IMG/VR virus record: IMGVR_UViG_2734482585_000006
DNA: 10,096 nt
Reading direction: 5' to 3' (one strand)
Source of the DNA: a virus
Lineage: Duplodnaviria; Heunggongvirae; Uroviricota; Caudoviricetes
Shown here: positions 1 to 10,096 of the stretch, piece after piece
Position numbering within the stretch: the first letter of the stretch is position 1
Layout: the number at the start of each line of letters is the position of its first letter
Program-made: the position numbers and the translations under genes
Notes under the pieces: model-generated
Told to the model about the DNA's origin: nothing
Database searches by the model: none
What the model saw: the letters and a program-made list of their open reading frames with translations, nothing else

Positions 1-18
1 CTCTCGTCTGGGGAATAT

Positions 19-107
19 CTCCCCGGCAGCCTTCAGGGAAAAATATCATCAGATGGCTGCTTAAAAAAAGAACAAATGGTAGTGTCCGCTATTGCCAGTA
101 CACCTCA
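19..107. repeat. Left arm of perfect 89-bp terminal inverted repeat (partner 10008-10096)
   Basis: Base-by-base comparison: 19-107 is the exact reverse complement of 10008-10096. Identity breaks at 108 (t) vs 10007 (c). The right arm ends at the last base of the window, so the repeat may extend further. Confidence 0.9.
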
Positions 108-306
108 TCCATCACCGAAAAAAATTGGCTTTTACACCATTGGCGATAAAAGCATTTACCTGTATGACCTACGCCGCATGGATGAAATCATGGAGGCTCT
201 TGATAATCGTTCGTCGATGGATTGGTGTGTTGCTGTTCATGATATGAATGCAGGGTTTGATGAAAAGATTTTGTTCCCCTCATCAGTTGAAAGCACTGCG
301 GGTTAA
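76..306 (+). CDS. Hypothetical protein; start uncertain, frame is open back to position 1
   Basis: 76-aa ORF ending TAA 304-306, immediately followed by a strong RBS for the next gene. The ATG at 76 lies inside the terminal inverted repeat and the same frame has no stop back to position 1, so this may be the 3' part of a longer gene or a chimeric frame created at the repeat junction. Confidence 0.3.
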   Translation: MVVSAIASTPHPSPKKIGFYTIGDKSIYLYDLRRMDEIMEALDNRSSMDWCVAVHDMNAGFDEKILFPSSVESTAG

Positions 307-316
307 GGAGTAACAC

Positions 317-484
317 ATGACCACTATTACCAAAGAACGTATTGAATTGTTCATTAAAAACCCGCTTGAAAACGGGCTTACCCGTGGTGAACAAATGGAA
401 CTGGCACGGATTGCGCTGGCATCGCTGGAAGCAGAGCCGGTTGTGTTCTGGTTTGAAAAATATCAAGAAGGGGCTACGGCATGA
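317..484 (+). CDS. Hypothetical small phage protein (55 aa)
   Basis: ATG at 317 preceded by consensus SD AAGGAG (305-310) at 6-nt spacing; stop TGA 482-484 overlaps the ATG of the next ORF (ATGA). Not in the ORF track (below length cut-off). Contains the motif [10 protein letters not shown], shared with the next ORF. Confidence 0.5.
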
Positions 485-825
485 CGACTTTTACCAGAGA
501 GCAGTTAATAGCTCACGCAGAGGAGACTATTGAAGCACAGAGACTGTGCATACCGGGCACAATCGACCATGACATCATCCGCACATATAAGATGGATATT
601 GCTGTTCTGGAAATCGCACTGGTATCGCTGGCAGCAGAGCCAGCCGGTAAATTGCATGAATACAAACCAGTGGGATATCAGCGTCTGGTCGATGAGTTAA
701 CCATGCTGGTAAAGCAGTTAACCTGGCAACTGAGGAAAGCGAAGCCAGACTGCAAATTACCGGATAAGGCGATGAGTTATCTGGAGCGGAACGGACTGAT
801 AAGCGTGGAGGATATTTTACGATGA
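481..825 (+). CDS. Hypothetical phage protein (114 aa)
   Basis: ORF coupled to the upstream gene (ATGA overlap at 481-484) and to a downstream mini-ORF (ATGA at 822-825). N-terminus MTTFTREQL resembles the N-terminus of ORF 6009-6251 (MTFTPEQL); internal motif [10 protein letters not shown] echoes the 55-aa ORF. Confidence 0.55.
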
Positions 826-905
826 CCTGGCCTGAAGCATTAACAACGGTAGGAATTGCGATGGCGGTGGCGCTGGTGGTGTATTCGATTTGCCGCTGGG
901 GATAA
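822..905 (+). CDS. Possible small hydrophobic peptide (27 aa)
   Basis: ATG 822 overlaps the stop of the upstream gene; translation [27 protein letters not shown] has a single hydrophobic stretch. Short, so a chance ORF is possible. Confidence 0.3.
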
Positions 906-1116
906 AAACGGTTTGCGGGAAAAGGAGAGTTAAGTAGAATTGCAGCGGGTGCTTGAGGCTATCTGTCTCAGGCATGAACACCAAAAGGCAGATAGAGAAA
1001 AGCCCCAGTTAACATTACGCGTCCGGCAAGACGCTTAACATTAATCTGAGGCTCAATCTATGAACGGCAAATCTAGGTTAGCCTCTTACGTGCCGAAAGG
1101 CAAGGAGAAGCAGGCT

Positions 1117-1272
1117 ATGAAGCAGCAAAAGGCGATGTTAATCGCCCTGATCGTCATCTGTTTAACCGTCATAGTGACGGCACTGGTAACGAGGAAAGAC
1201 CTCTGCGAGGTACGAATTCGAACCGGCCAGACGGAGGTCGCTGTCTTCACAGCTTACGAACCTGAGGAGTAA
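1117..1272 (+). CDS. hok: Hok/Gef family type I toxin (small membrane-depolarising peptide)
   Basis: Translation MKQQKAMLIALIVICLTVIVTALVTRKDLCEVRIRTGQTEVAVFTAYEPEE has the Hok-family pattern (N-terminal TM helix, two conserved Cys, EVA-x-F-x-AYE tail) and closely resembles chromosomal HokD/RelF as I recall it. AGGAG at 1103-1107 precedes the ATG. An in-frame upstream ATG at 1060 would give a 70-aa form. Confidence 0.85.
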   Translation: MKQQKAMLIALIVICLTVIVTALVTRKDLCEVRIRTGQTEVAVFTAYEPEE

Positions 1273-1340
1273 GAGACCAGGCGGGGGAGAAATCCCTCGC
1301 CACCTCTGATGGGGCAGGCATCCTCAATGCACCCACACTT

Positions 1341-1368
1341 AACCCGCTTCGGCGGGTTTTTGTTTTTA
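1341..1368 (+). terminator. Rho-independent terminator downstream of hok
   Basis: Stem cccgc (1343-1347) / gcggg (1352-1356) with ttcg loop, followed by tttttgttttt. Confidence 0.6.
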
Positions 1369-1492
1369 TTTTCAACGCGTTTGAAGTTTTAGATGGTGCC
1401 GGAATAGAATCAAAAATACTTAAGTAGCGCGCAGGGAGAAGAGGGATGGACCCCGAACAGGGGAGTGCTATTTATCTGGAAGGATTCTGTTG

Positions 1493-1774
1493 ATGAAAAT
1501 CGAAGAATTACGTGAAATTTTTAGTGAAGATGGCCTCTATACTGTGCGCGTTGAGAATGGCGCTATTGTCAGCCACTGCCTTCCAGACTACACAATTCTG
1601 ATAATTCAGCCGTCTTTGCCAGCAGGCACGGGCGGCGCTCTCACGCATTTAAATCTGATTGGTACCAGCATCCCCCATGCACTGAAGAACAGGCCGAATG
1701 GCTCATTCAGTGTTACCGCAGGCGCGGATGCGAGGTTAAAAAAGCCCTTAGCCTCGACTACCGTCACTGGATAA
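1493..1774 (+). CDS. Hypothetical protein (93 aa); sits where rem lies in the K-12 Qin prophage, by recalled gene order only
   Basis: ATG at 1493 with GGAAGGA about 8 nt upstream (the track starts at TTG 1490). No recognisable motif. Confidence 0.4.
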   Translation: MKIEELREIFSEDGLYTVRVENGAIVSHCLPDYTILIIQPSLPAGTGGALTHLNLIGTSIPHALKNRPNGSFSVTAGADARLKKPLASTTVTG

Positions 1775-1849
1775 TCTCCGTCAGGCTCCCTTACTCCGAA
1801 CGGCCAACGCGTCCGTCCCGCACATTCCAGCAACGGATCTGGAGGTAAT

Positions 1850-2908
1850 GTGCGGGTATTACTTCGACCTGTTCTGGTACCGGAACTCGGTCTGGTTATC
1901 GTTAAGCCAGGCCGTGAATCAATGTCAGCATTCCATAACGGCAGAATACTGGTGGAGCCGGAACCAAAAAGCATGCGTAATCTGCCGTCCGGGGTCGTTC
2001 CTGCCGCTCGCCAGCCGCTGGTGGAAGACAAAACATTGCTGCCGTTTTTCAGTAACGCACGGGTGATTCGTGCTGCTGGTGGTGCTGGTGCATTGTCTGA
2101 CTGGCTGTTGCGCCATATTAAATCCTGCCAGTGGCCACACGGCGATTATCATCACAGCGAAACCGTCATTCACCGTTATGGTACCGGCGCAATGGTGTTG
2201 TGCTGGCACTGCGACAACCAGCTGCGTGACCAGACATCCGAATCACTCGAGCAACTTGCTCATCAAAACCTGTCAGCATGGATGATTGACGTCATCGGTC
2301 ACGCAATAAGCGGTACGCAGGAGCGTGAATTATCTCTGGCTGAATTATCCTGGTGGGCGGTCCGCAATCAGGTGGCGGACGCGCTACCGGAAGCGGTATT
2401 ACGTCGTTCGCTGGGGTTGCGTGCGGAAAAAATTCGCTCTGTGTACAGTGAAAGCGACATCATACCGGGAGAGCAGACAGCCACCAGCATACTGAAGCAG
2501 CGCACAAAAAATATTGCGTTACTGCCTCACGTCCACCAGCAACAGAACCCACCACAGGAAAAGACGGTGGTCAGCATTGCCGTTGATCCGGAGTCACCGG
2601 CTCAGTATCTCCAGCGCCAGAAATCACAACGGGAAGAGATGCCTGTATACACGCGCTGGGTAAAAACGCAGAAATGCATGACGTGTGGCAATCAGGCAGA
2701 TGATCCGCATCACATCATTGGTCATGGACTGGGAGGGATGGGAACAAAGGCTGATGATTTGTTTGTTATTCCGTTATGCCGTAAATGCCGTAACGAACTA
2801 CATGCCGGAGTAAAAGATTTTGAAGAGAAACACGGCAGTCAGCTGTTGTTGCTGATTCGTTTTTTAATGCACGCGAGAAATTCGGGTGTTCTGAAGTGGA
2901 AAGCATAA
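1850..2908 (+). CDS. DUF968-like prophage protein (YdfU-like) with C-terminal HNH/zinc-finger-like Cys-His motif
   Basis: 352-aa ORF; GTG 1850 is 4 nt after GGAGG (1841-1845); alternative ATG at 1922. C-terminal CMTCGNQADDPHHIIGH...CRKCRNELH is a CxxC...HH...CxxC...H pattern. Stop TAA 2906-2908 abuts the rusA ATG at 2909. Family call is from memory. Confidence 0.7.
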   Translation: MRVLLRPVLVPELGLVIVKPGRESMSAFHNGRILVEPEPKSMRNLPSGVVPAARQPLVEDKTLLPFFSNARVIRAAGGAGALSDWLLRHIKSCQWPHGDYHHSETVIHRYGTGAMVLCWHCDNQLRDQTSESLEQLAHQNLSAWMIDVIGHAISGTQERELSLAELSWWAVRNQVADALPEAVLRRSLGLRAEKIRSVYSESDIIPGEQTATSILKQRTKNIALLPHVHQQQNPPQEKTVVSIAVDPESPAQYLQRQKSQREEMPVYTRWVKTQKCMTCGNQADDPHHIIGHGLGGMGTKADDLFVIPLCRKCRNELHAGVKDFEEKHGSQLLLLIRFLMHARNSGVLKWKA

Positions 2909-3289
2909 ATGACCGAGCGCATAGAATTTGTTTTACCTTACCCGCCGACGGTGAACACTTACTGGCGTCGTCGTGGCAGCACATATTTTGTATCAAAAGC
3001 CGGGGAGCGTTATCGCCGGGCAGTGGCGCTTATTGTTCGCCAGCAGCGGCTGAAATTAAGCCTGTCCGGAAGGTTGGCAATAAAAATTATTGCAGAACCA
3101 CCGGATAAGCGCCGCCGTGACCTGGACAATATTCTGAAAGCGCCGCTGGATGCGCTGACGCATGCGGGGTTGCTAATGGACGATGAGCAGTTTGATGAAA
3201 TCAATATCGTTCGTGCTCAGCCAGTATCTGGTGGACGTCTGGGGGTGAAGATTTATCCCATAATGCTTGAAGGGCAGGTCAAAAAATGA
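2909..3289 (+). CDS. rusA: Crossover junction endodeoxyribonuclease RusA (Holliday junction resolvase), copy 1
   Basis: 126-aa protein with RusA-family motifs (YPPTVNTYW, PDKRRRDLDN, GGRL); stop overlaps the Q start (ATGA at 3286-3289). Confidence 0.9.
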   Translation: MTERIEFVLPYPPTVNTYWRRRGSTYFVSKAGERYRRAVALIVRQQRLKLSLSGRLAIKIIAEPPDKRRRDLDNILKAPLDALTHAGLLMDDEQFDEINIVRAQPVSGGRLGVKIYPIMLEGQVKK

Positions 3290-3976
3290 AACTGGAAGAT
3301 TTACCGAAATACTACTCCCCAAAATCCCCCGGCCTGACTGATGCATCGGCCTCAACGTCGAAAGATGCGCTGAGTATCACTGATGTGATGGCCGCGCAGG
3401 GCATGACACAGAATCGGGCTGAGATGGGGGTTTCTGCGTTCCTTGGGAAAATGGGCATTAGTATGAATGACAGAGAGCGGGCAACAGAATTGCTGACAGA
3501 ATATGCACTCAGTCGGTGTGATCGCGTGGCGGCGTTAAGAAAACTCCCGGCAGAAATAAAACCGGCAGTGATGCGTATTATGGCTTCGTATGCGTTTGAA
3601 GATTATGCCCGTAGCGCGGCGAGCAAAAAACAGTGCNNNNNNNNNNNNNNNNNNNNNNNNNNNNNNNNNNNNNNNNNNNNNNNNNNNNNNNNNNNNNNNN
3701 NNNNNNNNNNNNNNNNNNNNNNNNNNNNNNNNNNNNNNNNNNNNNNNNNNNNNNNNNNNNNNNNNNNNNNNNNNNNNNNNNNNNNNNNNNNNNNNNNNNN
3801 NNNNNNNNNNNNNNNNNNNNNNNNNNNNNNNNNNNNNNNNNNNNNNNNNNNNNNNNNNNNNNNNNNNNNNNNNNNNNNNNNNNNNNNNNNNNNNNNNNNN
3901 NNNNNNNNNNNNNNNNNNNNNNNNNNNNNNNNNNNNNNNNNNNNNNNNNNNNNNNNNNNNNNNNNNNNNNNNNNNN
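3286..3976 (+). CDS. Late-gene antitermination protein Q, copy 1 (3' part N-masked; true stop unknown)
   Basis: The first 117 aa before the mask are about 95% identical to the full-length copy at 6622-7476. Sequence after the mask (3977 onward) matches the sequence just downstream of the copy-2 stop, so the stop is probably inside the mask. The mask is 340 nt where copy 2 has about 507 nt, so the two copies differ in length. Confidence 0.7.
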
Positions 3977-4012
3977 TGGGCGTTTTATGCCTGACGTTAG
4001 AAGAGTTTCTAC

Positions 4013-4037
4013 AACCCGCCGCCGAGCGGGTTTTTTA
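4013..4037 (+). terminator. tR'-like Rho-independent terminator downstream of Q copy 1
   Basis: cccgc (4015-4019) / gcggg (4026-4030) stem followed by tttttt (4031-4036); same sequence as the terminator after Q copy 2. Confidence 0.65.
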
Positions 4038-4156
4038 TGACTGAAATCGCGTCAGTACAGTAAACGCGCTGGTGGCGGTGAATACCTGTCTTTCAGCTTG
4101 CTGGCTTTTTCGACAAGAGTTATTGGTGTGTCACGTTAACCGGAAAAGGAAAAGAC

Positions 4157-4354
4157 ATGCTAAAACAGCAGGATATGACAGAAACCGCCAGAGTGGTGTT
4201 TAATGAATTAAGCGTTACCGAACCGGCGACAGTCGGGGAGATAGCGCAGAATACTTACCTTTCACGCGAACGCTGCCAGTTAATACTGACCCAGCTGGTT
4301 ATGGCGGGTCTGGCAGACTATCAGTTCGGTTGTTACAGACGCCTTCCGCAGTGA
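4157..4354 (+). CDS. Small winged-helix DNA-binding protein, PapI/FaeA-like (65 aa)
   Basis: AAGGA (4146-4150) 6 nt before the ATG. The segment ATVGEIAQNTYLSRERCQLILTQLVMAGL resembles the recognition-helix region of PapI/FaeA-family regulators (compare PapI [28 protein letters not shown], from memory). The stop lies inside a terminator hairpin. Confidence 0.5.
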   Translation: MLKQQDMTETARVVFNELSVTEPATVGEIAQNTYLSRERCQLILTQLVMAGLADYQFGCYRRLPQ

Positions 4355-4366
4355 AGGCTTTTTTAT
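4341..4366 (+). terminator. Rho-independent terminator after the small winged-helix gene
   Basis: Perfect 6-bp stem gccttc (4341-4346) / gaaggc (4353-4358) followed by ttttttat. Confidence 0.6.
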
Positions 4367-4381
4367 TTGTGGTAAATGGGC

Positions 4382-4412
4382 GGCTGGTGGGTGTTAGGGG
4401 CACCCACCAGCC
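4382..4412. repeat. Perfect 12-bp-stem hairpin / palindrome
   Basis: ggctggtgggtg (4382-4393), 7-nt loop, cacccaccagcc (4401-4412); no U-tract follows, so not an obvious terminator. Lies about 90 nt upstream of the methyltransferase gene. Confidence 0.5.
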
Positions 4413-4504
4413 ATCTGCTCATGCGTTGGGTTCACAAGCAAACCTCAGGCCCACTGCTTTGCGCAAAAGCAGAATGAGCCTATCAGAGACAGGCTTAATG
4501 ATCC

Positions 4505-5563
4505 ATGCTTAATACTGTAAAAATATCCAGTTGTGAGTTAATCAACGCCGACTGCCTGGAATTTATCCGGTCGTTACCCGAAAATTCTGTTGACCTGATA
4601 GTCACGGACCCGCCGTACTTTAAAGTGAAGCCTGAGGGCTGGGATAACCAGTGGAAGGGCGACGATGATTACCTGAAGTGGCTGGACCAGTGTCTGGCGC
4701 AGTTCTGGCGGGTGCTGAAACCTGCCGGAAGTCTTTACCTGTTCTGTGGTCATCGCCTGGCATCTGATATCGAAATCATGATGCGTGAACGCTTCAGTGT
4801 GCTGAACCATATTATCTGGGCGAAGCCGTCCGGACGCTGGAACGGATGCAACAAGGAAAGCCTGCGGGCGTATTTCCCCGCCACAGAGCGCATTCTGTTC
4901 GCGGAACATTATCAGGGGCCGTATCGTCCGAAAGATGCCGGGTATGCGGCGAAGGGCAGTGCACTGAAACAGCATGTGATGGCCCCGCTGATTTCTTACT
5001 TTCGTGATGCGCGAGCTGCCCTGGGGATAACGGCAAAACAGATTGCAGATGCCACAGGAAAGAAAAACATGGTGTCGCACTGGTTCAGTGCCGGTCAGTG
5101 GCAGTTGCCGAATGAAAGCGATTATCTGAAATTACAGGCGCTGTTTGCCCGGGTGGCAGAAGAGAAGCATCGGCGTGGTGAACTGGAAAAGCTCCACCAC
5201 CAGCTGGTGGATACGTATACCTCACTGAACCGGCAGTATGCGGAGCTGCTGAGTGAATATAAACATCTGCGGCGGTATTTTGGCGTGACGGTGCAGGTGC
5301 CGTATACCGATGTGTGGACGCATAAACCGGTGCAGTTCTATCCCGGGAAACATCCGTGCGAAAAACCGGCAGAAATGCTGCAGCAGATAATCAGCGCTAG
5401 CAGTCGTCCGGGTGACCTGATTGCAGATTTTTTCATGGGGTTGGGTTCGACAGTGAAAGCGGCACTGGCGCTCGGGCGTCGTGCAATTGGCGTTGAGCTG
5501 GAGACTGAACGTTTTGAGCAGACGGTTCGGGAAGTACAGGATTTAGTCAGCCAGAACGGATGA
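4505..5563 (+). CDS. Orphan DNA N6-adenine methyltransferase (beta-class, motif IV before motif I)
   Basis: 352-aa ORF with catalytic DPPY early (LIVTDPPYF) and the AdoMet-binding FxGxG near the C-terminus (DFFMGLGST); this order defines beta-class amino-MTases. No restriction endonuclease partner is visible. Weak RBS. Confidence 0.85.
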   Translation: MLNTVKISSCELINADCLEFIRSLPENSVDLIVTDPPYFKVKPEGWDNQWKGDDDYLKWLDQCLAQFWRVLKPAGSLYLFCGHRLASDIEIMMRERFSVLNHIIWAKPSGRWNGCNKESLRAYFPATERILFAEHYQGPYRPKDAGYAAKGSALKQHVMAPLISYFRDARAALGITAKQIADATGKKNMVSHWFSAGQWQLPNESDYLKLQALFARVAEEKHRRGELEKLHHQLVDTYTSLNRQYAELLSEYKHLRRYFGVTVQVPYTDVWTHKPVQFYPGKHPCEKPAEMLQQIISASSRPGDLIADFFMGLGSTVKAALALGRRAIGVELETERFEQTVREVQDLVSQNG

Positions 5564-5603
5564 TATTGAAGAATTAATTACGCGTCGTTATTATGCGGCT
5601 CCC

Positions 5604-5679
5604 GGCCCTTTAGCTCAGTGGTGAGAGCGAGCGACTCATAATCGCCAGGTCGCTGGTTCAAATCCAGCAAGGGCCACCA
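5604..5679 (+). tRNA. tRNA with CAU anticodon (ileZ-like tRNA-Ile2 or tRNA-Met), copy 1
   Basis: Hand-folded cloverleaf: acceptor ggccctt/aagggcc, D-arm gctc/gagc, anticodon loop cuCAUaa, T-loop ttcaaat, discriminator A, CCA encoded. The phage context suggests ileZ as in Stx phages. Confidence 0.85.
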
Positions 5680-5686
5680 TCACATA

Positions 5687-5724
5687 CCGCCATTAGCTCA
5701 TCAGGAAAGAGCGCCAGCCTTCGA
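5687..5724 (+). tRNA. 5' part of a second tRNA (anticodon loop cuUCGa, possible tRNA-Arg), truncated by the N mask
   Basis: ccgccat acceptor strand, U8, D-arm gctc/gagc, anticodon stem ccagc, loop cttcga, then N. The 3' half cannot be seen. Confidence 0.35.
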
Positions 5725-6008
5725 NNNNNNNNNNNNNNNNNNNNNNNNNNNNNNNNNNNNNNNNNNNNNNNNNNNNNNNNNNNNNNNNNNNNNNNNNNNN
5801 NNNNNNNNNNNNNNNNNNNNNNNNNNNNNNNNNNNNNNNNNNNNNNNNNNNNNNNNNNNNNNNNNNNNNNNNNNNNNNNNNNNNNNNNNNNNNNNNNNNN
5901 NNNNNNNNNNNNNNNNNNNNNNNNNNNNNNNNNNNNNNNNNNNNNNNNNNNNNNNNNNNNNNNNNNNNNNNNNNNNNNNNNNNNNNNNNNNNNNTGAACA
6001 ACCAGACA

Positions 6009-6251
6009 ATGACTTTTACCCCTGAACAATTGCGTAAACACGCGCAGGAAATGCTGCGTCATGCTGAACAACTCGAAAAAACGGGCATAACAAAAGACGC
6101 TATCCGTAAAGATATGGTACCCGCGCTTCGGGAACTGATGCAGGCGAAGCATCGCGCACAGAAAGCAGTAGATGAGCTGGTGGACTGTGTGGCAGAGCTG
6201 GAAACCAGAGTCGGAAAGTTTGAAAAACTGGTGCAGGAGGTGCTGCGCTGA
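6009..6251 (+). CDS. Hypothetical small helical protein (80 aa)
   Basis: ORF MTFTPEQLRKHAQEMLRHAEQLEK...; stop TGA 6249-6251 overlaps the rusA copy-2 ATG by one base (TGATG). No SD, and the frame is open upstream into the N mask. N-terminus is paralogous to ORF 481-825. Confidence 0.5.
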   Translation: MTFTPEQLRKHAQEMLRHAEQLEKTGITKDAIRKDMVPALRELMQAKHRAQKAVDELVDCVAELETRVGKFEKLVQEVLR

Positions 6252-6625
6252 TGCGCCATGAGTTTATTTTACCTTATCCGCCGACGGTGAATACTTACTG
6301 GCGACGTCGTGACAACACATATTTTGTATCAAAAGCCGGTGAGCGTTATCGCCGGGATGTGGCGCTTATTGTCCGTCAGCAGCGACTGAAATTAAGCCTG
6401 TCCGGAAGACTGGCGATAAAGATTATTGCAGAGCCACCGGATAAGCGCCGTCGTGACCTGGACAATATCCTGAAAGCACCACTGGATGCACTGACACATG
6501 CGGGAGTGTTAATGGACGATGAGCAGTTTGATGAAATCAATATCGTTCGTGGTCAGCCAGTATCTGGTGGACGTCTGGGGGTGAAGATTTACCCCATAAT
6601 GCATGAAGAGCAGGTCAAAAAATGA
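6251..6625 (+). CDS. rusA: Crossover junction endodeoxyribonuclease RusA, copy 2
   Basis: 124-aa protein about 93% identical to copy 1 with the same RusA motifs; ATGA overlap with Q copy 2 at 6622-6625. Confidence 0.9.
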   Translation: MRHEFILPYPPTVNTYWRRRDNTYFVSKAGERYRRDVALIVRQQRLKLSLSGRLAIKIIAEPPDKRRRDLDNILKAPLDALTHAGVLMDDEQFDEINIVRGQPVSGGRLGVKIYPIMHEEQVKK

Positions 6626-7476
6626 AACTGGAAGATTTACCGAAATACTACTCCCCAAAATCCCCTTGCCTGACCGATGCATCGGCCTCAACGTCAAAAG
6701 ATGCGCTGAGTATCACTGATGTGATGGCCGCGCAGGGCATGACACAGAATCGGGCTGAGATGGGGTTTTCTGCGTTCCTGGGGAAAATGGGCATCAGTAT
6801 GAATGACAGGGCGCGGGCAACAGAATTACTGGCAGATTATGCACTCAGTCGGTGCGATCGTGTGGCGGCGTTGAGAAAACTTCCGGCAGAAATAAAACCG
6901 GTAGTGATGCGCATTATGGCTTCGTACGCTTTTGAGGATTATGCCCGCAGCGCAGCGAGTAAAAAGCAGTGCCCTTGTTGCTATGGGGAAAAATTTATTG
7001 AAAGCGTAGTTTTTACAAACAAGGTCCAGTATCCGGATGGTAAGCCGCCGGTATGGGCAAAGTGTACGAAAGGTGTGTATCCGTCTTACTGGGAAGAATG
7101 GAAAAAAGTCAGGGAGGTGGTAAAAGTTGCCTGTCCGGAGTGTGGCGGAAAGGGTGAGGTTTCCACCGCCTGTAAGGATTGCCGTGGGCGTGGTGTCGCC
7201 ATTCATCGTGAAGAGTCGGTAAAACGTGGTATGCCTGTTATCAGAGACTGCCAGCGTTGTGGTGGTCGTGGCTATGAAAGACTACCATCAACGGAGGCAT
7301 TTAATGCTATATGCGAGGTGACAAACCAGATAACACGCGCGTCATGGGAAAAAACAGTTAAGAAATTCTATGATGCGCTGGTGACTCGGTTTGATATTGA
7401 AGAAGCATGGGCTGAGCGGCAGTTAAAAAAGGTAACTAGGTTGATTTTTCCGGAATCTGTGGTAAATTCGTCATAA
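6622..7476 (+). CDS. Late-gene antitermination protein Q, copy 2 (full length, 284 aa)
   Basis: Position immediately after rusA and before a promoter-proximal terminator and tRNAs is the canonical Q slot in lambdoid phages. Carries CPCC plus three CxxCxGxG motifs (CPECGGKG, CKDCRGRG, CQRCGGRG). Family assignment is by position and recollection, not a search. Confidence 0.75.
   Translation: MKLEDLPKYYSPKSPCLTDASASTSKDALSITDVMAAQGMTQNRAEMGFSAFLGKMGISMNDRARATELLADYALSRCDRVAALRKLPAEIKPVVMRIMASYAFEDYARSAASKKQCPCCYGEKFIESVVFTNKVQYPDGKPPVWAKCTKGVYPSYWEEWKKVREVVKVACPECGGKGEVSTACKDCRGRGVAIHREESVKRGMPVIRDCQRCGGRGYERLPSTEAFNAICEVTNQITRASWEKTVKKFYDALVTRFDIEEAWAERQLKKVTRLIFPESVVNSS
7441..7468 (+). promoter_or_regulatory. 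Candidate late promoter (pR'-like) at the 3' end of Q
   Basis: TTGATT (7441-7446), 16-nt spacer, TAAATT (7463-7468); a start near 7475 would give a roughly 60-nt transcript ending at the terminator at 7516-7540, analogous to lambda 6S RNA and the qut region. Match by eye only. Confidence 0.3.
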
Positions 7477-7515
7477 CTATGGGCGTTTTATGCCTGACGT
7501 TAGAAGAGTTTCTAC

Positions 7516-7540
7516 AACCCGCCGCCGAGCGGGTTTTTTA
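7516..7540 (+). terminator. tR'-like Rho-independent terminator downstream of Q copy 2
   Basis: cccgc (7518-7522) / gcggg (7529-7533) stem followed by tttttt (7534-7539). Confidence 0.65.
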
Positions 7541-7578
7541 TTGCGGAATTAATTACGGACCGTTATTATTCTGCTCCC

Positions 7579-7654
7579 GGCCCTTTAGCTCAGTGGTGAG
7601 AGCGAGCGACTCATAATCGCCAGGTCGCTGGTTCAAATCCAGCAAGGGCCACCA
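7579..7654 (+). tRNA. tRNA with CAU anticodon (ileZ-like tRNA-Ile2 or tRNA-Met), copy 2
   Basis: Identical 76-nt sequence to 5604-5679. Confidence 0.85.
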
Positions 7655-7661
7655 TCACAAA

Positions 7662-7741
7662 CCGCCATTAGCTTATCAGGAAGAGCAGACGACACGATAA
7701 CAGGGTTGTTGGTGCGGGGGCGGGTCCCCGATGGCGGTCCA
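7662..7741 (+). pseudogene. Degenerate tRNA-like element (possible decayed second tRNA)
   Basis: Perfect 7-bp acceptor pairing ccgccat (7662-7668) / atggcgg (7730-7736), discriminator T, CCA, and a D-arm (gctt/gagc), but no canonical anticodon arm and a G-rich non-canonical T-loop. Its 5' part matches the partial tRNA at 5687-5724 and then diverges. Confidence 0.3.
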
Positions 7742-7754
7742 TTATCGGTATTCA

Positions 7755-7831
7755 GCGTTGTTAGCTCAGCCGGACAGAGCAATTGCCTTCTAAGCAATCG
7801 GTCACTGGTTCGAATCCAGTACAGCGCGCCA
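7755..7831 (+). tRNA. tRNA-Arg (anticodon UCU, reads AGA)
   Basis: Hand-folded cloverleaf: acceptor gcgttgt/acagcgc (one G-U), D-arm gctc/gagc, anticodon stem attgc/gcaat with loop cuUCUaa, T-arm actgg-ttcgaat-ccagt, CCA encoded. Likely argN/argO-type phage tRNA. Confidence 0.85.
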
Positions 7832-7941
7832 TATTCATTCTTCCAGATTCCTTCCGGCAGAGCCTTATACTGAAATATACCTGGCTCAGGATATTGTTGA
7901 AAATATTTTATGTTTGTCAAAAATAAAAGTTCTGTTAAGTA

Positions 7942-8295
7942 TTGATTGAGTGTTTGTTATACGGTCTAATGGTTTTTTCAGCATTAAATATTTATCATTC
8001 ATATGGTGTGGGTAGAGTGAATATTGATGAGGCGTCGGGGTGTTTCATCCTTAGGCAGCGTATTGATATAGTCAATGCAGCACGAGCAAAGGCCTTCAGC
8101 CGTTTGACAGTTTTGTTCTGTACTCCTGATCGTCTTTCGGGAAGAGACGTTATTATTCTGAATAGTGATGCTATACAGAGGGTTTGCGATGAGTTCATGG
8201 TTGCTAATTCAGAATTATTTGCTCTTGTTCAGGAGTACAACAGAATAGCCAGGACCTGTGGTATGGATGAACTTCGGATTACTCATCTGGGGTAG
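7942..8295 (+). CDS. Hypothetical cargo protein (117 aa from ATG 7942; alternative starts ATG 7969, GTG 8017)
   Basis: Longest ORF in the AT-rich block downstream of the tRNAs. No family recognised, and not Stx A or B. The 5' end overlaps promoter-like AT-rich sequence, so the true start may be internal. Confidence 0.35.
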   Translation: MIECLLYGLMVFSALNIYHSYGVGRVNIDEASGCFILRQRIDIVNAARAKAFSRLTVLFCTPDRLSGRDVIILNSDAIQRVCDEFMVANSELFALVQEYNRIARTCGMDELRITHLG

Positions 8296-8476
8296 ATACA
8301 TATCTGGATTATCACCTGTTACGGTAAAAAGTGATTGCTTACTGTTTTTGTGAATGGCATTGCAGCAGCCGGATAATGTCAGTGCTGGCTGACGGTGTGC
8401 TGGTGGCGGGTGTGGTGGTTGTTGCTTTCCCGTTGCTGAAAAAGAAAACGCCAGACTGTTAGCCGGGTATCAGTTA

Positions 8477-8789
8477 NNNNNNNNNNNNNNNNNNNNNNNN
8501 NNNNNNNNNNNNNNNNNNNNNNNNNNNNNNNNNNNNNNNNNNNNNNNNNNNNNNNNNNNNNNNNNNNNNNNNNNNNNNNNNNNNNNNNNNNNNNNNNNNN
8601 NNNNNNNNNNNNNNNNNNNNNNNNNNNNNNNNNNNNNNNNNNNNNNNNNNNNNNNNNNNNNNNNNNNNNNNNNNNNNNNNNNNNNNNNNNNNNNNNNNNN
8701 NNNNNNNNNNNNNNNNNNNNNNNNNNNNNNNNNNNNNNNNNNNNNNCTGTTGTCTGGTTTGCGGGGAGTTTGTTAAAAGAAACTGGCAT
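8477..8789 (-). CDS. Minus-strand cargo gene, N-terminus only (MPVSFNKLPANQTT...); remainder N-masked
   Basis: ATG at 8789-8787 on the minus strand with AGGGGG 7 nt upstream; the ORF runs into the mask, so its length and end are unknown. The track extension to 8379 depends on the frame through the N run and is not trusted. Confidence 0.3.
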
Positions 8790-8996
8790 GGTGAATCCCC
8801 CTGTGCGGAGGGGCAATCAGCGAGTAGGTATATGGGATAATCGCGGATTCAGGTGCTGGTACTGAATTCACCGGGAGGCACCCGGCATCATGCAATGGCA
8901 CATAGCGCCACTCTCCAGCCCTCTCCGGAGGGGCTTTTCTGTGCCGGATACATCACAGTTTCTGGAACCTTAGGTACTACAGTATCAGTCAGGGTG

Positions 8997-9620
8997 CTAT
9001 ATTTTCAGATGTGATGAAAGCCTGTCAGCAGGCAGGGCGTATCGGAAATGACCCAGTAGAGAAAACGTTGNNNNNNNNNNNNNNNNNNNNNNNNNNNNNN
9101 NNNNNNNNNNNNNNNNNNNNNNNNNNNNNNNNNNNNNNNNNNNNNNNNNNNNNNNNNNNNNNNNNNNNNNNNNNNNNNNNNNNNNNNNNNNNNNNNNNNN
9201 NNNNNNNNNNNNNNNNNNNNNNNNNNNNNNNNNNNNNNNNNNNNNNNNNNNNNNNNNNNNNNNNNNNNNNNNNNNNNNNNNNNNNNNNNNNNNNNNNNNN
9301 NNNNNNNNNNNNNNNNNNNNTTGCAGAGTGCAACGGTTATTAAAGCATTCATTCAATACGTTATCTGTATTTGTAGGGCATTCCTGGCTATTTTTGATTG
9401 AATTCCAGAATGTTTTATTGAATGGTACTACGTTGTAAATGGTTACAGGTAGCACTTTGTTATTGAGCATGATGCCTGTGTGAGTCAGTGTAAATATACT
9501 TTCAGGAGGTAAGAAAGCATCCGATTGATACCAGATTATTAATTTTATTTTACTCCATATGACTGAAAAAGATATTCCGCATGATGGCTGGATAACTGTA
9601 TCAATCACAATCCACTTCAT
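8997..9620 (-). CDS. Minus-strand AT-rich cargo gene (first 100 aa visible: [34 protein letters not shown]...), middle N-masked, end uncertain
   Basis: ATG at 9620 (minus) with AAGGA at 6-nt spacing; 100 codons are open before the mask. The mask is 250 nt (not a multiple of 3), so the stop at 8997 is not established. No family recognised. Confidence 0.45.
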
Positions 9621-9880
9621 TTAGTTTCCTTGTTTATGCCTTGCTGGTGATGTTCTGAAAAGTATAAATGATATTTTTGAATGTAAACCATAGAGCAGAA
9701 TTATTTTTCTGATGTTGTTTATTGTTTATTTAAATGCAGGGTGGTTTATATCTCGTCTTGTAGTTTATCCATGCATATCTGCTTGATAATCAGGTTTTTA
9801 TTTAAGGTATGGTTTTGTGTTTTTTCTGTATTACATGTCAGGTATTTTAAAGAATTATTTTTCAGATGGTGGAAAGAACC

Positions 9881-10054
9881 ATGGCATTTAAACACTATGA
9901 TGTTGTCAGGGCGGCGCCGCCGTCAGATCTTGCGGAAAAGCTGACACATAAACTGAAAGAGGGCTGGCAGCCGTTTGGTAGTCCGGTGGCCATAACCCCT
10001 TATACCCTGAGGTGTACTGGCAATAGCGGACACTACCATTTGTTCTTTTTTTAA
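9881..10054 (+). CDS. Small conserved-looking phage protein (57 aa, MAFKHYDVVRAAPPSDLAEKLTHKLKEGWQPFGSPVAITPYTLRCTGNSGHYHLFFF)
   Basis: ATG 9881 has a purine-rich stretch (GGTGGAAAG) just upstream; the track start 9866 has none. Diverges from the minus-strand cargo gene across an AT-rich intergenic region. The last 47 nt of the CDS and the 42 nt after it form the right arm of the terminal inverted repeat. Confidence 0.5.
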   Translation: MAFKHYDVVRAAPPSDLAEKLTHKLKEGWQPFGSPVAITPYTLRCTGNSGHYHLFFF

Positions 10055-10096
10055 GCAGCCATCTGATGATATTTTTCCCTGAAGGCTGCCGGGGAG
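10008..10096. repeat. Right arm of perfect 89-bp terminal inverted repeat (partner 19-107)
   Basis: Exact reverse complement of 19-107; runs to the last base of the window. Confidence 0.9.

Follow-up and report, generated by a model that had tools for sequence, protein, structure and literature searches.

The window analysed here is a stretch of 10,096 nucleotides from an IMG/VR virus record (IMGVR_UViG_2734482585_000006, Caudoviricetes) whose two ends carry a long perfect inverted repeat, and it raises the question of what this repeat is and whether the DNA lying between its arms constitutes a physical unit.

The inverted repeat and its identity

A repeat search of the window recovered the arms at positions 19-107 and 10008-10096, 89 nt in length, 100% complementary and with 9900 nt between them, exactly as described in a first-pass annotation made from the sequence alone. 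Their chance origin is excluded by simple arithmetic of our own (about 1e8 position pairs multiplied by 4^-89). The repeat exceeds 89 nt, its right arm being shortened solely by the window edge; the earlier suspicion that it might extend further proved correct, with a full 1264 bp per copy in finished Shigella sonnei genomes.

The repeat consists of the right-hand ends of two oppositely oriented copies of IS600, with their right ends facing inward, and is known, ordinary biology with no novel structure. Positions 1-107 are 100% identical to the final 107 nt of the element, as judged against a 1264-bp copy in a finished locus (L004, 8769-10032), and the reverse complement of 10008-10096 corresponds to its final 89 nt. 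The sequence shared by the arms comprises the right terminal inverted repeat together with the stop codon of transposase orfB and the 20 codons before it. Neither IS600 body falls inside the window, and the repeat ends precisely at the IS termini, at 107|108 and 10007|10008. When used as a query, the 107-nt segment matched 3433 E. coli records carrying an IS600/IS3 transposase annotation, for which the RefSeq label is "IS3-like element IS600 family transposase" with the note "programmed frameshift".

IS600 is an element of the IS3 family found in Shigella and E. coli, 1264 bp in length and generating a 3-bp target duplication, and we checked these attributes against the sequence. In the full copy of L004 the left terminal repeat (TGAGGTAGCCTGAG...) and the right one (TGAGGTGTACTGGC...) match at 20 of the first 30 positions and both ends start with TGAGGT; in the window the left-hand arm terminates in ...CACCTCA at 107. 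The same full copy has orfA in frame 1 and orfB in frame 0, with an A7G slippery site (AAAAAAAG) at IS position 316, and it encodes the Pfam domains HTH_Tnp_1, HTH_21 and rve (DDE transposase). Sequence identity, terminal repeats of the form 5'-TG...CA-3', the -1 frame relation of orfA and orfB and a DDE transposase together place the element in the IS3 family, the open reading frame, frameshift and domain features having been scored on the full L004 copy; of orfB, the window itself holds just the final 20 codons. While the arms are base-for-base equal to the right end of IS600 and full copies with the features of the family occupy the same junctions, the window takes in no more than 107 nt of one copy and 89 nt of the other, and no matching target duplications flank them in finished genomes.

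Junctions with the flanking genes

At the left junction, IS600 copy 1 cuts short a Rac-like hypothetical gene of 264 nt, the uninterrupted form of which is found in E. coli E7476 (L002, 2936-3199) and aligns to the window as an identical sequence from position 108 on. The reading frame open from position 1, which had been taken for the fusion, is actually the 3' end of the IS600 orfB; the real left fusion frame is that at 76-306, whose protein has exact matches in more than 80 blocks holding contigs of more than 1 Mb. At the right junction, copy 2 cuts off a DUF1737 gene behind its first 42 codons. Alignment with the uninterrupted homologue of STEC388 (L003) shows identity through 10010 and unrelated sequence beyond, with divergence at 10010/10011; the breakpoint lies at 10007|10008, the terminal TGA of the IS coinciding with the next three target bases. 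An intact paralogue of this gene in one of the two prophages described below (P1) encodes a 617-aa DUF1737-SASA-DUF6645 protein. The right arm is accordingly not the native 3' end of the gene at 9881-10054, as had been supposed, but IS600 sequence. The first-pass annotation was right in taking the arms to mark junctions, at both of which foreign, IS600-derived sequence is fused to prophage genes.

Table. Features of the window, with their prophage assignment and counterparts in finished genomes
Feature	Positions	Strand	Source, counterpart or content
IS600 copy 1, right end	1-107	+	Body leftward out of window; identical to 3' end of L004 IS600
Transposase orfB, 3' end	2-64, stop 62-64	+	Within IS600 copy 1; reads SRLGNISPAAFREKYHQMAA*
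Left chimeric ORF	76-306	+	10 IS600 codons, junction codon, then in-frame 3' 65 codons of Rac-like gene
Piece A	1-3636	+	P1 (ompW-side lambdoid remnant); 100% = L004 9926-13561; IS600 end, three small ORFs, hokD, DUF968, RusA, 5' third of Q
N-run 1	3637-3976		340 N; 515 nt in finished genomes
Piece B	3977-5724	+	P1; 100% = L004 14077-15824; sequence downstream of Q, 65-aa ORF, DNA methyltransferase, tRNA 5604-5679, start of next tRNA
N-run 2	5725-5994		270 N; P1-to-P2 switch; flanks about 0.73 Mb apart in CP022457
Piece C	5995-8476	+	P2; 100% = L014 6657-9138; 85-aa ORF (first base missing), RusA, Q (284 aa), tRNAs, DUF3927
N-run 3	8477-8746		270 N; in P2 only 41 nt from end of piece C to homologue of start of piece D
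Piece D	8747-9070	+	Small chimeric contig, P2 then P1 alleles (alignment)
N-run 4	9071-9320		250 N; P1-to-P2 switch
Piece E	9321-10096	+	P2; 100% = L014 9441-10216; iraM (minus strand), truncated DUF1737 gene, IS600 end
Right chimeric ORF	9881-10054	+	42 codons of DUF1737 gene (9881-10007), then 14 codons and stop from IS600
IS600 copy 2, right end	10008-10096	-	Body rightward out of window; full 1264-bp IS600 in L014-L023

Two prophages in finished genomes

Exact look-ups of the two chimeric reading frames returned two separate types of locus, belonging to two different defective lambdoid prophages, of which P1 adjoins ompW and P2 lies near cmoA/cmoB. Both junctions are present in many finished genomes, three of which were confirmed as Shigella sonnei (HE616528, CP022457 and CP060117), and the two IS600 insertions belong to different defective lambdoid prophages of this species. 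In CP022457 (strain 2015C-3566), the one genome that appeared in both junction look-ups and hence the only source of this distance, the P1 locus maps to about 4.097 Mb and the P2 locus to about 3.362 Mb, a separation of 734 kb, and the two IS600 copies show 0 mismatches across 1264 bp. In finished genomes the copies are oppositely oriented with their right ends inward, which is the topology seen in the window. The first-pass annotation had allowed that the repeat might be simply two copies of a common prophage gene in opposite orientation; this is close to what was found, with the common mobile element IS600 in place of the gene.

Contiguity of the window

What had been described as about 9.9 kb of Q-region DNA is broken into five pieces (A to E, see table) by four N-runs, which were left unmentioned there and account for 11% of the window. 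All three switches between P1 and P2 sequence fall within these runs, which by our own estimate random placement would achieve about 0.1% of the time. N-run 1, the one gap within a single prophage whose length could be compared, is 175 nt shorter than the corresponding sequence in every finished genome examined, and a segment of its length would frameshift Q; the sequence present there in finished genomes includes a 343-nt stretch exactly identical between the P1 and P2 Q genes. More generally, the contigs break at or near exact P1/P2 repeats, namely this stretch, another of 130 nt, and the IS600 ends. Piece D stands where P2 carries a different sequence: its first 11 nt contain two P2 alleles, while a later SNP and a 132-nt tail are P1-specific, and in P1 another IS600 follows 54 nt beyond this tail; the natural neighbours of the piece are piece B and the second IS600 of P1. 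The order A-B-C-D-E was found in 0 of 5426 complete E. coli genomes and in 0 of 20 fetched finished loci bearing the junctions, and no phage record covered at least 80% of the whole window. An exact pattern of the left junction gave 0 hits in a set of genome contigs and 0 in one of metagenome contigs, and the reading frames that cross the N-runs were not on record. In short, the pieces are joined by N-runs only, and finished genomes of this species show an order at odds with theirs.

The alternation of P1 and P2 pieces, the concealment of the switches by N, the mismatch in gap length and the chimeric piece indicate that the 9.9-kb bracket is most likely a scaffolding artefact and does not represent a physical unit. 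Short contigs of the paralogous prophages would have been chained across N-runs in the succession P1, P1, P2, P2/P1 chimera, P2, and because such a gapped scaffold joins pieces of two prophages, the IS600 ends would appear to be only 9.9 kb apart. Breaks at shared repeats, a chimeric contig and interleaved paralogues are all features of short-read mis-scaffolding of paralogous prophages, although here the gap lengths are unusual in being all multiples of 10. Taken as a whole, the explanation that combines two IS600 ends residing in P1 and P2 with a gapped scaffold joining the contigs of these prophages is very probably the correct one. The palindromic assembly artefact offered earlier as one possibility was most likely right as to an artefact but not as to its kind, since the repeat ends at an IS terminus and its flanks are unrelated, which does not fit a fold-back. 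As a separate observation, the Q gene of P2 is contiguous in piece C and that of P1 is broken at the shared repeat, a difference that a simple repeat-collapse model explains incompletely.

Two further readings were considered and discarded. A real tandem A-B-C-D-E arrangement was briefly suggested by 36 E. coli genomes in which a single place accounted for positions 108-10010 of the window, but annotation and BLAST of the best E. coli match showed a single RusA-Q module that takes both modules of the window, together with 1.8 kb absent from the window, and the tandem reading was rejected for this reason. The N-runs could likewise have been masks of true length; against this stand the 340 versus 515 nt of the first run and the 270 versus 41 nt of the third, and the same sequence is unmasked in the fetched loci, none of which contains a single N. 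The N-runs thus appear to be assembly gaps rather than masked real sequence.

That the window is nonetheless contiguous in its source strain, as a P1/P2 hybrid of about 9.9 kb bracketed by inverted IS600 with real sequence under the N-runs, appears unlikely. Such a hybrid could resemble a composite transposon or have arisen by strain-specific rearrangements, and would agree with the inward-facing right ends seen in finished genomes and with the extent to which IS elements rearrange S. sonnei genomes; yet it would leave all three prophage switches hidden by N, the frameshifted Q of gap 1, and a piece order that no finished genome shows, and no IS-mediated event explains how piece D came to replace P2's own sequence between two P2 pieces. 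The likeness to a composite transposon of the Tn10/Tn5 type lies in a segment flanked by two inverted copies of one IS, whereas here 734 kb separate the copies in a finished genome, where they occupy different prophages, and the interior in the window is a mosaic with four gaps. Moreover, the sequences on the outer sides of the two elements in finished genomes (...AATTTT and CTAATC...) form no direct repeat around the whole unit, the bases adjoining the IS being TTT and CTA, and a composite transposon was rejected for want of both this repeat and a contiguous mobile unit. A contiguous hybrid of two late-control regions that could in addition move or invert as a composite unit is more doubtful still; if real, it would hold two RusA-Q antiterminator modules, tRNAs, a DNA methyltransferase and iraM. 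An equally slim chance attaches to a version in which IS600 and the two prophages are correctly identified and the data provider, and no scaffolder error, spliced or masked unrelated neighbouring contigs with N spacers, for instance by concatenation in file order. The programmatic look of run lengths in multiples of 10 and the lack of N in the fetched loci would suit this, but the pieces are not ordered by size and share an origin in one pair of paralogous regions, an indication that linkage or similarity drove their placement. Least credible, to the point of being negligible, are an invertible segment of the Gin/Hin/Pin type and a palindromic fold-back. A long perfect inverted repeat at the two ends of the window is what either would predict, and a Pin-like resolvase gene does occur about 5 kb past the right IS600 in P2 loci, but that gene is part of a different phage remnant located beyond the repeat, the arms represent ends of IS600 rather than short crossover sites, and the reading frames of the window include no recombinase or invertase, in agreement with the first-pass annotation. 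In a fold-back the palindrome would be expected to run on into unique sequence; the repeat here ends at the IS terminus, with two unrelated prophage genes as its flanks.

Given a gapped scaffold assembled from two prophages as the preferred reading, the window is best not treated as a single uninterrupted locus, and the same caveat applies to any findings that rest on its apparent tandem RusA-Q-tRNA duplication. The importance of this is mainly one of housekeeping; the modest biological point is that finished genomes of S. sonnei conserve these two identical copies of IS600 in inverted orientation, with a recombinant junction in one genome.

Recombination between the IS600 copies

The recombinant junction was found in CP045932, where positions 1-10032 of the fetched locus (L012) correspond to the reverse complement of the P2 locus L014 (20159-10128, 99.94% identity), and positions 8769-20231 correspond to the P1 locus L004 (99.97%). 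This hybrid junction implies that the two IS600 copies have recombined, which would entail a large inversion, and its structure suggests homologous recombination between them as the mechanism. Such recombination between inverted copies could flip the intervening chromosome, making a site-specific invertase unnecessary. The reciprocal junction was absent among the returns of the right-junction look-up.

Other IS600 copies in the same loci retain target duplications (GGA/GGA and GTG/GTG), whereas in finished genomes the two bracketing copies have the unmatched flanks TTT/TCC and TAG/GGG, which indicates that rearrangements involved them afterwards. The partner of TCC at the left copy is displaced by about 2.2 kb and inverted; for the right copy no partner was found. 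Re-pairing the flanking bases among the IS600 copies of these loci yielded no combination that restores target duplications. The earlier proposal of an inversion between two oppositely oriented prophages merited consideration, in that the arms do derive from two prophages and CP045932 carries a recombinant, while the 9.9-kb juxtaposition itself is most likely due to scaffolding.

IS-mediated inversions of this type are already well documented in Shigella. On the E. coli K-12 map, ompW lies at about 1.31 Mb, dif at about 1.59 Mb and cmoA at about 1.95 Mb, and by extrapolation from these positions an inversion between the P1 and P2 copies would span the replication terminus region. Inversions through homologous recombination between inverted IS copies have been catalogued for S. 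sonnei (PMC12795559), and the present case resembles them in its two identical, inverted 1264-bp copies and in the hybrid junction of CP045932, with the differences that just a single reciprocal junction was observed of the expected two and that the segment measures about 0.73 Mb in the finished genome as against the 9.9 kb of the window.

Identity of the inverted repeat

A repeat search of the window bore out the inverted repeat of the first-pass annotation: its two arms, 19-107 and 10008-10096, are 89 nt long and 100% complementary, and simple arithmetic gives an expectation of ~1e-46 for such a repeat in 10 kb, which excludes chance. A megablast search with window 1-107 gave 99-100% identity to 3433 E. 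coli records, with the matches falling under features annotated as "IS3-like element IS600 family transposase"; in one annotated copy the transposase CDS is matched at its 3' end. As a reference we used the complete 1264-bp IS600 carried at the left junction by a finished genome (L004, one of the left-junction loci). The last 107 nt of this element are identical to window 1-107 and its last 89 nt to the reverse complement of 10008-10096, implying that both arms represent the same IS600 end. The reference copy shows the hallmarks of the IS3 family, namely terminal repeats (TGAGGTAGCC.../TGAGGTGTAC..., which agree at 20 of their first 30 positions), orfA and orfB in a -1 frame relation with a AAAAAAAG site, and the HTH_Tnp_1 and rve domains. 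Both arms are the right end of IS600, and the bodies of the elements fall beyond the window; the left copy is on the + strand and the right one on the - strand. What had been described as an ORF open from position 1 is the C-terminus of orfB (window 2-64, translated as SRLGNISPAAFREKYHQMAA*). The structure is thus an ordinary one, made up of the termini of two copies of an insertion sequence that is very common and already known.

Insertion points and truncated genes

On the left, identity to uninterrupted E. coli homologues begins exactly at position 108, within a Rac-like hypothetical gene of 264 nt. On the right, identity to the uninterrupted homologue is lost at 10007-10010, within a DUF1737 gene, where the TGA of the IS terminus coincides by chance with the next three target bases; hence the ORF 9881-10054, previously read as having a native 3' end, is a chimera. 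The product of the intact paralogue is a 617-aa DUF1737-SASA-DUF6645 protein. These comparisons show that two prophage genes are truncated by two IS600 insertions, whose termini are the arms.

The two chimeric ORFs served as unique tags, one per insertion. Exact matches to each tag came from hundreds of assemblies, and blocks holding contigs of >1 Mb numbered 83 (left tag) and 73 (right tag); neither junction, when both were searched, occurred in any complete E. coli genome. Three genomes are confirmed in the literature as Shigella sonnei: 53G (HE616528), 2015C-3566 (CP022457) and UKMCC1015 (CP060117). The left and right junctions belong to different loci, here termed P1 and P2, which are two defective lambdoid prophages. 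P1, carrying the left junction beside ompW, has the order IS600, truncated gene, hokD, DUF968, RusA, Q (273 aa), methyltransferase, tRNAs, second IS600, DUF1737-SASA gene and holin. P2, carrying the right junction near ipaH and cmoA/cmoB, has the order IS21/IS2, 85-aa ORF, RusA, Q (284 aa), tRNAs, DUF3927, iraM, truncated DUF1737 and IS600. In CP022457, where P1 is found around 4.09 Mb and P2 around 3.36 Mb, a distance of 734,401 bp separates the two IS600 copies, whose right ends point inward and whose sequences do not differ anywhere in their 1264 bp. In 53G an IS1 interrupts the right-arm IS600, 148 nt from the right end of the latter. The P2 loci also contain a Pin/Hin-type serine recombinase gene ~5 kb beyond the right IS600; it adjoins a Dam methylase, belongs to a separate phage remnant and appears to be unrelated to the repeat.

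Features of the window and of the compared loci (L004, left-junction locus; L014 and L016, right-junction loci)
Feature	Location	Strand	Remarks
Piece A	window 1-3636		P1, 100%
Gap 1	window 3637-3976		340 N
Piece B	window 3977-5724		P1, 100%
Gap 2	window 5725-5994		270 N
Piece C	window 5995-8476		P2, 100%
Gap 3	window 8477-8746		270 N
Piece D	window 8747-9070		P1-like, 99.7%
Gap 4	window 9071-9320		250 N
Piece E	window 9321-10096		P2, 100%
Left tag ORF	window 76-306		mirror case of the right tag: start within IS, in frame into 3' two-thirds of left gene
hokD-type type I toxin gene	window 1060-1272		HOK_GEF family, P1 part
Terminator-like hairpin	window ~1330-1360		downstream of hokD-type gene
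tRNA-Met (CAT)	window 5604-5679		by ARAGORN
tRNA-Met (CAT)	window 7579-7654		by ARAGORN
tRNA-Arg (TCT)	window 7755-7831
Right tag ORF	window 9881-10054		42 native DUF1737 codons, then IS-derived codons
Fusion of 5' 22 codons	L004 ~6220-6610	-	same in L005-L011, L013
Reference IS600	L004 8769-10032		complete, 1264 bp
Second IS600 of P1	L004 16398-17661		clean GGA target duplication
Serine recombinase ("Resolvase")	L014 16515-17066		183 aa
IS600 split by IS1 (53G)	L016 10128-12168		IS600 parts 10128-10275 and 11043-12168

Composition of the window

Comparison of the window with the fetched loci by BLAST resolves it into five pieces separated by four runs of N (see table), which the first-pass annotation had not mentioned and whose lengths are all multiples of 10. 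We argue that these runs are assembly joins rather than masked real sequence. Every switch between P1 and P2 is hidden inside one of them. Where comparable, the lengths contradict the finished genomes: all ten P1 loci and E. coli strain 131 have 515 nt at gap 1, where Q would be out of frame if the gap were truly 340 nt, and P2 has 41 nt at the place of gap 3. Gap 1 also overlies a 343-nt stretch exactly identical in the P1 and P2 Q genes, and no fetched locus contains any N. Piece D is a chimera in its own right: two P2-specific alleles lie in its first 11 nt, a downstream SNP and the 132-nt tail are P1-specific, and the crossover is located within a 130-nt exact shared stretch. In P1 this tail reaches another IS600 after 54 nt; in the window, piece D stands between two P2 pieces. 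Public contigs with the left tag are mostly 2-10 kb and those with the right tag mostly 2-5 kb, sizes consistent with short-read assemblies in which P1 and P2 form separate contigs bounded by IS elements, which likewise favors joins. In the real genome three of the five pieces abut right ends of IS600, a likely source of ambiguous scaffold links.

A whole-window search, a check able to overturn the scaffold reading, returned 36 E. coli genomes in which one place covers window 108-10010, as would a real tandem arrangement. By annotation and BLAST, the best match, strain 131, has a single prophage with one RusA-Q module, to which window 2917-3636 and 6257-7541 both map, and 1.8 kb of extra genes missing from the window; we accordingly reject a real tandem arrangement there, this strain being an uninterrupted relative that carries both target genes. 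Within the window, module likenesses at 90-96% identity (2917-3636 vs 6253-6972, 3977-4045 vs 7480-7548 and 5564-5707 vs 7539-7682) give the appearance of a RusA-Q-tRNA duplication. It is not real: each of the two S. sonnei prophages contributes one module, and the two are joined across an N-run. Findings resting on this apparent duplication need the same scaffold caveat. We infer that contigs of two paralogous prophages have most probably been chained into a gapped draft scaffold, the window, in which case the 9.9-kb "bracketed segment" is not a physical unit. Scaffolding would have joined the two IS600 ends within the window, which is probably mis-scaffolded.

The two tRNAs called as tRNA-Met have E. 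coli prophage homologues given as tRNA-Ile in RefSeq; we take them to be the isoleucine tRNA with a CAU anticodon of the lysidine type that is usual in lambdoid late regions.

Rearrangements at the two IS600 copies

Insertion of IS3 family elements yields 3-bp duplications, and those at the targets of other IS600 copies in the same loci are clean (GGA/GGA, GTG/GTG). The two window-linked copies have unmatched flanks, TTT/TCC and TAG/GGG, which shows that each was involved in later rearrangement. The 5' half of the target gene that is missing at the left copy keeps TCC and lies ~2.2 kb away, inverted; its 22 codons continue in frame into an integrase-like gene next to ompW, of which the 3' end is present. 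In the same loci (L004-L011, L013) a local inversion/deletion adjoins IS600, with the block DUF4014-70aa-(IS1)-DUF977 in the opposite orientation to that in E. coli relatives.

Identical inverted IS copies are substrates for RecA-dependent inversion. One of the 25 contigs read, CP045932 (L012), has a hybrid IS600 junction: its positions 1-10032 are the reverse complement of the P2 outer flank plus IS600 (L014 10128-20159, 99.94%), and the sequence from its IS600 on is that of P1 (99.97%). None of these 25 contigs showed the reciprocal junction. The hybrid shows that the P1-left and P2-right copies recombined, and matches what homologous recombination between the two inverted copies, which inverts the segment between them, should produce. 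Given the distance between these copies (0.73 Mb in CP022457), a large inversion is implied. A crossover between the two IS600 copies would thus have given rise to the CP045932 arrangement; inversions flanked by IS elements have been documented in S. sonnei genomes (PMC12795559).

Follow-up and report, generated by a model that had tools for sequence, protein, structure and literature searches.

Relation to described hok loci

Members of the hok/sok family have been described on plasmids, with hok/sok (parB) of R1, on the E. coli K-12 chromosome outside any prophage, with hokC (gef)/mokC/sokC, and in lambdoid prophages, where hokW-sokW of the Stx2 phage 933W and of Sakai prophage 5 (Sp5) is an experimentally working toxin-antitoxin pair (Takada et al. 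2021, PMC8621323). An enrichment of hok genes in prophages has been reported (bioRxiv 10.1101/2025.08.07.668861). The window, i.e. the whole stretch of DNA analysed here (10,096 nt, IMG/VR record IMGVR_UViG_2734482585_000006), very probably harbors between positions 905 and 1368, to judge from its sequence, a type I toxin-antitoxin module with hok, mok and sok all complete, which belongs to the hokW/hokD type of prophages and chromosomes. This type is ordinary, already known and well studied; earlier work has documented the hok/sok family as a whole, its members in prophages (hokW-sokW) and the in-frame position of mok at chromosomal and prophage loci, and the locus is of little discovery value. 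The present analysis is based on sequence identity, family membership, element positions and predicted pairings, while transcription, RNA processing, toxicity and the action of Sok are deduced from published work on hokW-sokW and on hok/sok of R1. Genes and RNA elements are on the plus strand unless stated otherwise.

The hokW/mokW/sokW locus of 933W, in which all three genes are annotated and which is likewise part of a lambdoid prophage, has the same architecture, including the in-frame mok start and the position of Sok, and is about 92% identical to positions 822 to 1344 of the window. The regulatory halves of the two loci match nearly base by base, and no difference is present in the Sok promoter, the Shine-Dalgarno sequence of hok or the first 33 hok codons. 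Most differences within 905 to 1344 are located in mok codons 2 to 6, at the C-terminus of Hok, where four amino acids are exchanged, and in the 3' UTR. Furthermore, 933W has another terminator and downstream gene, which in the window are K-12 Qin-like (rem), and the gene L0139 upstream instead of ORF2.

The toxin of the K-12 Qin prophage, HokD (RelF), is identical to the Hok peptide of the window. The DNA of both loci is nearly identical from about 1104 through the 3' UTR, the terminator and rem, after which the DUF968 and Q genes follow in the same order. Upstream of about 1104, relB-relE of K-12 Qin, correctly named in the original prediction, takes the place of everything, namely the hok promoter, tac, the leader, the mok start and the Sok gene. 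A relBE-hokD operon is not present in the window, since relBE is missing, homology to K-12 begins only at about 1104 and a full leader is located upstream. The locus illustrates Qin hokD together with its 5' regulatory half, the part which is taken up by relBE in K-12.

K-12 hokC/mokC/sokC also has mok in frame 57 nt upstream of hok and a Sok that overlaps the first 9 nt of mok, and it shares the Shine-Dalgarno, dcb and Sok promoter blocks with the window locus. It differs by its chromosomal location with an immediately adjoining IS186 and is only moderately similar in sequence. The plasmid-borne R1 locus contains the same set of elements at nearly equal distances from the 5' end of the mRNA (mok Shine-Dalgarno nt 102–105 in the window and 105–108 in R1, mok AUG 114 and 116, hok AUG 171 and 174). 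In both, tac and fbi are complementary, and the differences compensate one another (GGCGC/GCGCC at a plasmid locus resembling R1 versus GGGUGC/GCACCC in the window). The Hok proteins of the hokW/hokD branch are divergent from that of R1, to which HokW is 44% identical (PMC8621323).

Toxin gene and upstream in-frame start

The hok gene (1117–1272) encodes 51 amino acids and was found to be intact, as claimed originally, with its own Shine-Dalgarno sequence (AGGAG, 1103–1107) and a terminator (hairpin and T-run, 1341–1358). The peptide matches Pfam HOK_GEF (PF01848) with 81.6 bits (cut-off 22, E = 3e-23) and is identical over all 51 residues to E. coli K-12 HokD (UniRef HOKD_ECOLI), while an NCBIfam search of the toxin returned sub-threshold Hok matches only. 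HokD is among the previously characterised toxins that served as toxicity controls in a recent study (bioRxiv 10.1101/2025.08.07.668861).

An in-frame ATG at 1060, which would give a product of 70 amino acids, had been noted as an oddity. The reading frame was confirmed: 70 codons (1060–1272) start 57 nt upstream of the hok ATG, are preceded by a Shine-Dalgarno sequence (GAGG, 1048–1051) and begin as in annotated mokW. The start is not an oddity, as it corresponds to the annotated mok of the same family branch, and the offset of 57 nt equals those of mokW/hokW (933W) and mokC/hokC (K-12). The original statement that canonical mok overlaps hok in a different frame holds true for R1-type plasmid loci, with offsets of 58 nt in R1 (by the coordinates in PMC9841398) and 59 nt in an R1-like plasmid, but not for mokW/hokW and mokC/hokC. 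The window locus with its in-frame mok thus does not have the R1-type arrangement.

Given the unbroken frame, the 70-residue product rather than the 51-residue Hok might be the main toxic species, with mok as an alternative start of the toxin. The in-frame arrangement is retained in mokW and mokC, and the exact 70-residue sequence is widespread, being encoded on at least 1000 contigs. Nevertheless, this interpretation is improbable: no other part of the locus varies as much as the 19-codon extension (MNGKS in the window versus MLNTC in 933W), hok has kept its own strong AGGAG Shine-Dalgarno sequence, HokW of 51 residues is toxic when expressed alone (PMC8621323), and the mok start is absent altogether from K-12 hokD.

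Promoter, leader and folding of the predicted hok mRNA

A putative hok promoter was read from the sequence at 912 to 940, comprising a -35 hexamer TTTGCG (912–917), a 17-nt spacer and a -10 hexamer TAGAAT (935–940), with G947 as the presumed transcription start. This block is conserved in relatives whose upstream DNA is unrelated. Since the hexamers of the hok and Sok promoters are weak and were missed by a consensus promoter scan of positions 250 to 1500, both promoters were placed by homology.

The covariance-model search suggested with the original prediction gave a clear match of the plus strand to the hok leader family of Rfam (RF01794) at 947 to 1122 (112.4 bits, gathering score 59, full model 1–157). 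The alignment covers the Shine-Dalgarno sequence and AUG of mok and ends on the hok AUG. The full-length mRNA is predicted to extend from 947, the start of the Rfam match, to 1366, with the terminator hairpin (1341–1358) and T-run as its end, and its minimum free energy (MFE) is -169.5 kcal/mol (z = -7.2). In the MFE structure, the tac element at the 5' end (GGGUGCUUGAGG, 947–958) pairs with the fold-back inhibitory element fbi (CCUCAAUGCACCC, 1322–1334), which is complementary to it except for one bulged U; at the bulged position, 1328, C is found in 88 of 104 relatives and T in 11. When the RNA is cut at 1320, this pairing is lost in the predicted fold and the 5' end refolds into a local hairpin.

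The inverted pair ctatctg/cagatag pointed out originally is real, occurs once in the window and was found in none of 200 shuffled sequences. Its first arm is located at 959 to 965 as given, whereas the second arm is at 989 to 995 and not at 990 to 996. In the Rfam alignment as well as in the MFE structure, its two arms make up the stem of the hairpin at the 5' end of the hok leader (959–995).

The hexamer AGCCCC at 1001 to 1006 was assigned by reading the sequence as the counterpart of the R1 ucb or anti-Shine-Dalgarno box and is the same as nt 70–75 of R1 (PMC9841398). In the published R1 full-length model, the mok Shine-Dalgarno sequence pairs with ucb, whereas its partner in the MFE structure of the window locus is 1082 to 1085. 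Owing to G1312, a position at which 91 of the 104 relatives have T, the stretch 1310 to 1315 forms a perfect 6-bp match with the ucb box in the MFE structure.

Predicted Sok antisense RNA and proposed mode of action

A Sok-like antisense RNA had been expected on the minus strand around 950 to 1120, and a candidate gene was placed there by homology. The predicted Sok RNA (998–1068, minus strand, about 71 nt), the position of which was transferred from sokW of 933W, covers the first 9 nt of mok. In its predicted fold (z = -5.5), a long hairpin is preceded by a single-stranded 5' tail and followed by a U-rich tail. The putative promoter on the minus strand (1075–1103) consists of TTGCCT (-35, 1103–1098), a 17-nt spacer and TAACCT (-10, 1080–1075). 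Its counterpart in an aligned R1-like plasmid locus is TTGCCT/TATCCT, and the whole stretch is identical in 933W. In 933W, expression of sokW is driven by a promoter of its own, and mutations in the -10 region abolish protection (PMC8621323).

Following the described systems, a weak constitutive promoter (about 912–940) would give rise to an mRNA of about 420 nt starting at G947. Its extreme 5' end (tac) would pair with the 3'-located fbi, and the full-length RNA is therefore proposed to be closed and untranslated. Slow trimming from the 3' end would strip fbi, upon which the 5' end would refold and the mok Shine-Dalgarno sequence become usable. Ribosomes starting at mok would read across the start region of hok and thereby permit synthesis of the 51-residue, presumably inner-membrane toxin Hok, the same peptide as K-12 HokD. 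As mok shares the frame of hok at this locus, initiation at mok itself is proposed to yield the N-extended Hok of 70 residues. The unstable Sok RNA (from about 1068 down to 998) would pair with the mok start region, thereby blocking translation of mok and hence of hok, and would trigger cleavage by RNase III.

Prophage context and integrity of the locus

The first 107 nt of the window are an IS600 end, matching at 100% the ends annotated for IS600 family transposases, and homology to E. coli prophages begins at 108. A perfect 89-nt inverted repeat (19–107 and 10008–10096) is located at the two ends of the window. A chimeric ORF of 76 amino acids (76–306) starts inside the IS600 end and represents a phage gene (phrog_1714) that IS600 has truncated on the 5' side, as the PHROG match covers only profile positions 21 to 87 of 87. 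The exact 76-residue protein is named as a Shigella sonnei prophage protein in the sources. Positions 108 to 10007 are a Qin-like prophage fragment between inverted IS600 copies, the host of which is probably S. sonnei. The locus illustrates that a toxin-antitoxin module may stay complete inside a prophage fragment cut by IS600.

An inactivating mutation in the hok regulatory region was sought by comparison with 104 relatives, and all defined elements proved free of disabling changes. Eight bases of the window are rare among these relatives, none of which is located in a promoter hexamer, Shine-Dalgarno sequence, start codon, tac or ucb, and all eight recur in some of the relatives.

An intact sequence is no proof of activity, since hokA, hokB and hokC of the chromosome are reported, in work cited by bioRxiv 10.1101/2025.08.07.668861, to be unable to mediate post-segregational killing and, likewise, to lack a response to rifampicin. 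The module could therefore be a physiologically silent relic in a dead prophage fragment, intact in sequence but neither killing nor stabilising, like the chromosomal hok loci of K-12. The truncation of the prophage piece by IS600 on both sides would fit this interpretation, as would the rare G1312, which strengthens the predicted pairing of ucb with the 3' region. Such a silent state is a serious possibility but rather unlikely, because no defined element carries a disabling change, the near-identical hokW-sokW is active (PMC8621323) and a peptide with exactly this Hok sequence is known to be toxic.

Upstream open reading frames

Upstream of the module, three translationally coupled ORFs of 55, 114 and 27 amino acids are located, and the ATGA stop/start overlaps at 481–484 and 822–825 noted in the original prediction were verified. 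Translational coupling is frequent among the genes of phage operons. The context had been considered unusual. This could not be upheld, as the block 108 to 1371 comprising the three ORFs and hok is found at 98–99% identity in 240 of 5,426 complete E. coli genomes and, again as one block with 98–99% identity, in phage vB_EcoS-689R5. Neither the setting nor the in-frame upstream start is unusual, since an ordinary hokW/hokD-type module is located behind three common phage accessory genes.

ORF1 (317–484, 55 amino acids), named 'Eaa protein' in the sources, consists almost wholly of an N-terminal module also present in Eaa/DUF551-type phage proteins and matches phrog_3323, phrog_60 and phrog_660 (E = 1e-19 to 4e-10). 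ORF2 (481–825, 114 amino acids), identical to hypothetical proteins of the RefSeq WP_000206826.1 type, combines the same module with a different C-terminal domain (phrog_660, E = 8e-43). The motif (I/L)A-x-SL-x-AEP, which had been recognised in two of the ORFs, is real and part of a wider N-terminal similarity of both proteins (33% identity over 54 residues, BLASTP E = 1e-5) with the pattern M-[ST]-T-[IF]-T...IAL-x-SL-x-AEP. The 11 residues bearing the motif stand at the end of ORF1. Both ORFs match the same stretch of phrog_60, phrog_660, phrog_3323 and phrog_5117, and the 185-residue DUF551 protein P0032 begins with the same module. A DUF551 domain was not detected in either ORF, with no Pfam match at E ≤ 0.1, and no NCBIfam match was obtained for any of the three ORFs. 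ORF1 and ORF2 are paralogues, and all three ORFs are accessory genes of the lambdoid early region unrelated to hok.

A single functional cassette made up of hok and the three coupled ORFs, in which ORF3 or the Eaa-like proteins would modulate Hok or operon read-through would control hok, is extremely unlikely. In favor of such a cassette, no terminator is present between the end of ORF3 (905) and the hok promoter, the homology of 933W to the window begins exactly at the ORF3 ATG, and several unrelated small hydrophobic ORFs are located just upstream of hok in other phages. However, homology of relatives to the hok module mostly begins downstream of the ORFs, the break-points clustering at 900 to 945, and the module is thus independent of them. 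Moreover, the 400 nt that follow ORF3 contain no hok 5' end in 36 of 107 copies, hok loci of plasmids and of K-12 work without such ORFs, and the families of ORF1 and ORF2 are mosaic and occur all over the early regions of lambdoid phages. Membership of ORF3 in the hok module, considered because 933W homology starts at its ATG, was rejected in view of the copies lacking a nearby hok; in those hok-less copies that were inspected, a hairpin with a T-run takes the place of hok downstream.

Several sequence classes of lambdoid phages carry a small single-helix membrane ORF directly in front of the hok promoter, ORF3 of the window being one example. A PHROG search with the other small hydrophobic ORFs upstream of hok returned no family and no link between them. 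A functional partnership of these ORFs with hok/sok going beyond mere adjacency, e.g. as modulators of Hok or in the control of read-through at induction, is very unlikely.

ORF3 (822–905), the last gene of the upstream operon, encodes a small hydrophobic single-helix protein of 27 amino acids. This small membrane-protein gene is conserved and mostly lacks annotation; no annotation was present at its position in the two RefSeq genomes examined. Its DNA is found in about a quarter of the complete E. coli genomes. The DUF551 gene is often just the upstream neighbor of ORF3, overlapping it by ATGA. The 27-residue peptide clustered with a 185-residue DUF551 protein, which is treated as an artefact of very short sequences, and derivation of ORF3 from a broken-off DUF551 C-terminus was rejected, as the cluster-representative protein does not contain the peptide. 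The evidence for ORF3 as a real gene under selection is a by-product of this analysis. The ORF is kept at 27 codons in 97 of 107 copies on viral contigs and the ATGA overlap in 100 of them. In codons 2 to 19, 22 synonymous and 25 nonsynonymous distinct changes were counted (27% synonymous expected, p = 0.003), compared to 13 and 34 or 6 and 41, respectively, in the other two frames.

Identity of the hok gene and comparison with known loci

The 51-aa peptide encoded at 1117–1272 (plus strand), which translation confirmed as an internal in-frame start of the ORF 1060–1272, matches Pfam HOK_GEF with 81.6 bits and is identical to K-12 HokD (UniRef HOKD_ECOLI, exact-sequence look-up). The gene has its own ribosome binding site and terminator, as had been read from the sequence: a Shine-Dalgarno AGGAG at 1103–1107 and, downstream of hok, a terminator-like hairpin followed by a T-run at 1341–1358 (both plus strand). 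The Hok Tyr47 codon UAC is followed by G (UACG, 1255–1258), i.e. the TadA editing motif is present in the window; A-to-I editing with Tyr-to-Cys recoding has been reported for hokB and, according to bioRxiv 10.1101/2025.08.07.668861, for hokC, hokD and hokE as well.

By megablast, 822–1344 is approximately 92% identical to phage 933W and Stx phages, and the 933W record carries the annotations mokW, hokW and antisense sokW at the matching region. In a three-way alignment, 933W and the window are identical over the Sok promoter, the hok Shine-Dalgarno and the first 33 hok codons, while they differ mainly in mok codons 2–6, four C-terminal Hok residues and the 3′ UTR. HokW is toxic and is neutralised by sokW transcribed from its own promoter; mutations in the sokW −10 element abolish protection, and the hokW-sokW system is partly dependent on RNase III and Hfq (Takada et al., PMC8621323). 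In the cryptic prophage Qin of K-12, identity to the window starts at approx. 1104 and takes in hok, the terminator and rem, whereas relE is found in place of the window sequence upstream of 1104. Judged from this alignment, the locus is therefore a Qin-type hokD retaining the regulatory half that is occupied by relBE in K-12. Taken together, the hok/mok/sok module is complete, of the hokW/hokD type and apparently undamaged.

hok leader with predicted antisense RNA and RNA switch

The covariance-model search for hok/Sok RNA elements returned a match to Rfam RF01794 (“sok”) at 947–1122 on the plus strand (112 bits, gathering score 59). Since the alignment takes in the Shine-Dalgarno and AUG of mok and has the hok AUG as its last position, the model here recognises the sense-strand hok mRNA leader. 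The first hairpin of this leader has the inverted pair ctatctg/cagatag as its stem. The pair is found a single time in the window and was absent from all 200 shuffles; its first arm lies at 959–965 as originally described, the second at 989–995, one base off the earlier placement. A hok promoter is inferred at 912–940 (plus strand; −35 TTTGCG 912–917, 17-nt spacer, −10 TAGAAT 935–940, start at G947), and this block is kept in relatives despite unrelated upstream DNA. Distances from the mRNA 5′ end agree with those of plasmid R1 (PMC9841398) within three nucleotides: in mRNA numbering, the mok Shine-Dalgarno lies at 102–105 (105–108 in R1), the mok AUG at 114 (116 in R1) and the hok AUG at 171 (174 in R1).

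A Sok-like antisense RNA had been expected on the minus strand around 950–1120. Homology to sokW, with coordinates transferred through the 933W alignment, places it at 998–1068 (minus strand), where it covers the first 9 nt of mok, the same overlap as between sokC and mokC in K-12. Its predicted promoter (1075–1103, minus strand) consists of TTGCCT (1103–1098), a 17-nt spacer and TAACCT (1080–1075), and the start follows after another 7 nt; in an R1-like plasmid locus, TTGCCT/TATCCT are the aligned hexamers. This promoter was not found in a consensus promoter scan and had escaped the original prediction as well, because its hexamers are weak. Sok is predicted to fold into a long hairpin flanked by an unpaired 5′ tail and a U-rich tail (z = −5.5).

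The mRNA 5′ end GGGUGCUUGAGG (947–958) is complementary, with one bulged U, to CCUCAAUGCACCC (1322–1334), and the minimum free energy fold of 947–1366 is closed by exactly this pairing (z = −7.2). In the predicted fold of an RNA cut at 1320, the 5′ end forms a local hairpin instead. The predicted pairing and its loss upon 3′ cutting correspond to the switch described for R1 (PMC9841398) between tac, the mRNA 5′ end, and fbi, the 3′ fold-back inhibitory element.

An in-frame mok

The ATG at 1060 lies in frame, 57 nt upstream of the hok ATG, and opens a 70-aa ORF (1060–1272, plus strand) sharing the hok stop codon. It had been described as giving an N-extended product, unlike canonical mok, which overlaps hok in a different frame. 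Such an out-of-frame mok does hold for plasmids: the offset is 58 nt in R1 (mok AUG 116–118, hok AUG 174–176; PMC9841398), and the mok annotated on an R1-like plasmid (as a “DUF5431” protein) begins 59 nt before the hok ATG. In 933W and in K-12 mokC/hokC, however, mok is in frame with hok, both coding sequences sharing the stop codon with starts 57 nt apart, exactly as in the window. A four-locus alignment traces the difference in frame to indels of a single base lying between the mok and hok AUGs. Given the identical offset and the occurrence of the exact 70-aa sequence on at least 1000 contigs, the ATG at 1060 is the normal mok start of this branch of the hok family.

Search for inactivating changes

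No inactivating mutation was found in the hok regulatory region when the window was aligned with 104 relatives retrieved by leader sequence. Only eight window bases are rare (carried by <15% of the relatives), and each is present in some of them. They are located between the hok −10 and the transcription start (944), in mok codon 2 (1063 and 1064), in mok codon 5, within the spacer before the Sok start (1073), at a synonymous site in hok (1218), in the 3′ UTR (1312), at the bulged base of fbi (1328) and next to fbi (1335). None of the eight falls in promoter hexamers, Shine-Dalgarnos, start codons, tac or ucb, the anti-Shine-Dalgarno box of the leader. G1312, a T in 91 of the 104 relatives, is the sole rare base whose effect could not be dismissed: in the predicted full-length fold it would render 1310–1315 (UGGGGC) perfectly complementary to the ucb box (1002–1007).

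Upstream open reading frames

The three ORFs described upstream of hok are all in the ORF list (55 aa, 317–484; 114 aa, 481–825; 27 aa, 822–905), with ATGA overlaps at 481–484 and 822–825. The motif reported as common to ORF1 and ORF2 belongs to a broader similarity of the two N-termini (33% over 54 aa, E = 1e-5), and both ORFs hit one and the same N-terminal stretch in several PHROGs whose function is unknown; in phrog_660, ORF2 hits the C-terminus as well. ORF1 carries the source name “Eaa protein”. A 185-aa DUF551 protein begins with this N-terminal module, shared motif included, while the DUF551 domain itself was absent from ORF1 and ORF2 in a Pfam search. Around the ORF1/ORF2 block, Ea22-like and similar genes are found in E. 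coli. ORF1 and ORF2 belong to the mosaic accessory genes that separate the replication genes from the nin/Q region in lambdoid prophages.

ORF3 (822–905, plus strand), a single hydrophobic helix coupled to the upstream gene by ATGA, is annotated in neither of two RefSeq genomes examined at its position. Approx. 25% of complete E. coli genomes contain its DNA (1,346 of 5,426). Among 107 viral-contig copies, the 27-codon frame is intact in 97 and the ATGA overlap is kept in 100, with varied upstream genes. Distinct changes in codons 2–19 comprise 22 synonymous and 25 nonsynonymous ones (27% synonymous expected, p = 0.003), compared to 13/34 and 6/41 in the other two frames. ORF3 thus looks like a real gene whose frame is under purifying selection, and this conserved, largely unannotated 27-aa membrane ORF is the sole residue of novelty. 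A tie to hok was rejected: the hok leader follows at a fixed distance in 57 of the 107 copies and at 230–345 nt in 14, while 36 have none within 400 nt, and hok-module homology in relatives mostly starts at 900–945, 3′ of ORF3. Copies without the leader have a hairpin and then a T-run instead (examples inspected).

As a related, loose observation, different small hydrophobic ORFs occupy this position in other hok-bearing phages. Four viral contigs (L007, L046, L023 and L047) carry distinct ones with strong Shine-Dalgarnos approx. 40–90 nt upstream of the hok leader, namely a 59-aa ORF ending in FMAVMCIEYWR, a 34-aa ORF (MSDDISLAMEGALAVIAVVGVYCLVVFLMDRLGN) and a 30-aa ORF (MVLVLKCALAIAAVMAIYCLAVVLMDRLSD); no PHROG family matched them. 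In nine viral contigs, a 228-aa ORF with several cysteine pairs is found directly upstream of hok, and between the two a C-terminal remnant of one such small ORF persists.

Prophage context

Positions 1–107 match an IS600 end, and 10008–10096 is its perfect inverted copy (89 nt, 100% complementary); E. coli prophage homology extends from 108 to approx. 10010, i.e. a prophage fragment (108–10007) is bracketed by inverted IS600 ends. Source names for exact window proteins include Shigella sonnei. The 76-aa ORF at 76–306, which sources list as a Shigella sonnei prophage protein, is chimeric because the IS has truncated the first phage gene; it aligns with its PHROG profile only from position 21 onwards. 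Downstream of hok follow rem, DUF968, RusA, Q and then tRNAs, in the same order as in K-12 Qin and in block-carrying E. coli prophages. The module is set in a degraded Qin-like prophage with unrelated phage accessory genes upstream.

While the observations of the original prediction are confirmed, its reading of the context as unusual is not upheld, and the locus is already known. Among 5,426 complete E. coli genomes, 240 carry the block 108–1371 (98–99% identity), where it is annotated as three hypothetical proteins followed by hokD; phage vB_EcoS-689R5 carries it as well. A recent survey reports a roughly four-fold enrichment of hok genes in prophages (bioRxiv 10.1101/2025.08.07.668861), which together with the block frequency makes the context ordinary.

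The window also contains an internal duplication (90–96% identity; 2917–3216/6253–6552, 3977–4045/7480–7548 and 5564–5707/7539–7682) that takes in a RusA-like gene, the terminal part of a Q-like antiterminator gene together with its terminator, and a CAT-anticodon tRNA (5604–5679 and 7579–7654). The pattern suggests that two RusA-Q-tRNA modules have been fused in tandem. Downstream of tRNA-Arg(TCT) (7755–7831), the sRNA STnc100 (Rfam RF02076) is matched at 8757–8946 with 122 bits.

Follow-up and report, generated by a model that had tools for sequence, protein, structure and literature searches.

The window analysed here, 10,096 nucleotides of a caudoviricete IMG/VR record (IMGVR_UViG_2734482585_000006), contains two copies of a rusA-Q-terminator-tRNA module that appear to follow each other in tandem. 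The window very probably represents a Shigella sonnei contig or scaffold, assembled from short reads, in which fragments of two different degraded lambdoid prophages, referred to as A and B in this text, have been strung together. Both modules are real and known elements, namely the ordinary late-control regions of separate IS-riddled remnants, and it is only their juxtaposition that is artefactual.

The pieces of the window map to different places in finished S. sonnei genomes. Positions 1–3636 are 99.97% identical to positions 5322–8957 of locus L009, which is prophage A at 1.86 Mb of CP104423.1, and positions 3977–5724 match the same locus with 100% identity. Positions 5995–8476 are 99.96% identical to positions 9374–11855 of locus L019, which is prophage B at 2.53 Mb of the same chromosome, and positions 9321–10096 match this locus with 100% identity. 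The distance between A and B was 0.66–0.78 Mb in all three chromosomes sampled for both: CP104423.1, CBDDMI010000001.1 (A at 1.83 Mb, B at 2.49 Mb) and HE616528.1 (A at 2.10 Mb, B at 1.32 Mb), the last being that of S. sonnei strain 53G (PMC5447701). A preliminary description had proposed either a head-to-tail join of two late-control regions or one prophage carrying two Q genes in series, and had named two separate prophages elsewhere in the genome as the observation that would speak against it. Finished S. sonnei chromosomes hold just such a pair of prophages, with the same sequences at about 100% identity, so that neither form of the proposal is supported.

The modules themselves are as similar as had been claimed. 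The ORFs lie where they had been called; both rusA products match PF05866 and the product of the second Q gene matches PF03589. Where both copies can be read, they are about 92–93% identical by self-BLAST: 92.1% for 2924–3636 versus 6260–6972, 100% for 3977–4038 versus 7480–7541 and 93.3% for 5564–5712 versus 7539–7686. The tRNA(CAU) genes agree in 76 of 76 positions, and the terminator hairpins at 4013–4037 and 7516–7540 are the same. Codon differences are scattered and mostly synonymous (22 synonymous versus 10 non-synonymous in rusA, 19 versus 6 in the 5' part of Q), a synonymous excess far beyond chance. At this level and pattern of divergence, a recent duplication is indeed not the origin of the two copies, and the suggestion that the late-control regions derive from different lambdoid phages is likewise right. 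A difference in length between the Q genes had also been noted. It holds for the proteins of the finished loci, with 273 aa for Q1 and 284 aa for Q2, and is caused by an 8-bp indel; the window itself does not reveal how long Q1 is, its 3' part being N.

Prophage A reads, in order, IS600, hok/sok, DUF968, rusA1, Q1, orf65, DNA methylase, tRNA-Ile2, tRNA-Arg, tRNA-Arg, STnc100 and IS600. In the window its genes lie on the + strand. A DUF968 (YdfU-like) gene with an HNH-like C-terminus (1850–2908; PF06147, E=2.6e-62) directly precedes rusA copy 1 (2909–3289; 126 aa, PF05866, E=1.5e-16), which encodes a Holliday-junction resolvase. The first 117 codons of Q1 follow (3286–3636), the remainder being hidden by an N-run; in the finished locus the gene spans L009 8607–9428 and its 273-aa product matches PF03589 (E=1.6e-53). 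Beyond the Ns lie the 3' part of the PR' leader and the intrinsic terminator (3977–4037, found by terminator scan). The cargo of A between terminator and methylase is a 65-aa ORF with a weak winged-helix match (4157–4354), which recurs in the loci of relatives including Stx2_EH1910. The 352-aa N6/N4 DNA methyltransferase (4505–5563; PF01555, E=7.9e-42) recurred as the exact protein at locus A in 10 assemblies that were finished or long. It is followed by tRNA(CAU) copy 1 (5604–5679) and by the 5' half of a tRNA-Arg(UCG) gene (5687–5724, equal to L009 11183–11220 within tRNA-Arg(tcg) 11183–11259), which is cut by the second N-run. ARAGORN calls the tRNA(CAU) as Met, while the PGAP annotation of related genomes has it as tRNA-Ile of the lysidine type.

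Prophage B is composed of an IS21-family element, a helicase remnant, ORF85, rusA2, Q2, tRNA-Ile2, tRNA-Arg, DUF3927, STnc100, iraM, a truncated DUF1737 gene and IS600. Its part of the window opens with ORF85, a small coiled-coil-like frame (5995–6251, +; 80 aa with the ATG at 6009 as start, 85 aa in calls made elsewhere) whose usual upstream neighbour is a replicative helicase gene. Next on the + strand are rusA copy 2 (6251–6625; 124 aa, PF05866, E=1.8e-16) and Q2 (6622–7476; 284 aa, PF03589 Antiterm, E=7e-55), the latter with CXXC zinc-ribbon repeats and present as the exact protein at locus B in 10 finished assemblies. The RusA domain is full-length in both copies (profile positions 1–123/124). 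The second terminator (7516–7540, +), a candidate tR', is followed by tRNA(CAU) copy 2 (7579–7654, +) and a tRNA-Arg(UCU) found by tRNA search (7755–7831, +). This last tRNA, with whose 3' end at 7831 the described pair of modules stops, is not matched by anything readable in copy 1. The complete series downstream of Q is CAU, UCG, UCU in locus A and CAU, UCU in locus B; this is the arrangement of the phage-borne rare-codon tRNA clusters of ileZ/argN/argO type in Stx phages. Further to the right lie an STnc100-type sRNA region (piece 8747–9070, sRNA 8757–8946, +; Rfam RF02076, 122.5 bits), the gene for the anti-adaptor iraM with its PmrD fold (9321–9620, − strand; PF11183), the 3' end of which is hidden in the fourth N-run, and a DUF1737 gene (9866–10054, +; PF08410) that is truncated by IS600 at 10008.

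Read from the sequence, each module may well be a normal lambdoid late-control unit, and the promoter and qut function and the activity of Q are predicted on the same basis. A putative PR'-like late promoter and qut-like region (7441–7480, +) overlaps the end of the Q2 frame. It consists of a −35 element TTGATT (7441–7446), a 16-nt spacer and an extended −10 element TGgTAAATT (7460–7468); these elements were picked out by eye, the promoter scoring 8/12, below the threshold of the consensus scan. A −10-like pause element followed by GGG starts six bases past the TAAATT (AACTAT at 7475–7480, AACGAT in the A copy). The terminator, a 7-bp GC-rich stem with a T-run, lies shortly downstream of Q in both copies, in copy 2 about 67 nt past the inferred start site. 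RusA would resolve Holliday junctions, and a Q protein of the QuuQ type (PF03589) would load onto sigma70-paused RNA polymerase at the promoter over the last Q codons; the modified polymerase could then pass the terminator into the tRNAs and late genes. The unit resembles that of lambda in that Q directly precedes a putative promoter whose −10 is TAAATT and the short leader ends in an intrinsic terminator. We take the TAAATT and −10-like elements to be like those of lambda, and the geometry of the region presumably parallels lambda PR'. It differs from lambda in its Q, a PF03589 protein of the QuuQ type that has 273–284 aa and carries CXXC zinc-ribbon repeats (the domain scan gave no match of these proteins to other Q families), in the overlap of promoter and Q frame and in the leader of about 67 nt. 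The lambda 6S RNA leader is 194 nt long.

The same layout is found in the Stx2a-converting phage Stx2_EH1910 (LC567834.1), which shares the order ydfU (DUF968), rusA, quuQ, small ORF, DNA methylase, tRNA(CAU), tRNA-Arg, tRNA-Arg and continues, as in the shared layout, with iraM and a nanS-like esterase; its rusA-Q region is 89.8% identical to copy 2. Unlike Stx phages, the S. sonnei loci lack stx genes after the tRNAs. Both are interrupted by insertion sequences (IS600, an IS21-family element, IS1) and are therefore remnants. Closer to copy 2 are the temperate coliphages mEp460_ev081, vB_EcoS-640R1 and vB_EcoS-813R8 (96.2–96.3% identity over 1.3 kb of rusA, Q and terminator). All three have a single module per genome, and they differ from copy 2 in their downstream cargo and in their upstream neighbour, a DUF968-like gene annotated 'Q' instead of ORF85.

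The window does not show the two copies to be contiguous: the junction lies wholly within 270 Ns (5725–5994), nothing else connects copy 1 with copy 2, and the flanks of this run match different chromosomal loci. It is conceivable that the tandem is real in the source strain, where a rearrangement would have put the B segment (helicase remnant, ORF85, rusA2, Q2 onwards) right after the A tRNAs, with the Ns hiding the true junction. Rearrangements at IS copies do occur in S. sonnei chromosomes, and the N-runs could cover such a junction. In one genome (L016, LR213449.1) the right-hand neighbours of B adjoin the IS600 on the left of A, and this arrangement implies an inversion between the two IS600 copies; several IS-flanked inversions have been reported (PMC12795559). 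However, 270 nt is too short for an IS, yet the left border of B, which is not A, is an IS21-family element in every genome. There is no homology between the sequences on either side of the junction, the other three N-runs are likewise at odds with real distances, and in a related draft (L065) an IS4-family element interrupts A 27 nt further on. Nor did any N-free sequence in the genomes, IMG/VR or JGI metagenome contigs searched support the junction. A search of 5,426 complete E. coli genomes gave no collinear tandem: the junction query was not covered to 80% or more in any record, and the best of the places that were looked at (H1, H26) were single modules joined non-collinearly; a junction-bridging pattern had no match in IMG/VR and JGI metagenome contigs.

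The neighbours of each module point the same way. In each of the 10 A loci, IS600 or a DUF1737-SASA gene came after methylase and tRNAs, and the 10 B loci all showed istA/istB, then 122 nt of helicase 3' end, then ORF85; the other module adjoined in none of the 10 A and none of the 10 B contexts, in a sample of about 30–37 long contigs per protein from which a rare lineage with a true rearrangement could escape. Among 36 IMG/VR occurrences of tRNA-Arg(UCG), 35 continued with tRNA-Arg(UCU), the lone exception being L065 with an IS inside the tRNA, and none with ORF85. The upstream neighbour of ORF85 in other assemblies was the helicase gene or the IS21-family element. We consider a real tandem very improbable, and slightly more so its specific form, an illegitimate or IS-associated rearrangement that set the B late-control segment directly behind the A tRNAs and so left a prophage remnant with two nearly iso-specific Qs and two PR'/tR' units in series.

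A scaffold of two separate loci agrees with the overall architecture of the window. Both ends are IS600 termini (1–107, a 100% match to the annotated IS600 end at L003 9706–9812, and the inverted 10008–10096, which repeats it; no strand assigned to either), with 100% complementarity between 19–107 and 10008–10096; such ends are what one would expect of a contig or scaffold built from short reads. Four N-runs, likewise without strand, interrupt the window, and each switch between A and B coincides with one of them. N-run 1 (3637–3976) has 340 N versus 515 nt in finished locus A, and a stretch of 343 nt within these is the same in B; N-run 3 (8477–8746) has 270 N versus 41 nt in all relatives compared (L001, L003, L019, L029); N-run 4 (9071–9320; 250 N) separates a tail of A type from the iraM region, which is of B type. 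The exact repeats common to A and B measure 343, 130, 109, 69, 63, 56, 55 and 50 nt, so an assembler or scaffolder would link their pieces, the joins becoming N-runs; this is how we infer the scaffold to have been built. Repeat-induced mis-scaffolding in IS-rich Shigella drafts has the same features, with IS-ended contigs, collapsed near-identical prophage segments and two loci interleaved via Ns, although the IMG/VR scaffolds use single Ns and the N-runs here are long (250–340). Other draft scaffolds in IMG/VR (L035, L036, L039, L040, L055, L065) carry the same pieces in mutually incompatible orders.

The N-runs have two further peculiarities, both counted against reading them as scaffold gaps. 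All four lengths are divisible by ten, an unusual pattern for gap estimates, and several of their borders lie off the borders of the A/B repeats (5724 in the middle of tRNA-Arg, 5995 just past the helicase remnant). The runs could instead be deliberate masks over real sequence.

The piece 8747–9070 is a mosaic in its own right. In the alignment it starts B-like and ends A-like, switching within the 130-nt exact repeat, which would fit a real homologous exchange or gene conversion between A and B, giving hybrid loci such as B-left plus A-right via the STnc100 repeat; the mosaic would then be partly biological even if the tandem join is not. The exact string occurs only in the draft-derived L029 and L065, where the identical hybrid is contiguous with B (as c3, 41 nt, hybrid, 55 nt, IS600), and the reciprocal type, A-left plus B-right via tRNA-Arg(UCU), is seen in L078 and L055. 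However, the STnc100 hybrid was absent from all 20 complete-genome loci examined and is confined to short-read drafts, in which assembly paths classically switch at exact repeats such as this one of 130 nt. We hold such an exchange to be unlikely, if a good deal less far-fetched than the tandem, and it would not create the rusA-Q tandem anyway.

If the tandem were true after all, its interest would be modest: with Q proteins that are about 96% identical and promoter/terminator regions that differ by one base plus an 8-bp indel, both Qs would probably act on both sites. As it is, the probable mis-scaffolding of the window calls for caution. With 60–340 nt repeats common to prophage remnants and hundreds of IS copies, short-read Shigella scaffolds join unrelated loci, and apparent 'tandem modules' across N-runs should not be taken as genome structure. 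The biological weight of the finding is small: S. sonnei has several decayed lambdoid prophages with near-identical late-control regions in the well-known layout of Stx phages.

All elements of the two rusA-Q-terminator-tRNA modules are real and already known, and the ORF listing, tRNA search and repeat search recovered every one named in the preliminary description. Both rusA genes (2909-3289 in copy 1, 6251-6625 in copy 2) match PF05866. They are accompanied by genes for the Q-type antiterminators Q1 (from 3286) and Q2 (6622-7476; PF03589, E=7e-55), by an identical pair of hairpin terminators detected in a terminator scan (4013-4037 and 7516-7540) and by an identical pair of tRNA(CAU) genes found by the tRNA search (5604-5679 and 7579-7654). 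ARAGORN calls the latter Met, whereas the PGAP annotation of related genomes reads tRNA-Ile. We also noticed a degenerate tRNA-Arg(UCG) remnant in copy 2 (7655-7700, where ARAGORN reports no tRNA); its counterpart in copy 1 follows tRNA-Ile2, at 5687-5724 onwards.

According to self-BLAST, the copies share 92.1% identity over 713 nt of rusA and the 5' part of Q, 100% over 62 nt of leader and terminator, and 93.3% over 149 nt of the tRNA region. Synonymous codon differences outnumber non-synonymous ones in rusA (22 versus 10) and in the readable part of Q (19 versus 6). Because of these identities and the mainly synonymous changes, the earlier view of two diverged copies stands. Q1 and Q2 have 263 of 273 aligned residues in common and differ in length (273 aa versus 284 aa), since an 8-bp indel just upstream of a -35 element brings Q1 to an earlier stop. 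This indel, TAACAAGG, occupies 9424-9431 in L009 (the copy 1 locus of CP104423.1), as compared with window 7438-7441, and lies immediately 5' of the PR'-like -35.

The head-to-tail arrangement most likely reflects a scaffolding artefact, in which two prophage remnants about 0.7 Mb apart were united. Exact-protein look-ups with the methyltransferase (4505-5563) and Q2 led to finished or near-finished chromosomes, and both proteins were present at separate places on the same chromosomes. The remnant with copy 1 (A) and the one with copy 2 (B) lie at 1.86 Mb and 2.53 Mb in CP104423.1, at 1.83 Mb and 2.49 Mb in CBDDMI010000001.1, and at 2.10 Mb and 1.32 Mb in HE616528.1. HE616528.1 is S. sonnei 53G, and a further match to the B locus, CP019689, is S. 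sonnei 75/02 (PMC5447701). In CP104423.1, locus A matches window segments 1-3636 (99.97% identity) and 3977-5724 (100%), and locus B matches 5995-8476 (99.96%) and 9321-10096 (100%).

The gene order was the same in 10 of 10 contexts for each remnant. A runs from an IS3-family transposase (IS600) through small ORFs, hok, DUF968, RusA (126 aa), Q (273 aa), the small orf65, the methylase and three tRNAs to IS600 or a DUF1737-SASA esterase gene. B starts with istA and istB (IS21 family) and continues with the small ORF85, RusA (124 aa), Q (284 aa), tRNAs, DUF3927, PmrD/IraM, a truncated DUF1737 gene and IS600. ORF85 is separated from the IS21-family element by 122 nt that match, at 100% identity, the 3' end of a gene for a replicative helicase; this gene stands upstream of ORF85 in E. 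coli FDAARGOS_944 and one metagenome contig. Since this helicase remnant and the IS21-family element form the left border of B, that border is the truncation of B by its own IS, and A does not stand in front of B. In NZ_CP065613.1 ('E. coli' FDAARGOS_944, which looks Shigella-like), a B-type module at 99.3% identity has its upstream helicase gene split by IS600, and its Q measures 273 aa as against the 284 aa of Q2.

Both window ends consist of the same IS600 terminus (1-107 and 10008-10096) in inverted orientation. In CP104423.1, one of these IS600 copies bounds A on the left and the other bounds B on the right, with about 0.67 Mb between them. A sequence that begins and ends some 100 nt into IS copies is the product of short-read assembly (a contig or scaffold) and was not cut from a finished chromosome. 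In LR213449.1, the right-hand neighbours of B (a 203-aa ORF through Dam) adjoin the left IS600 of A, and a large IS600-mediated inversion is therefore implied there. At window position 1580/1581, S. sonnei 53G and CP029794.1 carry an extra 250 nt in the Rem-gene region; the window and CP104423.1 both lack this stretch, so the window matches the CP104423.1-type lineage.

Other features near the ends include a hok/sok type I toxin-antitoxin locus (947-1272), composed of a sok RNA at 947-1122 (RF01794, 112 bits) and a Mok/Hok ORF at 1060-1272 whose homologue is hokD according to PGAP. The anti-adaptor gene iraM (9321-9620, minus strand) is followed by a DUF1737 gene cut by IS600 (9866-10054, plus strand). 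The truncation point of the latter (about 10010) recurs in E. coli 131 and FDAARGOS_944, without IS600 after it.

The placement proposed in the preliminary description had left four N-runs unweighed (3637-3976, 5725-5994, 8477-8746 and 9071-9320), and the entire junction between the copies is the second of these. Each switch between A-type and B-type sequence falls at an N-run. The N-run sizes conflict with true distances: 340 N versus 515 nt in A and, at 8477-8746, 270 N versus 41 nt in L001, L003, L019 and L029 alike. It seems unlikely that the N-runs are masks that preserve sequence length, as Q1 would then have to lack 175 nt through a deletion and 229 nt would have to be inserted after DUF3927, each change precisely under a mask, in a genome that is otherwise 99.96–100% identical to the references. 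A and B share exact repeats of 343 nt (3' part of Q), 130 nt (STnc100 region), 109 nt (IS600 end), 69 nt (tRNA-Arg(UCU)), 63 nt (leader and terminator), and 50 and 36 nt (tRNA-Ile), which are too long for short reads to span. Gaps from repeat collapse, with borders at the repeat edges, fit only in part: the borders 5724, 5995 and 9070 lie away from these edges, and a uniform k-mer model gives inconsistent overhangs (about 60 versus about 83 nt). Every N-run length is divisible by ten, which is unusual for gap estimates. Given the partial fit, the scaffolding mechanism is inferred; the Ns are probably scaffold gaps. In the draft scaffold L065, tRNA-Arg(UCG) is interrupted by an IS4-family element (DDE_Tnp_1) just 27 nt past the equivalent of 5724, and in B the IS21-family element stops 122 nt upstream of 5995; the Ns may therefore hide IS-end fragments on both flanks of a scaffold join.

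For this strain, a genuine tandem is very improbable. It would need a non-homologous fusion, within 270 nt, of two loci that in reality are bordered by different IS elements, and three more concealed structural differences. MegaBLAST with the whole window and a junction-spanning query revealed no tandem in 5,426 complete E. coli genomes, where the best places (79–83% coverage) were single modules with pieces merged non-collinearly. A search of the GTDB representative genomes with ORF80 (ORF85 from a later ATG) yielded five loci (S. flexneri, an E. coli and Klebsiella), none in tandem, and patterns bridging 5724 to 5995, exact or gapped, had no match in IMG/VR or the JGI metagenome contigs. ORF85 occurred in a single JGI metagenome contig, with an intact helicase gene upstream of it. 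Among 36 IMG/VR occurrences, tRNA-Arg(UCG) was never followed by ORF85; tRNA-Arg(UCU) came next in 35, mostly with the STnc100 region thereafter, and the exception, L065, has an IS within tRNA-Arg(UCG). A homologous crossover or duplication junction was ruled out because the tRNA-Arg(UCG) side and the helicase remnant/ORF85 side have no homology.

The pieces of A and B recur in IMG/VR scaffolds from other drafts, in orders that cannot be reconciled with one another. With A-c1 and A-c2 denoting pieces of A, L035 reads A-c1, N, B, N, A-c2, and L039 reads A-c1, N, ORF85-rusA-Q, N, Q2, A-c2. ORF85-rusA2-Q2 passes directly into orf65-methylase of A in L036 and L040, the methylase occurs twice in L055, and L065 reads A-c2, IS, N, then the tRNAs of B. 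The IS4-family element in the prophage A tRNA-Arg(UCG) of L065 (about 1870-3208, reverse complement; 370-aa transposase) resembles IS186.

Downstream of the tRNAs lies an STnc100-family sRNA (8757-8946; RF02076, 122.5 bits), of which each prophage has a copy with an identical core of 130 nt. Locus A of 53G carries a second, diverged STnc100 unit further downstream (L013, about 11850-12100). The segment 8747-9070 is a hybrid: its first diagnostic bases are B-like, and it is A-like from the end of the 130-nt exact repeat on. Two draft-derived sequences, L029 (2709-3032) and L065, are the only others to contain the identical string; 20 complete-genome loci all lack it. It represents either a true A/B gene conversion in one lineage or a recurring assembly path switch.

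The module has the same layout as the Stx2a-converting phage Stx2_EH1910, namely DUF968 (ydfU), rusA, a quuQ-type Q, a small ORF, a DNA methylase, tRNA(CAU) and two tRNA-Arg genes (a cluster of the ileZ/argN/argO type), after which the phage carries stx2AB, iraM and a nanS-like esterase gene. The rusA-Q segment of the temperate phages mEp460_ev081, vB_EcoS-640R1 and vB_EcoS-813R8 is 96% identical to copy 2. A promoter-like site overlaps the final Q2 codons: a -35 element TTGATT (7441-7446), TGgTAAATT after a 16-nt spacer (7460-7468) and, six bases beyond, a -10-like AACTAT followed by GGG (7475-7480; AACGAT in A). From the inferred start it is about 67 nt to the hairpin terminator, a geometry that we take to match lambda PR'/qut. 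The PR'/qut assignment is putative, since the site scores 8/12 and is absent from the consensus-scan listing. As the promoter-to-terminator segments of the two copies differ by one base and the Q proteins are so similar, we would expect each Q to work on both sites in trans, whatever their chromosomal positions.

What the first reader, a model, noticed from the sequence alone, without database searches (positions are those of the whole stretch)
4157..5563. PapI/FaeA-like winged-helix ORF paired with an orphan N6-adenine methyltransferase between Q and the tRNAs
The methyltransferase has DPPY before FxGxG (beta-class) and no visible restriction partner. Directly upstream, separated by its own terminator and a perfect 12-bp-stem hairpin (4382-4412), is a 65-aa ORF whose central segment resembles PapI/FaeA-type regulators, a family known for adenine-methylation-dependent switching in pili operons. 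Such a regulator next to a phage adenine methyltransferase suggests a possible epigenetic or anti-restriction control module. This is inference from weak motif similarity.
Basis: partly seen in the sequence, partly recalled or inferred. Interest (0 to 1): 0.55.

Follow-up and report, generated by a model that had tools for sequence, protein, structure and literature searches.

The report
M.EcoGII-type methylase with control elements
The methyltransferase is a close relative of M.EcoGII, the known phage enzyme that methylates every adenine; the small upstream gene is a generic winged-helix protein (not PapI-like), and the hairpin belongs to a conserved, undescribed RNA leader that probably helps keep this toxic enzyme switched off until the phage goes lytic.

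Summary
The described features are all at the stated coordinates.

**Methyltransferase (4505-5563).** It is about 93% identical to M.EcoGII, the characterised non-specific adenine methyltransferase of E. coli prophages. Published work reports that enzyme as silent in lysogens, toxic when expressed, and proposed to act against restriction. It is therefore neither Dam-like nor a site-specific epigenetic enzyme.

**65-aa ORF.** It is a real gene (dN/dS about 0.10) with a confidently predicted canonical winged-helix fold.
- The context has no fimbrial operon and only one GATC.
- The ORF belongs to a narrow Enterobacterales phage family, and lies directly upstream of M.EcoGII-type genes in 54 of 80 species-level loci, from Escherichia to Xenorhabdus.

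**The "perfect hairpin".** It is helix P1 of a roughly 140-nt structured 5' leader found only in front of these methyltransferases.
- The leader has compensatory base changes and matches no Rfam family.
- It evolves far more slowly than the gene's third codon positions (82% versus 51% identity).

**Best reading.** This is a late-operon cassette downstream of Q/pR'/tR'. A terminator and the structured leader, which lacks a Shine-Dalgarno sequence, gate the methyltransferase. The winged-helix protein is a likely but unproven cassette regulator.

The parts
4013..4038 (+). Terminator (likely tR') ending the short pR' transcript of the upstream Q gene. The cassette begins just after it.
   Evidence: A 7-bp GC-rich stem plus T-run. 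The same segment follows the second Q copy at 7513-7545, where a lambda-like promoter (TTGATT, 17 nt, TAAATT; 7441-7469) precedes it. The match to other phages starts at 4041.
4097..4134 (+). Conserved element upstream of the small ORF: CTTGCTG, 17 nt, then TATTGG..TGTGTCAC. It may be a promoter, an operator, or both.
   Evidence: It is conserved from Escherichia to Xenorhabdus and Photorhabdus in 50+ loci. It fails the canonical -10 rule (no T at position 6), and the scan did not call it a promoter. Its function is inferred.
4157..4354 (+). ORF65, a 65-aa stand-alone winged-helix protein (PHROG_331; named 'TrmB family' in RefSeq). AAGGA lies 6 nt upstream of its ATG.
4341..4367 (+). P0 hairpin (GCCTTC/GAAGGC) plus T-run. 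It is terminator-like and encloses the ORF65 stop codon.
   Evidence: The stop codon sits in or near the loop of a local hairpin in 43 of 50 ORF65-bearing loci from three subfamilies with different stem sequences.
4368..4504 (+). Conserved structured 5' leader of the methyltransferase mRNA. It has an invariant UGUGG.AAAUGGGCG motif and five proposed elements: Pa 4377-4381/4449-4453, P1 4382-4412, P2 4414-4419/4437-4442, P3 4454-4460/4466-4472, and GAGCCUAUCAGAG. It has no Shine-Dalgarno sequence.
   Evidence: On the MAFFT alignment, 92.4% of cells pair against 33-46% for slid controls, and 13 pairs change on both sides against 6.3 in shuffles (0/500). On the covariance-model alignment the figures are 94.6% and 17 pairs. 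The model matches once per locus, always on the + strand just before the gene. There is no Rfam family. Leader identity is 0.82 against 0.51 at third codon positions.
4382..4412 (+). In E. coli its arms carry a Chi site and an inverted Chi site.
   Evidence: Nine of its 12 pairs show compensatory changes across species. Chi sites are listed.
4499..4503 (+). Nearly invariant UGAUC directly before the AUG. It contains the only GATC of the region. It may be a non-canonical ribosome contact, because it is complementary to GAUCA in the 16S rRNA 3' end.
   Evidence: Conservation; GATC count. The 16S pairing is my inference from the known 16S 3'-terminal sequence.
4505..5563 (+). Beta-class N6-adenine DNA methyltransferase of the M.EcoGI/M.EcoGII (non-specific) family.
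   Evidence: 324/349 residues identical to the M.EcoGII sequence printed in the supplement of PMC11551740. Pfam PF01555 at 7.9e-42. The top phage hit, 1720a-02, is named in PMC5778455 as carrying a very similar enzyme.
5566..5679 (+). Promoter-like site (TTGAAG, 17 nt, TATTAT) and a tRNA with a CAT anticodon, annotated ileZ in related Stx phages. This marks the downstream edge of the cassette.

Best explanation
This is a lambdoid-phage cassette inserted just downstream of Q, its late promoter and its terminator.

[quoted passage not shown] By homology and published work, it is made late in lytic growth to shield progeny DNA from host restriction enzymes. It must stay off in the lysogen because it is toxic.

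**Control, as I infer it.**
- The gene sits behind two terminator-like hairpins, tR' and P0. Only Q-modified, terminator-resistant RNA polymerase should reach it efficiently.
- Its mRNA begins with a conserved, roughly 140-nt multi-helix leader that lacks a Shine-Dalgarno sequence. This leader probably sets translation or stability of the message.
- The 65-aa gene upstream encodes a minimal winged-helix nucleic-acid-binding protein specific to this cassette. It most likely binds the conserved element in front of its own gene, and possibly DNA or RNA near the methyltransferase start, to tune expression of the cassette.

**Shown versus inferred.** Shown here: the enzyme's identity, the fold, the linkage, the RNA covariation and the purifying selection. 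Inferred: Q dependence, what the leader does, and what the winged-helix protein binds.
For: **Enzyme identity.** It is 93% identical to M.EcoGII. PMC5778455 reports non-specific activity, silence in the native lysogen, slow and unstable growth on constitutive expression, and a proposed anti-restriction role. PMC12707154 groups it with Mu Mom as silent in lysogens and toxic.

**Position.** The Q-like ORF ending at 4044, a terminator at 4013-4038 and tRNAs downstream frame the cassette; its unmasked duplicate at 6622-7476 matches PF03589 Antiterm. The same cassette precedes stx2 in many Stx phages.

**ORF65.** It has a winged-helix fold and strong purifying selection. It lies directly upstream of the methyltransferase in 54 of 80 species-level loci, in 108 of 116 leader-bearing viral loci, and 73 of 74 ORF65 loci have the methyltransferase downstream. 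Helix 3 (CQLILTQL) is invariant, and so is a DNA element upstream of the gene.

**Leader.** Covariation is shown. All 117 testable viral loci carrying the leader have the methyltransferase immediately downstream. The leader is conserved far above synonymous sites. G-U pairs occur on the + strand only. In 22 loci the leader persists without ORF65.
Against: - No expression data were examined for this cassette.
- The element upstream of ORF65 is not a canonical sigma-70 promoter. ORF65 may therefore be just another late gene.
- ORF65 is absent from about a third of species-level loci (26 of 80 lack a detectable ORF65; 22 of these retain the leader), so it is dispensable for keeping the gene.
- In E. 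coli genomes ORF65 is found at more places (4242) than the methyltransferase (3554), so it can also persist alone.
- No operator could be defined. The shared CAGAG motif is too short to be significant.
- Helix Pa is invariant, so it is untested by covariation. It also competes with an extension of P3.
- Many sequences are related by descent, which inflates the linkage counts.
Confidence: 0.6

Rival explanations
1. ORF65 is an independent gene that merely travels with the methyltransferase. It could regulate something else in the phage or host, and the leader and terminators alone control the methyltransferase.
For: Twenty-two species-level loci keep the leader and methyltransferase without ORF65. 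E. coli genomes hold about 690 more ORF65 places than methyltransferase places. A terminator-like hairpin separates the two genes. The region downstream of pR' is a known hotspot for stacked insertions (PMC4104026).
Against: The pairing survives where ORF65 has diverged to about 45-50% identity and the methyltransferase to about 64% (Xenorhabdus, Photorhabdus), with fixed order and short spacing. ORF65 homologues are almost never seen elsewhere: 73 of 74 viral loci have the methyltransferase downstream. The family is tiny and confined to these phages.
Confidence: 0.28
2. ORF65 is a PapI/FaeA-type factor that, together with adenine methylation by the neighbouring enzyme, forms a heritable epigenetic on/off switch.
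For: Both proteins are small winged helices, and their helix 1 to helix 3 regions align in register.
Confidence: 0.02
3. ORF65 does not act on gene expression. It acts on the enzyme or on its product, either as an inhibitor or antitoxin of the toxic methyltransferase, or as a reader or shield of heavily m6A-methylated DNA, for example against methylation-dependent nucleases.
For: The enzyme is toxic (PMC5778455). The layout of a small DNA-binding gene upstream of a toxic gene resembles toxin-antitoxin pairs. Some prokaryotic winged-helix domains sense m6A, such as the one in DpnI (PMC11037411). The N-terminal peptide MLKQQDMT is conserved across all subfamilies.
Against: A roughly 150-nt structured spacer with a terminator is unlike toxin-antitoxin operons. 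The methyltransferase is stably kept without ORF65 in 22 loci. PADLOC and NCBIfam give no hit. No DpnI-type domain appears among the top structural matches.
Confidence: 0.07
4. The hairpin region works as DNA rather than RNA. It could be a palindromic operator for the winged-helix protein, or a recombination signal, since its arms carry inverted Chi sites.
For: It is a perfect 12-bp palindrome. Chi is present on both arms, and the window holds 12 Chi sites against 0.37 expected.
Against: The stem sequence changes freely between species while pairing is kept, so there is no conserved recognition sequence. Chi is lost in most non-E. coli versions. G-U wobble pairs occur on the + strand and would be C-A mismatches on the other strand. 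The hairpin is embedded in a multi-helix structure with further covarying helices.
Confidence: 0.03

Closest known systems
M.EcoGII / M.EcoGI, the non-specific adenine methyltransferases of E. coli O104:H4 C227-11 prophages (Murray et al. 2018, PMC5778455)
   Same: About 93% protein identity, the same beta-class motif order, the same length class (352 versus 349 aa), and a prophage location as an orphan enzyme. The paper names phage 1720a-02, my best phage match.
   Different: Activity of this particular copy is untested. The published work does not mention an upstream gene ('upstream' occurs 0 times in the text), and I found no description of the leader in the papers I read.
Phage Mu com-mom
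   Same: A toxic DNA-modifying enzyme of a temperate phage that is silent in lysogens (PMC12707154). It is preceded by a small gene and a structured leader, and its expression is restricted to the late phase.
   Different: Com is a zinc-finger RNA-binding translational activator, whereas ORF65 is a winged helix with no zinc site. Mom is not a methyltransferase. No evidence here shows that ORF65 binds the leader. The leader often occurs without ORF65.
Controller (C) proteins of restriction-modification systems
   Same: A small DNA-binding regulator encoded next to a methyltransferase, likely autoregulated.
   Different: C proteins are Xre-type helix-turn-helix dimers that bind C-boxes and time the restriction gene. 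Here the fold is a winged helix, there is no restriction gene, and no C-box-like repeat was found.
PapI/FaeA with Dam and Lrp (pilus phase variation)
   Same: A small winged-helix protein and adenine methylation in the same story.
   Different: There is no family-level similarity, no paired GATC/Lrp sites, no fimbrial context, and a non-specific enzyme instead of Dam.
Insertions ('morons') downstream of lambdoid pR'/tR', such as stx and the AgvB/AsxR small RNAs
   Same: The same insertion zone after Q and its terminator, with its own flanking hairpins. It is co-transcribed with late genes when Q acts.
   Different: The cargo is a DNA-modifying enzyme with a dedicated structured leader. The leader is not AgvB or AsxR, since no Rfam family matches it.

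Membership tests
PapI/FaeA regulators | Sequence membership of Pfam FaeA (PF04703), or significant similarity to PapI | tested here: not met
   There is no FaeA hit for the window protein (limit E = 1), and FaeA is not among the 25 of 27 families listed for the 33 family members (limit E = 10). hhalign against PapI (2HTJ, sequence verified) gives 22.5% probability and 18% identity. PapI is absent from a profile search of PDB sequences at E<=10.
PapI/FaeA regulators | Winged-helix fold | tested here: met
PapI/FaeA regulators | Fimbrial operon context with paired GATC sites in Lrp-binding regions | tested here: not met
   The context is a lambdoid late region between Q and tRNAs. There is a single GATC in 3977-4520.
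M.EcoGII-type non-specific adenine methyltransferases | Beta-class order: DPPY, then target-recognition domain, then FxGxG | tested here: met
   DPPY at residues 35-38 and FMGLG at residues 310-314. PF01555 at 7.9e-42.
M.EcoGII-type non-specific adenine methyltransferases | Close full-length similarity to the characterised enzyme, including the recognition domain | tested here: met
   324/349 identical residues over the full length. The reference sequence was machine-read from a supplement and contains a few reading errors, so true identity is probably slightly higher.
M.EcoGII-type non-specific adenine methyltransferases | Orphan enzyme on a lambdoid prophage | tested here: met
   No restriction-enzyme-like neighbour was recognised.
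M.EcoGII-type non-specific adenine methyltransferases | Methylates adenine in any context; silent in the lysogen; toxic when expressed | not testable with these tools
   This is known only for M.EcoGII itself (PMC5778455).
TrmB family transcriptional regulators (the RefSeq name for ORF65) | Score above the Pfam TrmB gathering threshold | tested here: not met
   18.0 bits against a cut-off of 25.6. The best E-value among the 33 members is 3.3e-4. The name reflects a generic winged helix only.
Mu com-mom type control | A small zinc-finger protein that binds a leader hairpin to unmask the start codon | tested here: not met
   ORF65 is a winged helix without a zinc-binding motif. No covariation-supported helix occludes the AUG.
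Restriction-modification controller (C) proteins | Xre-type helix-turn-helix, C-box operators, adjacent restriction gene | tested here: not met
   The fold is a winged helix, and no restriction gene is present.
Any described RNA family (Rfam 15) | Covariance-model match to the leader | tested here: not met
   Only a sub-threshold match on the opposite strand to P26 (24.2 bits against 36; E = 0.026).

The most novel reading that the evidence does not exclude
The roughly 140-nt leader is a new class of cis-regulatory RNA dedicated to non-specific adenine methyltransferases. The cassette-specific 65-aa winged-helix protein is its trans-acting partner, binding the leader or the adjacent DNA. Together they would form a previously undescribed two-part lock that keeps a genome-wide DNA- and RNA-methylating enzyme silent in lysogens and releases it only in the late lytic phase.
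Probability: 0.25. Interest if true: 0.7.

Novelty: new variant of a known kind. Interest (0 to 1): 0.5.

Why it matters
M.EcoGII is widely used as a laboratory tool for footprinting chromatin and RNA. How phages keep such a toxic, indiscriminate enzyme silent in the lysogen is explicitly left open in the paper that described it.

This analysis gives three concrete, testable control elements that travel with the gene across Enterobacterales:
- a terminator that encloses the stop codon of the upstream gene;
- a conserved structured leader with no Shine-Dalgarno sequence and no Rfam match;
- a dedicated winged-helix protein.

The cassette sits directly upstream of the Shiga toxin genes in many Stx2 phages. 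The methyltransferase gene is detected by DNA similarity in 2021 of 5426 complete E. coli genomes and the small ORF in 2269. Its regulation may therefore also bear on late-operon read-through into stx, and on how these phages cross restriction barriers.

Tried and rejected
1. **First structure prediction.** A shallow alignment (all sequences >80% identical) gave pLDDT 62 and was discarded. Adding the divergent Stx2c-type subfamily raised it to 92.
2. **Upstream ORF coupled to the start codon.** I tested whether a translated ORF in the leader is coupled to the methyltransferase start through the ATGA overlap. The frame is often open, but roughly half of the loci have no start codon in it. Rejected.
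3. **Helix sequestering UGAUC/AUG.** The AUCA/UGAU pairing is broken by an uncompensated U-to-C change in about 40% of sequences. Rejected.
4. **P4 hairpin (GAGC/GCUU).** A hairpin exists in most sequences, but its register varies. It was left out of the model.
5. **Helix Pa versus an extended P3.** The two overlap by two bases. Pa is invariant, and the P3 extension has one compensatory case. Unresolved.
6. **Shared CAGAG(TTA) motif.** It occurs upstream of ORF65 and near the methyltransferase start and could be an operator. Only five bases are common to all lineages, and there is no conserved dyad. It remains a lead only.
7. **Known prophage small RNAs.** AgvB, AsxR and Pas RNAs lie elsewhere and are already in Rfam.
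8. **Locus L006.** This is an identical methyltransferase without ORF65. The junction carries an N and joins sequence from the other end of the window, so it is probably an assembly join and not a natural variant.
9. **Chi as the reason for the hairpin.** The stem covaries and loses Chi outside E. coli. Rejected.
10. **Literature search on induction-dependent expression of this enzyme.** It found nothing relevant.
Full report
**What is in the sequence**

The window is the late-regulatory region of a lambdoid prophage and contains four N-masked stretches. Its contents are as follows.
- Two tandem RusA-Q modules lie at 2909-4044 and 6251-7476. The second Q matches PF03589 at 7e-55.
- ORF 4157-4354 encodes 65 aa.
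- ORF 4505-5563 encodes 352 aa and matches Pfam N6_N4_Mtase at 7.9e-42.
- A tRNA with a CAT anticodon lies at 5604-5679.
- The terminator-like hairpin at 4341-4358 with its T-run, and the perfect 12-bp inverted repeat at 4382-4393/4401-4412, are both real.
- DPPY (residues 35-38) precedes FMGLG (residues 310-314), which is the beta-class order.

The descriptive part of the finding is therefore correct.

**The methyltransferase is a known enzyme type**

The 1.66-kb segment 4040-5700 is 94-95% identical to many Stx2-converting phages and 87.6% identical to phiP27. In those phages it reads hypothetical protein, DNA methylase, tRNAs, then stx2. At least 80% of it is present in 2007 of 5426 complete E. 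coli genomes.

A methylome paper on O111 STEC pointed me to the prophage orphans M.EcoGI and M.EcoGII, listed as 'nonspecific'. Murray et al. 2018 (PMC5778455) describe M.EcoGII as follows.
- It is a 349-aa beta-class enzyme on a prophage.
- It is not expressed in its native lysogen.
- Clones expressing it constitutively grew slowly and were unstable.
- It is proposed to defeat host restriction.

The paper names phage 1720a-02, my top phage hit, as carrying a very similar enzyme.

The M.EcoGII sequence printed in the supplement of PMC11551740 matches the window protein at 324 of 349 residues. Some of the differences are machine-reading errors in that file. There is consequently no target motif to search for, and the 'Dam-like or not' question is settled: this enzyme is neither Dam nor site-specific.

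**The 65-aa ORF is a real, narrow-family winged helix and is not PapI-like**

*It is a real gene.* Across 125 pairs with dS>0.15 the median dN/dS is 0.10.

*The family is small.*
- phmmer against 1.84 billion cluster representatives finds only 61 proteins, all from Enterobacterales or phage-like sources.
- PHROGs places the ORF in PHROG_331, of unknown function.
- NCBIfam and PADLOC give no hit.

*The fold is a winged helix.* Using an alignment that includes the divergent Stx2c-type subfamily, AlphaFold2 gives pLDDT 92 and pTM 0.78. The topology is helix 9-16, a short strand, helices 26-33 and 37-49, and a beta-hairpin wing at 53-62.
- Foldseek's best matches are winged-helix domains of O-methyltransferases, OhrR, IclR and the RNA-binding SelB domains. 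None reaches E<=0.001.

*PapI does not stand out.*
- PapI is absent from both lists.
- Pfam FaeA does not hit the window protein (limit E = 1) and is not among the 25 of 27 families listed for the 33 family members (limit E = 10).
- A family profile finds no PapI in PDB sequences at E<=10.
- hhalign against the verified PapI sequence gives 22.5% probability.

RefSeq's name, 'TrmB family', is equally generic: 18 bits against a cut-off of 25.6.

**Linkage of the two genes**

A degenerate-pattern scan of one genome per species returned 80 loci whose methyltransferases are 96% to 61% identical to the window's. The table counts the 79 loci that have upstream sequence.

| ORF65-family gene directly upstream | Leader | Loci |
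|---|---|---|
| present | present | 31 |
| present | absent (short variant) | 23 |
| absent | present | 22 |
| absent | absent | 3 |

- In total, an ORF65-family gene lies directly upstream, 76-154 nt away, in 54 of the 80 loci. These include Mixta, Klebsiella, Enterobacter, Citrobacter, Kluyvera, Buttiauxella, Rosenbergiella, Photorhabdus and Xenorhabdus.
- Helix 3 (CQLILTQL) and the N-terminus (MLKQQDMT) stay nearly invariant while the rest of the protein diverges.
- Starting from ORF65 in viral contigs, 73 of 74 loci with enough sequence have the methyltransferase downstream.
- In complete E. coli genomes ORF65 is found at 4242 places and the methyltransferase at 3554, so some ORF65 copies survive alone.

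The pair is therefore a long-lived unit, but neither gene strictly needs the other. Many of these sequences are related by descent, which inflates the counts.

**The hairpin is part of a conserved structured leader**

In loci without ORF65, the roughly 140 nt before the methyltransferase start are still conserved. I aligned 55 distinct leaders with MAFFT.
- Invariant single-stranded blocks are UGUGG.AAAUGGGCG, UCACAAGC.AACC, GGCCCA, GAGCCUA.CA and UGAUC.AUG. Variable helices lie between them.
- RNAalifold and manual inspection give four proposed helices:
  - Pa, 4377-4381 with 4449-4453;
  - P2, 4414-4419 with 4437-4442;
  - P3, 4454-4460 with 4466-4472.

The covariation evidence is summarised below.

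| Measure | MAFFT alignment | Controls | Covariance-model alignment |
|---|---|---|---|
| Cells that form a pair | 92.4% | 33-46% (partners slid) | 94.6% |
| Pairs changed on both sides | 13 of 29 | 6.3±1.5 in shuffles; 0 of 500 reach 13 | 17 |

- Nine of the 12 P1 pairs covary.
- The model-fitted alignment leans towards the structure by construction, so the MAFFT figures are the fairer test.
- G-U pairs occur on the + strand, which points to an RNA on the sense strand.
- The covariance model matches exactly once per locus, always immediately upstream of the methyltransferase, in 57 of 83 sources.
- An exact-pattern scan of viral contigs gave 119 loci. All 117 with enough downstream sequence carry the methyltransferase right after the leader.
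- Median pairwise identity of the leader is 0.82. The adjoining gene shows 0.51 at third codon positions and 0.87 at first and second positions.
- No Rfam family matches.
- The Photorhabdus and Xenorhabdus loci have a shorter spacer. It keeps a GGUGAAAUGG motif and a P1-like hairpin, sometimes followed by a U-run, but lacks P2 and P3.

**Other conserved anatomy**

- *Stop codon inside P0.* The ORF65 stop codon lies in or next to the loop of P0 in 43 of 50 loci, even though the stem sequences differ between subfamilies. A ribosome finishing ORF65 would therefore melt P0. This is an inference.
- *Element upstream of ORF65.* A conserved element, CTTGCTG-N17-TA..TG..TGT.TGTCA (window 4097-4134), is preceded by a terminator in all lineages. 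It looks like a promoter, but it lacks the canonical final T of the -10 hexamer and was not called by the scan.
- *No Shine-Dalgarno sequence.* The methyltransferase start has none. The near-invariant UGAUC at -6 to -2 is complementary to GAUCA in the 16S rRNA 3' end. This is my inference from established knowledge.
- *Late promoter.* Behind the second Q copy, a lambda-like promoter (TTGATT-17-TAAATT, 7441-7469) and a terminator about 70 nt downstream resemble the short pR' transcript known from Stx phages. The identical terminator segment lies at 3977-4038, just before the cassette.

**Most likely mechanism**

The cassette lies in the late operon behind tR' and P0. In a lysogen, transcription from pR', and from any ORF65 promoter, should stop before the methyltransferase. 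After induction, Q-modified polymerase should read through.

The leader then governs translation or stability of an mRNA that has no Shine-Dalgarno sequence. ORF65 is most simply a cassette-specific nucleic-acid-binding regulator. This fits its invariant recognition helix and the invariant element at its own 5' end. Its target and the direction of its effect are unknown.

The nearest functional analogy is Mu com-mom, which is also silent in lysogens and toxic. Membership of that system is not met, because ORF65 is not a zinc finger and no supported helix masks the AUG.

**Verdict**

| Item | Status |
|---|---|
| Observation | Real |
| PapI/epigenetic reading | Not supported |
| Anti-restriction reading | Supported through homology to a characterised enzyme |
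| Methyltransferase | Already known |
| Winged-helix partner and structured leader | Not described in the papers or libraries I could search |

The partner protein and the leader make the open question of how M.EcoGII is kept silent directly testable.

Noticed in passing
window, whole; e.g. 4068-4075, 4383-4390 (+), 4404-4411 (-), 5197-5204 (-) and 5203-5210 (+): There are 12 Chi sites (GCTGGTGG) in 10 kb, against 0.37 expected from shuffles. Eight are on the + strand. They include an inverted pair in the P1 hairpin and a back-to-back pair inside the methyltransferase gene, at codons for the conserved HHQLV motif. The + orientation is the one that would stop RecBCD entering from the late-gene (cos) side; that last point is my inference.
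   Followed up: partly
window 2909-4044 and 6251-7476: There are two tandem RusA-Q modules. The first is followed by the ORF65-methyltransferase cassette, the second directly by tRNAs. Both share the same promoter and terminator segment after Q (3977-4038 and 7479-7545). This looks like tandem or recombinant prophages, or a duplication.
   Followed up: partly
window 7441-7545: A lambda-like late promoter (TTGATT-17-TAAATT) lies at the 3' end of Q, with an intrinsic terminator about 70 nt downstream. This would give a short transcript analogous to the StxS small RNA of Stx phages.
   Followed up: no
window 4097-4134; same element in L087-L161: A conserved element lies upstream of ORF65 and is nearly invariant from Escherichia to Xenorhabdus. 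It resembles a promoter but lacks a canonical -10 hexamer.
   Followed up: partly
window 4341-4358; 43 of 50 related loci: The stop codon of ORF65 sits in or next to the loop of the downstream hairpin in three subfamilies with different stem sequences. This suggests that translation of ORF65 and folding of this terminator are coupled.
   Followed up: partly
L134-L161 (Photorhabdus, Xenorhabdus): These loci have a shorter spacer variant. It keeps GGUGAAAUGG and a P1-like hairpin, in some followed by a U-run like a terminator, but lacks helices P2 and P3.
   Followed up: partly
proteins P0171-P0176: These are mosaic ORF65 proteins with a type-1 N-terminal part and a type-2 C-terminal wing. This implies recombination within the invariant helix-3 coding segment.
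   Followed up: no
window 5566-5594 and 5604-5679: This is the only canonical sigma-70-like site in the region (TTGAAG-17-TATTAT), and it lies just before the tRNA. ARAGORN calls the tRNA Met (CAT), but related phage records annotate it as ileZ (tRNA-Ile).
   Followed up: no
window 4330-4512: A 60-aa ORF runs through the whole leader and ends just after the methyltransferase ATG. In most relatives the ATGA overlap is present, but the frame often has no start codon.
   Followed up: yes
L006 2900-2910: This public viral contig has an identical methyltransferase joined, at an N inside P1, to sequence matching window 9866-9920. It is probably an assembly join.
   Followed up: yes
window 3637-3976, 5725-5994, 8477-8746, 9071-9320: Four N-masked stretches. 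The first hides most of the 3' half of the first Q gene, and the second hides what follows the first tRNA.
   Followed up: no
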